Below are positions 1-64,000 of a DNA stretch of 64,000 nt, piece by piece. Position 1 is the first letter of the stretch, and the number at the start of each line of letters is the position of its first letter. The stretch comes from Bdellovibrionales bacterium (GTDB taxonomy: Bacteria > Bdellovibrionota > Bdellovibrionia > Bdellovibrionales > UBA1609): contig OZ241456.1 of NCBI GenBank assembly GCA_965200875.1, positions 1,280,001 through 1,344,000 on the forward strand, written 5' to 3'. The notes under the pieces are model-generated. The model did no database searches, was not told where the DNA came from, and saw only the letters and a list, made by a program, of their open reading frames with translations. The position numbers and the translations under genes are program-made.

Positions 1-101
1 ATGATGAAGCGAATGGGGAATATGAAGTCATCAGCAGAGGAAGAGGAGGAAAAGAAGGCGGAGAAGGTGAAGCCGCTGACATTTCCTCTAAAGATCTGTA
101 A
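1..101 (+). CDS. gspG: 3' end of type II secretion major pseudopilin GspG (partial, not in ORF track)
   Basis: Frame 3 reads DEANGEYEVISRGRGGKEGGEGEAADISSKDL* (TAA 99-101), matching the GspG C-terminal YExxSxGxxGxxGGEGxxADI pattern; lies directly before the minor pseudopilins. Confidence 0.85.
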   Translation, partial: DEANGEYEVISRGRGGKEGGEGEAADISSKDL

Positions 102-111
102 AGTATTATTA

Positions 112-783
112 ATGTCTACTCGGGTCAATTTGCCAATGTTATTTACAAAACCCGTTATAAAATCCAAAAATAAAAAAACCGCTGGTTTTACATTACTGGA
201 GTTACTGATAACCTTGGCATTGATAACTGGTCTTTTAGTAACAGGAAGCTCTTTTGTTAAAAGAACAGACAACAAAATAAGAAAAACTTTCAGACAATTT
301 ATCGCTCTTAATCGCCAACTGGACCAAATGGCACGTTTAAAAAGAGAAACTTACCGTTTGGTCATAAACCTCGGTGAAAACTTTAATTACAGCACAGAGG
401 GAAATACCAAGGACAAAAAAAATACTTGGTGGGTGGAAAAAAAGCTCTCACAAAATCAAATACCAGATAGCACGAACAGTACACAAAGCACAAATAGTAC
501 AAAAAACATTACCCCGGATGGTTTTATCAGGGATACAAATTTTTTTGAAAAACCTCAAAACCTGCCAACACAATTAACTTTTGAGAGCCTAGAATCTCTG
601 AAAGATCAATCACCTGTAACTAAAGGGAAAGCCTATATTTACTACTTTCCAGAAGGACAATTCAACACAGCACTCTTAAAAATAAAAGGCAAAAGAGTTT
701 ACTGGTCTCTTTTTATTGATCGCCTGAATGGAGAATTAACCATATTTAATGGAAATAAAAACTTAAAAGATTTTGAACAATAA
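112..783 (+). CDS. gspH: type II secretion minor pseudopilin GspH-like
   Basis: Prepilin motif AG|FTLLELLITLALI and late YIYYFPEG motif; start ATG 112 or 136 (the track's start at 1 overlaps gspG). Confidence 0.75.
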   Translation: MSTRVNLPMLFTKPVIKSKNKKTAGFTLLELLITLALITGLLVTGSSFVKRTDNKIRKTFRQFIALNRQLDQMARLKRETYRLVINLGENFNYSTEGNTKDKKNTWWVEKKLSQNQIPDSTNSTQSTNSTKNITPDGFIRDTNFFEKPQNLPTQLTFESLESLKDQSPVTKGKAYIYYFPEGQFNTALLKIKGKRVYWSLFIDRLNGELTIFNGNKNLKDFEQ

Positions 784-794
784 ATGAATAAACT

Positions 795-1325
795 TTGGAA
801 CACAAAATGCACAATCCAGCAAACAAAAAAAAGGGATTTACCCTTATTGAAATTTTAGTGTCTTTGGTTGTTCTCACCGGAGCCAGTATTGTTATTTCTA
901 GGATATGGACAGGCAATCGAGAAAGAGTTACAAAAATTGACGATTATCATAAAATTGTCCAGTTAATGGAAAATAAAATCTCCGAGCTGGAGTTTGAGTG
1001 GCGAAAAAAAAACTTTAACTCCATACCCAGAGAGGAAAAAGGCGATTTTAAAGAGGAAAAACATTTTTCATGGAGTGTGCGCACACAGCCCCTTAAACTG
1101 CCCGAACCCAAACAAATGCTAAGTCTGTTTGGACAAAGCCAAAGTCAAGGTCAGGGCGCATCCCTCCAAGTCGCCAAGGTAACCACTGATTTTTTATCCC
1201 AAGCTGTATTGGAGGCAAAACTCACAATCCATTATAAAAAAGGAAATCTGAAAAGTGCTTACTCAATAACCACTTATATTGTAGATCATACTAAAAGCAT
1301 CTCCATACCCGGCGGTGCACCTTAA
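795..1325 (+). CDS. gspI: type II secretion minor pseudopilin GspI-like
   Basis: KKG|FTLIEILVSLVVL and EEKGDF..FSW motifs; operon position; start may be ATG 807. Confidence 0.75.
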   Translation: MEHKMHNPANKKKGFTLIEILVSLVVLTGASIVISRIWTGNRERVTKIDDYHKIVQLMENKISELEFEWRKKNFNSIPREEKGDFKEEKHFSWSVRTQPLKLPEPKQMLSLFGQSQSQGQGASLQVAKVTTDFLSQAVLEAKLTIHYKKGNLKSAYSITTYIVDHTKSISIPGGAP

Positions 1326-1349
1326 TTTTACTGATAGGAGAAGAAAATC

Positions 1350-2255
1350 TTGAAAAAATATATATACGACTTAAACATTTTGGTTATTTGTTTATTACAG
1401 TTAGTAATTTTAAAAACAAAACAAATTCCCTTAAACAAAAAAGGAATGACTTTATTGGAAGTGGTGATTGCTCTTATTTTGTTCACTTTTATGATCATAT
1501 CACTGACTCGTATGACAAGCAGTGCCATCAAATACAGGGAACAAGTCACGCGGAACACAAAAATCACAAAATTCAGCAGAAATGTTTTGCAGATTATTAG
1601 AAAAGATATTCAGAACATATTTTACACACAGGACATGAATAGCGTGGCGCATATATCATTCAGAAAACAGAACTCTCTACGCGAACCTCCGGCAGAACAG
1701 AAAAGCAAAAAAAAAATACCCACAGACAAAGAAAGAAAAAAAAAGGAAGTGGAAAAAGAACTCATTGAATTTGAAATCATGCAAATAGAACCTTATATGC
1801 TGAAGTTATCCAGCACTTCTGGAGGAGTGGTAGGAACAGAAAACAGTCTGCACATAAGCTCTCTCTCTTATATACGAAATCAGGATAATGAAAAAACCAG
1901 CGATCAAAATCTGATTGTTTATTATCTTAAGCCCTGCAAAAGCAGAGAAAAAAATAAAGAGGAAAGCTCCTGTCTATGGAGAAAATTCTCCACTATGATA
2001 AATCAACAGCTATCCGACTTAAAACACTACGATGAGTTTGTTCTCCTAGAAAGAGTAAAAATATTTCAACTCTCTTACTACAATATGTATAGCAATGAGT
2101 GGAAAAAAGAATGGAAAACAGGCCCCAACGATAACAACAATTTACCCTCTGCAATTCGTGTAAAAATGGAATTTGAGAATAAAAAAAAGCAAATCGTAAA
2201 ACAGGAAATCCATCTGCCACTTTATCAGCAGGTGTTAATTCCCACGAGTCCATAA
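1350..2255 (+). CDS. gspJ: type II secretion minor pseudopilin GspJ-like
   Basis: KKG|MTLLEVVIALIL and C-terminal WxxEW...LPSAIRV motif. Confidence 0.8.
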   Translation: MKKYIYDLNILVICLLQLVILKTKQIPLNKKGMTLLEVVIALILFTFMIISLTRMTSSAIKYREQVTRNTKITKFSRNVLQIIRKDIQNIFYTQDMNSVAHISFRKQNSLREPPAEQKSKKKIPTDKERKKKEVEKELIEFEIMQIEPYMLKLSSTSGGVVGTENSLHISSLSYIRNQDNEKTSDQNLIVYYLKPCKSREKNKEESSCLWRKFSTMINQQLSDLKHYDEFVLLERVKIFQLSYYNMYSNEWKKEWKTGPNDNNNLPSAIRVKMEFENKKKQIVKQEIHLPLYQQVLIPTSP

Positions 2256-2279
2256 AATTTTTGAGAAAGATAGGGCAAA

Positions 2280-3641
2280 ATGATATTAAATAAAAATCGT
2301 CTGAAAGATATAAAATATCCAAAGTACCAGCCGGCGAATAAGAAAAAAAAATCGCTGACTTTTCCAAAAAGCAATCAAAAAGGTATGGCTCTTATAATGG
2401 TTCTTTCAACCATAATATTTATTATCCTGTTAATACAGGAGACTGCTTTTGAAACACAAATAGAATACCGCTCGGCAGTGGCTGAATTAAATTCTCTAAG
2501 AGCATACTATGCCGCAAAAGCGGGAATGGAGGTAAGTCTGTTAAGAGTAAACACTTATGTAAAATTAAACAAAAAATACAAGGATAAACTAAAATCCTTT
2601 CGAGCTTATACAGATCTGATCTGGAAACTGCCGTTTATATGGCCTCCTCCCGTAATGAAAGACATGGACCACATAGGTTCCACAGAGCTGTTAAAACTAA
2701 GGGAAGATTCCTTCATGCAAACCAGCTTTATGACAACTATTGATCCTGAAAACAGTCGTATTGATATCAATGATCTGGCTTCTCCCATACCCTCTCTCAG
2801 AAAATGGACCTTTCAGGTTTTGTATCGCTTGATTTACCTCTTGCAAGCGCAGGACAAAAGGCTTGCTGATGCCATGAGCACACAAGATACTGCTGAAATT
2901 TTACAAAATATAAAAGATTGGGTAGATCCGGATACTCATCGAGGAACACAAACCTCCCTATCTGAAAGCCAGCTATATGACGAAGAGGGTTATCCCCCTA
3001 ATCGCTCTTTCGTTACTGTAGAGGAGTTAAATCAAGTGAAAGGAATGTCTGACATTCTCTATACGGCTATTGAACCTTTTATTACTGTATATGGCGAAAA
3101 GGGTATAAACATCAACACAGCCCCTGTGGAGCTGTTGCAAGCCCTGCATGATGAGTTTCCGGTAGAGCTGGCGGAGGAAATAACCACCCTCACACTCAAT
3201 CCGGCAATTCCTTTTTTATTTACACCAGCCACTTTTTCAACATTTTTAATGGAAAATGGAATGGAGGAATTGGAACAGGATTTATTTCCAGAACAACCGG
3301 AAGCACAGCCAAAAAATGAAGAATCCATTTCCTACATCAGATTTGATGCTCCGCATAATTTTCGGATAAAAAGTATAGGAATTGCTGGTACAAGTCAAAA
3401 AACCATAAAAGCGACCTACTTTAGTACATCTAAATTCATAACCCTTTTCAACGACTCGATGAAAGAAGAAAAAAAAAGGGAAGAAAAACGGATTTCCAGG
3501 CGAGATAGTCAAAATCAAGGGCTAGATAACACTCCAACAAAGAACACTCCAAAACCAGACACAGCTGACCGTCCTACCCCCTCCCGTAATTCCGATCAAA
3601 ATTTAGCACCTACTATAATTTACTGGAAAGAAAGTTTCTGA
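2280..3641 (+). CDS. gspK: type II secretion pseudopilin GspK
   Basis: QKG|MALIMVL (no E5), RIDINDL, IKDWVDPD, EELNQVKGM and ININTAP motifs. Confidence 0.9.
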   Translation: MILNKNRLKDIKYPKYQPANKKKKSLTFPKSNQKGMALIMVLSTIIFIILLIQETAFETQIEYRSAVAELNSLRAYYAAKAGMEVSLLRVNTYVKLNKKYKDKLKSFRAYTDLIWKLPFIWPPPVMKDMDHIGSTELLKLREDSFMQTSFMTTIDPENSRIDINDLASPIPSLRKWTFQVLYRLIYLLQAQDKRLADAMSTQDTAEILQNIKDWVDPDTHRGTQTSLSESQLYDEEGYPPNRSFVTVEELNQVKGMSDILYTAIEPFITVYGEKGININTAPVELLQALHDEFPVELAEEITTLTLNPAIPFLFTPATFSTFLMENGMEELEQDLFPEQPEAQPKNEESISYIRFDAPHNFRIKSIGIAGTSQKTIKATYFSTSKFITLFNDSMKEEKKREEKRISRRDSQNQGLDNTPTKNTPKPDTADRPTPSRNSDQNLAPTIIYWKESF

Positions 3642-3682
3642 AAGGATAAGCTTAAAAAAAATACAAAAAACAGGGGGTTGCC

Positions 3683-5407
3683 TTGATTTTCGTGGGTGTG
3701 GACATAGGTTCCTGCGCCGTAAAAGCGGTTGCCATTAAAAAAAACAACAAAACTTTTGAAATTTTGCAAACACATTTTTTTTCGCTAAAAGCGGATGAAA
3801 ACGAGGAGCAAAAACAGCTTTTAATATCCACGCATTTGAAAACTCTGACTAACTTGTATCAAAATAGAGAAACAAAATATATTTTCTCTTTTTCTCAAAA
3901 TGAAGTCAGTTCGGAAAAGCTCAGCTTTCCTTTCAAAGAGCGGTATAAAATACTGAAAAGCCTTCCTTTTCAAATGGAAGACAAACTGTCCCTTTTTGAC
4001 TATAAACAGCTGATATCTGATATTAAAATGGGTGAGTTTTCTGCAGGAAAAAGAACTGTGCTGGTTTTTTCCGTCTTTAAAGAAAATATCTCCCGGTTAT
4101 TAAATGAAATCAAATCAGCGGGAACCAATCCTTTTATTCTTACTTGTGAAGCTTCCGCCACCGCCAATTTATTTGAAATCAAAAAAGAAAGCACAGTGAA
4201 ACCGCAAACCACCATCGAAACAGAAACAAAAAAAACACAACATACAGAAGAAGGCAGTCTGTATTTAAAAATAGGTCACACTCATACAATGGCCCTGTTC
4301 TTTCTACGGTCTGCTCTGCAAAATGTATATAGCTTTGAGTGGGGTGTCTCCGACTGTATAAGAAAAATATCCCTAAAATATGAAATTTCATCTCAGAAAG
4401 CTATGGAGCAGTTTCACGATAAAGCCTTCGTTTTAACGCAAACAAAAGGATACACTGGAAGTCAAATTGAGTTTTCGAAAGTTATTCAAGAATCCTTTGA
4501 AAACCTTATCGATAAATTGCGTCTGCTTTTATTACAAATGGAAGGAGAGGGAGACTGTATAAACAAAAAAATACTTCTCTGTGGAGGAGGTTCTCAGGTG
4601 CGAAACCTTCAGGCTTTATTATCCACTCGTCTGAATATCCCTGTCGCTCGTGTGGAGGAAGTACCTAATTATCCTAAATGGAACTTGAGAGCCAACGATA
4701 TAAAACAAAATAACCTTATTACCGCCTTAGGGGCGGCTATGGAAGGATTAAAAAAAACTAGGAACCCGGCTGTTAACTTTTTAAAAGAGGAATTTGCCGT
4801 TCAGTTTAACCCTCTTTCCCTTATACTGAACCAATGGAGGCAACCCATTGTTTTGGCCGTAATTATTTTGACATTTCTCTCCGCTTATTCTGCTGTGAGA
4901 AACTATAAGTCTAGGGAGTTATCTGAAAAAACAGACAAGATTTTCAGAAAGTATTCCATGCGAGTTGCCAAATTACGCCCAAAACAGATTAATGTGGAAA
5001 GAGTGCAACATTTTGTCAATAGTAAAAAGCAATGGTTGCAACAGGTTCAGTTAGCGGAAGAAATTAGCCGTATTCCATCCGCTTTGGATAAAATAAAAAA
5101 CCTGAGTGTCACTATCAAAAAACAAACTTCTTGGAATTTGGAAATTCAGGATCTGAATATCACAGGTAACAACATAGAAATACAAGGTAGTATTTCCGCT
5201 CTCTATCTTGAACTGTTGGAAAAAAAACTAACAGATTTGGCAGTCAGCGGAAGTTTAAAAAAATCACCTCTGGCCATAAAACAAAACCACCTAGCAAAAA
5301 AACAACAAGCGAATACAGACGAAACACCTTTGGAAAAAAAATCACCAAAAGTGAAAGAACGCAACATAGTGTTTTTTAAATATTCGTTTATTCAGAAACA
5401 AGGTTAA
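3683..5407 (+). CDS. gspL: GspL/PilM-like actin-fold inner-membrane platform protein
   Basis: VGVDIGSCAVKAV and LLCGGGSQVRNL motifs followed by a TM helix and a PilN-like tail; follows gspK. Confidence 0.75.
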   Translation: MIFVGVDIGSCAVKAVAIKKNNKTFEILQTHFFSLKADENEEQKQLLISTHLKTLTNLYQNRETKYIFSFSQNEVSSEKLSFPFKERYKILKSLPFQMEDKLSLFDYKQLISDIKMGEFSAGKRTVLVFSVFKENISRLLNEIKSAGTNPFILTCEASATANLFEIKKESTVKPQTTIETETKKTQHTEEGSLYLKIGHTHTMALFFLRSALQNVYSFEWGVSDCIRKISLKYEISSQKAMEQFHDKAFVLTQTKGYTGSQIEFSKVIQESFENLIDKLRLLLLQMEGEGDCINKKILLCGGGSQVRNLQALLSTRLNIPVARVEEVPNYPKWNLRANDIKQNNLITALGAAMEGLKKTRNPAVNFLKEEFAVQFNPLSLILNQWRQPIVLAVIILTFLSAYSAVRNYKSRELSEKTDKIFRKYSMRVAKLRPKQINVERVQHFVNSKKQWLQQVQLAEEISRIPSALDKIKNLSVTIKKQTSWNLEIQDLNITGNNIEIQGSISALYLELLEKKLTDLAVSGSLKKSPLAIKQNHLAKKQQANTDETPLEKKSPKVKERNIVFFKYSFIQKQG

Positions 5408-5408
5408 A

Positions 5409-6557
5409 ATGGATATAAGCAATTTTAAAGAAATACTTGTCAACGGATATAAAAATCTTCATAACTCGATTGTGAACAGCTCCGCTTTTTATTTCTTAAA
5501 AGAAAAGTATGATCATTTAAACCCTCTTTATCGCAAAATAATTCATACGGGCGGGCTGATTTTTTTGGTATGTGCTCTTTTGTATTATCCCTTTTCCAAC
5601 CTGTACTCTTCATGGAAAAATATGAAAGATTTTAAAGAAAGAAACACCCTTACGAAGGATTTAATCGACCTTTCTACCGCCAGTGCATTCAATGTTTCGA
5701 GATCTTATACTGTGAATCAAGATCCAGTTCGATTCATCCGGCAAAAAATGCCCACCCTCCGAATACCAAAAGACCAAATTGAAGAGATAAAAGCAGACCG
5801 GCCCATTCCCATTCCAGCAAGCCTTTCTTTGCCTGTTAAAGTTAAAACAGTGTCTGTAAAAATAAAAAATCTTACTTTAAAAGAGGTTATTCAATACGGA
5901 TACCAGATGGAACAAATGTCCAAAAGCATTAAACTCATGGATATTCGTATCACAGAAAATCCAAAAAAAAACAATTACTTTGATGTTTCCTATATTTTAA
6001 GCTTTTTTAATTTAACAAAAAAATCACCAACGAATGAAAAACAAAAAGCAAAAAGCCCGAACCGAATCGCCCGGAAGAATAAAAATTCCAAAAAAAAAAC
6101 AATGCGTGAAAAAACTCAGATTCCAAGCCAAAGAAGAAAAGCAAAAAAGCCTGCTCCCACTTCACATTCTATAAAATATAAACCCGGTGAACCACAAAAT
6201 CAAAAGAATAAAAAACCTGAAACTCTCTTATTGGATTTGAAAAAAGAAAATGTTCCAACAGATGATACAACTTTTAAAAACCAACCCTCTTCAGTAAAAA
6301 GAAAAGATCTCCTGCCACCACCTCCGCCATTAACTCCTCCCCACTTTAATAACTCTTCTACTGAACCTGCCCGCCCTTTAAGTCACCCCACGGGGGATTC
6401 TCCCAAGAACAAACTGCCACCTGCAACACCGGCGGAAAAAACTGCTAAACCTGACAAACTGCCACCTGCAACACCGGCGAAAGAAATACCCGCTCCTCCC
6501 ATTATTGACAATGTTTCCCCCTCTTCAAAGGAAGAATCACAATCAAATGAACAGTAA
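5409..6557 (+). CDS. gspM: GspM-like protein with long Lys/Pro-rich C-terminal extension
   Basis: Single TM helix; position between gspL and gspN; low-complexity tail with KLPPATPA twice. Confidence 0.55.
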   Translation: MDISNFKEILVNGYKNLHNSIVNSSAFYFLKEKYDHLNPLYRKIIHTGGLIFLVCALLYYPFSNLYSSWKNMKDFKERNTLTKDLIDLSTASAFNVSRSYTVNQDPVRFIRQKMPTLRIPKDQIEEIKADRPIPIPASLSLPVKVKTVSVKIKNLTLKEVIQYGYQMEQMSKSIKLMDIRITENPKKNNYFDVSYILSFFNLTKKSPTNEKQKAKSPNRIARKNKNSKKKTMREKTQIPSQRRKAKKPAPTSHSIKYKPGEPQNQKNKKPETLLLDLKKENVPTDDTTFKNQPSSVKRKDLLPPPPPLTPPHFNNSSTEPARPLSHPTGDSPKNKLPPATPAEKTAKPDKLPPATPAKEIPAPPIIDNVSPSSKEESQSNEQ

Positions 6558-6574
6558 AAAAAAGGAAATTAAAA

Positions 6575-7624
6575 ATGGAAAAGCTGAATACATATATTAA
6601 AAAGTTCTATAATTTTTTAAAAACACATAAGAATAAATGGCTTGTTTTAATTACTTTTTCGCTGTTATTTTTTCTTGTTTTATTTCCTTACGAATCAGCC
6701 GTATTGTATTTAACAAATCAGCTAAACAAACAAACAAAATCTTCAGTTCAATTACAATATGACAGTTTCTTCATCAATCCATTAGGTCCAAGCCTTGTTT
6801 TCAGAAATCCTAAAATCTTCATGGCAGGAAATCAAAACGCTTTTACTGCGAAAAAGTTAACTCTTCAACCTTCTTACAAATCCCTGTTACAATTAAAACC
6901 GGGAGGGATCATCACTCTACAGTGGTTACAAGAAGCCTCTCTTAGTTTAACTGTCCGAAAAACACAAATTAAAAAAAAGACAACAGGTTGGCTATTTCAT
7001 ATAAAAGCACAAAATTTCAACCCGTTTTTTCTTAGCACTTTTTTTCCGGTAATGTCAAAAGTGAGTGGAAAAATAAATATCTCTATAGAAATGCTTTTAG
7101 ATCCTCTTTTTGAAACTCAACCAAAAGGGGTTTGGAATATAAGTGGACAAAATATTCAAAGTCGTTTCTCATCCTACACAATTCCCAATAATCCCACTTT
7201 TGGTGCTATCACGCTTCCTTATTTTAAATGGAACCAGATCCATTCAAATGGCAAAATACAAAATGGTGAAATCATCATTTCTGATTTTTCTCTGGGGGAA
7301 AATAAGGACACTTCTCAAATAAAAACCAGAGGGGTTTTACGAATCGACTTTAAAAAACATATTGCCTCAAAACGAATCAAAACACAGCTAAGGCAATATG
7401 ATATAGGCTTGGATATGTCACTAAGTGAAGATATGAAAAATCAGTTTTATCCTTCTTTGGACATATTGTTATCCAATATTGGTTCCAAAACTCCGCAAGG
7501 ATGGCGCTATTTGGGTCTTGTAAAAGGTGCCAGTTTTTCCATTCCCCGCTTGTCTCCTGTTTCAAAACTACCCACTTTACAGGAAATACAAAACCCCAAA
7601 GAACCGGAACTGGAAAATTTTTAA
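6575..7624 (+). CDS. gspN: type II secretion protein GspN-like
   Basis: N-terminal TM ending LFFLVLFPY, beta-rich body, last gene of the gsp operon. Confidence 0.7.
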   Translation: MEKLNTYIKKFYNFLKTHKNKWLVLITFSLLFFLVLFPYESAVLYLTNQLNKQTKSSVQLQYDSFFINPLGPSLVFRNPKIFMAGNQNAFTAKKLTLQPSYKSLLQLKPGGIITLQWLQEASLSLTVRKTQIKKKTTGWLFHIKAQNFNPFFLSTFFPVMSKVSGKINISIEMLLDPLFETQPKGVWNISGQNIQSRFSSYTIPNNPTFGAITLPYFKWNQIHSNGKIQNGEIIISDFSLGENKDTSQIKTRGVLRIDFKKHIASKRIKTQLRQYDIGLDMSLSEDMKNQFYPSLDILLSNIGSKTPQGWRYLGLVKGASFSIPRLSPVSKLPTLQEIQNPKEPELENF

Positions 7625-7744
7625 AGGTTTTGTTGTAAAACCTTTTATTTTCCTGCAAAATAAATAATGTAAAAAGCAGGAATAAATATTAAAATATTGC
7701 TTTTTAAAAACTTTGCATTTATTTTCAGGAAAAGGAGAAAATCA

Positions 7745-8005
7745 ATGATGACTAAAATAAAAATCTATTCCAAGACCACTTGCCCAGCCTGTGTTATGGC
7801 AAAAAATCTCTTGGATAAAAAGGGTGTGAAATATGAAGAAATCATATTGGATAACAAACCCGATGAAATTCAAGAGCTTATGAACAGTACAGGTATGAAA
7901 ACTGTTCCGCAAATTTTTATTAATGGTGAATTAATAGGTGGCTGTTCTGATTTAATAGACCTAGATGAACAAAAAAAACTGGATCCTCTTCTTAATTGCA
8001 AATGA
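7745..8005 (+). CDS. grxC: glutaredoxin 3
   Basis: CPAC, TVPQIFING and GGCSDL motifs; AGGAG RBS before ATG 7745. Confidence 0.9.
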   Translation: MMTKIKIYSKTTCPACVMAKNLLDKKGVKYEEIILDNKPDEIQELMNSTGMKTVPQIFINGELIGGCSDLIDLDEQKKLDPLLNCK

Positions 8006-9135
8006 AAAACAGGCTTTCAAAGGTCAGACTTGGCATTTTAGGGGGTGGGCAATTAGCCAGAATGATGGCTTTAAAAAGTCATGAAATGGGCATCCAACCT
8101 TATATTTTAAGTTCTCATCCTCAAGATCCTGCCGCTCAAGTCACATCCCACTTCATTCAAGGGAATTTAAACTCCAAAAAGGATCTTAAAAACTTTTTAA
8201 ATAAAGTGGACCTGGTTATATTTGAAAATGAATTTGTGGATATGACTCTACTATCTTCAATCGTCGCGAAAAGCAAAACACCTGTACATCCCAAACCAAA
8301 AACCATGCACCTTCTGCAAGATCGCATGAAGCAAAAAAAACTACTCAAAAAACACTTTATACCCACCTCAAATTTTATTGAAATTCACTCCCTTAAACAA
8401 ATACAGAATTTATCCAAAATGTTTCCTGAAAAAATCGTCTTGAAAAAGAGACTACAAGGCTACGATGGCACAGGAATTTTAATCATAAAAGACATCAAGA
8501 AAACCAAAGAGATCCAACAGTTTTTCGGCAAAAATATACAGCTGATTGCCGAAGAATATATACCTTTTAAAAAAGAACTGGCCATTATTTTAGTAAGAAA
8601 TAGAAAAAAACAAATTGTTGAGCTTCCTCTGGTGGAAACACATCAAAAAGACGCTTGTTGTCTCTGGGTGAGAGGTCCTGTGCAACACGCACAAAAAGAC
8701 AATTTGGTTAAGAAATTAAAAGTCATGATGAATGAAATTGATTATGAAGGTGTAATGGCCTTTGAATTGTTTGAAACTAAAGAAGGCTCCTTGATGGTAA
8801 ACGAGTTGGCACCACGGGTTCATAATTCTGGACACTACTCTTTGGACGCCCTCAGTGAAGATCAATTCTCACTGCACATTAAAGCTGTTTTGAATTTGGA
8901 TATTCAAACATCCAAAAAATTTACCGGCGGATTTGCCATGCTAAACCTTTTAGGAGAGAAACAATCAAAGAAATGGCTGTATCCCCCTGGAACAAAGCTA
9001 TATTGGTATGGTAAAAAGGAAAGCCGGCCTGGAAGAAAAATGGGACATATAAACAACTTGGACAGCTCTCCGAACAAAGCACTTGTTAGCCTTTTGGATT
9101 TTTTAAACAATATGAAAAATAAAAGGGTAGTATGA
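8002..9135 (+). CDS. purK: N5-CAIR synthase
   Basis: [27 protein letters not shown] and RPGRKMGH motifs. Confidence 0.95.
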
Positions 9136-9635
9136 AAAAAAAAACCAGTAGTAAAAACAAACCCGTAGTGTCTGTAATTATGGGAAGTGACTCAGATTGG
9201 CCAACTATGCAATCTGCCATTCCTGTATTAAAAGAATTTAATATTCCTTATGAAGTAAAAGTGGTGTCTGCCCATCGAACACCAAAACTCATGCAAAAGC
9301 ACGCTGAAGCTTGCCAAAAAAGAGGAATTAAGGTGATTATAGCCGGGGCGGGAGGAGCGGCCCACCTTCCGGGAATGATTGCTTCTCTTACTCCTCTGCC
9401 TGTTATTGGTGTACCGATCATGACAAAAAAGCTTAAGGGTCTCGATTCTTTATTGTCCATAGCACAAATGCCAAAAGGAATACCTGTCGCTACTGTGGCT
9501 GTGGATAACAGTTATAACTCGGCTTTATTGGCTCTGAGAATACTATCCGTTGGAAAATCAACGCTTATTAAAAAAATGACTGAATACATGAATCAACAAA
9601 AAGAAAAAAGCAAAACCAAAAAAATACCTGTTTGA
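9132..9635 (+). CDS. purE: N5-CAIR mutase
   Basis: MGSDSD, SAHRTP and [11 protein letters not shown] motifs. Confidence 0.97.
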
Positions 9636-9717
9636 AGAAAAATCTCCTGACTTCCATATTATAAACCATATTAAATAAGTGATTTCAAAGGTTTACAAAG
9701 CCAAAGTGGCGACTAAT

Positions 9718-9753
9718 GACATAGTTGATTTACAGGACTTATGGTGCTATTGT
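9718..9753 (+). promoter_or_regulatory. sigma70-type promoter upstream of fabH, near-identical to one at 33734
   Basis: TTGATT-17 nt-TATTGT with extended -10 TG; 30/33 identical to 33734-33766. Confidence 0.55.
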
Positions 9754-9858
9754 CCAGAACAAATGTTATCGTTTAACAACATACAATGTTTTTCAAAAGT
9801 AGCTGTTTATTATCCAACATTCTGAAAACAAAACTATTTAAACTGGAGAATACAAAAA

Positions 9859-10848
9859 ATGAACTATTGTCGTATCAGCGGAATAGGATGTTATTTGCCG
9901 AAAAAAATATTAACCAACCAGGATCTGGAAAAAATAGTGAACACTTCAGATGAATGGATTAAACAAAGAACCGGCATTGAACAAAGACATATCTCTAATG
10001 AAAACGAATTACCCAGTGATATGGCACTGAAGGCTTCTTTAAGTGCTTTGGAACAAAGCCAGCTGAAACCGGAAGATTTGGATTTTATCCTCGTCGCCAC
10101 TCTTTACCCCGATCAACTCATGCCAAATACAGCCTGTGAGTTACAAAAAAAAATGAATATTTCCAGTATTCCCTGCCTAGATATTTCCGCCGCTTGCAGT
10201 GGTTTTGTATATGGTCTGAGTATAGCCAATCAATATATTCAAACCGGAACTTATAAAAATATTCTTTTAGTGGGAACAGAAACTTTACACCATGTCACCA
10301 ATTATGAAGATCGCTCCACCTGTATCCTTTTTGGAGATGGAGCAGGTGCTTTTGTGTTATCACAAAACAAAGAACCGGAAAAAGGCAAAGTGTATCATCA
10401 AGCCTTAAATGCGTACGGAGAGCTGGGACCAGCCCTTTTTATCCCTTCACCGGGAGCAAAACACGCTGAAAAAACAAGCTCCCAACCAAATAAAGCACAA
10501 ACCTGCATCCAAATGGATGGACAAAAAGTATTTAAAAAAGCTTTGCAAATTATGTGTGAATCCTATCAAAAAACATTGGAAGACACTCAATTTTCCCCGG
10601 AACAAATTGACTGGATAGTGCCCCATCAAGCCAACGAAAGAATTTTAAAAAAGTTTTGCAAACTTATTGACTTTCCTGAAGAAAAAGTAGTTTTTGATAT
10701 CAGAGAAACAGGAAACACCTCTTCCGCTTCCATTCCTTTATCTATGGCCCGTGCTGTAAAAAAAGGAAAAATCAAAAGAGGGCAAAATATTTTAATGATT
10801 GCTATGGGAGGTGGAATGACAAGCGGTTCTCTCTTATTAAGATATTAA
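9859..10848 (+). CDS. fabH: beta-ketoacyl-ACP synthase III
   Basis: AACSGF, LFGDGAGA, PHQAN and GNTSSAS motifs. Confidence 0.97.
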   Translation: MNYCRISGIGCYLPKKILTNQDLEKIVNTSDEWIKQRTGIEQRHISNENELPSDMALKASLSALEQSQLKPEDLDFILVATLYPDQLMPNTACELQKKMNISSIPCLDISAACSGFVYGLSIANQYIQTGTYKNILLVGTETLHHVTNYEDRSTCILFGDGAGAFVLSQNKEPEKGKVYHQALNAYGELGPALFIPSPGAKHAEKTSSQPNKAQTCIQMDGQKVFKKALQIMCESYQKTLEDTQFSPEQIDWIVPHQANERILKKFCKLIDFPEEKVVFDIRETGNTSSASIPLSMARAVKKGKIKRGQNILMIAMGGGMTSGSLLLRY

Positions 10849-10901
10849 AAGGAAAGGAGACGGGGCCGGCAGAGTAAAATCAACCAGCCTCAAAGAAAAA
10901 T

Positions 10902-11867
10902 ATGTGGGCAGTTTTATTCCCAGGACAGGGTTCACAAACCATAGGTATGGGAAAGTTTTACTATGAACAGTTTCAAACAGCCAGAGAGCTGTTTGAATCC
11001 GCTTCTGACGAACTGAAAATAGATTTTAAAAAATTGTGTTTTGAAGGGCCAGAAGAGGATTTAATACTGACTCAAAACACGCAACCTGCTATTGTGTTGG
11101 TTTCCTGCACGGCTTGGTTTTGCCTCGCCAATGAAATAGATCTAAGTTTTATCAAATATTGCGCAGGACACTCTGTGGGGGAATATTCCGCTCTCGTGTC
11201 CGCAGGAGTTCTTTCTTTAAATTCCGCTCTGAAAGCCGTTCGGCAAAGAGGCTTGTATATGAGTGAATCATGCCCTCCTGGAAAAGGAGGAATGAGTGCT
11301 CTTATCGGCCCATCCCCTGAATCCGCTAAAAAATTTTGCAAATGGGTGGAGAAAAAAAGTGGCAATACACCTTTGGAAACTGCCAACTTTAACAGCCCCG
11401 GGCAAACTGTTCTCAGTGGCTCATCATCAGCCTTAAACTGGGCCAAAGAGCATTATCAGGAATATTTTTCTTCGGAGGAAAAAACACGAATAATTCCCTT
11501 AAAAGTATCCGCACCATTCCATTCTTCTCTTATGGATCCTGCATGTAAAAAAATGGACAGATTTTTAAAAACACTTCCCTTTAAAAAACCAAATAAAATG
11601 ATAGTGCAAAACACCATCGCATGTGCCAAACGCAATCCCAGTACCATCCGTACAAACTTAATTGCACAGGTAAAAGCCCCCGTTTTATGGCTTCAATCCA
11701 TGCAGTACTTATTTGAACAAGGATGTAGCTGTTTTTTAGAACTGGGAGAAGGAAAAATACTGGCCGGATTGATGAAAAAAACAAACAGCTCAAAATCCCT
11801 GTTCCATTTCCATTCCCTGAAAGATATACAAATATTGCGTAATCAAATAAGCAATGGTAAGGTTTGA
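10902..11867 (+). CDS. fabD: malonyl-CoA:ACP transacylase
   Basis: FPGQGSQ, GHSVGEY and VSAPFHS motifs. Confidence 0.97.
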   Translation: MWAVLFPGQGSQTIGMGKFYYEQFQTARELFESASDELKIDFKKLCFEGPEEDLILTQNTQPAIVLVSCTAWFCLANEIDLSFIKYCAGHSVGEYSALVSAGVLSLNSALKAVRQRGLYMSESCPPGKGGMSALIGPSPESAKKFCKWVEKKSGNTPLETANFNSPGQTVLSGSSSALNWAKEHYQEYFSSEEKTRIIPLKVSAPFHSSLMDPACKKMDRFLKTLPFKKPNKMIVQNTIACAKRNPSTIRTNLIAQVKAPVLWLQSMQYLFEQGCSCFLELGEGKILAGLMKKTNSSKSLFHFHSLKDIQILRNQISNGKV

Positions 11868-11906
11868 TCTTATAACTCTTACAAAAGAAACTTTAAAGGA
11901 TTAACC

Positions 11907-12641
11907 ATGCAATTATTAAAAGATCAATGTGTGATGGTTACTGGATCCTGTCGTGGAATTGGATCTGCTATTGTAAAATATCTGTCCCAATGTTCAGCAC
12001 GAGTGGCTGTTACTTATGTGTCCTCAAAAGAAAAGGCTCAAAAAACTTTTCAGGAACTTAGTGGTTCAGGACATTTATTGTTGCAAATGGATGTCACAAA
12101 CCCGGAGTCTGTGAAAAAAGCTTTCGAACAATTTATGAATCACTTTGGCACTTTATCGGCTTTAGTGAATAACGCGGGAATCACTAAAGATGGACTACTC
12201 CTGAGAATGAAAGATGAGGATTTTAGCACCGTCCTTAAAACAAACCTCTATGGAAGCTTTTACTGCTCTAGGACAGCTACCAAATACATGATTAAGGCAC
12301 GCAAAGGACATATTATAAATATATCTTCTGTTGTGGCTCAAACAGGAAACCCAGGACAAACCAACTATGTAGCCAGTAAAGCAGGCATTGAAGGGCTGAC
12401 CAGAGCAATGGCCAATGAACTGGCCGGAAGAAATATCAAAGTAAATGCCATTGCCCCAGGATTTATTCAAACTGATATGACAGAGAAACTAAGCGCCCAG
12501 CAAATTCAGACTATTACGGAAAGAATACCTCTCAAAAAATTGGGCTGGCCAAAGGATATCGCGGAAACAGTAACTTTCCTGCTTGGTTCTGAATATATAA
12601 CAGGGCAAGTCATTTCTGTAAATGGGGGCCTGGCTATGTAA
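11907..12641 (+). CDS. fabG: 3-oxoacyl-ACP reductase
   Basis: TGxxRGIG, NNAGITKD and YVASK motifs. Confidence 0.96.
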   Translation: MQLLKDQCVMVTGSCRGIGSAIVKYLSQCSARVAVTYVSSKEKAQKTFQELSGSGHLLLQMDVTNPESVKKAFEQFMNHFGTLSALVNNAGITKDGLLLRMKDEDFSTVLKTNLYGSFYCSRTATKYMIKARKGHIINISSVVAQTGNPGQTNYVASKAGIEGLTRAMANELAGRNIKVNAIAPGFIQTDMTEKLSAQQIQTITERIPLKKLGWPKDIAETVTFLLGSEYITGQVISVNGGLAM

Positions 12642-12732
12642 GAGGTTTGTTGACCTCTTTAAAAAAGTATTTTTTAATAAGCGCGAATCAAAAAAACACA
12701 ATTTTTAACACAGTGGAAAGACAGGAGGAAAT

Positions 12733-12978
12733 ATGAGTATCGAAGAAAAAGTAACTTCCATTATTGTAGAACAGCTGGGAGTGGAAAAAGACAAAGTGAA
12801 ACCGGAATCCTCTTTCACAGATGATTTAGGAGCGGACAGTATGGATATCGTGGAGCTGGTTATGGCCTTTGAAGAGAATTTTTCCATTGAAATACCGGAT
12901 CAGGAAGAAGAGAATATTCGCACTGTTCAAGATGCTATTGATTACATAAAAGAAAATCAAAATCCGCAAAACGGGTAA
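12733..12978 (+). CDS. acpP: acyl carrier protein
   Basis: [18 protein letters not shown]. Confidence 0.98.
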
Positions 12979-12981
12979 AAG

Positions 12982-14217
12982 ATGAGAAAAGTTGTTGTCA
13001 CGGGTTTGGGAGCTGTTACCCCTCTTGGAACTGGAGTCAAAAAAAGCTGGTCTGCTGTATTAAACGCCTTATCAGGAATTGATACTATTCAGGCTATTCC
13101 AACAGATTCTCTGAATATAAAAATTGCTGGAGAGGCCACTGATTTTTCTGCTGATAATTGGCTCTCCCCAAAAGAGCAAAAAAGAACAAGTCGCTTTATC
13201 CATTTAGCCATCAGCAGTGCTGGTCAGGCTATTCAATCTTCCGGGTTAAACTTTGAACAAGAGGAAAACTTAAAAGAAAGAACTGGTGTCTTAATAGGAG
13301 CTGGCATAGGTGCTCTTCCCATCATCGAAGAACACTCTATACGGCTCAAACAAAATAAACGGCTTTCCCCTTTTTTCATTCCCGCTGTTATTGTCAACTC
13401 AGCTTCAGGACAAATAAGCATTAAATGGAAATTAAAAGGGCCTAATTTTTCCACTGTATCTGCCTGTGCTTCCGGTGCTCATGCCATTGGTGAATCCTGC
13501 CGATGGATTAAAGAAGGTATTTGTGATGTCGTGGTCAGTGGAGGAACAGAATCTGTTATCTCTCCTTTGGCCTTTCAGGGTTTTCACGCTATGCGTGCAC
13601 TTTCCACGAGAAACAATGAACCGAAGAAAGCTTCACGCCCCTGGGATAAAGAAAGAGATGGTTTTATTCTCAGTGAAGGTTCCGGGGTTTTAATCCTAGA
13701 AGAAGAACAAAGAGCGAAAAAAAGAAATGCACCCATTTACGCAGAACTTATTGGCTATGGTTCTTCCTCTGACGCCCACCATATTGCCGCACCAGAACCT
13801 AATGGAAAAGGTGCGCAGATGGCTATGCTGACAGCCTTAAAATCCGCAAATATATCTCCAGAAGAAGTGCAGTATATTAATGCTCACGGCACAAGCACCC
13901 CTGCTGGTGATGTGGCCGAAGCCAAAGCCATTCAATCCGTTTTTAAAGATCATAGCCAAAAAATCTGGATCAGCAGTACAAAAAGTATGACTGGACACAC
14001 TTTGGGTGCGGCGGGAGCTATTGAAAGTGTATTCTCCATTTTAAGCCTTTGCAATCAAACAGCACCTCCCACTATCAATTTAGACAATCCTGACAATGAA
14101 TATAAGCTGGATTTTGTACCTCACAAAGCACGCGAAGGGAAAATAAACATAGCTTTGAACAACAGCTTCGGTTTTGGTGGCACAAATGCCTGTTTGCTGT
14201 TTAAAAAATATTCATAA
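12982..14217 (+). CDS. fabF: beta-ketoacyl-ACP synthase II
   Basis: SACASG, NAHGTST, KSMTGH and NSFGFGGTN motifs. Confidence 0.97.
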   Translation: MRKVVVTGLGAVTPLGTGVKKSWSAVLNALSGIDTIQAIPTDSLNIKIAGEATDFSADNWLSPKEQKRTSRFIHLAISSAGQAIQSSGLNFEQEENLKERTGVLIGAGIGALPIIEEHSIRLKQNKRLSPFFIPAVIVNSASGQISIKWKLKGPNFSTVSACASGAHAIGESCRWIKEGICDVVVSGGTESVISPLAFQGFHAMRALSTRNNEPKKASRPWDKERDGFILSEGSGVLILEEEQRAKKRNAPIYAELIGYGSSSDAHHIAAPEPNGKGAQMAMLTALKSANISPEEVQYINAHGTSTPAGDVAEAKAIQSVFKDHSQKIWISSTKSMTGHTLGAAGAIESVFSILSLCNQTAPPTINLDNPDNEYKLDFVPHKAREGKINIALNNSFGFGGTNACLLFKKYS

Positions 14218-14290
14218 AACGAAAGTGCTTATCATATACCGACAAAAAAGCTATAAATAATGAAATCACCAAAATAAATGGAGAATAAAA

Positions 14291-14773
14291 GTGAACGAGT
14301 CAAAAAAAATTTTTATCGCCAATGATCACGCCGGTTTTCAGCTTAAAAAATTTTTAATGAATAAAAATACAACACAAAATTGGAAAGACTTGGGAGTATT
14401 TAATGAGAAAACAAGCGACTACCCCGAACAAGCAGAAAAATTATGTTGCCACATTCTGGAAAACATATCTTCTGACGAACCACCTCTCGGTGTTTTGATA
14501 TGCGGAAGCGGACAAGGAATGGCCATAAAAGCCAACCGTTTTCCCGGTATTCGAGCTATACTGGCCTGGGATGAGCAAAGTTGTCGCCTAGCGAGGGAGC
14601 ATAATAAAGCCAATGTATTATGCTTGGGAGCGCGGTTGATTCCTTTTGAAACCGCTGACAATATATTTAAAGTGTTTATTAGCGCAGTCTTCACAGGTGG
14701 ACGCCATAGCGACAGAATAAAAAATCTGGATAAAAACATCCTTTGCCAAACAACAGAAAAAAATTGTTTATAG
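14291..14773 (+). CDS. rpiB: ribose-5-phosphate isomerase B
   Basis: DHAG, ICGSGQG, REHNKAN and GGRH motifs. Confidence 0.93.
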   Translation: MNESKKIFIANDHAGFQLKKFLMNKNTTQNWKDLGVFNEKTSDYPEQAEKLCCHILENISSDEPPLGVLICGSGQGMAIKANRFPGIRAILAWDEQSCRLAREHNKANVLCLGARLIPFETADNIFKVFISAVFTGGRHSDRIKNLDKNILCQTTEKNCL

Positions 14774-14782
14774 GAAACTACA

Positions 14783-16036
14783 ATGGAAGAAAAAAACACA
14801 ATTCTTAAAAATAATGATGAGCAGATTTTCTCTGCCATAGAACGGGAAAAAAGGCGACAAAAAGAAGGATTGGAGCTAATTGCCTCTGAAAATTATGTAT
14901 CTCCAAATGTACTGAGAGCACAAGGATCCATCCTGACCAATAAATACGCTGAAGGCTACCCAGGAAAAAGATATTATGGCGGATGCGAATTTGTAGATAT
15001 AGTGGAATCTCTCGCCATAGAGAGAGCTATAAAATTATTTTCTGCAGAACATGCTAATGTACAACCCCACTCTGGTTCTCAGGCCAATATGGCTGTATAT
15101 TTCGCAATAGCACGACCTGGAGACTCTATCATGGGAATGGACCTATCTCATGGTGGACATCTCACTCATGGATCACCTGTCAATTTCAGTGGTTCTGTTT
15201 TTCAATCTGACTTTTATCAGCTAAACCCAAAAACAGATCTCTTGGACTATGATCAAATTGAAGCTAAAGTGAAAACAAGAAAACCTAAAATCCTTATCGC
15301 CGGGCATAGTGCCTATCCTCGTATTCCCGACTTCAAAAGTTTTCGAGAGATTGCCGATCGCGTGGGAGCAACTTTAATAGTGGATATGGCGCACTTTGCT
15401 GGATTAGTGGCAGGAGGCGTACACCCTTCTCCCGTACCTTATGCAGATTTTATCACTTCCACCACTCATAAAACTTTAAGAGGTCCACGAGGGGGGTTAA
15501 TTTTGTGCTCAAAAGAAAACAGCAAAAAACTGGATAAGGCTATTTTCCCAGGCACTCAAGGGGGACCTTTAATGCACATCATTTCTGCCAAAGCCGTTTC
15601 TTTTCAGGAAGCCTTACAGACTTCCTTTAAGCAATATGCTCAACAAATTGTCTCTAACGCGAAAACTCTGGCTGAAACCTTAACGGAATACGGCTTTTCT
15701 CTCGTAACAGGAGGAACAGACAATCATCTTATTTTAATCAATTTATCCAACAAAAATATTACCGGTAAAAAAGCAGAAACGGTTTTAGGCCAAGCAGGGA
15801 TTACCGTAAATAAAAACACTGTGCCCGGGGAAACTTTATCCCCTTTTATCACCAGTGGCATTCGCATTGGTACACCTGCCATAACCACAAGGGGAATGGG
15901 TGTGGAAGAAATGAAACAAATCGCTAAGTGGATTCAACAAACTTTGGAAAACCCAAACGACGAAAAACACTTAAGTAAAATAGCCAACGAGGTAAAAGAG
16001 CTATGTTTAAAGTTTCCTGTCTTCTCCTCAAAATAA
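14783..16036 (+). CDS. glyA: serine hydroxymethyltransferase
   Basis: [21 protein letters not shown] and [12 protein letters not shown] motifs. Confidence 0.98.
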
Positions 16037-16038
16037 AT

Positions 16039-16518
16039 ATGCTCGGCTCAAAACTTCCAGAGCAGGTGCTTTCTTTTGCAAAAAGAAAAAAAATAACAGG
16101 CTTGGCTTTAGCTCTTTTGTTAAGCGCATGCGCTTCCCGAACAAATCAACCCGATTTTACCTGGCCAGTGAATCCGCCACTAACTTTATCCAGAAAACAC
16201 TCTATTTACCATGAAGGTATTGATTTTCCCAAAACCACCGGGCAACCCGTGTTCTCCTCGGCAGGAGGGACAGTAATATATGCCGGCTCGCAATTTTCCG
16301 GATACGGAAAAGTGATTATTATTGAGCATCAATATAATTGGGCCAGCCTATACGGACATTTAAGCAAAATACTGGTTAAAAACGGTAGTTCTGTCAGGAA
16401 ACGGGAGAAGATAGGAGAAGTTGGAAATACTGGACGATCCTCCTCCCCTCATTTACATTTTGAATTAATACACAAAAAACAACCTGTGAACCCTGTTCCC
16501 TATTTGCCAAACCCATGA
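16039..16518 (+). CDS. M23 family metallopeptidase lipoprotein
   Basis: Lipobox LSAC; HEGID, YGHL and PHLHFE motifs; start probably ATG 16039. Confidence 0.88.
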   Translation: MLGSKLPEQVLSFAKRKKITGLALALLLSACASRTNQPDFTWPVNPPLTLSRKHSIYHEGIDFPKTTGQPVFSSAGGTVIYAGSQFSGYGKVIIIEHQYNWASLYGHLSKILVKNGSSVRKREKIGEVGNTGRSSSPHLHFELIHKKQPVNPVPYLPNP

Positions 16519-16596
16519 ATAAACTTTTCTTCCAGAATAGAATGGAAAGAAGTTTAAGTCTTGTGTTTATGGCACAGAGCTGATAGTATTTTAAGC

Positions 16597-18594
16597 ATGC
16601 GTTTGTATCTGCCAGATTCCCTTCCTATAGATTTACCGGAACAAACAACCGTCTTTGAGCTGGCAAAAAAACTCAAAAAAGATTCTTCGGTTGTTGGTGC
16701 TTTTATTAATAAAAGCCGTCAAATCTCTGATCTGAGAACTCTCCTAGAAAACGGAGATCATGTAAAGCTGGTTCTTCTTCCTTCTGCGGAATCTTTGGAA
16801 GTAATTCGACACTCCTCTGCTCATGTGATGGCTCAGGCAGTTCAGGAACTTTGGCCAGATGTTAAAGTCACTATCGGCCCTGTTATTGAAAACGGATTTT
16901 ACTATGATTTTGATTCTCCCCGGCCTTTTCATCCTGAAGATCTGGAAACTGTAGAAAATAAAATGAAAGAAATTATAACGCGCGATTTAACAGTTATAAA
17001 AGAGGTGTGGCCGAAAGAAAAAGCCATTTCCGTTTTTAAGAAAATGAAAGAAACTTATAAAGTGGAAATCATAGAAGAACTAAATGAACAGGAAGTCAGT
17101 GTTTATCGGCAAGGAGAGTGGTTCGACTTATGTATAGGTCCTCATGTCAGAAAATTATCTCAAATCGGAGCAATTAAAATTTTACATCAATCTGGTGCTT
17201 ACTGGAGAGGTGATGAAGAAAACACTAGGCTGGTGCGAATTTATGGAACAGCTTTTCATACGGAAAAGGAAATAAAACAGTATCTCAAAAACTTGGAGGA
17301 ATCCGCTAAAAGGGATCATCGAAAACTGGGAAAAGAAATGAGTCTTTTTTACTTTTCAGATCTTTCCGCCGGCAGTCCTTTTTTTACAGGAGCTGGAACT
17401 TGTATTTATAATGAATTACAGAGGTTTTTGCGGGAAATATATGTGCAATACGGCTATGAGGAAGTTATTACGCCTCAGGTTTTCAACTCTTCGCTTTTTC
17501 ATCAGTCTGGCCACACTCAACATTTCCTGTATAATATGTATCCTGTTTTACAAAAATCAACACATACGGAACAAAGTATGGCTCATTTACTCAAGAACAA
17601 AAAAGCCAATGTGGAACAAAAAAAGCTTCATAGTTCAAATCTTTCTTTTCTCAAACCAATGAACTGTCCGGGGCATTGCGTGTTATATTCCTTTCAAAAG
17701 CGATCCTACAGGGAACTGCCTTGGCGGGTGGCAGATTTTGGACGCCTGCACCGAAAAGAAAAAAAAGGGGTTTTGCATGGTCTTACCCGTGTCAGCAGTA
17801 TGTGTCAGGATGATGCTCATGTATTTTGCTCCCCGGAGCAGTTACAACAGGAAATAGAGAGTATTTTAAAAATGTTTCAGGAGGTATATGGCCAGCTGGG
17901 TTTAAGTGAATATAAAGTTGCTTTATCCACCCGCCCAGCGGATTCTATGGGAGAAGACGCAATTTGGAACAAAGCAGAAGATGTTTTGTCTTACACTCTG
18001 AAAAAATCAAAGATTCCGTTTGAAATTCACGCTGGAGAAGGAGCTTTTTACGGACCAAAGTTAGATTTGCTTTTTGTGGACGCAATGAAAAGATCCTGGC
18101 AACTGGGCACTCTTCAATGTGACTTTAACATGCCTCATGCCTTTAATTTGAAATATGTGGATAATGACAATAAGGAAAAAACCCCTATTTTGTTACATAG
18201 GGCCATTTTAGGTTCTTTGGAGAGGTTTATAGGTGTGTATCTGGAGCATAGAGGAGGTCATTTGCCTTTGTGGCTTTCGCCGGTACAGGTGTTATTTATC
18301 AATATTTCAAAAGATCAGGAAAAGTATGTTAAAGAATGTGCCGATAAGATGAAGGGAAAGGGAGTTCGAGTGGAAACAGATTTAAGAGGAGAAAAACTGG
18401 GCTATAAGATAAGAACAGCTCGCCTGCGTCGCATTCCCTGTATGGCTGTAGTGGGAGAACGGGAAACTCAGGTTCAGTCTGTAGCGGTGCGTTTGCAGGA
18501 CAAAAAAACTTTTTTGATAAAAACAGATATTTTTATAGAAAAAATACTAAAAATCATTCAAAAAAGGAAGTTAGATATATCTACTAGTTTTTGA
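16597..18594 (+). CDS. thrS: threonine--tRNA ligase
   Basis: RHSSAH, GAYWRGD, KPMNCPGH, QDDAH and AFYGPK motifs. Confidence 0.97.
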   Translation: MRLYLPDSLPIDLPEQTTVFELAKKLKKDSSVVGAFINKSRQISDLRTLLENGDHVKLVLLPSAESLEVIRHSSAHVMAQAVQELWPDVKVTIGPVIENGFYYDFDSPRPFHPEDLETVENKMKEIITRDLTVIKEVWPKEKAISVFKKMKETYKVEIIEELNEQEVSVYRQGEWFDLCIGPHVRKLSQIGAIKILHQSGAYWRGDEENTRLVRIYGTAFHTEKEIKQYLKNLEESAKRDHRKLGKEMSLFYFSDLSAGSPFFTGAGTCIYNELQRFLREIYVQYGYEEVITPQVFNSSLFHQSGHTQHFLYNMYPVLQKSTHTEQSMAHLLKNKKANVEQKKLHSSNLSFLKPMNCPGHCVLYSFQKRSYRELPWRVADFGRLHRKEKKGVLHGLTRVSSMCQDDAHVFCSPEQLQQEIESILKMFQEVYGQLGLSEYKVALSTRPADSMGEDAIWNKAEDVLSYTLKKSKIPFEIHAGEGAFYGPKLDLLFVDAMKRSWQLGTLQCDFNMPHAFNLKYVDNDNKEKTPILLHRAILGSLERFIGVYLEHRGGHLPLWLSPVQVLFINISKDQEKYVKECADKMKGKGVRVETDLRGEKLGYKIRTARLRRIPCMAVVGERETQVQSVAVRLQDKKTFLIKTDIFIEKILKIIQKRKLDISTSF

Positions 18595-18639
18595 GTTTTA
18601 TAATTTTATCAAGTAAAAAACCTAAAAAGGAGGTGTTTT

Positions 18640-19359
18640 ATTCGTAAGTTCAGAAAAAAATTCAAGGGTACAGTCAAAAAGGAAGAGAAGTTCAGAATAA
18701 ATGAAAAGATTATTGCGGAACAAGTGCGTGTGATAAATGAAGATGGTGATATGATGGGTGTGTTACCGCCCTCTCAAGCTGTGACTATGGCTCTGGAAAA
18801 AGGTTTGGATTTAGTGGAGATTGCCCCTAAGGCTAATCCACCTACCTGTAAAATAATGGATTATGGAAAATGGAAATTCAAGCTCAGTAAAAAAGAAAAG
18901 CTATCCCGGAAAAATCAAATTAAAATTATTATTAAGGAAATTCAATTACGCCCGCGCACGGATGTACATGACCTAGAAATCAAAATGAGAAAAGCAAAAG
19001 AGTTTCTTAAGGATGGTTGTAAAGTGAAAATACATTTACGCTATTCCGGGCGGGAGATGGCTCATAAGGAGTTGGGTTTAAAAATGTTAGACAAAGTAAA
19101 ATACGCTTTACTTCCTTATGCCATGCTGGAAAAGGACACTCCTCAAATAGAAAAAAGATCTGTTTTTTTGTTTTTTGCTCCTGATCCTGCAAAGCTTAAA
19201 GAATGGCAAAAAAAGAAAAAAGCAGGGACTGACACAATAGAAAGTAAAGAAGAAGACACAATAGAAAGTAAAGAAAGTGAACCTTCAAAAGGAGGCAGTC
19301 AGAACGAGCAAGAAAAATTTTCTGCGAAGTCCGCCTCTCCGCCGTTCAGAGAAGGGTAG
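18640..19359 (+). CDS. infC: translation initiation factor IF-3 with ATT start codon
   Basis: AGGAGG then in-frame ATT at 18640 gives ...FRINEKI..VRVI; LDLVEI and CKIMDYGK motifs. Confidence 0.93.
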   Translation: MRKFRKKFKGTVKKEEKFRINEKIIAEQVRVINEDGDMMGVLPPSQAVTMALEKGLDLVEIAPKANPPTCKIMDYGKWKFKLSKKEKLSRKNQIKIIIKEIQLRPRTDVHDLEIKMRKAKEFLKDGCKVKIHLRYSGREMAHKELGLKMLDKVKYALLPYAMLEKDTPQIEKRSVFLFFAPDPAKLKEWQKKKKAGTDTIESKEEDTIESKESEPSKGGSQNEQEKFSAKSASPPFREG

Positions 19360-19443
19360 TAACTTGGTCCTGAATAAGTCTTTTTAGGGATTGCCCTATT
19401 GTGATGAATGATATTGTCTTAATGCTTTATCTTCAAAAGTGAA

Positions 19444-21941
19444 TTATCTATCAATACATTTACTTCCATTTTGAGTACCCTCAGAATTAATAAAATACCA
19501 CCATTTTTTCTCGGCAGGACAGTCACATCGACCGGTTGTTTCATTCCATGTTGCATCTTGTGGACACCATATACATTTGTTAAGTGTATGACTGTAATTT
19601 CTCTGGAAGGTTTGCCCTCCTGGGAATTGAATAGGACCACAAGCATCAATACATTGACTTCCATCTTGAATGCCAGAATCAGAATCAATAGTATACCACC
19701 ATCTTTTTCCGGCAGGACAGTCACATCGACCGGTTGTTTCATTCCATGTTGCATCTTGTGGACACCATATACATTTGTTAAGTGTATGACTTAACTTTCT
19801 ATGGCGTAGTTGCCCTCCTTGAAATCTAACAGAACCACAAAGGCACTTTATGGTTAATCTTTCGTTTTTTACAAAAACTTGCATAATACCACCTTGGATT
19901 TGCTGTTCTCCTGGGATATCACAAGGACATTTTGACCCATCCCAAGGTACGCCAGCAGGGCATGCGCCACAGTAACCTTCCCGACTTCTCGTGTTCCGAT
20001 TAAAAATAGCATGGAAAGAAGGAAATGCTGGGTTGTTGCATACACATCTATGGTTACCATTATCTGTGTATTCAAAGGTTACATCTCGACTAGAGCAGTG
20101 TACACATTCCAAGTATCTATTACTAAAATACTGTCCCCTAGGACATCGGTGACATTTGTTATCGTAATAATGTTGCCCTTCAGGGCATCGGTTACATTCC
20201 CTAGAACCCAAATGCCAATGTGGTTTTGCAGTGGGGCATTGACATTTTTGTATTGTGGTAGACCATTCTTTCCCACCAGGGCATCTTTGACATTTATCTT
20301 CGTAAAAATATATGTTAGGACTACGGCATGTAATACATTGTTCTCTTGTAGTAGACCAATATTGATCACCACGGCATCTTCGACAAATGCCGTTAAAAAA
20401 ATGTATGTTAGGATGAGAACATGTAATACATTGTTGTCTTTGGACAGAATAATGTTGCCCACTTTGGCATGGAGGATATATACATTCGTTCCTTATATGA
20501 TCAAATGTTTTATCTGAATCCAGACATGTACATTTATTGACAGACCAAGTCCATTTTGACCCACCACCGCATGTTGTACATTGATTATTATGCCAAATGG
20601 GGTTTGAGGGTGATAAACATTCACATCTCCCTTTAATTTCTCCCTCCCCCCCCGGCCAGTTCCAAGCTCTACCCCCAGTGCAATCACATCGACCGGTTGT
20701 TTCATTCCATGTTCCGTCAATGCATGGTACACAAGCCCCACTGAAAAAATATTTTCTAGGAGGACAATCGCACTTATTGACTCTGTCAGGTTCATAAATC
20801 CATATATATTTTGAATCATCACATACACATTTACCATTACTCCAATGTGACCTTGAATAACCGCTAGTGGGGCATGTGATACATCTGCAACCCCGTTTTT
20901 AATATAAAGGTGATGATTACTGGGGCAATCACATCCTGGTCCACCTTCTAAATCGGGATTCCATATAAAACTTGTCGGACACCTCTGACATACACCTTGC
21001 TTGTATATTGGTTTGTCGTCTGGGCATACACAGAGTGGTGGGTTTGTGTTTGTTAAAATGCTACCTCCTGTACACATAATCTGACACACAGTTGTTCCGT
21101 CTGTTTTTCTTACAGGATATTGCCCTTCAGGGCATGTTTTAGATACTTCTATTGCATCAGGTTTTATCCTGGACTCACTTGTCTTGAATCCGGTAAAAGC
21201 TTTAATGGTTTGTGTGGTATCAGGATTGAGCTGTCTCATTTCATCAGAATTAAAAATATTGGCTGGTATAGTGTCACAAGGTGTTATGCCTGTTTTGATT
21301 TCGTTAGGGTCACAAGAGCTTATTTTAGGTTCTGGTTTTTTCGGGAAACAATTTGCTGGTGCACATGAGGTTATTATATTGCTTGGATCATCATCATTAC
21401 TACAATCTGTATTAGAGTTACGATCAGCTTTACTGCATGTATAGTTTATTTCACAGGAAACATGGTAACAGCCTCTTTTGTCTCCTTTTTTATTGCTATT
21501 CTCGTCATCAGGTTCGCATTTATAAGGTTGATTATTATCATGCTTCCCTTGCCTTATCTCATTAGCACCTAAAGCAGGCTTTTTGTAATATACATAAAGA
21601 GTCTTTTTTTTTGGAAAAGGTGGGGCATTAGTGGGAAGGACATCTATATCAATAATATTAATAAAACCCTCGTTCTTAAAATTTCCAACATTCAGAACAG
21701 ATATTCTTTCCTCCGGTTTTCCAGTTAAATACTGCCTGCAATAATCGTCATTATTTAAAATATTTATTAATGTTTTTCCTAAGGCTTTTTCTGAAGAGGC
21801 CACACTTTCAACATTGGTACTATTTATTGACCTTGTGTTTAGCTTATAATTCCCCATAGCAATAGTAAGGCCAACAAGAGAAAAGCCCAGTACGCCAAGA
21901 AGGCCACCACCAACAAAACCAGTTTTACTTTTTATCCTCAT
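19444..21941 (-). pseudogene. frameshifted prepilin-like Cys-rich repeat protein (~832 aa when restored)
   Basis: KTG|FVGGGLLGVLG leader. After 20891-20900 the -1 frame reads Cys-rich sequence (CRCITCP..CVC..CDCP..WNETTGRCDC) with no stop into the 19444-20211 ORF. Confidence 0.85.
19512..19791. repeat. two identical 82-bp repeats (19512-19593, 19710-19791; period 198 nt)
   Basis: Both encode SHTLNKCIWCPQDATWNETTGRCDCPA; a shorter third copy lies near 20684-20712. Confidence 0.9.
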
Positions 21942-21965
21942 GCGAAATAGCCTATTTGTTTTAAC

Positions 21966-22091
21966 TACTCACCCGTGAAAAACCCATAGTGCTTTAATTA
22001 TCACACTCTTTTTTCAAGTACTTTCCCAAGGGATGTCATTCCCGTGAAAACGGGAATCCAGGAAAATAACATACTTTTTCACGGACCACTA
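21966..22091. mobile_element. MITE-like element with internal ATTCCC-N8-GGGAAT palindrome
   Basis: Imperfect terminal IRs TACTCACCCGTGAAAAA / TTTTTCACGGACCACTA; TAACTACT direct repeat overlapping both ends; GTCATTCCCGTGAAAACGGGAATCCAG at 22035-22061. Confidence 0.6.
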
Positions 22092-22103
22092 ACTACTTTT
22101 TTA

Positions 22104-23066
22104 CTAAGGAGAAGTACAATTCCCGTTATTATCTAAAGTCATACTTGAAGGACAATGACATTTTTCCTCTCCATTTATTACTTTGAGTCTTTGTCCACCA
22201 TGACAAATTGTTTTACATTCCATTTCACCAGTGACAGTGTTTAATACTTTATGTTGGCTTGTGCTTGGACATGCCACTAATTTACAGTCCATTTCTATTA
22301 CATGTTTTCCGTTGGCACTGGTCATTTCAGTTTCCGGGTTTATGCCAATCGCGACCTGTCCAGCTGGGCATGCTCTCTTTAAGCATATAGGTTCTAGTTT
22401 GTTTTGGTTGTTCGGTTTCGTCCCTATTAAGGTCTCCTCTGCACCACATCCAACACAATTATCAGGCCCAGCTAAAAATTTCCCAGGCGGACAAGTGGGA
22501 GTTAAAACATTGCTTGCACTATCATCCAATACACAATCCAAAGGATTGCATATATCATCGTTCTCAGGTGGATTATCAAGATTCTCAGCATGAATGTTAC
22601 AGGTAATATGATAACAACCTTTTTTATCTGTTTTTGTGCAGGCATTTCCCAGCTTTGTCTGCATGTTTCTTAAAGCTGTGGCTTTATCACTATATTTGTA
22701 ATATAAATTGAATTTATGTATATTATTTTGACTTGATACAGTTATATCCACAGTCTCAATAAAGCCTTTAAATATACTTTCACTTTTGTTAGACCTATTA
22801 AAAATATAGGGCATCTTATTAATCTTTGCAGGATTATTTTGATCATAGTAGGCTGGTTCTGTGTTAGGAAAAAAATTTTTGCAATTATTATTAAAAATAT
22901 GATAGACGCTGTTTTTAAATTTTCTAGTTATCTGCTGTGTTTCTATTACATTAGAAGTTACATAAGATTTTTCTATAGCTTTTGAAAGGCCGGCAACAGC
23001 AACACTACTCAAACTGACCACCAACAACAGCTCAACAATACTCATTCCTTTATTATTTATTTTCAT
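22104..23066 (-). CDS. prepilin-type protein with Cys-rich C-terminal domain
   Basis: NKG|MSIVELLLVVSL; CPPG, CPAG and CHCP repeats; shares GFIxxxDI, YYK and GCYHxxC with the 21941 gene. Confidence 0.8.
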   Translation of the reverse strand: MKINNKGMSIVELLLVVSLSSVAVAGLSKAIEKSYVTSNVIETQQITRKFKNSVYHIFNNNCKNFFPNTEPAYYDQNNPAKINKMPYIFNRSNKSESIFKGFIETVDITVSSQNNIHKFNLYYKYSDKATALRNMQTKLGNACTKTDKKGCYHITCNIHAENLDNPPENDDICNPLDCVLDDSASNVLTPTCPPGKFLAGPDNCVGCGAEETLIGTKPNNQNKLEPICLKRACPAGQVAIGINPETEMTSANGKHVIEMDCKLVACPSTSQHKVLNTVTGEMECKTICHGGQRLKVINGEEKCHCPSSMTLDNNGNCTSP

Positions 23067-23068
23067 AT

Positions 23069-23692
23069 TTATTTCCAATGGTCGCATTTTGCTAGATTCT
23101 GCCCTATCTGGAGAGGCGCACCACCTCTACATATATTTGATTGTGTTACATCTACATAATCAGCTAGATCACTACCTTTTTTGTTACACCATATATCGTA
23201 TGGGTGAGGTTGACTCCACTGAACACGGGTAATAATTTGAAGTTTTTTTCCTGAAACTTCTTGCTGTATGCTTAAACAATAATATTGGTGTTTTGCAGGA
23301 TCATTTTTGTTATTACTGCGGGTTTGAGTAATACAAGTCGCATCTGCCGGACAGGTAAAACCCAGCTTTTTTTTTAAATCCTTTTTTAAGGCTTCTTGTG
23401 TTGTGCCTGTTGCTTCGCAAGGTTTTTTTAAATATCGTGTTGAATCAGATGATATATCTGCATTAGTGGGAACAGTGCCGTCTGTTTTCAATAGTGTAAT
23501 CTCCCAACCTCCATTTATGGAAATACAGTTTTTAACAGAACTAGCAAAAAGCTTGGCGTGGGTTTTAAAGTCGTTTTTACTGGCTCTAAGTGTCTGGTCT
23601 CTATAGGAAACATAAGCGACACCGCTTATTATAGAAAGAATGCCTATTGTTACCAGAATCTCAACAAGCGTATAGCCTGCATTTGCTTTCAT
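23069..23692 (-). CDS. type IV pilin-like protein (start may lie upstream, across a poly-C tract)
   Basis: NAG|YTLVEILVTIGILSIISGVA N-methylation motif; several Cys in the head domain. Confidence 0.85.
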   Translation of the reverse strand: MKANAGYTLVEILVTIGILSIISGVAYVSYRDQTLRASKNDFKTHAKLFASSVKNCISINGGWEITLLKTDGTVPTNADISSDSTRYLKKPCEATGTTQEALKKDLKKKLGFTCPADATCITQTRSNNKNDPAKHQYYCLSIQQEVSGKKLQIITRVQWSQPHPYDIWCNKKGSDLADYVDVTQSNICRGGAPLQIGQNLAKCDHWK

Positions 23693-23885
23693 ACTATTGC
23701 CCCTGAAAACAAAGGGGACACCTACAACATGCGGGGCAGATTGCGAAGCGGATTCAACAGAGAAGAACATCTGATTTAATCTGAGTAATCGTGTAAGGTA
23801 TTTGAACAATCCTGCTATTTTTGCAAAAGCAAAAAACTGCTTAAAATCTGAGAATATCTGGATCAGCTTATAACGCAGTGCATGA

Positions 23886-23896
23886 GGGGGGGGGGG
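23886..23896. repeat. G11 homopolymer (C11 on the pilin coding strand)
   Basis: catga-GGGGGGGGGGG-taga; unusual in an AT-rich window. Confidence 0.9.
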
Positions 23897-24185
23897 TAGA
23901 GGGGGTTTTTCTTTGGATTTCTTTCACATTTACTTCCTTATTAAAATTTATGAAAGTTAATCGGCCTTTATCGTAAAAAACTTTAATTTTTTTTTAATAT
24001 TCTAATACTCTGTAAAAGGAGATTAGTTGGGCATGAAAAAGGTGTTAACGCACTGTTATTACTTGATTTTTTTATAATTTTGTTTGAAAATAATTGCAAG
24101 ATTTTACAACAAAGCCCTTTGTTATGATTCCACTTAAAATCTGAAATTTTTTATTGATTGAACTGGCCTGAAAGGCTGACTTTTT

Positions 24186-24230
24186 ACCATGTAAATTTAC
24201 AGTATACTTTTAAATTTACATGGTTATAAT
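24186..24230. promoter_or_regulatory. perfect 14-bp inverted repeat abutting a TATAAT box
   Basis: ACCATGTAAATTTA-N11-TAAATTTACATGGT followed by TATAAT at 24225-24230. Confidence 0.55.
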
Positions 24231-24445
24231 ATAAGGACTTGCTGGCAAGGTGTACTTAAGGAGAGGGCTTTTCTCTAAAACAGATGAAACAATGGATAAT
24301 TAAAAAGTTCACTTTCCTATGTGTGCAAAATGAGAGGTTTTTTCTCCATAGCAGTTTTTGGTTTTAAACTGATTTGATAACAGCTTTGATAACAAGAAAG
24401 TTATACACTTACACTACGACTGTAGCTTATAGAGAGGTATCAAAA

Positions 24446-25597
24446 ATGCGATATATAAAAAGGTTTTCTTTTGAGAGAATATTGTATCAACTAAAGCGGT
24501 ATCCCGTGGTGGCTTTGTTAGGTCCGAGACAAGTTGGCAAATCCACTTTGGCAAAGGCCGTGTTGCGCAAAATCAAAAAAGCGGTTTATTTTGATTTGCA
24601 GTCTCCAAGTGATCTTCAGCGAATGGAAGACCCTGTGGCTTTATTTGAACGACACAAAAACCAGCTTGTGATTATAGACGAAATTCAAAAAGCACCGGAA
24701 CTGTTTTCCATTTTAAGAAGCCTTATTGACAAAAAGAGAAGAAACGGCCGGATTTTGGTTTTAGGTTCTGCGAGTCGAGATTTAATAAAGCAAAGCTCAG
24801 AAACTTTGGCCGGGAGGATTTGTTATATGGAGATCATGGGTTTTCAAAGAGAAGAAATCAAATCTATTTACAACTTTAATACCCATTGGACAAGAGGAGG
24901 ATTGCCACTTAGTCTTTTAGCCGGAAGTGATGAAGACAGCTTTGATTGGAGAAAAAACTATATTCAAACTTTTTTGGAAAGGGACATTCCTTTGTTGGGG
25001 TTTGGTTCACTTCCACCCACTCAAATGAGACGGCTATGGAAGATGCTGGCACATTATCATGGTCAGATTTTAAATATTTCCACATTAAGTCAGTCTCTGG
25101 GACTTTCAACCCCTTCTTTAAAAAAACATATCTCCCAGCTGGAGCAAACATTCATTATCAGAACTTTGGAACCTTATCACCACAACTTAAAAAGACGACT
25201 GATAAAATCCCCAAAAGTTTATATAAGAGACAGCGGATTACTTCATGCTCTTTTGGATATAGAAAACATAGAGGCTCTTATGGGTCATCCTGTGTGTGGA
25301 ACCTCTTTTGAAGGCTTTGTTATGGAAAATCTTTTGTCTCATTTTCCTTTGTGGACACCCTCTTTTCTTAAGACATCAAATGGAGCGGAGGTGGATTTGG
25401 TCCTCAGCAAGGGCCAAAAAACAATTTTTTTTGAAATGAAGCTCAACTCAGCACCCAAGGTTTCCAAAGGTTTTCACCTACTGGTGGAAGCCATAAAACC
25501 TGATAAAACTTTTGTAATAGCCCCTGTAACTTCTTCCTTTAAAATAAAGAAACTTACATATACCTGCCTCGATGAATTTTTATCTTTAAAAATTTAA
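24446..25597 (+). CDS. AAA+ ATPase (AAA_14 plus DUF4143 type)
   Basis: GPRQVGKST, IIDEIQK, GSAS, ETLAGRI, KSPKVYIRDSG and EVDLV..FEMK motifs. Confidence 0.9.
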   Translation: MRYIKRFSFERILYQLKRYPVVALLGPRQVGKSTLAKAVLRKIKKAVYFDLQSPSDLQRMEDPVALFERHKNQLVIIDEIQKAPELFSILRSLIDKKRRNGRILVLGSASRDLIKQSSETLAGRICYMEIMGFQREEIKSIYNFNTHWTRGGLPLSLLAGSDEDSFDWRKNYIQTFLERDIPLLGFGSLPPTQMRRLWKMLAHYHGQILNISTLSQSLGLSTPSLKKHISQLEQTFIIRTLEPYHHNLKRRLIKSPKVYIRDSGLLHALLDIENIEALMGHPVCGTSFEGFVMENLLSHFPLWTPSFLKTSNGAEVDLVLSKGQKTIFFEMKLNSAPKVSKGFHLLVEAIKPDKTFVIAPVTSSFKIKKLTYTCLDEFLSLKI

Positions 25598-25673
25598 TAG
25601 AGGCGGTTTTGTGAGATTTTATCTCCTCTGGAAAACTGTGACCCACCTAACTTTTTCAATATGAAATATAGAT

Positions 25674-25802
25674 CTATACAAAACGCTTTAAGATGGCCAT
25701 TACAATAATGAATAAAAATATCCAGAATCCCAAAAATCGATAAAGAACATATCCCAGTATCAAAATCCCACACAGTAAAAAAAATATACCAATACTTTTC
25801 AT
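25674..25802 (-). CDS. small membrane protein, 42 aa (below ORF track cutoff)
   Basis: MKSIGIFFLLCGILILGYVLYRFLGFWIFLFIIVMAILKRFV*; two hydrophobic segments. Confidence 0.5.
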   Translation of the reverse strand: MKSIGIFFLLCGILILGYVLYRFLGFWIFLFIIVMAILKRFV

Positions 25803-25899
25803 ATTTATACTACCCAGTAATCCTAACACGGACTATTAATAAAACCACCTTGAAGCATAAGCATAATTTACATCTTTTTTTTACGACTACTCAATATTT

Positions 25900-26487
25900 T
25901 TACGCACCAAAAATTTGCATGAATGCTATACTTATACTGTACAACAGGTATTTTGGATAAGAGACTTTTTTGCATATATACCGGCTTCCGTCCCACCCAA
26001 ATTTAACAAAATCTTTTGGAAGTTCTTTGTTGATAAATTGCAAAGGTTTTGAGCTAAGGGGGGCAGAGTAGGGATTTCCTGCAGTATCTGCTTTAAACTG
26101 TTCATAATACTGTTGGCTGGCGTACTTAACATGAGATTGAATCAAAACATTGGTTTTTGTGTTTAGCCGGTAAATATTGTATTCCTCACGATAAAGTTCA
26201 TTTTTTTTTCGCTTTCCCGCAAAAGTTTGAAAGTAGCCGAACAAAAAATCACCATTTTGTCTCATTTCAAAAGGAGGGTCTATGTGCAAAGGAAACTTGG
26301 CAGTATAAAAACCTTCCCGATCAAGAGATTTTGTAATAAGTAACAGACGATCGAAGTATTGGGAGGCTCTTTCCCCATTTCTCAAATGGGAGGCGCAAAA
26401 ATACCTTTTTCCTGGCAAAGTTGCTTGCCCTCCGGTGGAGACAGAACATAGTAAAAGAAGAGATAGAAAAAAACAAGCCTTCAACAT
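25900..26487 (-). CDS. hypothetical exported protein
   Basis: N-terminal signal-like segment and C-terminal hydrophobic stretch. Confidence 0.6.
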   Translation of the reverse strand: MLKACFFLSLLLLCSVSTGGQATLPGKRYFCASHLRNGERASQYFDRLLLITKSLDREGFYTAKFPLHIDPPFEMRQNGDFLFGYFQTFAGKRKKNELYREEYNIYRLNTKTNVLIQSHVKYASQQYYEQFKADTAGNPYSAPLSSKPLQFINKELPKDFVKFGWDGSRYICKKVSYPKYLLYSISIAFMQIFGA

Positions 26488-26639
26488 GTATATCTATCAT
26501 ATATTTGAAATTTCTAGTTTGTAAAGATTTTTATATGTTCCTGTTGTTGAAATTTTTGATTTAACAGGGGGCTTTCTTACAAGAGTTTTATTGTAAAATC
26601 TTGCAATTATTTGCCGAACATTTTATAAAAAAATCTATT

Positions 26640-27788
26640 ATGAATAAAAAGGTTAACTCTACACCTCTGTTGCTCACTCCTGGTCCTGTTACAGCTCCTT
26701 CAAATGTTTTGAAACAGCTTTCTAAACCAATGATTCACCATCGTAGCCAGAAGTTTGTCAATATTTTAAAAGAAACAAAAACTTTATTAAAAATAATATT
26801 TCAAACCAAGCAGGATGTTATCATTTTAAACTCTTCTGGCACGGGTGCTATGTCCTCAGCTCTTTTAAATACACTTTCACCTAGAGACACTGTGTTAGTG
26901 CTCTCAGCCGGAAAATTCGGAGAGCGGTGGATAGAAATGGCAAAAGCCTATAAATTGAAAGTTATCTCCTTAAAAGCTCCTTGGGGTAAAGCTATTTCTG
27001 TGCAAAAAACCCATGATTTACTAAGTAAAAACCCTCAAATCAAAGCTGTTTTGGCTCAAGTTTGTGAAACCAGCACAGGAGTGTCACACCCTATTAAAGA
27101 GCTGGCCAACCTTACTAGAAAAAAATCTGACACTTTATTTATTGTAGACGCCATATCTGCTCTGGGAACTATGGATATTAAGATGGATCAATGGGGAATT
27201 GATGTAATGATAGGAGGTTCTCAAAAATCTTTTTGCCTCCCAGCGGGTATGTCTTTTATTGCTTTTTCCAAAAAAGCTTGGAAGTTTAATGAAAAAGCTC
27301 AGCTCCCCGTTTATTATTTTGATCTTAAAAAAGAAAGAAAGGCACAAGTAAAAGGACAAACCGCTTTTAGCTCCAATGTAAGCTCCATTCGCGCTTTACA
27401 CTCCTTTCTTCTGCCTTTAAAAAAGAAAGACAGCTTAAAGAAAATGATCCAAAAAAGCGAGAAATTATCTCGATTCACTTTACGATTTTGTAAAATCACA
27501 GGGCTTGATGTGTTGGCTGATTCAGCTTGCCTTACCAGTATTGCATTGCCAAAGCATATTGATGGCATAAAACTTAAAAAACAAATTGAAAAAGATTATC
27601 AAGTGTTTTTGGGAGGAGGACAAGGCCAATTAAAGGGTCGTATTATACGCGTAGGACATCTGGGAGCTATTTCCCTCAAGGATCTAAAGAAAGCCTTAAA
27701 AAGTCTTGCCCTTGTTTTACACTCTTTGGATTCCAATCTCATCAAGAAACAAGATCTGAAAAAAGCCCTTGCTGAAAGCAAGTATTAA
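26640..27788 (+). CDS. class V aminotransferase (alanine-glyoxylate/serine-pyruvate type)
   Basis: LLTPGP, ETSTG, VDAISALG, GSQK and RVGHLG motifs. Confidence 0.9.
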   Translation: MNKKVNSTPLLLTPGPVTAPSNVLKQLSKPMIHHRSQKFVNILKETKTLLKIIFQTKQDVIILNSSGTGAMSSALLNTLSPRDTVLVLSAGKFGERWIEMAKAYKLKVISLKAPWGKAISVQKTHDLLSKNPQIKAVLAQVCETSTGVSHPIKELANLTRKKSDTLFIVDAISALGTMDIKMDQWGIDVMIGGSQKSFCLPAGMSFIAFSKKAWKFNEKAQLPVYYFDLKKERKAQVKGQTAFSSNVSSIRALHSFLLPLKKKDSLKKMIQKSEKLSRFTLRFCKITGLDVLADSACLTSIALPKHIDGIKLKKQIEKDYQVFLGGGQGQLKGRIIRVGHLGAISLKDLKKALKSLALVLHSLDSNLIKKQDLKKALAESKY

Positions 27789-27798
27789 ACAATCTGAT

Positions 27799-28944
27799 CT
27801 AAAAAACTAAGTTGTTTGCAAAATATCCTTCCAGAAAAAAATCCTTTCCTATGGAGGATACTTTTACAGAATCCAAATTCAAACTTTGGGAAAGTTTTTG
27901 AATGGAAAACTCCCCAGACCAACTTTGTCCTTTTCCTATAATCCGCGGAGCCATATAACAATAAAGCCTTTGCGCTATGTTTTCTTTCAGAAACTGAGAG
28001 TGGCAAAAAGCACCTCCTTCCACTAAAACAGATTGTATCCCCTCTTCCTGATATAAGTGCTGTAAAATATCTGTTAGAGGAAAATAATTTTCGAAAGTCT
28101 TAAAAAACTTTACTTTTACCCCTATAGAGGAAACGAGTGCGTTTGTCTGAAAGGTGTTAGTCTGTGCAGAACAAATAACAATTATCTGATCTGGAAAATG
28201 AGCTTGAAACAGTTTGGACTTAGGTAAAGCCGAAAAACTTTTTCCTTTTGGATCTAAAATGATCACTTTATTTTTTTTCTCTTTAAAGCGATTTAGACGA
28301 ATATCAAGACAAGGATTATCTTTTAAAAAAGTATTCACTCCGACTAAAACCGCAGAGTGGGTGGCTCTTAAAAACCGTGCATGCTGGCGGGCTTTTTCAC
28401 TGGTGATCCACTGACTTTCTCCGGTTTTAAGTGCTGTCATTCCGTCCAGACTGATCGCTGTTTTCAAACTCACAAAAGCTTTTTTATGGAGAATGGAAAA
28501 CTTAAAAGGTGCGACCAGTTTTTCTGTTTCCTCCAGAAAATCGGAAGTTTGAGTAATTCGTACGCCTTTTTCCTGTAAATGTTTCAAACCTTTTTTTGAA
28601 GTAAAAGGATCTTCTGCTCCATAAGTTAAAGACTGAATCTGGTATTTGGCAAGCTCTCTTGAACAGGGTGGTGTTTTACCCGTATGATGACAAGGTTCCA
28701 AAGTGACAAATATCCTTGCTCCTTTTAGTTTTTTTTTGTTTGTTATTTTTTTTAAAGCCTGAATTTCCGCATGGTCGCCACCATATCTTTCGTGCCAACC
28801 ACTGGACAGGAAGTTATACTTGGAATCCAAAATTACACATCCTACGGGTGGATTAGGCTCCACCCAACCCAAACCTTTTTCCGCCAGCTTCAAGGCCAAT
28901 CGCATGGCTTGTTTTGGAGAAAGTTTTTTATTTTCTTTCACCAT
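27799..28944 (-). CDS. ribD: riboflavin biosynthesis deaminase/reductase
   Basis: PNPPVG, HAE, TLEPCHHTGKTPPC and LVEGG motifs. Confidence 0.96.
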   Translation of the reverse strand: MVKENKKLSPKQAMRLALKLAEKGLGWVEPNPPVGCVILDSKYNFLSSGWHERYGGDHAEIQALKKITNKKKLKGARIFVTLEPCHHTGKTPPCSRELAKYQIQSLTYGAEDPFTSKKGLKHLQEKGVRITQTSDFLEETEKLVAPFKFSILHKKAFVSLKTAISLDGMTALKTGESQWITSEKARQHARFLRATHSAVLVGVNTFLKDNPCLDIRLNRFKEKKNKVIILDPKGKSFSALPKSKLFQAHFPDQIIVICSAQTNTFQTNALVSSIGVKVKFFKTFENYFPLTDILQHLYQEEGIQSVLVEGGAFCHSQFLKENIAQRLYCYMAPRIIGKGQSWSGEFSIQKLSQSLNLDSVKVSSIGKDFFLEGYFANNLVF

Positions 28945-29119
28945 TTTTAAGCTCCTTCAGTTTAGGTTTTCACAGTTGTTTATACAGATAGTTGATAAGA
29001 AAAAATCATGTATTCAACAGGAGTAAAATAGTCGAGCGTGAAAAAGTTTTTACATGTACAGCTTATTGCTCATACCTCAGCACTCGGTCTCAAACATGCG
29101 TTTTGCCACATACGCGTCT

Positions 29120-30322
29120 TCACGAATTTTCAGAGTTCCAGGATCTCCAATAATCTTTAAGCTCCACTTTTGAAAGATTTTCAGAGACTTTAAGTGGGTG
29201 AAGAGAATCCACCATAACCGCGTATTCGTCTGTTTTTGTTTTTTCTTTTGCTACATGAAAAGCTCCCGGATGTGGCCCGTGCGGAAAACCACTCGGGTGC
29301 AGACTCATCATACCACTTTCCAGATTGTCTCTACTGAAAAAACCTCCAGCATGATAAAACAACACTTCATCATAGTCTATATTTTGGTGGTAAAAAGGCA
29401 CTTTCAAACTGTCTTTGTCCATCTCCAACGGACGGGGAGTAAAAGAGCAAACGACAAAATCCTGCGCCAAAAAAGTGGTGTGTACGCTGGGAGGTAAATG
29501 CGCCCGATGACTCATTACAGGCATGATTTTTTTTATATCCAATATAAAAGGAAACAGATTTCCCTTCCAGCCCACAATATCATAGATATCGCTATCGTAG
29601 GAAAAAGAGGTAATGTCTCCTAACTTTCGTACTTCAATTTCCCGGATATTCAACTTTAATTCCTTTTGCCTTTCCTGCTGAAGTTTTAAGTCCGGTTTTT
29701 GTAAATTTTGCAGATCATACACTGCATGTTTTCCAAGCATTCCTCTTTCCGGTTCTCGAAAATATCCCTTCCGACTTTCAATCACAAAAAACTCAGAATC
29801 CTGTTTAAAGAGAAAAGAATGTGTAAGGCATTTTGGCATGACAATGTAATAACCTTTATGAAAAGGCAAGAGACCATACTCCGTAAAAATCTCTCCTTCT
29901 CCTTTATGGCAAAAATAAATTAAATCTCCGTCTGCGTTTCTAAAGCCTTTTATTTTGTTTAAGTCCTGAGATTTTTCACAGATTAAATAAAAAATTTGCA
30001 AACATGAATTATAAACCAAACTTTGCCAACCTTTTTCAGGGAAGGCACTTTGTTCTGGTTTTTTTATGCTGTTTTCTGGGGCTACTGAGAGGTTTTGTGG
30101 TTCAGAACTTTCCAAACCAGTTTGGTGTAACAGATGGTTTAAGTTGTACATTCTGGGTTTAAGAGAACCTTTAATATTTTTCCAACGAGCACTGGGTGCT
30201 TTTCTAACCAAGTGAGAAACCGGTCCGTAAAAACCATCTCTCCCCTGCTCCTCTTCGTAACATCCTTCCTGAATGCCCTTATGAGCTTGAGAGTGGACTT
30301 TTCCTTGCCAATAATGGTGCAT
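29120..30322 (-). CDS. hmgA: homogentisate 1,2-dioxygenase
   Basis: EEQGRDGFYG, NADGD, VPFYHQNIDYDE and PHGPHPG motifs; adjacent to hppD. Confidence 0.9.
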   Translation of the reverse strand: MHHYWQGKVHSQAHKGIQEGCYEEEQGRDGFYGPVSHLVRKAPSARWKNIKGSLKPRMYNLNHLLHQTGLESSEPQNLSVAPENSIKKPEQSAFPEKGWQSLVYNSCLQIFYLICEKSQDLNKIKGFRNADGDLIYFCHKGEGEIFTEYGLLPFHKGYYIVMPKCLTHSFLFKQDSEFFVIESRKGYFREPERGMLGKHAVYDLQNLQKPDLKLQQERQKELKLNIREIEVRKLGDITSFSYDSDIYDIVGWKGNLFPFILDIKKIMPVMSHRAHLPPSVHTTFLAQDFVVCSFTPRPLEMDKDSLKVPFYHQNIDYDEVLFYHAGGFFSRDNLESGMMSLHPSGFPHGPHPGAFHVAKEKTKTDEYAVMVDSLHPLKVSENLSKVELKDYWRSWNSENS

Positions 30323-30348
30323 TTTTACACTCCCTTCATACTCACTTT

Positions 30349-31422
30349 TTAAGTGATATAGCCTCTTTGTATTTGATCTTGTTCAATCGCGTCAAAAAGA
30401 GCTTGAAAATTTCCTTCTCCAAAACCATCATGATTATATCTTCTGATTAACTCATAAAACACGGGGCCTATAACATTTTTGGTAAAAATCTGAAGCAGAT
30501 AACCTGTTTCATCTCCATCCGCTAGGATTTTATTTTCCTGCAAATCGTTTAGGTTATTTTTTACTTGAGGCACTCTTTTTGGAAGATTTTCATAATAGAT
30601 GTCCGGTACATCCAAAAAATTAATGCCTTTGGCTCTAAGTTTCTTTACGGAATCCACAATATCTTCAGATGTTAAAGCGATATGTTGAATACCTGGCCCC
30701 TTGTATTCCTCTAAAAATTCCTGGATTTGTGATTTCTTTCCTCTTTCTCCTTGAGCAGGCTCATTAATGGGAATGGTGATTGTATTGCAGGGAGAGCGCA
30801 TCACCTTTGAAACAAGGCCGGTTTTACTTCCCTTAATATCAAAATAGCGTCTTTCTGTAAAATTAAAAACCTCCTGGTAAAAATCACACCACTTTTGCAT
30901 ATCTCCCACCTGCACATTATGGGTGAGATGATCCACCGACAACAACCCTGATGATTCTTTCGCCGGATGAGATGAACCCTTTGATCCTGCTTGAATGTCA
31001 GCAGACAAAATGTCAAATTCTTTTTCAAAATGAGAAGTATTTTTTTCCACGAAGTAAATCAGAGATTCGCCCACTCCATATATGGCTGGAAAGCTATGGC
31101 TTTGTTTATCAGGAGGTACGGCTTTAGCACCTTTGGAACAAGCATATTCAAAAGCTTTCTGAGCAGAGTGAACACAAAAACCCAAAGCGCAAACAGAAGG
31201 CCCATGCTGAGAGGAAAAATTTTCCGCAAAAGTGTTTTTTCCTTTATTTAAAATAAAACAGGTATGTCCTTGTGAAAATAAATCCACTTGTTTGCTCTTG
31301 TGTTTACCCTTTTGAACAAAGCCCATAGACTTCCAAAGCTGAGCCAGCTTTTCCGGTTCGGGACTGCTGTACTCAATAAAACCAATTCCGTTTAATCCTG
31401 CCGGATTTTCTTTTGCGTTCAT
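30349..31422 (-). CDS. hppD: 4-hydroxyphenylpyruvate dioxygenase
   Basis: DHLTHNV, SQIQEFL, GIQHIAL, LLQIFT and GFGEGNF motifs. Confidence 0.96.
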   Translation of the reverse strand: MNAKENPAGLNGIGFIEYSSPEPEKLAQLWKSMGFVQKGKHKSKQVDLFSQGHTCFILNKGKNTFAENFSSQHGPSVCALGFCVHSAQKAFEYACSKGAKAVPPDKQSHSFPAIYGVGESLIYFVEKNTSHFEKEFDILSADIQAGSKGSSHPAKESSGLLSVDHLTHNVQVGDMQKWCDFYQEVFNFTERRYFDIKGSKTGLVSKVMRSPCNTITIPINEPAQGERGKKSQIQEFLEEYKGPGIQHIALTSEDIVDSVKKLRAKGINFLDVPDIYYENLPKRVPQVKNNLNDLQENKILADGDETGYLLQIFTKNVIGPVFYELIRRYNHDGFGEGNFQALFDAIEQDQIQRGYIT

Positions 31423-31566
31423 TATTTTTTCCTCCGTTACTTTCTTCTGTGACTTTCCACGCTCATTGCTTCACGAACTGCACAGTATTGGAAATTTATC
31501 AAATGTTTGTTAAAAAAGTCAATCTCATATCTAACCTGATTAAAGGAATATGAGTTATATAAAATA

Positions 31567-32070
31567 TTATATTCCAGAAGGCACATCAAAATCACATTCA
31601 TGCAAATATCCTTTTTCTTCAAATAAAACCAAACGCTTTCTGTATTTTTTTAAAAACTCCTGATAATTTTTTGTTCGTCTGAAGCTTTTAAGCTGGCCCT
31701 TTGCAACCAATATTTTAAGAACCTCGTCCTGTTCTTTCGCTAAGTCTTCCCACTCCTCCCAAGGAATGCGTTTATTTCCAAAAAAATGGCAACAACTATA
31801 TATATATTCCTGAAAATACTTATATATTGATAAAAAATCACAATACTTTTTTTTGTAATCTTGATCTCCTAATCTACTGACTATAATCCAAGCCAAGCAA
31901 ATTAATTTCTCTCTTTTTTTGCGACTCCATTTTAGATTTAAAAGAGATAATAACACCTTGTCATTTGTAAAAATATGTCTATCATTTTGTTTAAAAAACT
32001 TTATAACAGTATCAGAAGATTGATCTAAAATATCTATAACATTGCTATCATGTTTTACATTTAAACTCAA
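31567..32070 (-). CDS. hypothetical protein
   Basis: 167-aa ORF filling the gap; no motif recognised. Confidence 0.45.
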   Translation of the reverse strand: MSLNVKHDSNVIDILDQSSDTVIKFFKQNDRHIFTNDKVLLSLLNLKWSRKKREKLICLAWIIVSRLGDQDYKKKYCDFLSIYKYFQEYIYSCCHFFGNKRIPWEEWEDLAKEQDEVLKILVAKGQLKSFRRTKNYQEFLKKYRKRLVLFEEKGYLHECDFDVPSGI

Positions 32071-32233
32071 GCAATAGCTTATATTTTTTTAAATCTGGAA
32101 TTTTCATACTAATATGATATGAGAAAAATTTAAAATGATCTCTGTTACTTATAACTTTCAGAAATTATTGCTGTGTAAAAAATTCAAAAATGTTTGTTCT
32201 TGAAAGCTTTAAAATTATGATAGGGTATTTTCT

Positions 32234-33217
32234 TTAAGGAAAAAATTTTACACTCGCAGGCAGGGAGTGGTTGAGTTTTTTTTCCAGCCAGCGGGTGGTT
32301 TTTATCAGCTCCTGTATTTTTATCCCTTTTTGTAACTGTATCGGTTTGAACTTAAAAGGAGAGATTTTGGCCGAAGAAAAACAACTGCCATTTTGTTTTG
32401 TTATACTTTGTGTGATTTTCATTTTCTCCAACACATAAGCTAGATCTTCCGTTGCAACATTACCACTTGCCCCCGGAGCATAAGGACATCCGCCCAACCC
32501 TCCAATACTGGAGTCGAATATTCTCACTCCACTTTGCAGACCCGCTTTTACATTGGCCAAGGCCATCCCGTGGGTATTGTGAAAATGCAGAGCCACTTTG
32601 TTAACCGGCACTTTATTTTGAAGCAGGTTCATTAAATTCAACACATCCACAGGGGTCGCTATTCCAATAGTGTCGCTTATGGATAGTTCAAATACTTCTT
32701 CCTGCATAATGCAATCTGCCAGTGTAACAGCTTTGGATGGGCGAACTTTCCCCTCATAAGGACAAGCAAAAGCAACACTAAGGTATACTCTGACTTTTAT
32801 TTTAAGTCGCCTAGCTCTTAGGCATATAATATTTAAGATTTTTAAACTTTCCTGAATATTCATATTAATATTTTTTTTAGAAAAGGATTCCGTGCAGGAA
32901 ACAAAAAAAGAAATCTCTTTCAGATCACATTCCACGGCCTTTTCAAAACCTTTTAAATTAGGGACAAAGACAGAATACTGAACTGACCTTGGAAGTGCTT
33001 TCATGTTCTGAGCTTTTAGAACTTTTTTTGTCAGTTCCGGCACACATCGCATTTGCGGAACAGCTTTAGGAGAAACAAAAGAACCTAGCTCAATTCTTTT
33101 CAAACCCGCAAGAGAAAGTTTTTTTACTATTTGATAACGATCCTTAAGAGATAGATCACTTTTTTCGTTTTGCAAACCATCTCTTAAACCCACTTCCACA
33201 ATATGCGCAACAGACAT
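32234..33217 (-). CDS. hydroxymethylglutaryl-CoA lyase
   Basis: EVGLRDGLQNE, HFHNT and GLGGCPYAPGASGNVATED motifs. Confidence 0.93.
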   Translation of the reverse strand: MSVAHIVEVGLRDGLQNEKSDLSLKDRYQIVKKLSLAGLKRIELGSFVSPKAVPQMRCVPELTKKVLKAQNMKALPRSVQYSVFVPNLKGFEKAVECDLKEISFFVSCTESFSKKNINMNIQESLKILNIICLRARRLKIKVRVYLSVAFACPYEGKVRPSKAVTLADCIMQEEVFELSISDTIGIATPVDVLNLMNLLQNKVPVNKVALHFHNTHGMALANVKAGLQSGVRIFDSSIGGLGGCPYAPGASGNVATEDLAYVLEKMKITQSITKQNGSCFSSAKISPFKFKPIQLQKGIKIQELIKTTRWLEKKLNHSLPASVKFFP

Positions 33218-33255
33218 GCAATCCTCTTTATATGTAAGATGTAAGTGTTTGTTGA

Positions 33256-33642
33256 TTAGTTTATTTCCACTAATGTTTGATCACTCGAAACTGTTTCTCC
33301 AGCCTTTACATGTACGGATTTTACAACACCTTTACCGGAGGATTTTAACACATATTCCATCTTCATGGAGGAAAGAATCAGCAAGGTTTGATTTTCCATT
33401 ACTTTCGTACCTGGTTCAACCAATACTTTCACAATCTGCCCTGGCATGGGAGATATGATATACTGTTTATTCGTATGTTTTTGTGTTTGACGGGCAAAAC
33501 TAGGACTACTAACTTTGTTTTGTCGGTCTATTTTATCTAAAACAAATATTCGCCCCTCAAGATGAAACCATATTTGGTTTTTCCACTCCTCTGCTTTTAC
33601 CTGAAAAACCTGGTTTTTCACTTGTATTTCCATAAATTTCAT
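33256..33642 (-). CDS. biotin carboxyl carrier domain protein
   Basis: SPMPG and SMKME biotinylation motifs. Confidence 0.88.
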   Translation of the reverse strand: MKFMEIQVKNQVFQVKAEEWKNQIWFHLEGRIFVLDKIDRQNKVSSPSFARQTQKHTNKQYIISPMPGQIVKVLVEPGTKVMENQTLLILSSMKMEYVLKSSGKGVVKSVHVKAGETVSSDQTLVEIN

Positions 33643-33733
33643 TATGACATACTATAACCCTAACTAGAGCATTACACAAGCTGACTGTTTTTTTCTCACA
33701 TATTTTTAGTGAAAGAAGAAAAAGAGTCTGAAA

Positions 33734-33769
33734 GACATAGTTGATTTACAGGAATTATAGTGTTATCTT
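33734..33769 (+). promoter_or_regulatory. sigma70-type promoter upstream of the DoxX gene (copy of the fabH promoter)
   Basis: TTGATT-17 nt-TATCTT; 30/33 identical to 9718-9750. Confidence 0.55.
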
Positions 33770-33814
33770 TACAAAAAATAAGTCTTACCATGCAGATTTC
33801 AAAGGAGTTATATC

Positions 33815-34246
33815 ATGTGCATAAAAAAAGTAAAAAAATGCCTTTTTGGCAAAGCTCCCGCTCTCTACCAAGAAATAGCAGAATTAACACTGCGACTTGT
33901 TCTAGGAGCTTTTATGCTCACACATGGTTCTAGGAAATTTTTTTCTTTTGCAGAAAAATATGAAACATTTCCTGATCCTCTCGGTATAGGGTCTTGTACA
34001 AGCTTAATTTTAGCTACCTTCGCGGAGTTTTTCTGTTCCATTCTTGTAATTTTAGGGCTATTTACTCGATTTGCCTCTTTAAGCATTCTAACAACCATGT
34101 TAACAGCCGGTTTGATTTTTCACTATGCAGACCCTTTCAGCAAAAAAGAGTTGGCACTTTTGTACGCTATCGGCTTTTTTTACTTCACAATAGCCGGAAG
34201 CAATCGCTACAGCTTGGATTATCTGTTATTCAGAAAAAATAAATAA
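33815..34246 (+). CDS. DoxX family membrane protein
   Basis: LRL..G..M..HG, FPDPLGIG, AEF, LGLFTR and KELALLY motifs. Confidence 0.9.
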   Translation: MCIKKVKKCLFGKAPALYQEIAELTLRLVLGAFMLTHGSRKFFSFAEKYETFPDPLGIGSCTSLILATFAEFFCSILVILGLFTRFASLSILTTMLTAGLIFHYADPFSKKELALLYAIGFFYFTIAGSNRYSLDYLLFRKNK

Positions 34247-34293
34247 CAAAGAGGGGGCTAAACGCATGTTTTCCCTTGACAGTATCAATTAAA

Positions 34294-35640
34294 ATGTTCG
34301 TATTTCAAAAATATTTTCCGCAAGTCCAGTATTTAAAAGAGCAAAAACAGGCTTATTTGGATAATGCCGCCACCACCTTAAAACTCCAGTGCGTAATAGA
34401 CACACTTAATGAATTTTACACACGAAAAACAGCCAATGTGCATAGAGGAGACCATTATTTAAGTGACTCTCTCACCTTAAGTTACGAAAACACAAGAACA
34501 AAAGTTCAACAATGGCTCCACGCAGAAAATCCAGAAGAAATTATTTTCACTAAAAGCACAACGGAGAGCATTAATTTTTTATCACACGCTTTGGAAAATT
34601 ATTTACAACCTGGCGATGAAATTTTACTGACGGAAATGGAACATCATTCCAATATTCTTCCTTGGAGTGCCTTATCTAAGAGACGAAATTTGAAACTAAA
34701 GTTTCTTTCTGTAAATGAAAAAGGGGAATTGGATTTAGAAGAATGGACAAAAAAAATCACTAAAAAAACAAAGCTTTTTGCTTTTACTTATTATTCCAAT
34801 GCTCTGGGAACACGAAATCCAGTGGAAAAACTATGCACCTTGGCAAGATCAACTGGCATTTTAACTGTGGTGGATTCTGCTCAAGCCATGACGGCTGAAC
34901 CAGTGAATGTGCAACAATTAGGTTGTGACTTTTTGGCTTTCTCAGGACATAAAATGTTTGCTCCAACGGGAGTTGGAGTGCTTTATGTTAAAAACGCTCA
35001 CTTTGGAAAACTAAAACCTTGGCAATTAGGAGGGGGCATGGTCAGGGATGTCAGCATATCCCACTATGAACCAGCTGATCCTCCACAATGTTTTGAAGCA
35101 GGTACTCCACCTATCGAAGGAGTACTGGCTTTAGGTTCCGTGTTGGACTTCTTAAAATCTTTTGATCCAAAAACACCAGCTACTCCCGGCACAAAAAATC
35201 AGATAGCTCCTCAAATTCCTTATGAACACAAATCCACTTCCAAAATAAACAAAGAAAAAAATGATCCAATCCAGATGAATACAAGTCAAAAAGTTGCTCA
35301 ACATTTTTTTTCAGAAGCTCAAAAAAACAAAACTTCTTTATTGGCTTATGCCGAAGAAGAGTTAAAAAAAATACCGGGGATAAAAATTATAGGCTTATCA
35401 CCCACAAAGGTTAATATAGTATCTTTTATTTTAAAGTCCACACATTGCCGGGATATGGGCCAGCTTATTTCTCAAGCGGGAGTAGCAGTTCGGACGGGCC
35501 ATCACTGTTGTCTCCCTCTAATGAAAAAACTGAATCTGCCTTCCGGCACAATCAGAGCCTCTTTTTCAATATACAACGATAACCAAGATGTGGAGTTGTT
35601 GATATCTGCCGTAAAAAAAGCCAAGGAAATTTTAAATTAA
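34294..35640 (+). CDS. sufS: SufS/CsdA-type cysteine desulfurase
   Basis: YLDNAATT, ANVHRG, MEHHSN, FSGHKM and RTGHHC motifs. Confidence 0.85.
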   Translation: MFVFQKYFPQVQYLKEQKQAYLDNAATTLKLQCVIDTLNEFYTRKTANVHRGDHYLSDSLTLSYENTRTKVQQWLHAENPEEIIFTKSTTESINFLSHALENYLQPGDEILLTEMEHHSNILPWSALSKRRNLKLKFLSVNEKGELDLEEWTKKITKKTKLFAFTYYSNALGTRNPVEKLCTLARSTGILTVVDSAQAMTAEPVNVQQLGCDFLAFSGHKMFAPTGVGVLYVKNAHFGKLKPWQLGGGMVRDVSISHYEPADPPQCFEAGTPPIEGVLALGSVLDFLKSFDPKTPATPGTKNQIAPQIPYEHKSTSKINKEKNDPIQMNTSQKVAQHFFSEAQKNKTSLLAYAEEELKKIPGIKIIGLSPTKVNIVSFILKSTHCRDMGQLISQAGVAVRTGHHCCLPLMKKLNLPSGTIRASFSIYNDNQDVELLISAVKKAKEILN

Positions 35641-35655
35641 TAAACCGGAAAAAAA

Positions 35656-36384
35656 TTACTCTCCCATTTCAGAGAAAAAACCTTCCAACACCCGCAATGA
35701 TTTAAGCACTTCTAAAACATCAATAATACTGACAAAATTTTCAAACATATTATTGACTGCTATCTCTTGGATAGTAGGATCAACAAGAGCTTCTTCAAAA
35801 AACAAATTGCAGGACTGAGCTTCTCCTATTAAATCTTCATCATCTGCGTTTACAAAGCTTAATCTGTACATCATAACCAACGGTCCTTCTTGCACACTAC
35901 TATCCAATAATACATCACCAACTTTATTGACTTTCATATCTTCAACCGATTCTAGGAAAAACGCTGACATCATAATAGCAGTAATTTCATCTTTATAAGT
36001 TTCAAATATAACTGATCTATCTTGTCCGGTTCTTATTTCATCAACTGTTATTTTACTTTGGACTGCCCGCATCTTATCTTTCAATTCCATCCGCTTTTTT
36101 ATCACTGATTCCAAACACACAAAAGACAAAAAATTGTCAAATGTTTCATAAACGGCCTTTTCTTCATCTGTAGGTTCGTATTTTTGAGGTATGAATTCTA
36201 ATTCTTCAGACATGGAACCACTTTTTTCCACTGCGGATTCTGATTCTCCCTTGGAGCTTCCCGCTTGATCTGGCTGTGATAACTCATTTACAGACTCAAC
36301 ACCTGGATTAGCATACAGGAACACTCCCGGCCAGAAAGCACATAAAACACATAAAATTTTTAAATTGGTACGGGAATTTCTCAT
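35656..36384 (-). CDS. hypothetical exported acidic protein
   Basis: Signal-like N-terminus; AGGAGG RBS. Confidence 0.6.
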   Translation of the reverse strand: MRNSRTNLKILCVLCAFWPGVFLYANPGVESVNELSQPDQAGSSKGESESAVEKSGSMSEELEFIPQKYEPTDEEKAVYETFDNFLSFVCLESVIKKRMELKDKMRAVQSKITVDEIRTGQDRSVIFETYKDEITAIMMSAFFLESVEDMKVNKVGDVLLDSSVQEGPLVMMYRLSFVNADDEDLIGEAQSCNLFFEEALVDPTIQEIAVNNMFENFVSIIDVLEVLKSLRVLEGFFSEMGE

Positions 36385-36392
36385 GATATCCT

Positions 36393-36486
36393 CCTATAAA
36401 CAGTGTTTAAAATAACTCCTCAGAAGTTCATTTTGTCCAAGAACCCGTAGAGTAAAACCCTATAAACAGTGTTTAAAATAACTCCT
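36393..36486. repeat. two identical 28-bp direct repeats with a 38-bp spacer
   Basis: CCTATAAACAGTGTTTAAAATAACTCCT at 36393-36420 and 36459-36486; internal palindrome TAAACA-G-TGTTTA. Confidence 0.8.
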
Positions 36487-36742
36487 TTAGAAACCTGAAC
36501 TTCAGAAAATTTATAGTATATAACCATCATACAAAAAACAATATTTTTCAAAAAAATCTTAAAATAAAGAAATGAATGCGTATAAAAATTACACAATATT
36601 TTTGTACGAGAAAAATCCTGTTTGACCCAACATATTTTTAAGGATTTTTCTTGAACTTCTTTTTAAGGTTTTTTATAAAAAAATCAAATGCTCACTGTGT
36701 TAACGGGTTTTTCCGAACAGCTGGCCTATTTTCAGGAAAACT

Positions 36743-37336
36743 ATGGATCTTAATAAAAAAGATGTGCTTATTCGGATGTTGGCTACGCCTAATCCATACG
36801 CTTTAAAATTTGTCTTGAATGTGCCTTTAAAAAACAAAGGCAGAGCCACTTTTCACAGTAAAAAAGATTGCCAAAATCTCCCTCTTTTTCATTCTTTGTT
36901 TGATATTCCTGAATTAAAACAAGTGTTTGTTTTTCAAAATCAAATGACTCTCACTCACGATGGCAGTCTTAACGAAGAGGAACTGGAAAAACGAGTCACC
37001 GCTATAGTAAGAACTCGAATTACAATTCATAACCCTGATTTTCTGTCTCTTGAACCACAACCTTTTACTTCTGATTCCCTGCCCTCGAAAAGCAAAAAGG
37101 AAATATCTCCTGAAATGCTAAAAGTGGAGAAAATTTTAGATCGCACGATTCGCCCGGGTTTGCAAGCTGATGGCGGAGACCTAGAAGTATTATCTGTGAA
37201 AGATAATGAAGTGAGAATCTCCTATCAGGGAGCTTGTGGCGGTTGCCCCAGTGCCATGATGGGCACACTGGAGGCTATCGAAAATATATTGAGACACGAA
37301 ACCGGGCAGGAAAACTTAACAGTTATTCCTGTGTAA
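36743..37336 (+). CDS. NifU/Nfu-type Fe-S carrier
   Basis: TPNPxALKF, IRPGLQADGGD and GACGGCPS motifs. Confidence 0.9.
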   Translation: MDLNKKDVLIRMLATPNPYALKFVLNVPLKNKGRATFHSKKDCQNLPLFHSLFDIPELKQVFVFQNQMTLTHDGSLNEEELEKRVTAIVRTRITIHNPDFLSLEPQPFTSDSLPSKSKKEISPEMLKVEKILDRTIRPGLQADGGDLEVLSVKDNEVRISYQGACGGCPSAMMGTLEAIENILRHETGQENLTVIPV

Positions 37337-37353
37337 AAACTATAGACATACCA

Positions 37354-39132
37354 TCAATAATATGTATTTTCTTTTTCAATCAGATGAATGGCATTTCGTA
37401 TAAAAGGTCTTTTTTCGTTAACAACACTAAAATCACCTTGTGAGCTGACAGATATAAGTTTTTGTTTTAAAAATTCTTTTTCACTTTCTGATCTTTTAAA
37501 AAAATATGCCAATTCCAGCAATTCCACACCGGCAAGCCAATGCTTTGAAAACCTTTTATTATATTCCTCCATAAGATCTTCAAACAAAGCTCCTGATCTT
37601 TCAATGGATTTTCTAACCTCCCTGATTTTCCTATAGAAAGCAAATACCTTTTGTTGTTCTGATGTAGCAGAATAAGAAGGAATATATGTGACTTCAAAGC
37701 TTTCCAGATCTCCATAAGCGAAACGATCTGCCGGCCCTCCGAACACTGAACGAACTTCACCTCCTAAAGCCAAATCAAACATCCCCCATTCCGGTTTATA
37801 ATAAACCTCATCCCCTCTGTAAACATGACAGTTTTTAAATCGAAGAAGAATCATTTGATTATTTTTCGATAGAGCTGAAAGCAATGTGCCTTTTACACTC
37901 CAGCCAGAGGCAAAATTTAACTCCATATCCCCGTTTTTATTTCCGTACAGGCTTTTTAATTCAGATAAAGCCATTTGATGAGGAAGTAACTCTGAATCTT
38001 TTAACACTCCAAGAGGAGAACTGTAGCCACTTGCGTGTTCTGTGATTCCATGTCCCTCCAGCTGTTGTTCTTGGTAACTCAGTTGGCAAGCTCCTTTTAA
38101 CTTAATAAATAAAGTTTTTCTCTCTTCCTGAATATAGTTTTCCAATACCCCTGAAATCTGAAGACCTGTATCCAGTTCAATCGTGCAAACAGTTTCCGCT
38201 TTTCGCGCCTGCTGTAGACCATACTCCCCTCCTCGATAGAAGGCACAGGTCTTTTTTAAATCCTCCAACACTGTATGCAAGGTTTCAAAATCTGGCGTGA
38301 CAAATAACTGTGGCTGGTAACTGGTTATATCATAGTAATATTCCACACAATCCGCAGATAATGGGAGCTTTTTCACATCTGGTCCAAGGCATTTCTTTGC
38401 CTCTCCGAGGGAAGACAATAAACCTGCTCCATAAATTTTTTGTTTTTTTAAATCTCCGATCAATCCATATTCAGAAGTCCACCAGATAAAACGGGAGAGC
38501 AAAGAAGCTTCACTGGGTGATTTTAATTCTTTGTTTATTTTATTTAAATGCGCTTGCGCTTTTTCAATATCTTCTGCGGAAGAACAAGGATCTTCTTTTA
38601 TATCGCTCAAATTTCTTATTGCTGAATACTGTTCAAAATCCTGCTTGTTGGTAATCGCTTTTCTCACCACTCTGGCATATTGCTTTAAAAAAGAGTTAAA
38701 TACAGGATGTATTAAAAAAGGGGCATGCCCGGCCGCCTCATGCAAAATATCTGGAGCTGGAGTGTAACTAATATGATCCACTGTGCGAATAGCTGAAGCA
38801 ATAGGAAGAATATTATGGAGTTGAAACTCCATGAAAGCAGCTGGAGGAATAAAGCCACTTACCGGAACTGCCCTCCACCCTAGCTTTTGCAATTTTTTGT
38901 CGATATCCGAAATACTGGGAATTTTATCAATAGTGATGCCTGTTTCTTTCAAACCCTCGAGATAAGCCGAGTGTGCGTTTTCAGACAGAAAGTCCTTTAA
39001 TTGCCTCATAACATAACGCCAGGCACTTTGGTTTTCTGCCGTATATTTTCCATAGTTCTGCTCAACAATATACCGCTTTAATGGTTCAGGTATTTGAGAC
39101 AGCTCTTGTTTTTCTATAGGCACTTTGTTCAT
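37354..39132 (-). CDS. aromatic amino acid (phenylalanine) hydroxylase, long form
   Basis: GFIPPAAFMEFQ, YTPAPDILHEAAGHAP, WWTSEYGL and IYGAGLLSS motifs. Confidence 0.9.
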   Translation of the reverse strand: MNKVPIEKQELSQIPEPLKRYIVEQNYGKYTAENQSAWRYVMRQLKDFLSENAHSAYLEGLKETGITIDKIPSISDIDKKLQKLGWRAVPVSGFIPPAAFMEFQLHNILPIASAIRTVDHISYTPAPDILHEAAGHAPFLIHPVFNSFLKQYARVVRKAITNKQDFEQYSAIRNLSDIKEDPCSSAEDIEKAQAHLNKINKELKSPSEASLLSRFIWWTSEYGLIGDLKKQKIYGAGLLSSLGEAKKCLGPDVKKLPLSADCVEYYYDITSYQPQLFVTPDFETLHTVLEDLKKTCAFYRGGEYGLQQARKAETVCTIELDTGLQISGVLENYIQEERKTLFIKLKGACQLSYQEQQLEGHGITEHASGYSSPLGVLKDSELLPHQMALSELKSLYGNKNGDMELNFASGWSVKGTLLSALSKNNQMILLRFKNCHVYRGDEVYYKPEWGMFDLALGGEVRSVFGGPADRFAYGDLESFEVTYIPSYSATSEQQKVFAFYRKIREVRKSIERSGALFEDLMEEYNKRFSKHWLAGVELLELAYFFKRSESEKEFLKQKLISVSSQGDFSVVNEKRPFIRNAIHLIEKENTYY

Positions 39133-39286
39133 AAATTGATCTCCAACAAACAATCCAATACATAAAATCCCGTTATATGGAAACACTTCCCCGGCTCTAA
39201 TCAGAGTGAGTCTCTTCAGGATTTTTAATTACCTGCTAACCTTGGTTTTACCGTAAATAACCTGAATTGGATATATAAAAAAATAC

Positions 39287-40282
39287 TTAAAGTGTAACTT
39301 TCAGGCTGGCACGATTTCCTTTTATAATCAATTCTGCCTGAGTTTTAAATGGCAGGGGCTGTTGAGAAGTTATATGTCCGCAAGGCAAGCCAAAAACCAG
39401 AGGAATATCACAAACATCAGAAAAACTTTTTAAAACCTTGTTGAAAGCTGGCAGGGTTAAATGGGAAAAACAGCCAAAGAGAATGGCCTTTACAGCTTTT
39501 AAAGCACCAGAATAAAACAAATGGTGCAAAAGCCTATCCACTCTGTAATCCGCTTCGTTTATGTCTTCCACAAATAAAAAATGGCCAGTAAAATCAGAAA
39601 ACCAAGGAGCACCCACACTGGTGGATAAAAGACTCAAATTACCTCCTATAATCGAAGATTTTACATTTTTTTGAATGGAAGTTTTCAACTTGGAAGATTG
39701 AAAAACACGGAGCTTATCAAAAACAATTTCTTTTTTGACCCCAAATAGAATATTTTTTAAGTGCGCCAGATCTTTTTGAGAGAGAGCAGGCAATTCAGAA
39801 ATCAAAGGAGCATGAAGAGTGGATTGATTTTTCCGGTTTAAGTATAAATGTAAAGCTGTTCCGTCACTGTAGCCAATAAAAAGTTTTTTTTTCGCGCTTT
39901 CGTAATTTTGGGAATAACCTTTAATAAAAGCAGGCATAATTTTTTGAAGCCCATAACCTCCTCTCATCATCCACACCACTGAAGAATTTTTATTGCCAAA
40001 AGCCTTGTTTAAAAAGCCAGCACGATTTTTGTTGTTATTGGCGTGAAAAAGCCAAGGGGAAAAAGCTCTTTCCATTAATCGTGGTTTAAGTCCCCAGTTT
40101 TTTAAAATAGTGACACCTTTTTTCCATTGATTGTTTCTTAGAGGAGAAGAAGAAGGGGCTATAATATCAACAATAGCTCCTGCTTTTACAGATGGAAAAT
40201 TTGAACATGTAAGAGATGGCTTGCCTCTTTTGGAAGGCAAATGCTTTCCTGATTGAGCTAGTGTGCGTTTAAATTTCATCAA
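39287..40282 (-). CDS. LD-carboxypeptidase (peptidase S66)
   Basis: IIAPSS, RGGYG, GYSD, GGNLS, EDINE and CGH motifs. Confidence 0.9.
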   Translation of the reverse strand: MMKFKRTLAQSGKHLPSKRGKPSLTCSNFPSVKAGAIVDIIAPSSSPLRNNQWKKGVTILKNWGLKPRLMERAFSPWLFHANNNKNRAGFLNKAFGNKNSSVVWMMRGGYGLQKIMPAFIKGYSQNYESAKKKLFIGYSDGTALHLYLNRKNQSTLHAPLISELPALSQKDLAHLKNILFGVKKEIVFDKLRVFQSSKLKTSIQKNVKSSIIGGNLSLLSTSVGAPWFSDFTGHFLFVEDINEADYRVDRLLHHLFYSGALKAVKAILFGCFSHLTLPAFNKVLKSFSDVCDIPLVFGLPCGHITSQQPLPFKTQAELIIKGNRASLKVTL

Positions 40283-41144
40283 TAAACTTTAGCTTTTTCA
40301 AAAAAGTAAATCAACAGATTTCCCATATGGATACGGAGTAGTGGTCTCGGGACGATGATCAATATTCCATCCGTCTATACGCATGTTCAGTCGCAAATCC
40401 ATACTCTCCAATATTCTCTGAATTTTTCGCATGGATTCATCCTCTACCCTTTGAATGGATTTATGCCACAAACTAGGATGCTTAAGGAACCTTGGATCGG
40501 TAAAATCTATATCATTAGCTTGCCACCCATCTAAACGCGGATCCAAACGCAAACCCATGCTCTCCAATGCTTGCTTAATTCTCCGTCTAGACTCCTGATC
40601 AATAATCAAACTTTCTTGCAGGGTTTTATAATTAAAAATTCGCCAGAATGTCGGTTTAAAAGACACTCTCTGTTTTTGAACTAAGTCTCCAACAAAAACA
40701 ATATTGTTGGCAGAAAATTGATTTTGGATATAAATAGGAAAATCAACATCCTTCACACGCTTAAAGAGCCTTGGATCGGTAGGCTTTATATCATTAGCCT
40801 GCCACTCGAACGGATCCAAACGCATATCCAACCTCAGGCCAATGCTCTCCAATTTTTCCTTAATTTCCTGAACAGATTTCTCTCCTATATGAGGTATGCG
40901 CAAAAGCGTTGCAACAGGTTTTTCCGAACGCATTGACACCTTATCTATCTGGGCCAACAAGTCTCCTAAAACCACATTATCACGATTAAAGAAGGAAATT
41001 GGTAGAAATAGACCAGCAAGTATTCCATTTATGGTACGAGTGGAAAAATTCATATCTTTCATACGCTTTAAAAGCCTCGGGTCAGTAGGCTTTACTATAT
41101 CATTATCACGAGCATGATTTTCCTCCAAGAAAGCATCTTCACAG

Positions 41145-42400
41145 TGTTCTTGACCCCCAAAATTTGGCTACCTTCTAAAAGGAGGTAAAATGGATAGATT
41201 TTCCAAAAAGATTTCAAAAAATCAAAGATTTTTGATACTTTCAGAGCATTTTCAAGGTGGTCTCAGTATTTCCGAATTATCACGGAAGTATCAGATTCAA
41301 GCCGCAACTATTTATCAATGGAGGAGAGAGAAAATGCGCAGAGAAAAGAAAGCAACAGGATTAGACCAAGAGGAATTGCTTTTAGAGATAAATCGTTTAA
41401 AGGTGGAGAACTCTCGTTTAAAGCATACTGTAGCTGATCAAGCATTGGATATCACCACTCTTAAGCAATGGAATGAGTTTATGAAAAAAAAGTGGAGGGA
41501 AGAAAAACTGAATTTGCAAAAGAGTTTATCATCCACTGCTCAGCGATCTGCTGTAAAAAAAGATTTTGTGAGTTAATAGGGATTCATCCAAAGTCTCTTT
41601 ACAAAGTGAGTGAGAGGAGAAGTGTTAAGATGAAGATAAAGGATAAAGATAAGCAAATTTTATCAGGGATAAGAGCTGTGATAAAGGATCGTCCCACTTA
41701 TGGTTACAAGCGTGTAACGGCTCTTTACAACAAGGAGAGGGTTTTAAAGGGTTTAAGCAAGTATAATAAGAAGCGTATTTATCGTGTAATGAAAGAAAAT
41801 GGCCTTTTGTTACCCAAAGCTGTCAGCAGAAGGGAAGGGCATAAGAGTACAGGAAAAGTGATGACATTGTATTCCAATACGAGGTGGTGTTCTGATTGTT
41901 TTGAAATTCATTGTTTTAATGGAGAGAAGGTGTATGTTTCTTTTGTGTTAGACACATGTGACAGGGAGATTTTAAGCTTTACGGCGTCGTTAAAGCCTCT
42001 TTTATCAGAAGAAGACATACAGGGTTTGATGATTAGTGCTGTAGAAGGGCGATTTGATGCTTGTCGAACAAATAGAGAGATTGAATTTTTATCGGATCGA
42101 GGGAGTATTTACAGAGCGTATAATGTGCAGGTATTGGCCCGCCAGCTGGGTTTAAAGCCTTGTTTTACGAGGGCTTACAGTCCAGAGAGTAATGGTATGG
42201 CAGAGGCTTTTGTAAAGACAATAAAACGAGATTATGTGTATGTGAATGACTGCTCCTGTGCTGAAGACACTATGAAATTATTAAAAGAATGGATATATGA
42301 TTATAACCATAAAGCTCCCCATTCAGCACTTGGCATGAAGTCACCTGTGGAGTATATTAAATCAACACAAATGAGGTAGCCAAAAATAGGGGCCACTCCA
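41145..42400 (+). mobile_element. IS3-family (IS2 group) insertion sequence, copy 1, 1256 bp
   Basis: TG...CA ends with imperfect IRs (TGTTCTTGACCCCCAAAATTTGGCTACC / GGTAGCCAAAAATAGGGGCCACTCCA); 4-bp TSD ACAG. Confidence 0.95.
41190..42379 (+). CDS. IS3 transposase OrfA/OrfB, fused by -1 frameshift
   Basis: HTH OrfA; A8G slippery run near 41484-41492; DDE OrfB with SNTRWCSD, LSDRGS and SNGMAEAFVKTIKRDY. Confidence 0.93.
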
Positions 42401-42754
42401 ACAGGCATAGCCTGAACTTATACTTATAATGAAAGTAGATAAAGAGTAAAAAATCAATCTCAATAAAAAATTGTTCATCATTCATTTTCCTTTTTTTAAA
42501 CTGAACCAGATACAATTACATTACAGACTTTTCAGGTCCCACTATTCTAACAAAAGGGTTCAAAAACAGTCAATCTTTTTGAATGAATTATTTATTTTCT
42601 TGATTTATTAAATGAAAATATTACACAACATTGATAATTGTTTGTGAAAACAATTCCTCTAATGCTTAGTCACTATTCTAAAGTTTATTGATACTTCTGA
42701 ACCAGATTTTAGTAAAGGCGGGAGAAAATACTGTATTAATAATCAAAGTAAAGC

Positions 42755-43114
42755 TTAGTCTTCTTCAACAACAATAAAACCACTTATACCTTGTGAAGTT
42801 AAATAAGTCGCCAAGACCCGATCAACCTTCGCATCGGTAAAATCCGCACTACTCAAATTCGCTAGGAACAAATCTGCCAAGAACAAATCCGCACCACGCA
42901 AATTTGCATCGTGCAAATCCGCCCTGAACAAACTCGCGCCTCGCAAATTTGCATCGCGCAAATCCACCCCTCGCAGATCCGCCCATCGCAAATTGCACTG
43001 ATGATTTCCAGGCTTATTTATATAATCTTGATAATTATTGGTATTACACAGGGAGAGAGTGCCGTAGCTCAAAGCACCTAAGCTTAAAAATAGTAAAACA
43101 ATAAAAGTTTTCAT
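42755..43114 (-). CDS. secreted pentapeptide-repeat protein
   Basis: Signal peptide; A(D/N)Lxx repeats. Confidence 0.88.
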   Translation of the reverse strand: MKTFIVLLFLSLGALSYGTLSLCNTNNYQDYINKPGNHQCNLRWADLRGVDLRDANLRGASLFRADLHDANLRGADLFLADLFLANLSSADFTDAKVDRVLATYLTSQGISGFIVVEED

Positions 43115-43891
43115 AAATTACTCCTTTTTTCATTTTGATTGATAGTAATGATTTTATGAGAGATATACAATACAATTATTCTGGAAGAATCTCAAAATTT
43201 GTCTTTGTTTGAAAATTTACGCAAATAAGCCATAGCCTCCTCCATTTCAGGTGCTCTGCCAGATAGCTCTTTAAATTCTTCCTGACCTATCTTCATGGAA
43301 TTCTTTAAAATATAACACCATATATCCTGAAATTTAACTAAAGTGCTCATATCTCCCTCCGACTTAAACTTGCTAAGCTCCACTGTCACAAACTGTAAAT
43401 CCAGAAAGGAAAAACGCTCAGGAGCTTTATTTGGGCGGAAGGAAAAAGAATTGCAAGGTTTACCAGATGACACACCGGAAAAGTTTCTTTCTTGGTTGGG
43501 AAATAAATCAAATTTACTGAATATCAAAGAGTAAGAAAAACTAATGCTTGTGCAGTCTTCTTCTGTTAGTTGAGATACGTAGTGCTTCGCCCAGTAAAAA
43601 ACGATTCTTTCACTAAAGTGTTTGGGAAGAAAAGCCTGTATTACCACACTTATCAATTCTCCGGTATTAAGTTGCAGTCTCAGATTCATAAGGGATTTAT
43701 TCTCTTCTTTTGTAAGTTCAGGAAGAACAGAGTCCAACAAGATGACCTCCTGAATGAAGCTTTTATCCGGTAAAGGTAGGAAAGCTTTAAGCAAGGACTT
43801 TAATGCCGGTTTACAGAGTGTAAAGTAATTTTTAAAATACCCGATTTTAGTTAAATTGACCAAAAGCTGGCGATTTTTTGCTTCTTCTTTG

Positions 43892-45144
43892 TGTTCTTGA
43901 CCCCCAAAATTTGGCTACCTTCTAAAAGGAGGTAAAATGGATAGATTTTCCAAAAAGGTTTCAAAAAATCAAAGATTTTTGATACTTTCAGAGCATTTTC
44001 AAGGTGGTCTCAGTATTTCCGAATTATCACGGAAGTATCAGATTCAAGCCGCAACTATTTATCAATGGAGGAGAGAGAAAATGCGCAGAGAAAAGAAAGC
44101 AACAGGATTAGACCAAGAGGAATTGCTTTTAGAGATAAATCGTTTAAAGGTGGAGAACTCTCGTTTAAAGCATACTGTAGCTGATCAAGCATTGGATATC
44201 ACCACTCTTAAGCAATGGAATGAGTTTATGAAAAAAAAGTGGAGGGAAGAAAAACTGAATTTGCAAAAGAGTTTATCATCCACTGCTCAGCGATCTGCTG
44301 TAAAAAAAGATTTTGTGAGTTAATAGGGATTCATCCAAAGTCTCTTTACAAAGTGAGTGAGAGGAGAAGTGTTAAGATGAAGATAAAGGATAAAGATAAG
44401 CAAATTTTATCAGGGATAAGAGCTGTGATAAAGGATCGTCCCACTTATGGTTACAAGCGTGTAACGGCTCTTTACAACAAGGAGAGGGTTTTAAAGGGTT
44501 TAAGCAAGTATAATAAGAAGCGTATTTATCGTGTAATGAAAGAAAATGGCCTTTTGTTACCCAAAGCTGTCAGCAGAAGGGAAGGGCATAAGAGTACAGG
44601 AAAAGTGATGACATTGTATTCCAATACGAGGTGGTGTTCTGATTGTTTTGAAATTCATTGTTTTAATGGAGAGAAGGTGTATGTTTCTTTTGTGTTAGAC
44701 ACATGTGACAGGGAGATTTTAAGCTTTACGGCGTCGTTAAAGCCTCTTTTATCAGAAGACATACAGGGTTTGATGATTAGTGCTGTAGAAGGGCGATTTG
44801 ATGCTTGTCGAACAAATAGAGAGATTGAATTTTTATCGGATCGAGGGAGTATTTACAGAGCGTATAATGTGCAGGTATTGGCCCGCCAGCTGGGTTTAAA
44901 GCCTTGTTTTACGAGGGCTTACAGTCCAGAGAGTAATGGTATGGCAGAGGCTTTTGTAAAGACAATAAAACGAGATTATGTGTATGTGAATGACTGCTCC
45001 TGTGCTGAAGACACTATGAAATTATTAAAAGAATGGATATATGATTATAACCATAAAGCTCCCCATTCAGCACTTGGCATGAAGTCACCTGTGGAGTATA
45101 TTAAATCAACACAAATGAGGTAGCCAAAAATAGGGGCCACTCCA
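43892..45144 (+). mobile_element. IS3-family (IS2 group) insertion sequence, copy 2, 1253 bp
   Basis: Same ends as copy 1; 4-bp TSD TTTG; visible differences are one substitution (I/V) and a 3-bp indel. Confidence 0.95.
43937..45123 (+). CDS. IS3 transposase OrfA/OrfB, fused by -1 frameshift
   Basis: Near-identical to 41190-42379. Confidence 0.93.
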
Positions 45145-45277
45145 TTTGTTTCTGCTTATTTTTTTATTTGTTTTTTGCATAATGTACTCCTATGTTAAAA
45201 ATGTTTTTTATTATTCAAAAGTAGTTATGCAAAATTCGATCCAAAATCAGGGTTAATTGAATATTTATTTAAAATAA

Positions 45278-45520
45278 ATGAAAAAAATATGGTTGGAAAA
45301 GGATGCTTTCAATGGACAAAGGACAGAAAGACCTCAGCTGATCAAAGCTTTAAACTACTGCAATGACAATGATGCCACATTGATTGTGGCCAAGCTGGAC
45401 AGGCTTAGCCGTGACGCGGAGGTGACTAAGGCTTTGAATAAGTCAGACATAACCACCCGTGGAGGTGGCAAGTGGTTTACCACTCAAGTATACAGAGTCT
45501 CAAGACGGCATAAGTTATGA
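45278..45520 (+). pseudogene. internally deleted serine recombinase remnant
   Basis: ERPQL..AL...LIVAKLDRLSRD joined directly to ALN..DITTRGGGKWFTTQVYRV; no N-terminal YxRVS catalytic motif. Confidence 0.8.
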
Positions 45521-46047
45521 AAGTAATTTTACGAGACAGGCCCTTTTTAAAGGATTAAAATTAAAATGAATGATATAAAAAAAACGAAACAATTTTTAAA
45601 CAAGGGGGAAAACAATGGCACTATACTGTGTGATTTGTAATATATTACTAGAGCACCCACAAAAGAAAGTCTGTGCAAATATAATCTGTAAAAGAAAACA
45701 CCATAATAATTTAAGGCGAAACTGGAGTGAAAAGAATCCAGAAAAGATAAAAAAATTCAATGAAGATAGGCGAAAGAGGGAATGGTTGAAAAAAGGATTT
45801 TCAGAGCCACCGCCTAAGAAAGTTTATCCAAAGAGAATATATGAAGATAATAATGTTGATGACCTTGCGATTTTAAACAGGTGCAGAGCTAGTGCAGGAT
45901 TACGACCACTCTCTGAAATGCCAATGGTCCGCCATTACGCAGATCAAGGCCCAAAGCAACCAGAGAAACCAGTATTACCTATGGGAAAAGGAAACAAAAA
46001 AACATACCCGTCAAGTATATAGAGTCTCAAGACGGCATAAGTTATGA
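45484..46047. repeat. 37-bp direct repeats (45484-45520, 46011-46047)
   Basis: TCAAGTATA(C/T)AGAGTCTCAAGACGGCATAAGTTATGA, 36/37 identical. Confidence 0.9.
45615..46022 (+). CDS. hypothetical protein with N-terminal Cys cluster
   Basis: CVIC...CANIIC motif; purine-rich RBS; ends inside the second 37-bp repeat. Confidence 0.6.
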   Translation: MALYCVICNILLEHPQKKVCANIICKRKHHNNLRRNWSEKNPEKIKKFNEDRRKREWLKKGFSEPPPKKVYPKRIYEDNNVDDLAILNRCRASAGLRPLSEMPMVRHYADQGPKQPEKPVLPMGKGNKKTYPSSI

Positions 46048-46056
46048 GAATGATTT

Positions 46057-46227
46057 TTATGCGGCTTCCGGCTTTTTTGGTTGGTGTTTCTTTAAAGGTT
46101 GTTCTCTGAAGTTACCTTTTAGAATGTCTTTTATAGTTAAAAGCTGAATGTCCAGCCCTTCCCTTCGCCAAGCATCAGCTCGTTCTTTAGCTTTTGGAGT
46201 ATAGCCATTTAAAGTGATGAGGACAAG
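46057..46227 (-). pseudogene. C-terminal fragment of an Mrr-like restriction endonuclease domain
   Basis: LVLITLNGYTPKAKERADAWRREGLDIQLLTIKDILKG...*. Confidence 0.5.
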
Positions 46228-46383
46228 CGGGTTATTCCATTCATTAAGTTTCTAAGGCGTCAGGGAAAGACATTTCAGGAAATAGCCGATGCTTTAAATG
46301 AACAAGGCGAACCCTCCCGCTGGGGAAAACGCTGGCACAAAACCAGTGTGTTGCGGGTGGCAGACAGAAACGGCCTGGAGTAA
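46222..46383 (+). pseudogene. second serine recombinase C-terminal fragment
   Basis: DKRVIPFIKFLRRQGKTFQEIADALNEQGEPSRWGKRWHKTSVLRVADRNGLE*. Confidence 0.7.
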
Positions 46384-46390
46384 ATATCAT

Positions 46391-46547
46391 GGGAATCATA
46401 AAGAGAGGGTGGGCAATCTACATCGCTAGGGTGGGTGACCATTTTTTTCTGGGAAAATAGAGGCGTTTTTGGCGGGTTTTGGGACCGGTGGAAAATGTGC
46501 ACCCCTAAAAGCGATATATAACAGCTACCCGGTTGCTTATGATTCCC
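46391..46547. repeat. 157-bp long-hairpin element, copy 1
   Basis: GGGAATCATAA...TTATGATTCCC termini with nested internal inverted blocks; homologous to 47259-47416. Confidence 0.8.
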
Positions 46548-46548
46548 T

Positions 46549-47154
46549 TTACAAAAATGCAGTTTTACAAATTCTGGTCGTCTCCATATCATCCTTATAT
46601 ACAATCGCCCCCTTCAAATTCGCACCTATAAAATTCACCCCGGCTATAATCGCCTCGAGCAGATTAGCCCCAGTCAGATTCGCCCCAGTCAGATTCGCCT
46701 TAGTCAGATTCACCCTTCGCATATTCGCCTCAGTCAGATTCGCCCTAATCATAATCGCCCTAATCATAATCGCCTTAGCCAGATTAGCCCCAGTCAGATT
46801 CGCCCCTCGTAAATTCGCATCGGTAAAATCCACACTAATCAGATTAGCCCCAGTCAGATTCGCCTTAGTCAGATTCACCCTTATCAGATTCGCCCCAGTC
46901 AGATTCGCCCCAGTCAGATTCGCCCCAGTCAGATTCGCCCCAATCAGATTCGCCCCAGTCAGATTCGCCCCAGTCAGATTCACCCTTCGTATATTCGCCC
47001 CAGTCAGATTCGCCCCAGTCAGATTCGCCCCGGATAAATCTACATAGCGTAAATCCTTCCCGGTCATATCAGTATTGCTAAAATCTTTTGGGTTTTTTGC
47101 ATATAGTGGGAAAACACCTAAGCTTAAAAAAAGTAAAGTAATTATCAATCTCAT
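46549..47154 (-). CDS. secreted pentapeptide-repeat protein with near-perfect 15-bp tandem repeats
   Basis: Signal peptide; ANLTG repeats; CGCCCCAGTCAGATT tandem units. Confidence 0.9.
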   Translation of the reverse strand: MRLIITLLFLSLGVFPLYAKNPKDFSNTDMTGKDLRYVDLSGANLTGANLTGANIRRVNLTGANLTGANLIGANLTGANLTGANLTGANLIRVNLTKANLTGANLISVDFTDANLRGANLTGANLAKAIMIRAIMIRANLTEANMRRVNLTKANLTGANLTGANLLEAIIAGVNFIGANLKGAIVYKDDMETTRICKTAFL

Positions 47155-47258
47155 TAGTTATCTCCTAGTTTTGTTTTCTTTGCATAATACAGGTGTTTAT
47201 GAAAAACACTTAATAAAAAAACAAGTCCGGGTAATATTTACATAAAAAAAATAAAGAC

Positions 47259-47416
47259 TGGAATCATAAAGAAAGGGGGGGCATCATACATCGCGGTGGG
47301 TGCGTCTCCATCTTTTCCCGCGGGAATAAGTGCATAAAAAGGCGGTTTTGGGCCCGAGGGAAAATGTGCACCCCTTTTCGCGATATAAAACCTCCCACCA
47401 GTGGCTTATGATTCCC
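47259..47416. repeat. 158-bp long-hairpin element, copy 2
   Basis: Same termini and conserved blocks (TACATCGC, GGAAAATGTGCACCCCT, GCGATATA) as copy 1. Confidence 0.8.
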
Positions 47417-47494
47417 TTTCCTAAAAAACGAAAAAGCCCGTCTGAGATACACAGGCTTTTCACAACAAATGGAATTATGAAAAATAAATACAAT

Positions 47495-48232
47495 TCAGTC
47501 TTCGACAATTTTATATCCGACTATACCTTTTGAGAGTAAATAATTCGCCCACCTCTGATTAACTTTCGCACCGGTGAAATTCGCACCGGTGAAATTCACC
47601 CCTCGCAAAATAGTTTCAACCAAATTCGCATTGCTCAAATTCGCATTGCTCAAATTCGCTTGCCACAAAACCGCACCGCTCAAATCCGCACCGCTCAAAT
47701 CCGCACCGCTCAAATCCGACCTGTGTAAATCCGTCGCTCTCAAATTCGCATTACTCAAATTCGCATTGCTCAAATTCGCATCTTGCAAATCCGCCCAGTA
47801 CAGATTCGCATTGCTCAAATTCGCATGGTTCAAATTCGCATGGTTCAAATTCGTATAGCCCAAATCCGCATCTGTCAAATTCGCGCCTTGCAAATTCGCG
47901 CCTTGCAAAATCTCCCTGTGCAAATTCGCACCGGACAAATCGCACTTATGCTCTCCGGTTTTTTTTATATACTCTTTGTAATTATAGATATTACACACTG
48001 GAGCATCCGCTTCCGATTGAACATTTACTCCAGCTTCAGAACCTGCTGTGTTAACCACTACACTAGGGTTAGCACCGGCGGTGGGTGCTCCCGCGCCAGC
48101 TTCAGCACCGGCGGTGGTTGATCCCGCGCCAGCTTCAGCACCGGCGGTGGGTGCTCCACTTGAACCACTATCTTTTTTCTCACAACCTAAAAAACATAAG
48201 CTTAAAAACAATAAAGCAATTATAGTTTTCAT
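47495..48232 (-). CDS. pentapeptide-repeat lipoprotein
   Basis: Lipobox FLGC; TAGAEAGAG linker repeats; ANLSN/ADLSG repeats. Confidence 0.88.
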   Translation of the reverse strand: MKTIIALLFLSLCFLGCEKKDSGSSGAPTAGAEAGAGSTTAGAEAGAGAPTAGANPSVVVNTAGSEAGVNVQSEADAPVCNIYNYKEYIKKTGEHKCDLSGANLHREILQGANLQGANLTDADLGYTNLNHANLNHANLSNANLYWADLQDANLSNANLSNANLRATDLHRSDLSGADLSGADLSGAVLWQANLSNANLSNANLVETILRGVNFTGANFTGAKVNQRWANYLLSKGIVGYKIVED

Positions 48233-48389
48233 AAAATACTCCTTTTTAAAGTGAATTAATTATCCACTTATCTTTTAACACTATCGGATAAAATTGTAAA
48301 AAATAAATGGAATCATAAAGATGAGACACTTACCTATTTATTATTTAAACAAGTGAATAAAAGAAAAGGGAATCATACCCTCAACAGAC

Positions 48390-48719
48390 TTATTTATATT
48401 TATAGTTTTTCTTACCCTCTAGTTGAGACAAATCAAAATCCTGAAGCAAATCAAGAATAACATCATAGGTAGAAACAGATCTAAATTCCCCTGATTCCTG
48501 AGACCAATCAAAAAACCTAGCGATAGCATTCAACCTTTCTTGTCGCTCTTCTTCCTCTAGTCGCTCTAGTTTAGAAAAATCAAGCAAATCAAGAATAACA
48601 TCATAGGTAGAAACAAATCTAACATCTCCTGATTCCTGACTAAAATTATGAGCAGAAGCCACGCCCCCTTGGACAACAAATAAAAAACAAAAAATAATAC
48701 CTTTAATATATTTTTTCAT
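48390..48719 (-). CDS. small exported protein with internal duplication
   Basis: Signal peptide; SQESG..R.VSTYDVILDLL occurs twice. Confidence 0.7.
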   Translation of the reverse strand: MKKYIKGIIFCFLFVVQGGVASAHNFSQESGDVRFVSTYDVILDLLDFSKLERLEEEERQERLNAIARFFDWSQESGEFRSVSTYDVILDLLQDFDLSQLEGKKNYKYK

Positions 48720-48883
48720 AAAATACTCCTTTTTTACAGTGAATTAATTATCCAAATCTCTTTTAACACTATCTGTGAAAGCTGTAAAAAATAAAAAAGA
48801 GGAAATAATAACGAAGGGGATAAAATACACTTCTCGCTAGATAAAACTGGATAAAAAGCTAGTTTTTAAGACAAGACTGTTTA

Positions 48884-50311
48884 TTAAATTGCAAACCCAT
48901 AAAATCCTCTTTGCCTATGGTCAATAAAATATTTCGTACCCAAGACAGCACACACAGCCCCGTCTATACTATCCCAAGCTGAACCTCTATCCAGAAGTGT
49001 ATAGCCTTTTGACTTCTGCGAACAAATTGCATCATTAAACATCTTCTTTAAACATGGATTTTCTCCTATAAAGTGCACCTTACCCTCTTTGCTCCGGGCC
49101 TCAATAAACCTGATAGAATGACTTAACTCCCTGGCTGTTCCGGCTAATAATTCCGGATCACTTGAAAATTCCTCTGTCCAACCTGTGGCCAAGTTTCTAT
49201 CCCATACAAACTTCTCCACTGAAAGATTATGTTCTTTTAAAAAAGCTTTTATATCAGCACAGAAGATACTTTTATCGATCGCAGGGCGGTTTTGGATTGT
49301 AATAAATCCTTGTTTTTCCCAGTTTTCAAAAGTAGTTTTTTGACCAGGACGCCTTAAATCTGTATTAGCCAAATGCAGGAAGGGATATAAATAAATTTCC
49401 TCTGTACTCTCATTGAATAAACAGACTACACAAGCGCAAAAATCTTTTGACAAAGCTAAATCAAAAGCCACTATGACCCTTAAATTTTTATTTTCTAAAA
49501 CACTTTTATCTGCAATTTTTATATCATTCACATCAACCCATTGATAATTTAAGGAGCTTATTCTTTGGCCAAGCTGAAAACGCCTATACACCACCAAATT
49601 CTCTGAAGACTTTTTTGCCCTTTCTGATTCAGAATTTACAAAATCATATACGGACTTCAAAAGTGGATTCTTTGTTTCCACATAGTTTTTATAAAAAGGG
49701 TTAGCTAAACATTTTGCTTCCTCTGAATAAACATCCATTTTTAAAGGAGCTGAGAAGTCATAAAAAGCCCAATCAGGATCAGTCACCAATGTTTTAAGAT
49801 AATCTGCCGACCAATGAGTCACCTGCTCTGGGGGATTTGAGCTGAACAAAAGTAAAGGCTTCCCTCCCTGACTTAGAGCTAAGCCGGACATTATACTGTT
49901 TATGTTCTCACGCGATTGCATAGCTCCCACCTCATCCGCGATGAGGCCACTCACATTCAACATCCCCAAGTTACTAGCTGCTTTGCTAAAAACCTTATAC
50001 AAATGATTTTGTCTCTCTGTATTTTCTAAATCCTCATTCCGTATCTTATAATTTTTAGCATTTATACGCGGGTTCAGCTGTATCTGTGTGGCTATTAAAG
50101 AATAAATTATATTACTTTGTGAAAAAGTGCTTGCCATATTCACCAGAGCTAAACCTTCCCGGTTTTCCAAAAGATAATTAAAAAGCCAAGAAAAAATTAA
50201 AGACTTACTTATCTTACGACTGTACCCCATAAAAACATTTTTATTTATACTGCCGTCAAGGATAAGCGTTCCTGGTAACCATCTGAAAATTTTTGTTGCC
50301 ATTGATTCCAA
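48884..50311 (-). CDS. phage terminase large subunit, orphan and probably 5'-truncated
   Basis: Walker A-like GYSRKISKS, Walker B LIADE, nuclease VAFDLALSKDF and C-terminal SIDGAV motifs. Confidence 0.75.
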   Translation of the reverse strand: MESMATKIFRWLPGTLILDGSINKNVFMGYSRKISKSLIFSWLFNYLLENREGLALVNMASTFSQSNIIYSLIATQIQLNPRINAKNYKIRNEDLENTERQNHLYKVFSKAASNLGMLNVSGLIADEVGAMQSRENINSIMSGLALSQGGKPLLLFSSNPPEQVTHWSADYLKTLVTDPDWAFYDFSAPLKMDVYSEEAKCLANPFYKNYVETKNPLLKSVYDFVNSESERAKKSSENLVVYRRFQLGQRISSLNYQWVDVNDIKIADKSVLENKNLRVIVAFDLALSKDFCACVVCLFNESTEEIYLYPFLHLANTDLRRPGQKTTFENWEKQGFITIQNRPAIDKSIFCADIKAFLKEHNLSVEKFVWDRNLATGWTEEFSSDPELLAGTARELSHSIRFIEARSKEGKVHFIGENPCLKKMFNDAICSQKSKGYTLLDRGSAWDSIDGAVCAVLGTKYFIDHRQRGFYGFAI

Positions 50312-50414
50312 AAAGCAAGCTCATTTTTTAATCAGTCCAGCACCGGATAAAATACAAAAACTGTGGAAGATGCTGTATATAAAACTTATTTCAGCTGGAT
50401 AAAAACATTATGGA

Positions 50415-50732
50415 TTAGTGGGTGGTTTTTAAAGAGGCGAGCACTGTGCTATCCACAATATGGAAATAAGTTCTTACCAACAGCTCAAAATTTTGATGAT
50501 CCAAAGAACTGAGATAAGTTTGTTTTTGGTGAAAGGATTTTTTGGATAATAGATCTGTCATCAGTGTTTGAACGCGTTGTAAATTTTCTTTACTGAAAAA
50601 ATCAATCTCTTCAGTGGGTGTTTTTAAAATTTGAGCCACTTTTTTATGATCAAAAAGAAAGTGATACCCTTTTACCGATTGATTGAGCAATAATTCAATT
50701 TCATTTAGTTCATTTTGTTTGATTTCTAACAT
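50415..50732 (-). CDS. hypothetical protein
   Basis: 105-aa ORF with GGAGG RBS. Confidence 0.65.
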   Translation of the reverse strand: MLEIKQNELNEIELLLNQSVKGYHFLFDHKKVAQILKTPTEEIDFFSKENLQRVQTLMTDLLSKKSFHQKQTYLSSLDHQNFELLVRTYFHIVDSTVLASLKTTH

Positions 50733-50973
50733 TTTTCCTCCATGAGCTTTTTATCTTTAAATAAAGATAATTCTATTCTATATTTGAGTTTTTGCCAGCC
50801 TTTCTGAATACTATAAAATACTATAAACTTTCTGAATATGTATAAATACAAAAATATTTTTAAAGAACAATCAAGTCCAGAGATGAAAGTATGACACAAG
50901 ACTTCAAGAAAGGTTGAAGATCAGGCAAAAAAACAGGTCTACAATCAATAGAATCGATTATTATCCAGAAATT

Positions 50974-51792
50974 TCAGAGATCAGGCAAAAAAGACAGGTC
51001 TTCAATCAGCTGTTCGACAGGATCTGTAGTGGTAGATGACTTTGTAAAACCCGGAATTTCAAATTCCACTGGAGAATCTTTACAGAAATCCACACCCTTT
51101 TCATAGAAAACCTGATCCATATCATTGTTATAGGAAATGGTTTCAAAAGGATGCAGTTCAAAAAGCAGTCTCTCCTGGTTGTTTTTCTCCAGATAGGTGT
51201 GAGGATTGGCAGGAAAAGGAGGAATCAGAATTTTAATTGTTTTTTCAGGTTTATTGCGTGCGTTAAATACAGAGATGGAAATACCATGCCAGCCATCCAT
51301 GTCTTTTAATATAAAACTGTAATTTTTTGTCAGTTCCGTAATGGATATATCCCCTAAGTATTCCAGAAGATCATGCCCTAAAGTAGTAATAATGGAGGAT
51401 TGTTCACGATTGGAACCTTTTATTTTGGTGATTGTCATACTTGTTGGAGTGGGATTAAAAGCAGTTCTATTGTTAGATATAGTAAAGGAATGCACCTGAA
51501 TATAATTCGTGGGTGGGTATGTAAATTCATCAGGAATATTCCACAAATACAATATGGCTTTATTTTTGTTAAATGTATCTTGCTCCGCATCATAATAGGC
51601 GGTTAAAATACCCTTAAATCCATTTTTGTTAAATTTGTTGCAATAAGCCATTGGAATTTCAGAAGAAAAGGATGAATCTGTATATGTTTCCTCGTCCAGC
51701 TCTGATGACAGGCCGAAATAGTCTGTTGTGCAATTGGGAAAAAACACAAGAAGTGTAGCCAATAAAAAAAAGACTGGTATATTTGTTTTCAT
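50974..51792 (-). CDS. hypothetical lipoprotein
   Basis: Hydrophobic leader ending FPNC. Confidence 0.65.
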   Translation of the reverse strand: MKTNIPVFFLLATLLVFFPNCTTDYFGLSSELDEETYTDSSFSSEIPMAYCNKFNKNGFKGILTAYYDAEQDTFNKNKAILYLWNIPDEFTYPPTNYIQVHSFTISNNRTAFNPTPTSMTITKIKGSNREQSSIITTLGHDLLEYLGDISITELTKNYSFILKDMDGWHGISISVFNARNKPEKTIKILIPPFPANPHTYLEKNNQERLLFELHPFETISYNNDMDQVFYEKGVDFCKDSPVEFEIPGFTKSSTTTDPVEQLIEDLSFLPDL

Positions 51793-51983
51793 AATGTGTA
51801 TCTATTCGGATGAATGACATACTTTTTTTAGAGGATAATTTAAAAAAGCGGACTTTAATCCAGTAAAACCACACTATGTTGGTTCTAAAAGAGTGAAATA
51901 CTGAAATTTATTGTCTGCCGGAGGAGGAGACAACAGCTAAAAATCCGTTTTTACGCAAGCAGGTGTTAAGCTGAAGAGCAACT

Positions 51984-52337
51984 ATGAAAAAGTTTTTCCA
52001 TTTTATAAATGCTTTTTTAAAGAGACCGGTTTGGCTGTTTATTGCCTGTTTCATTCTGGTTTGCGCACATTTGATTTTGGATGGAAGTTTTTTCCGAATG
52101 TTGCATCTTTATAACAGCCAGGAAGTGTTGAAAAATCGTATAAAGGATATACAAATTAAAAATACACTTGTGGAGGAGCGATTGAAAAAATTGGAGTCAG
52201 ATCCGCGTTTTCTGGAGCAGGAAGTTCGGGAGCGGTTCAATTTAGTGGGGGAAAAGGATATTATTTTTATTTTCCCGGATGAAGACAAGAGTCTTTTGGA
52301 TAAACAAGGTTCAATACATGCTATCAAATCAAAATGA
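51984..52337 (+). CDS. septum formation initiator (FtsB/DivIC family)
   Basis: TM helix, coiled coil and DPRFLEQEVRERFNLVGEKDIIFIF motif. Confidence 0.8.
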   Translation: MKKFFHFINAFLKRPVWLFIACFILVCAHLILDGSFFRMLHLYNSQEVLKNRIKDIQIKNTLVEERLKKLESDPRFLEQEVRERFNLVGEKDIIFIFPDEDKSLLDKQGSIHAIKSK

Positions 52338-54957
52338 CAAAACGCTTTATTTAGTTGATGTAAGCTCTTTGTTTTTCAGAGCTTATTATGCCATATCCAA
52401 TCAGCTGAGTAGTCCCAAGGGACTTCCCACAAATGCTTTATATGGCCTGCTTTCTATGACAGTTAAATTTATCGAAGATAATAAACCAAAGAATATGGTT
52501 TATTGTTTTGATCATGAAAAACCTTCCTTTCGCACAAAAATATACTCTGAGTATAAAGCCAACCGAGGAGAAATCCCGGAAAATTTGAAACTTCAAATAC
52601 CCTACATAAAAAAAATGATCTCCGCACTTGGTATTTGTATGGTGGAACAAGAGGGTTATGAAGCAGATGATCTCATTGGTTCGCTCGCAAAGAGAGCTCA
52701 AAAAGAAAATTTTAAGGTGATTATTATCAGTGGCGACAAAGACTTCGCACAGCTGGTATCCTCTTCTGTATCTCTTTATGATCCTATGAAGGAAGTGCAT
52801 TATGATATATCTGAGGTTCAAAAAAAGTGGGGAATACACCCTAATCAGATGAATGATTATCTGGCTATCGTGGGAGACAGCAGTGATAATATTCCTGGTG
52901 TGTTCGGCATTGGCCATAAAGGGGCACTGGAACTGCTGAAAGAGTATGGAAGTTTAGAGAAAATATATCAGAATTTGGACAACATTCAGAAGAAAATCGC
53001 GGAAAAATTAATAAACTCTGAACACCAAGCTTTTTTATCCAAAAAACTGGCTTGTATCAAAACAGATTTGGATTTAAAAAAAGCCGTTCCTTCTTTTCAG
53101 AAACAGGCTATTCAGACAGAAACACTCAGGGCATTACTGCAGGAATTGGGCTTTAAAAAATATGAAAAAAAGCTTTGCCCTTCCATACCTCCACAAACTG
53201 GTGCTGATTCCGCGCCTTCGCAAAGCAACTCCACTTTGCAAAGGGATTTGAAGTTCATAAAAAAACTGCCTTCCAATTTAAAAACACATATCCTGACATG
53301 GAATGAATTAAAAACACATATAAAGCCTTATAGCAAAGTCTGGTGCTTTTTAAGCCAACCGGGTTTGGAAGAAAAAAATAACTCTTCAAAAGATACAAGG
53401 GAACAATCTGTAAAAAAGCAATATTTTATAGCCTGTAAAAATAAAATAATTAGCTTGGAAAATCATTATTTAGAGAAGGTAGGGGATATGTTTTCCACAA
53501 AAAGGGTGAAATGGTGTGGATATGATTTAAAAACAATATGGAAAGACTTTATCTGCTCTCACCCTATACCACATTGGTGTTCGATGATTTCTGCTTATTT
53601 GATAGAGTCCAGTACACCAGGAGGAATGGAAAGATTGTCTGCTAAATATATAGACACGGAAATGAAAGACACTCTGACACCCGGTGAAGTGTATCAAATT
53701 CATAAAAGATTACAGAAGAAATTGGAAGATAAGCTTGAAGAATTAAATATGACAGATTTGTATCAACGCGTGGAGTTACCTCTTATCTCCGTCCTGTATG
53801 AAATGGAAAATAATGGAATTATGATAAATCCTATTGAGCTTAATCAACAGGCAAATGATGTGAATCAAAAAATTGAAATAATAGAACAGGAAATTTTTAA
53901 TCAGTCGAAACATGAATTTAATGTTTCCAGTCCAAAGCAGGTAGCTGAGGTGTTGTTTATGGAAATGGGTTTAACACCCATTAAAAAAATAAAAACCGGA
54001 TATTCCACGAATATAGAGGTTTTAAATAAACTGAAAGATCAGCATCCGATAGTCCCCTTGATTTTGGAGTATAGAGAACTTTTTAAACTCAAAACCACCT
54101 ATATAGAGGTTCTTCCTCCATTAATCAATATGAAAACAAGCCGAATACATACCCACTTCCAGCAAGCTTCTACCTCAACAGGCCGGATATCCAGTATAAG
54201 TCCCAATTTGCAAAATATTCCCATAAAGACAGAGACAGGCAGAAGAATCAGGAGAGCTTTTATGGCTCCTGACGGAAAAAAAATTATTTCTGCTGACTAT
54301 TCTCAGATTGAATTGAGGATTTTGGCTCACATTACAAAAGACCCGGCTCTTTGTGCCGCTTTTGAAAAAAACCTAGACATTCATAAAGCTACTGCCAGTG
54401 AAATTTACTCTATTCCTATTGATCAGGTGACCTCTGATTTAAGACGCTCCGCCAAGGCAGTGAACTTCGGATTAATATATGGGCAAGGCCCTTATACTCT
54501 CTCTGAATCTCTTGGTATTTCTGTATCTTTGGCCAATGAAATTATTGAAAGTTATTTTACCCGATTTAAAAAAGTAAAGGAATACATGGATTATTCTATT
54601 AAAACAGCACTGAAAAAAGGATATGTGGAAACCTTGTTTGGAAGACGACGAACTATCAAAGCAATTTCTGAAAAGCGTTTTCAAATTCAAAAATGGGGCG
54701 AGCGGGTGGCTATTAATACACCTATACAGGGCACAGCCAGTGATCTTATGAAAATGGCGATGGTTCAGCTAAGGGAGAACTTATTCTCCAAACTTTTACT
54801 TCAGATTCATGATGAGATGCTTTTTGAATGTAAAGACGAATGGTTGGAGGAAGAAACACAACAAATTAAAGATATTATGGAAAATGTAGTAAACTGGGAA
54901 ACACCTTTAAAAGTGAATATCAATATCGGACAAAATTGGGAAATCGTTCATTCCTGA
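52318..54957 (+). CDS. polA: DNA polymerase I
   Basis: YKANR, EADD, GDSSDNIPGV, ADYSQIELRILAH, AKAVNFGLIYG and QIHDE motifs. Confidence 0.97.
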   Translation: MLSNQNDKTLYLVDVSSLFFRAYYAISNQLSSPKGLPTNALYGLLSMTVKFIEDNKPKNMVYCFDHEKPSFRTKIYSEYKANRGEIPENLKLQIPYIKKMISALGICMVEQEGYEADDLIGSLAKRAQKENFKVIIISGDKDFAQLVSSSVSLYDPMKEVHYDISEVQKKWGIHPNQMNDYLAIVGDSSDNIPGVFGIGHKGALELLKEYGSLEKIYQNLDNIQKKIAEKLINSEHQAFLSKKLACIKTDLDLKKAVPSFQKQAIQTETLRALLQELGFKKYEKKLCPSIPPQTGADSAPSQSNSTLQRDLKFIKKLPSNLKTHILTWNELKTHIKPYSKVWCFLSQPGLEEKNNSSKDTREQSVKKQYFIACKNKIISLENHYLEKVGDMFSTKRVKWCGYDLKTIWKDFICSHPIPHWCSMISAYLIESSTPGGMERLSAKYIDTEMKDTLTPGEVYQIHKRLQKKLEDKLEELNMTDLYQRVELPLISVLYEMENNGIMINPIELNQQANDVNQKIEIIEQEIFNQSKHEFNVSSPKQVAEVLFMEMGLTPIKKIKTGYSTNIEVLNKLKDQHPIVPLILEYRELFKLKTTYIEVLPPLINMKTSRIHTHFQQASTSTGRISSISPNLQNIPIKTETGRRIRRAFMAPDGKKIISADYSQIELRILAHITKDPALCAAFEKNLDIHKATASEIYSIPIDQVTSDLRRSAKAVNFGLIYGQGPYTLSESLGISVSLANEIIESYFTRFKKVKEYMDYSIKTALKKGYVETLFGRRRTIKAISEKRFQIQKWGERVAINTPIQGTASDLMKMAMVQLRENLFSKLLLQIHDEMLFECKDEWLEEETQQIKDIMENVVNWETPLKVNINIGQNWEIVHS

Positions 54958-55066
54958 GCAGGTGAAACGGCTTGGCTATTATAAATATTTTGACAAACAA
55001 GATAAAATAAGACTATCTTTTTCAGAAGAGTATAATATTGTTCCCTAAAGATCAGAGGTATAAGCC

Positions 55067-55714
55067 GTGCGGTTATTTTATCTTATGTTTTTCCCACTTT
55101 TGTTTGTCTCCTGTGTTTCCTTGAAAAAAACCGATGTTTCAAATCAATCACAAAAGAAATCCGGGTCTGCCATTCCTGGTAATGAATTTCAAAGTGGAAT
55201 AGCGGGTTTTAAAGTACAGAAACCGGAAAAATGGCATTTTGTAACAGCTGAGGAATATACTGATAATTTAGAGAAAGTTAAATTGGATGATAAGGTTCTC
55301 CAAGAAAAACTGCGTCAGTATGCCACTTTGCCTTTAGTGGCTATTATGAAATATAAAGAACCGTATGATGATGTTAATCCTTCTTTTAAAGTTAACATAA
55401 GGCCACTTGGACCAATAGATGGTTCTGAACCTGTAAAGATTATTGATTTAATATTGCCTGCACTGAAACAAATGTTTCCAGATTTAAAAGTGAAATCCAA
55501 AAAAAACACTTCTATAGCGGGTTTAAAAGCTGGATACTCTTGGTTTGAATATACAATGAAATTATCAGATGGAAAAATGTTTCCCATTTCTTCTGAGATA
55601 TGGGTTGTTCCCAGAGGTAAGTATTTCTTTTTGTTGGGTTCGGGAACAAAAATTGGCGATGAGTCCGCCAGAAAAGAAATTCAAAACATCATTAAAACAG
55701 TGGAATTTATTTAA
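55067..55714 (+). CDS. hypothetical lipoprotein
   Basis: Lipobox FVSC. Confidence 0.65.
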   Translation: MRLFYLMFFPLLFVSCVSLKKTDVSNQSQKKSGSAIPGNEFQSGIAGFKVQKPEKWHFVTAEEYTDNLEKVKLDDKVLQEKLRQYATLPLVAIMKYKEPYDDVNPSFKVNIRPLGPIDGSEPVKIIDLILPALKQMFPDLKVKSKKNTSIAGLKAGYSWFEYTMKLSDGKMFPISSEIWVVPRGKYFFLLGSGTKIGDESARKEIQNIIKTVEFI

Positions 55715-55729
55715 TCGGGTAAAAATATA

Positions 55730-56911
55730 TCAGGGATGGTAGACGCAACGAAATCCGGTCTTGGGTCTGACTCTATCTGTTCGAAAAGAGGTATCTGCCG
55801 AAAAAATTCCGGCGGTTCTTTTATTGTTAAAACCCCCTCTTAACAGTCCTCCATCAAAACGACTTACTTGTATATAACCAAGTCCCCCAAAACTGCGGGT
55901 TCTGTCTCTTTCTATAATAGTATAATCTCTATCCGGTCCAAACAAATCTCTGAGGGAAGCATGCAACCTGGTCCCTATCTGGTACACATATCCAGTGCCA
56001 CGATGTTTTTGATACTGCTCTAAGCTGGTGATCTCATGTTTGACTATTTCAGCAATGTTTCCGGCAAAATCCCATATATATTCTGTATTTGTCAACTTAT
56101 GAGTTCTTTTATTCGGACTCCATTTTTTATCATTAATATCACCGTCACTACTTGTTTCTTTAATGCCTGCAATATTTCCTATATTTAACCGGTTATCAGA
56201 ACCAATACTCAGGTCACCTTTAGACCAATTTACCGGCTCTTGCTCAATATATCTCGCAATCGTTTGCCATTCCTTGTTGTTAATCAAATCATAGCCTTGG
56301 CCGTTTTCCTGGCAAAATTTAATGGCATTTGCTTCCGTGACCCGTTGTATAAGTTTACCATTTGCCAAAGCTTCAGCTTTGATCATTTCATTAGTGTATA
56401 GTTTGGGCAGATTTTTTCCTGACTGCACCTTTGCTTCATATTTCATTGCGCAAAAACTTGTGGAAGTGAATCCACTTAATTCAGGGACACCTATGTAGCC
56501 ATCCGGGCAAACGAAGTAGTTTGTGATACTTTTGCAAAGTAATCCGCGATCTCCTGCTTGGGAAACAGCAATTTGAATTCTCTCTTTTTTATTAACAATA
56601 CCGGTAATATCAGCGGAAATTTCCCATTTTTTCCGGCTACATATCGGGTATTGATCCAACGGATGTCCTGTAACATACACTCTGACTTCTGATTTATCTC
56701 TTTTACAGGTGCCGGATATAGTGTAATCACCAACATTAGAGCTGTCCATAGGGTCCAATTCATCAATGTCTGCGGTTTTTTCTGTACTGGTGTTAGCATT
56801 ACAGGTCGTATGATCAAATTGCACATATTTTTCACCCCGGGAACGGCTTGAGTCTGAACACGACAATAAAAGGAATAAAAAACCAATCAAAAAAAGTAAT
56901 GTTATTTTCAT
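55730..56911 (-). CDS. lipoprotein with FGE/SUMF1-like (C-type lectin fold) domain
   Basis: LLSC lipobox; FCAMKYEAK, LINNKEW, WDFAGNIAE, LRGG and GFRC motifs. Confidence 0.75.
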   Translation of the reverse strand: MKITLLFLIGFLFLLLSCSDSSRSRGEKYVQFDHTTCNANTSTEKTADIDELDPMDSSNVGDYTISGTCKRDKSEVRVYVTGHPLDQYPICSRKKWEISADITGIVNKKERIQIAVSQAGDRGLLCKSITNYFVCPDGYIGVPELSGFTSTSFCAMKYEAKVQSGKNLPKLYTNEMIKAEALANGKLIQRVTEANAIKFCQENGQGYDLINNKEWQTIARYIEQEPVNWSKGDLSIGSDNRLNIGNIAGIKETSSDGDINDKKWSPNKRTHKLTNTEYIWDFAGNIAEIVKHEITSLEQYQKHRGTGYVYQIGTRLHASLRDLFGPDRDYTIIERDRTRSFGGLGYIQVSRFDGGLLRGGFNNKRTAGIFSADTSFRTDRVRPKTGFRCVYHP

Positions 56912-57145
56912 TAGAATATCCTTACCCAGAGTTACATCATCAGAAAAATTCTTTAAACATTTAAAAAATAACATAAATAATAAAGGGGATTCAAAGATAT
57001 TAAGAATAGAAGAAAAATACTTTACCTTTGTTTATAGACTAAAGGCTGAAAAAACATCTCTCCCAAACTTATCTTCTGTCCACGAAATAAAAATAAAGAT
57101 ATAAAAAATTGTAATTGACAGTGTAACATTATAGAAAAGAAGACT

Positions 57146-57850
57146 ATGAATTTATTATTGTTTGGAGCACCTGGGACAGGTAAAGGCACACAATCTGCTT
57201 TTTTAACTTCCCACTATAAACTCTGTCATATCAGTACCGGTGATCTTTTTCGTAAAGCGTTAAATGAAAAAACTTCATTGGGTTTGAAAGCAGAGTCATA
57301 TATGTGCCAAGGCAAGCTGGTTCCTGATTCTATAGTGATCTCCCTCATAAAAGAAGTTCTTGTGAATCCTAGAAAAAACATAAAAAAAACAGATCAAAAC
57401 ACAGAAAAAAATATATGTTTCGAGACAAAGTTTTTTCGAGGCTTTATTTTGGATGGTTTTCCCAGAACTTTGGCACAAGCTGAATCTTTGGATTCTTTAT
57501 TAAGGGGCTTAAAGCTGAATTTGGATAAGGTTTTGCTTTTGAATGTACCGGAATCTATTTTAATTGAGCGGATTACAGGTCGGCGAGTGGCGAAAAAAAG
57601 TGGCCGAGTTTATCATATAAAATTCAGTCCTCCAAAAAAAGACGCTGTATGTGACACCACTGGAGAACCTCTTATACATAGGAAAGACGATAAAGAAGAG
57701 GTTATAAAAGCGCGACTTAAGACTTATCATAAACAAACATTTCCACTTATAGAATATTATCGCAAAAAAAATATTTTGTGTGAGTTAGATGGTTGTGGTT
57801 CTCCGAAAGAAGTATTCTTGCGCATTCAAAAGAAATTGCCAAAGCAGTAA
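57146..57850 (+). CDS. adk: adenylate kinase
   Basis: GAPGTGKGTQ, HISTGD, ILDGFPRT and RKDD motifs. Confidence 0.96.
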   Translation: MNLLLFGAPGTGKGTQSAFLTSHYKLCHISTGDLFRKALNEKTSLGLKAESYMCQGKLVPDSIVISLIKEVLVNPRKNIKKTDQNTEKNICFETKFFRGFILDGFPRTLAQAESLDSLLRGLKLNLDKVLLLNVPESILIERITGRRVAKKSGRVYHIKFSPPKKDAVCDTTGEPLIHRKDDKEEVIKARLKTYHKQTFPLIEYYRKKNILCELDGCGSPKEVFLRIQKKLPKQ

Positions 57851-57860
57851 TGAAGTAAAT

Positions 57861-58835
57861 TTATTCCACATTTTGAACTTGTTCCCGCAGTTTCTCAATA
57901 AGGCTTTTTGACTGAACGACTTCTTGTGTCAACTTAAAGTTCTGAGATTTGCCACCTATTGTGTTCATCTCTCTTATCATCTCCTGAAGATAAAAAGACA
58001 TTTTTTTTCCTATAGCACTGGAAGAGGCAATAAGAGTGCGAAAAGCTCTTATATGCTCTTCCATACGGCTGATTTCCTCGTTGATATCCATACGATTTAT
58101 CAAAACACCTATTAACTCCTCATCCGTTTTAAAACGAAACCGTGAGGAGTTTACAGTCTCTCCGACCCTCATGGTCTTCTTACCCTTGAAAGGTGGTAAA
58201 ACATTAGAACCGGAATTTTCAAATGGGAGCAATATACCTTCGTTGATCATATCATTTATTTTTTCCTTGAGATTTTTGCGCACCAATTTACTTTGTCTTT
58301 CTGAATGCTGTTTTATCTTTTGAAGAGAAAGCAAAAGATTTTTCGTGTACTTCTGAAAGTCTTTTTTTAAAGCCAGACCCTCACGCACCCTTTCTTTATT
58401 GCAACGATTAATGGCCATCTGCAAAAGAGTTTTTAATTTGTTTTTCTCCACAGTAGAAACAAGCACGGGTTGAGCATGAGTTTCCAAAATTCCCGGCTGT
58501 TGTATGAGATCGCGTAAATTCAGATTGTTTTCCATTTTTAAAGATACCGCCATTCGATGATAAAGTGCTTTCCACTGTACGGCTTGCTCTTTATTCCATT
58601 TTATTTTTGTTTGCTTTACAGGCCATGCCGGATTTCGGGTAATAAACAAATTAATGGACCCTCTATGGAATTTTTTTTGCAGGTCTTTCCTAAACTCCCC
58701 TTCCATTCCCGCGTAGAAAGGAGGTGTTTGTGCACGCACCTCAAAGTATTTGCTGTTATAGGATTGAACAACCACTTCAACATAACAATCTTTTGTTTTC
58801 CAACAGCTTATTCCGTATCCTGTCATACTGTTCAC
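57861..58835 (-). CDS. yicC: YicC/YloC family endoribonuclease
   Basis: SMTGYG, DINEEISR, QEMIREMNTIG and REQVQNVE motifs. Confidence 0.9.
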   Translation of the reverse strand: MNSMTGYGISCWKTKDCYVEVVVQSYNSKYFEVRAQTPPFYAGMEGEFRKDLQKKFHRGSINLFITRNPAWPVKQTKIKWNKEQAVQWKALYHRMAVSLKMENNLNLRDLIQQPGILETHAQPVLVSTVEKNKLKTLLQMAINRCNKERVREGLALKKDFQKYTKNLLLSLQKIKQHSERQSKLVRKNLKEKINDMINEGILLPFENSGSNVLPPFKGKKTMRVGETVNSSRFRFKTDEELIGVLINRMDINEEISRMEEHIRAFRTLIASSSAIGKKMSFYLQEMIREMNTIGGKSQNFKLTQEVVQSKSLIEKLREQVQNVE

Positions 58836-58868
58836 TTTTTACCTCCTGAATACATTGCTTTTTCTTTC

Positions 58869-59915
58869 CTAAAACGGATGACCAAAGGACACTATAATAT
58901 TGAATTGGTCCTTATTATATTGATTTTCCCCCGTTCCAAGACCTATGCCAAATTCTGCTCGTATTTTTTTATTGTAATCCGGTGGTAGACCGAAACGAAA
59001 ACCGCCTCCAAAAGAATACCGCGGTGGACGAAATATCTCATCATTAGCTGAACCAAAATCAAAGAATCCCGTAACTGTCAAAAAATTTAAAATAGTGTAT
59101 CTTAATTCTGTTTGTGATAAATAATAATTTTCTCCTCTAAAACGATTTAATCTGTAACCACGCAACATATTTGAGCCTCCCAATGAAAATCGAAACGAAT
59201 AACTGGAAGGGTTAAGAAAAGTCAGCCCGGCCATTCCTCTTACAGCCACCACTAAGTTTTCCATTAAAGAAAAAAACAGCCGAATATCCCCTTCCAACAA
59301 AACAGGGCTGGGCATACGGGATAACAACCAGGATTGCACTTGATAATACTCCCCTTCCGTTGGATTAAAATAATTATTTCTGGAATCATATCTTACCAAA
59401 AAACCACCTGATAAAATTGATTCTTGAGGAAACAACTCAGTTTCACTACTTTTTTCTTTTCTATAATCAAATCGAATAAAAGCCCCTCCATACAAACTTT
59501 CATATATTCTGGATACATACTCCATCCGCACATATACCTTATGTGTAGGAATGTCTTTTTTATTATCTGCATCAGTTTCACTACCCTCCCCATAATAAGG
59601 TTCACTAAAACCATCATATAAAGCTTCAAAATCAAATTGATCGCCGTTTTTTCTCCAATATTTATAAGAAAAAACCGTGGAAAAAAAGAGATCCATGCTG
59701 AAAGCACTTTCCAGTGCAGTGTAATAACCCGTATCACCAACCGGGTATATAAAAAATCGGCCACCAGGAATATGACCATAAGTGGAATTATGAGAATAAG
59801 AAGGAACAATAGCCCACTTTTGATTGTTATCATCTGTTGAAGTAAACCAGGAAGGCCCCCCGGCAAAAGACAACACAGAAAAAAAACACACTAAGTATAA
59901 GAAAAATACTTTCAT
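58869..59915 (-). CDS. BamA/TamA-family outer membrane beta-barrel protein
   Basis: Signal peptide; YDSRNN..NPTEG and LGGSNMLRGY motifs; C-terminal F. Confidence 0.8.
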   Translation of the reverse strand: MKVFFLYLVCFFSVLSFAGGPSWFTSTDDNNQKWAIVPSYSHNSTYGHIPGGRFFIYPVGDTGYYTALESAFSMDLFFSTVFSYKYWRKNGDQFDFEALYDGFSEPYYGEGSETDADNKKDIPTHKVYVRMEYVSRIYESLYGGAFIRFDYRKEKSSETELFPQESILSGGFLVRYDSRNNYFNPTEGEYYQVQSWLLSRMPSPVLLEGDIRLFFSLMENLVVAVRGMAGLTFLNPSSYSFRFSLGGSNMLRGYRLNRFRGENYYLSQTELRYTILNFLTVTGFFDFGSANDEIFRPPRYSFGGGFRFGLPPDYNKKIRAEFGIGLGTGENQYNKDQFNIIVSFGHPF

Positions 59916-60598
59916 TATTGAACTTTTATTAACTGCACTTCAAAAATCAAAACAGAGTCAGGTGGAATACCGGAAGTGCCACCAGAACCATAACCCAGTT
60001 CAGGAGGAATATAAAATTCATACTTCGCCCCCTCCTTCATCAGCTGAAGCCCTTCCGTCCAACCCTTAATCACTCCATTCAGAGGGAAGGTAATGGTTTT
60101 ATTTCTCTTGTAAGAACTGTCAAATTCCGTTCCATCTATGAGGGAACCGCGATAGTGCACTTCCACTGTATCAGTAGCAGAAGGGCTTTTACCCTCACCC
60201 GCTTTTAGAACTTTGTATTGCAAACCAGAAGCGGTTGTTTTTACCCCCGGTTTTTTTTTGTTTTCTTCTAAAAATTTCATGCCCTTCTCCTTTTGTTTTG
60301 GTTTTTCTTTCGGAGCTGTCCTGCCAAGATTACTTTCAAGTTTTTTCATTTCGCTTATATCCATCAACATTTTTCCTTCCAGACCATCACGCACTCCAAC
60401 GAGAAAGATTTTTTTCTGCTCCTCGTTTTTACTGAAAAGCTCTTTTTTTGCGTAGCTACCCAGCTGATAACCAAAAAGATAAGCCATTTTTGACTCCGTG
60501 TCTGTTTTTATCTGTTTCTTAATCTGTTTGTCTTTATAGGAACAAGAGCTGGAAAAAACAACAGCAATCAGAACAACAACATATATAAGAAAATTCAT
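59915..60598 (-). CDS. FKBP-type peptidyl-prolyl isomerase lipoprotein
   Basis: TASGLQY, VHYRG, FDSS, VIKGWTEGLQLM and LGYG motifs. Confidence 0.95.
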   Translation of the reverse strand: MNFLIYVVVLIAVVFSSSCSYKDKQIKKQIKTDTESKMAYLFGYQLGSYAKKELFSKNEEQKKIFLVGVRDGLEGKMLMDISEMKKLESNLGRTAPKEKPKQKEKGMKFLEENKKKPGVKTTASGLQYKVLKAGEGKSPSATDTVEVHYRGSLIDGTEFDSSYKRNKTITFPLNGVIKGWTEGLQLMKEGAKYEFYIPPELGYGSGGTSGIPPDSVLIFEVQLIKVQ

Positions 60599-60774
60599 AA
60601 CATTCCTCCATTTTTTATAGTGATAATAATGTATTAACAGATGTTTTCCACCCGGATGAATAGTGAATAAGTTAAGTGCGCATAAAAATCAAGCAATCAC
60701 AGCGCGTTAAGAGGTTTTTCAAAAGGAGAATAACGCTTATAACATAAAAACCAATATGGTATAATAATGGAAAT

Positions 60775-61722
60775 ATGTATTTTCACATTAAAGAAAATAT
60801 CAGTTGTTTTGTCCTGCATGGTTCTAGGCTGAAGGTTCAGTTTTCTGTGATTCAACTACATACGAGCAATACCTCAGGCCAAAAGTTAAGGCGGTTGTTT
60901 TTACGAATAACTTGGTTAGTCCCGATTTTTTTTCTGGGAGCTTATGGCAACACCTCTCCCTTTTGCCAATCAGCTTTTGATAGCAAAAAAGAAAAAACTC
61001 AGGAAGAACATACCTTACAGCTGGCCATACAAGCTGAAAGTTTCTTTAAGAATTATCATATATCTCAACAAAAAAATGAAACCTTAACCAAGCTCTTATT
61101 TGAGATTGAAAACATACTATCTCGTTGGCAAAACACGCAATATCCACTTCATCCCCATGAATTTATAATTTTGAAAAGAAAAATCAAACGGGTGGAAAGC
61201 ATTTTACACCAACCAATTAACAATATAATTAAACAACAGACACAACCTGACTGGAAACAGCTTATGGAAAATCCTTCTTTAATTAAAGCCAATACCCCTT
61301 ATTTTATAGAGTGGCCCAACATGAGAGGAACAGCGTATATTTTCTTTAGTGATAATATTGTTGACACATTTTTCAATCCAAAAAGAAATTCTGATTTTCA
61401 AAGCAATCACCTAGAAGTAGCCAGAAGAAATATCAATGCTTTGATAAACGGTTATACCAATGGAGATTCAACCGGCATAAGAATACTAAGAAGAGGCCAG
61501 AAAAGAACAGCCACATCTACCACCCGGCGACGGTATAATAAATTGTTTGAAATCCGAACTCTTGGAAAAACAGCCGGACATATTCGGATAGGAGGCTTTA
61601 TTTACAAAAACAAGTTATACATTGTGCATTATGTAACAGGTGAGCATAACAAAAACCGACATGCTCTTATTCACATATTACTTAAAAAACAGGAACAATT
61701 TATCCATAATGGAATATATTAA
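60775..61722 (+). CDS. exported hypothetical protein with possible C-terminal RelE/ParE-like fold
   Basis: Signal-like FLRITWLVPIFFLGAYG (start possibly TTG 60895) then CQSAF; C-terminal YIFFS..GIRIL..LFEIR..HIRIGGF..LYIVH. Confidence 0.5.
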   Translation: MYFHIKENISCFVLHGSRLKVQFSVIQLHTSNTSGQKLRRLFLRITWLVPIFFLGAYGNTSPFCQSAFDSKKEKTQEEHTLQLAIQAESFFKNYHISQQKNETLTKLLFEIENILSRWQNTQYPLHPHEFIILKRKIKRVESILHQPINNIIKQQTQPDWKQLMENPSLIKANTPYFIEWPNMRGTAYIFFSDNIVDTFFNPKRNSDFQSNHLEVARRNINALINGYTNGDSTGIRILRRGQKRTATSTTRRRYNKLFEIRTLGKTAGHIRIGGFIYKNKLYIVHYVTGEHNKNRHALIHILLKKQEQFIHNGIY

Positions 61723-61727
61723 AATTA

Positions 61728-63818
61728 TCATTCATCGGAAAGAACCCGTTGCTCTATTTTATCGGGCATAAGCATATATTCCCGCATCTGCATAGAGAAA
61801 CTAGCTCTCCCTTGGCTGACAGAACGAAGGGTTGTCGCATAGCCAAACATATTCACCAAAGGGGCTTGTGCTTTTATGACTTGCAGATGATTTTCCAAAC
61901 TCACTCCTTCCACTTTGGCGCGTCTGGTGTTTAAATCACTTATGACATCACCCAGAAATTCCTCTGGTGTAACAACTTCCAGATCAAATACAGGTTCCAT
62001 GAGCCGACTTTTGTTTTTAGAGAGAGCGTTCCTGAACGCCTGTACTCCCGCTGATTGAAAGGCCGTTTGTATTGCAGTTTCGTTTTCTCCCTGAAATTCC
62101 GCTTTTAGTAAAATAGCTTTTATTCCCAATAATCGGTAACCCATTAGCATTCCTGCGTGAGAGGAATCTTCCACAGATTTTTGAATGTTTATAATGAAAT
62201 CCTGTGGCACATCTTCTTTAATTTGATTTTCAAAAATCAAACCTCTTTTTGTTTTATCAGGTTCTATTTTTAAAACCACCTGAGTAAAATATTTTTGTCC
62301 TCCTATTTCCTTGTCAAAAACACCTGTACCTTCTGAGGTTCTTAAAATAGTTTCCCGGTAGGAAATTTTTGGCGACCCGGTGTTTACTTGCACTTTGTGA
62401 TCTTTCGTGAGACGATGAACCAGCACCTCCAAGTGTAGTTCCCCCATTCCCATGAGAAGAGTTTGTCCCGTCTCCGAATCATAAGAAACAAAACAAGAAG
62501 GATCTTCTTTTTGCAATATTTGTAAAACTTTTATCATTTTTTTTTGATCTGCTGATGATTTTGGTTCAATGACTATGGAAATAACTGGTTCAGGCAAGGT
62601 AATTGACTCCAAAGAAACAGGATGATCCGCTGAACAAAGGGTGTCTCCGGTTTTGGTCCACTTTAAACCTAACACAGCACCTATGTCTCCTGCTTTTAAA
62701 AAAGGTACTTCCTCCCTTGATTTAGAATGAATTTTCAAAAGTTTTTGGATTCTTTCTTTTTTGTGTGCTCTTGTGTTCAATAATTGAGCACTTGGTTTCA
62801 AAACCCCTGAATATACCCTGATATATGTGAGGTGACCCGCAAAAGGATCTTCCATTAATTTAAAAGCCAATACGCAAGCAGGGTGTTCAAAACTCGTGGG
62901 GCAGGATATGTTTTTTCCTGGTGTTTTCCCTTGTCCTTCAATGGGTGGCAAATCCAAAGGACCCGGAAGATAATCTAATACTCCAGACAAAATTTGCTGA
63001 ACACCTTTATTTTTAAGAGCCGATCCGCAAAAAATTGGTGTGATTGCTAAATCCAATGTGGCTTTCCTAAGGGCTTTTTTTATATCTTTTTCCAATATAT
63101 GTTCTTCATTCAGGTATTTTTTCATAACTTTATCATCTGCGGTTGCCGAATGTTCAATAATTTGTGTTCTTGCTGACTGCACTTTTTGTTTATACTCTTC
63201 GGGAATGGGAATAGTGGAATATTTTTCTCCCAGTTCATCCTGATTCCATATAAATGCTTTTCGCTCAATGAGATCAATTACCCCTTGGAAATTATCTTCA
63301 GAACCTATAGGAATTTGCAGACATACAGGAGTGGCTTTTAATTTTTTGGAAATAGAACTCACACTGTCCTGAAAGCTGGCTCCTGTTCGATCCATTTTAT
63401 TGATGAAACAAATTCGGGGAACATGATGTTTATCCGCCTGACGCCACACTGTTTCGCTTTGAGGCTCTACACCGCTAACAGCATCAAACACAACAACAAC
63501 GCCATCCAGAACTCTTAATGATCTTTCCACTTCCACTGTAAAGTCTACATGGCCAGGAGTATCTATAATGTTAATACGATGATTTTGCCAAAAACAAGTG
63601 GTTGCGGCAGAGGTTATGGTGATGCCTCTTTCCTGCTCCTGCTCCATCCAATCCATGATGGTGTTACCTTCATGAACTTCCCCCATTTTATGGCTTTTAC
63701 CGGTGTAGAACAGAATCCTCTCCGTCAAAGTGGTTTTTCCGGCGTCAATATGAGCAATAACCCCAATATTTCGGGTGTGTTTCAAATCCTCAACTGTTTT
63801 AATTTGTAGCGCGGGCAA
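61728..63818 (-). CDS. fusA: elongation factor G with divergent domain IV
   Basis: [27 protein letters not shown] and GMGELHLE motifs; follows rpsG. Confidence 0.93.
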
Positions 63819-63913
63819 ACCTTAGGCCTCTCTTAAGTTTTTATTACAAATTTTTCCTGATTCCTTTTTAAGAAAAAGCGAAAACATTAAACCCCGGATA
63901 AATATAAAAAACA

Positions 63914-64000
63914 TTACCAGTTATAGTGAGAAAAAGCTCGATTGGATTCAGCCATACGATGAACATCCTCTTTTTTCTTTATGGAAGAACCTTTTTTGTT
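63914..64000 (-). CDS. rpsG: 3' end of 30S ribosomal protein S7 (partial, not in ORF track)
   Basis: NKKGSSIKKKEDVHRMAESNRAFSHYNW*. Confidence 0.93.
   Translation of the reverse strand, partial: NKKGSSIKKKEDVHRMAESNRAFSHYNW

Follow-up and report, generated by a model that had tools for sequence, protein, structure and literature searches.

Does an alpha-CTD array split from a leader peptide by a mobile element, as found in a Bdellovibrionales genome, represent a broken gene for an exported protein, and what would such a protein do? We analysed the locus within a stretch of 64,000 nucleotides (the window; positions 1,280,001 to 1,344,000 of contig OZ241456.1). Its parts, in window coordinates, are the following.

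40298..41140, minus strand: 3′ piece of the gene, 280 stop-free codons plus stop, starting EDAF (the remainder of the tag) and free of Cys
40361..40516, minus strand: alpha-CTD repeat 3, 52 aa, internally deleted, with the last helix and tail left
40517..40795, minus strand: alpha-CTD repeat 2, 93 aa, keeping only the N268 and S299 equivalents
40796..41104, minus strand: alpha-CTD repeat 1, 103 aa, with two insertions, keeping the R265, N268, G296, K298 and S299 equivalents
41141..41144, plus strand: target-site duplication ACAG, left copy
41145..42400, plus strand: IS3-type insertion sequence (OrfA 41190-41576, OrfB 41492-42379; 7 genome copies)
42401..42404, plus strand: target-site duplication ACAG, right copy
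42401..42481, minus strand: 5′ piece of the gene, 27 codons, a Sec-type leader whose last residue is the tag Cys
42488..42492, minus strand: Shine-Dalgarno-like AAGGA, 6 nt upstream of ATG 42481, read from the sequence
42544..42573, minus strand: promoter-like site TTGACT-18 nt-TG-TAGAAT, the region's best (10/12)

The original prediction had proposed a signal-peptide protein made of alpha-CTD repeats, hidden and currently inactivated by an insertion sequence (IS), and the gene structure bears this out: an IS flanked by an ACAG duplication separates the 27-codon leader from a 280-codon repeat piece that matches PF03118, with both pieces in frame. Elements of the IS3 type have TG...CA ends, an OrfA with a helix-turn-helix, an OrfB with a DDE domain and a duplication of 3-4 bp. 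The element at 41145-42400 (1256 bp) shows all of these, with TG...CA ends, HTH_Tnp_1 in OrfA and rve/rve_3 in OrfB, and from this anatomy we read it as IS3-type; the source genome (G000) holds seven near-identical full copies. Translated separately, the 81-nt 5′ piece and the 843-nt 3′ piece both give whole numbers of codons, so the length of 307 aa originally reconstructed is right. A chance frame was ruled out, as the Cys and EDAF halves of the family motif flank the duplication. An assembly artefact was ruled out as well, since contigs from sequencing run X1 cross both IS junctions (depth 16.2 and 15.1; about 110× for the IS). No empty-site joint was found in four runs, of which only X1 and X2, from one sample, cover the gene, in contigs that drop rare alleles.

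Upstream of the insertion, ATG 42481 is preceded by an in-frame stop and starts an open run of 27 codons. The 5′ piece scored E=0.02 with a leader profile that had the piece itself in its training set. Promoter-like sites numbered 9 against 8.2 expected by chance, and the one at 42573-42544 is not significant. As the leader is severed by the IS, the window copy gives no exported product. A genome-wide check for intact paralogs, proposed together with the original prediction, found none in G000; the other PF03118 matches there were rejected, their frames reading in translation as DNA ligase, helicase/nuclease and MurG.

A second copy of the IS at window 43892-45144, with a TTTG duplication, adjoins the 5′ end of a PD-(D/E)XK_2 (Rpn-like) ORF (43192-43863), and a copy at G000:C1:1782279 splits a long frame into 337 and 358 open codons. 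Window positions 42755-48719 and 48884-50311 form a variable island, possibly a phage remnant: pentapeptide-repeat genes that have leaders and share repeats upstream are clustered there, along with a terminase-ATPase-like ORF and a fragment of a resolvase.

We then asked what the repeats are. Their alpha-CTD identity was upheld by profile, PDB sequence search and predicted fold. The 3′ piece matches PF03118 with 40.7 bits (cut-off 23.8, E=2e-10), and RpoA accounts for 30 of 31 matches in the PDB sequence search. The predicted structure has a mean pLDDT of 56, with repeat cores at about 68-86; all Foldseek matches listed are RNA-polymerase entries, with TM scores of 0.65-0.81 on isolated CTDs and a best E of 2e-3 for the 3′ piece (none at E≤0.001). 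Each of the three units starts with ND and the third is shortened by an internal deletion, both as first described; units 1 and 2 are 47% identical. The two insertions in repeat 1 are about 10 residues each. This repeat had also been credited with keeping R..N and GEKS, and all five equivalents are indeed present, while repeat 2 lacks those of R265, G296 and K298. The last three of the five positions, G296, K298 and S299, are presumably DNA contacts of the alpha-CTD in addition to R265 and N268.

The window repeats thus share fold and sequence with the RpoA alpha-CTD (PF03118; PDB 1COO, 3K4G, 1LB2, 3N97), and repeat 1 retains R265 and N268, which are reported to contact DNA (PMC11434276). The protein differs from RpoA in lacking the alpha-NTD, in its tandem copies, in its export leader and in the loss of C269, and the genome has a separate intact gene:

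G000:C1:873735-875270: intact rpoA (L001)

Classification of the window protein as an RpoA was rejected, as Pfam finds no N-terminal dimerisation domain and NF003513 gives 66 bits against a cut-off of 302. The closest labelled match to the true RpoA of G000, at 86% identity, is a homologue annotated as Bdellovibrionales bacterium. RpoA of this genus carries a long low-complexity Pro/Thr/Ser/acidic tail beyond the CTD (L001, L013-L015, L020, L023-L025), with open frames of about 450-590 aa compared with 340-370 in most other genera.

Alpha-CTDs likewise occur outside RNA polymerase in BREX type-2 PglW, in MzaA-type proteins and in leaderless alpha-CTD repeat proteins (ESM Atlas clusters). As outlined in PMC12839542, the domain serves there as a nucleic-acid-binding module, sometimes beside sigma-4 or wHTH, and alpha-CTD repeats in cytoplasmic proteins, PglW among them, are common and known. 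PglW and MzaA-type proteins are cytoplasmic, PglW carries NERD and kinase domains, and both leader and tag are missing from the cytoplasmic examples seen. We rejected a PglW/MzaA assignment for the window protein, which matched 0 PADLOC families; its relatives gave matches over short CTD or sigma-4 stretches only.

Intact relatives were found in three small-genome genera. A repeat profile built mostly from genus repeats was run over 109 genomes of the taxonomic family, and detected additional alpha-CTDs in the own genus (5 of 15 genomes) and in genera g37 (5 of 10) and g3 (4 of 4), every one of these genomes measuring 1.3-2.5 Mb; only 3 of the remaining 80 genomes had a second alpha-CTD match. 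Ten of the first 12 ORFs from the genus and family have complete 5′ ends (one is cut by a contig end, one by a gap), and all ten start with a hydrophobic leader followed by C-x-x-x-F. Nineteen further frames comprise 12 with a leader and N-terminal motif, 2 with a leader and C-terminal motif, 4 that are cut or fragments and 1 that is ambiguous; in the two sister genera, the leader and N-terminal motif are therefore present in 12 of 15 assessable frames, and 2 more have the C-terminal motif. The leader, whose absence from intact homologues would have told against the original reading, is a consistent feature of them (10/10 complete ORFs; 14/15 assessable frames).

Among the best 149 database representatives (window protein excluded), 52 have a leader and 37 a leader plus motif, the motif ending in F in 31 of the 37; the remaining 97 score as leaderless. 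The motif occurs in 37/149 of these top representatives compared with 6/693 internal windows, but several of the 149 duplicate genome ORFs, and the two sets are not independent. Arrays in the family range from 1 to 13 tandem alpha-CTDs, and stops break some relatives, which suggests fast turnover. Profile searches recovered this family, unlike a word-based homologue search, which at its limit of sensitivity returned only the window protein itself (1/616 candidates). A search for related loci in named genomes gave one unrelated short match, and a phage collection yielded nothing beyond rpoA and sigma fragments. By its sequence, the locus belongs to this Bdellovibrionales family, whose alpha-CTD arrays carry export signals, and is a member that the IS has inactivated. 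The original prediction did not include the family, the C-x-x-x-F tag or the sigma region 4 fusions described below.

Leader calls rest on a hydropathy rule that scores n-, h- and c-region anatomy, and by this rule the window protein has the signal peptide predicted for it. Apart from the Cys of the motif, the mature chain is free of Cys in 35 of the 37 tagged proteins. Cys content after the motif is 0.03%, compared with 0.76% in leaderless proteins, and RpoA C269 is kept in 2/183 tagged repeats, 85/379 leaderless repeats and 19/19 RpoA. This loss of cysteine, together with a tag common to other exported proteins, lends independent support to export, which is well supported for family members as far as sequence can tell.

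The tag extends to other proteins of G000, although the statistics come from a crude gene set and a residue class picked after seeing the data: C-x-x-[AGSVT]-F follows the leader in 20/421 leader ORFs compared with 4/930 others (p=1.5e-7), and is found within 12 residues of the C-terminus in 9/421 leader ORFs compared with 3/930 (p=0.002). Part of the 20 N-tagged ORFs are probably lipoproteins or chance matches. Eight N-tagged cargoes comprise four ankyrin proteins, a ResIII/DEAD helicase, an RNase III, an alpha/beta hydrolase (below cut-off) and one protein without assignment. This RNase III (L044; G000:C1:754770-756098) is the second in the genome, has a leader, tag, dsRBD and further RNase III-like domain, and shares 44% identity with the housekeeping RNase III (C1:1103172-1103831). 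The tagged RNase III and helicase are cytoplasm-type nucleic-acid enzymes. C-tagged cargoes include Sel1-like, TPR, ankyrin and pentapeptide proteins, and most leader proteins with a C-terminal C-x-x-[AV]-F have no other Cys. Individual examples, including a second tagged family of 280-690-aa repeat proteins whose mature chains start S-S-P/S-G-E/S-V-F, are as follows.

46549..47154 of the window, minus strand: C-tagged pentapeptide-repeat protein, with C-x-x-[AV]-F at most 7 residues from the C-terminus
G000:C1 629195, 1508519, 1154727, 295544, 487957, 968886 and 787905: C-tagged leader proteins, with the motif likewise at most 7 residues from the C-terminus
G000:C1 442530, 911016 and 1367458, and L152, L144, L147 and L154: second tagged repeat family, no confident Pfam family

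Of 32 held-out proteins from loci around leader-profile hits, 16 have no Pfam family, 3 are ankyrin proteins, and one each is a Sel1, hydrolase and integrase-repeat protein. A 400-kb sample of the 3.3-Mb relative G047 gave 5 looser tag candidates among 90 leader ORFs, with 1 in a control window, one candidate having an EndoU match below cut-off; from this sample, the tag may extend beyond genomes that are reduced.

Machinery that could handle such cargo is encoded in G000 (1.87 Mb, 37% GC, 94.5% complete), where four matches to secretins and seven to T2SSE-family ATPases were found. Above NCBIfam cut-offs are GspD, GspE and GspF (T2SS), PilQ and PilT (T4aP) and CpaB (Tad). Four secretin matches were found in 14 of the 15 genus genomes and three in G007. 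Outside the main Tad locus, L216:8913-11580 (G000:C1 about 1648900-1651600) encodes a TadA-like ATPase paired with a further secretin of small size. Secretins of that size class turn up repeatedly in the genus, and the pair is a candidate route for tagged cargo. Separately, the tagged alpha-CTD gene of L033 (G013:C1:745925-747322) adjoins genes whose translations read as type II secretion or pilin-like, which is not so for the other members seen. Searches of the source genome for an ATP/ADP translocase found none, with a control that gave no match either, and no histone fold was found.

We next considered whether the repeats still look able to bind promoters. Tagged repeats keep R265 in 79/175, N268 in 66/180, G296 in 93/180, K298 in 50/180 and S299 in 57/181 cases, and all five in 8/169, compared with 41/364 leaderless repeats; the hydrophobic core is kept at 85-92%. 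This partial loss of contact residues is the main evidence against strict mimicry as judged from sequence. Even so, a repeat with four or five of the contact residues is present in 11 of the 37 tagged proteins. Among 64 of the 149 representatives scanned, Sigma70_r4 was found in 7 of 53 leader-type proteins, and it is present in L036 too; this amounts to 8 of 61 proteins (53 leader-type plus 8 alpha-CTD frames, L036 included). The window protein has no sigma region 4. For P0145, the best sigma matches are RpoD/SigA, and the ERIRQI/ERVRQI recognition helix is kept in four of the seven leader-type sigma-4 proteins. In RNA polymerase, UP and -35 DNA are occupied by alpha-CTD and sigma region 4, as indicated by the title of PDB entry 3N97. 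Leaderless proteins with both modules exist (P0077, P0086), and the fusion may thus be inherited or borrowed. A single-sequence fold of P0055 had a pLDDT of 50, with no defined structure in the sigma-4 region.

The source of the repeats is less clear. Over 65 positions, window repeat 1 shares 27 identities with the Sinorhizobium CTD, 24 with that of E. coli and 19 with its own genome's CTD. Proteobacterial CTDs are nearer for 147/172 tagged and 267/359 leaderless repeats, with diagnostic columns mixed. In a tree, the window repeats join Alphaproteobacteria at 95/93, on long branches and without rejection of the alternative (AU p=0.16). An origin from the own rpoA is disfavoured for the window repeats by these comparisons but not rejected, and there are weak indications of a prey-type origin. 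Capture from the own rpoA also occurs: L049:994-2478 (G065) has a leader and a helical region, followed by a near-exact Bdellovibrionales-type RpoA CTD with its Cys retained, and is tagged at the C-terminus; by its sequence, it looks like a recent capture.

The reading we prefer, at a likelihood a little short of even, is that exported alpha-CTD arrays serve as a promoter or DNA-binding decoy directed at prey. Sec would carry the protein into the periplasm, where the lone Cys motif could act as a sorting tag, through a disulfide or carrier docking, for a secretin machine (T2SS or Tad). Once in the cytoplasm of another bacterium, whether prey or host, the array would bind AT-rich upstream promoter DNA with avidity, and/or titrate alpha-CTD partners (activators, NusA, sigma region 4), so that the victim's transcription would be damped or redirected. 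Architecture, family, tag statistics, secretion kit and inactivation of the window copy can be demonstrated at the sequence level. The leader and motif statistics, the cysteine loss, the tagged nucleic-acid enzymes, the sigma-4 fusions, the secretion kit and the nearness of the window repeats to proteobacterial alpha-CTDs argue for the decoy. The rarity of full contact sets (window repeat 1 being a full match) and of sigma region 4 argues against it, as do the many ankyrin, TPR/Sel1 or pentapeptide cargoes, which are typical of animal symbionts, and the presence of the family in only 5 of 15 genus genomes. Of the effector or decoy delivered into another cell that was originally envisaged, export stands on sequence grounds, whereas delivery and the decoy role are what we infer, with DNA-contact residues partly kept in the family.

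The behaviour of B. bacteriovorus is relevant here. Its secreted proteins are reported to enter and kill prey, secretion alone sufficing for killing (PMC11003981), prey transcription halts 20-25 min after invasion (PMC13689555), and Tad is required for invasion (bioRxiv 10.64898/2026.07.08.737194). Its secretion routes are described as little explored (PMC12622784; PMC12428579), and by PMC12428579 no route from the periplasm to the prey cytoplasm is established, which counts against the decoy, as does the weakness of the evidence for a prey-type origin. The Sec-exported predation proteins of this species (the 'kiss of death' secretome) share with our family the order, the Sec leader and the T2SS/T4aP/Tad kit. 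Their cargo classes include hydrolases and nucleases; the cargoes described in the accessible portion are envelope-acting or hydrolases, in contrast to our family, with no transcription-machinery domain or Cys tag among them. The family would act like an exported Bdellovibrio effector built from a domain that is otherwise cytoplasmic.

An unlikely alternative is an exported array that binds DNA regardless of sequence, with promoters playing no part. It would trap, compact or protect DNA from prey or the environment, which would then be taken up or digested in the periplasm or in what is left of the prey. The model for this is ComEA, an exported helix-hairpin-helix (HhH) DNA receptor. Compared by description only, ComEA-type receptors likewise export an HhH-class DNA-binding fold, whereas the family repeats are RpoA-derived, multicopy, fast-evolving, patchy and outside competence operons in the loci seen. 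HhH_5 co-hits occur in many members, the partly kept contact residues are what weak avidity binding would predict, and the tagged RNase III and helicase, the G047 EndoU match and the integrase-repeat protein suggest nucleic-acid handling; degradation of prey DNA has also been proposed for nucleases that B. bacteriovorus secretes (PMC12546842). This reading sits poorly with the RpoD-type sigma region 4 of the seven leader-type proteins, four of them with the recognition helix, and with a top fold and profile match to alpha-CTD rather than ComEA.

Unlikely, too, is that the repeats have turned into a helical scaffold for protein binding in general, comparable to the tagged ankyrin, TPR/Sel1 and pentapeptide proteins and directed at the cell surface or an animal host such as a sponge, with an RpoA likeness that is ancestral only. 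Such a scaffold would account for a conserved core with a variable surface (repeat identity 48% within and 31% between proteins) and for the large insertions common among family repeats. It would also fit the concentration of the family in 1.3-2.5 Mb genomes: FliF/YscJ was absent from the four tested (G000, G013, G110, G066) and present in G047, a 97% copy of the IS (IS only, gene excluded) occurs in a sponge metagenome run, and Bdellovibrionota of sponges have been described that are reduced, lack motility, are rich in ankyrins and have uncertain prey (PMC9944714). The proteins with 4-5 contact residues in a repeat speak against a mere scaffold, as do the sigma-4, RNase III and helicase cargoes, which act on bacterial nucleic acids, and ankyrins are reported to serve B. 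bacteriovorus predation as well (PMC13689555).

Retention of the protein, as a lipoprotein or uncleaved membrane anchor regulating the cell's own transcription or as a periplasmic decoy, is improbable: the window Cys does directly follow the c-region (G-Y-A-C), but the lipobox pattern is [LVI][ASTVI][GAS]C, the window has G-Y-A ahead of its Cys, and among the 37 tagged proteins we found 0 canonical lipoboxes, 0 Tat (twin-arginine) motifs and 19 with a charged residue at -3 to -1, while the same motif at the C-termini of other proteins, basic n-regions, which by an established rule imply C-out topology, and cysteine loss fitting periplasmic passage all argue for release.

Returning to the decoy, the family suggests, on present sequence evidence, that array proteins are delivered to other bacterial cells, whose gene expression they would disturb. 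We also put forward, as a possible but doubtful generalization, a Bdellovibrionales effector route in which a Sec leader and a lone-Cys C-x-x-x-F/L tag at either chain end would take cytoplasm-active cargo through T2SS or Tad into another bacterium; one cargo class, prey-type alpha-CTD arrays with or without RpoD region 4, would mimic the promoter-reading head of RNA polymerase and stop or reprogramme the victim's transcription. In the open literature searched, we found neither exported alpha-CTD arrays nor the tag described.

As the window copy is dead, the value of these findings rests on the family rather than the locus. For the silencing of prey by Bdellovibrio-type predators, the family offers a candidate effector built from the transcription machine, and for the passage of proteins beyond the predator's own periplasm a candidate sorting tag. 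The latter is suited to existing B. bacteriovorus reporters and, with at least 20 G000 proteins carrying it, is usable as a search key for the effector repertoires of uncultured predators and symbionts.
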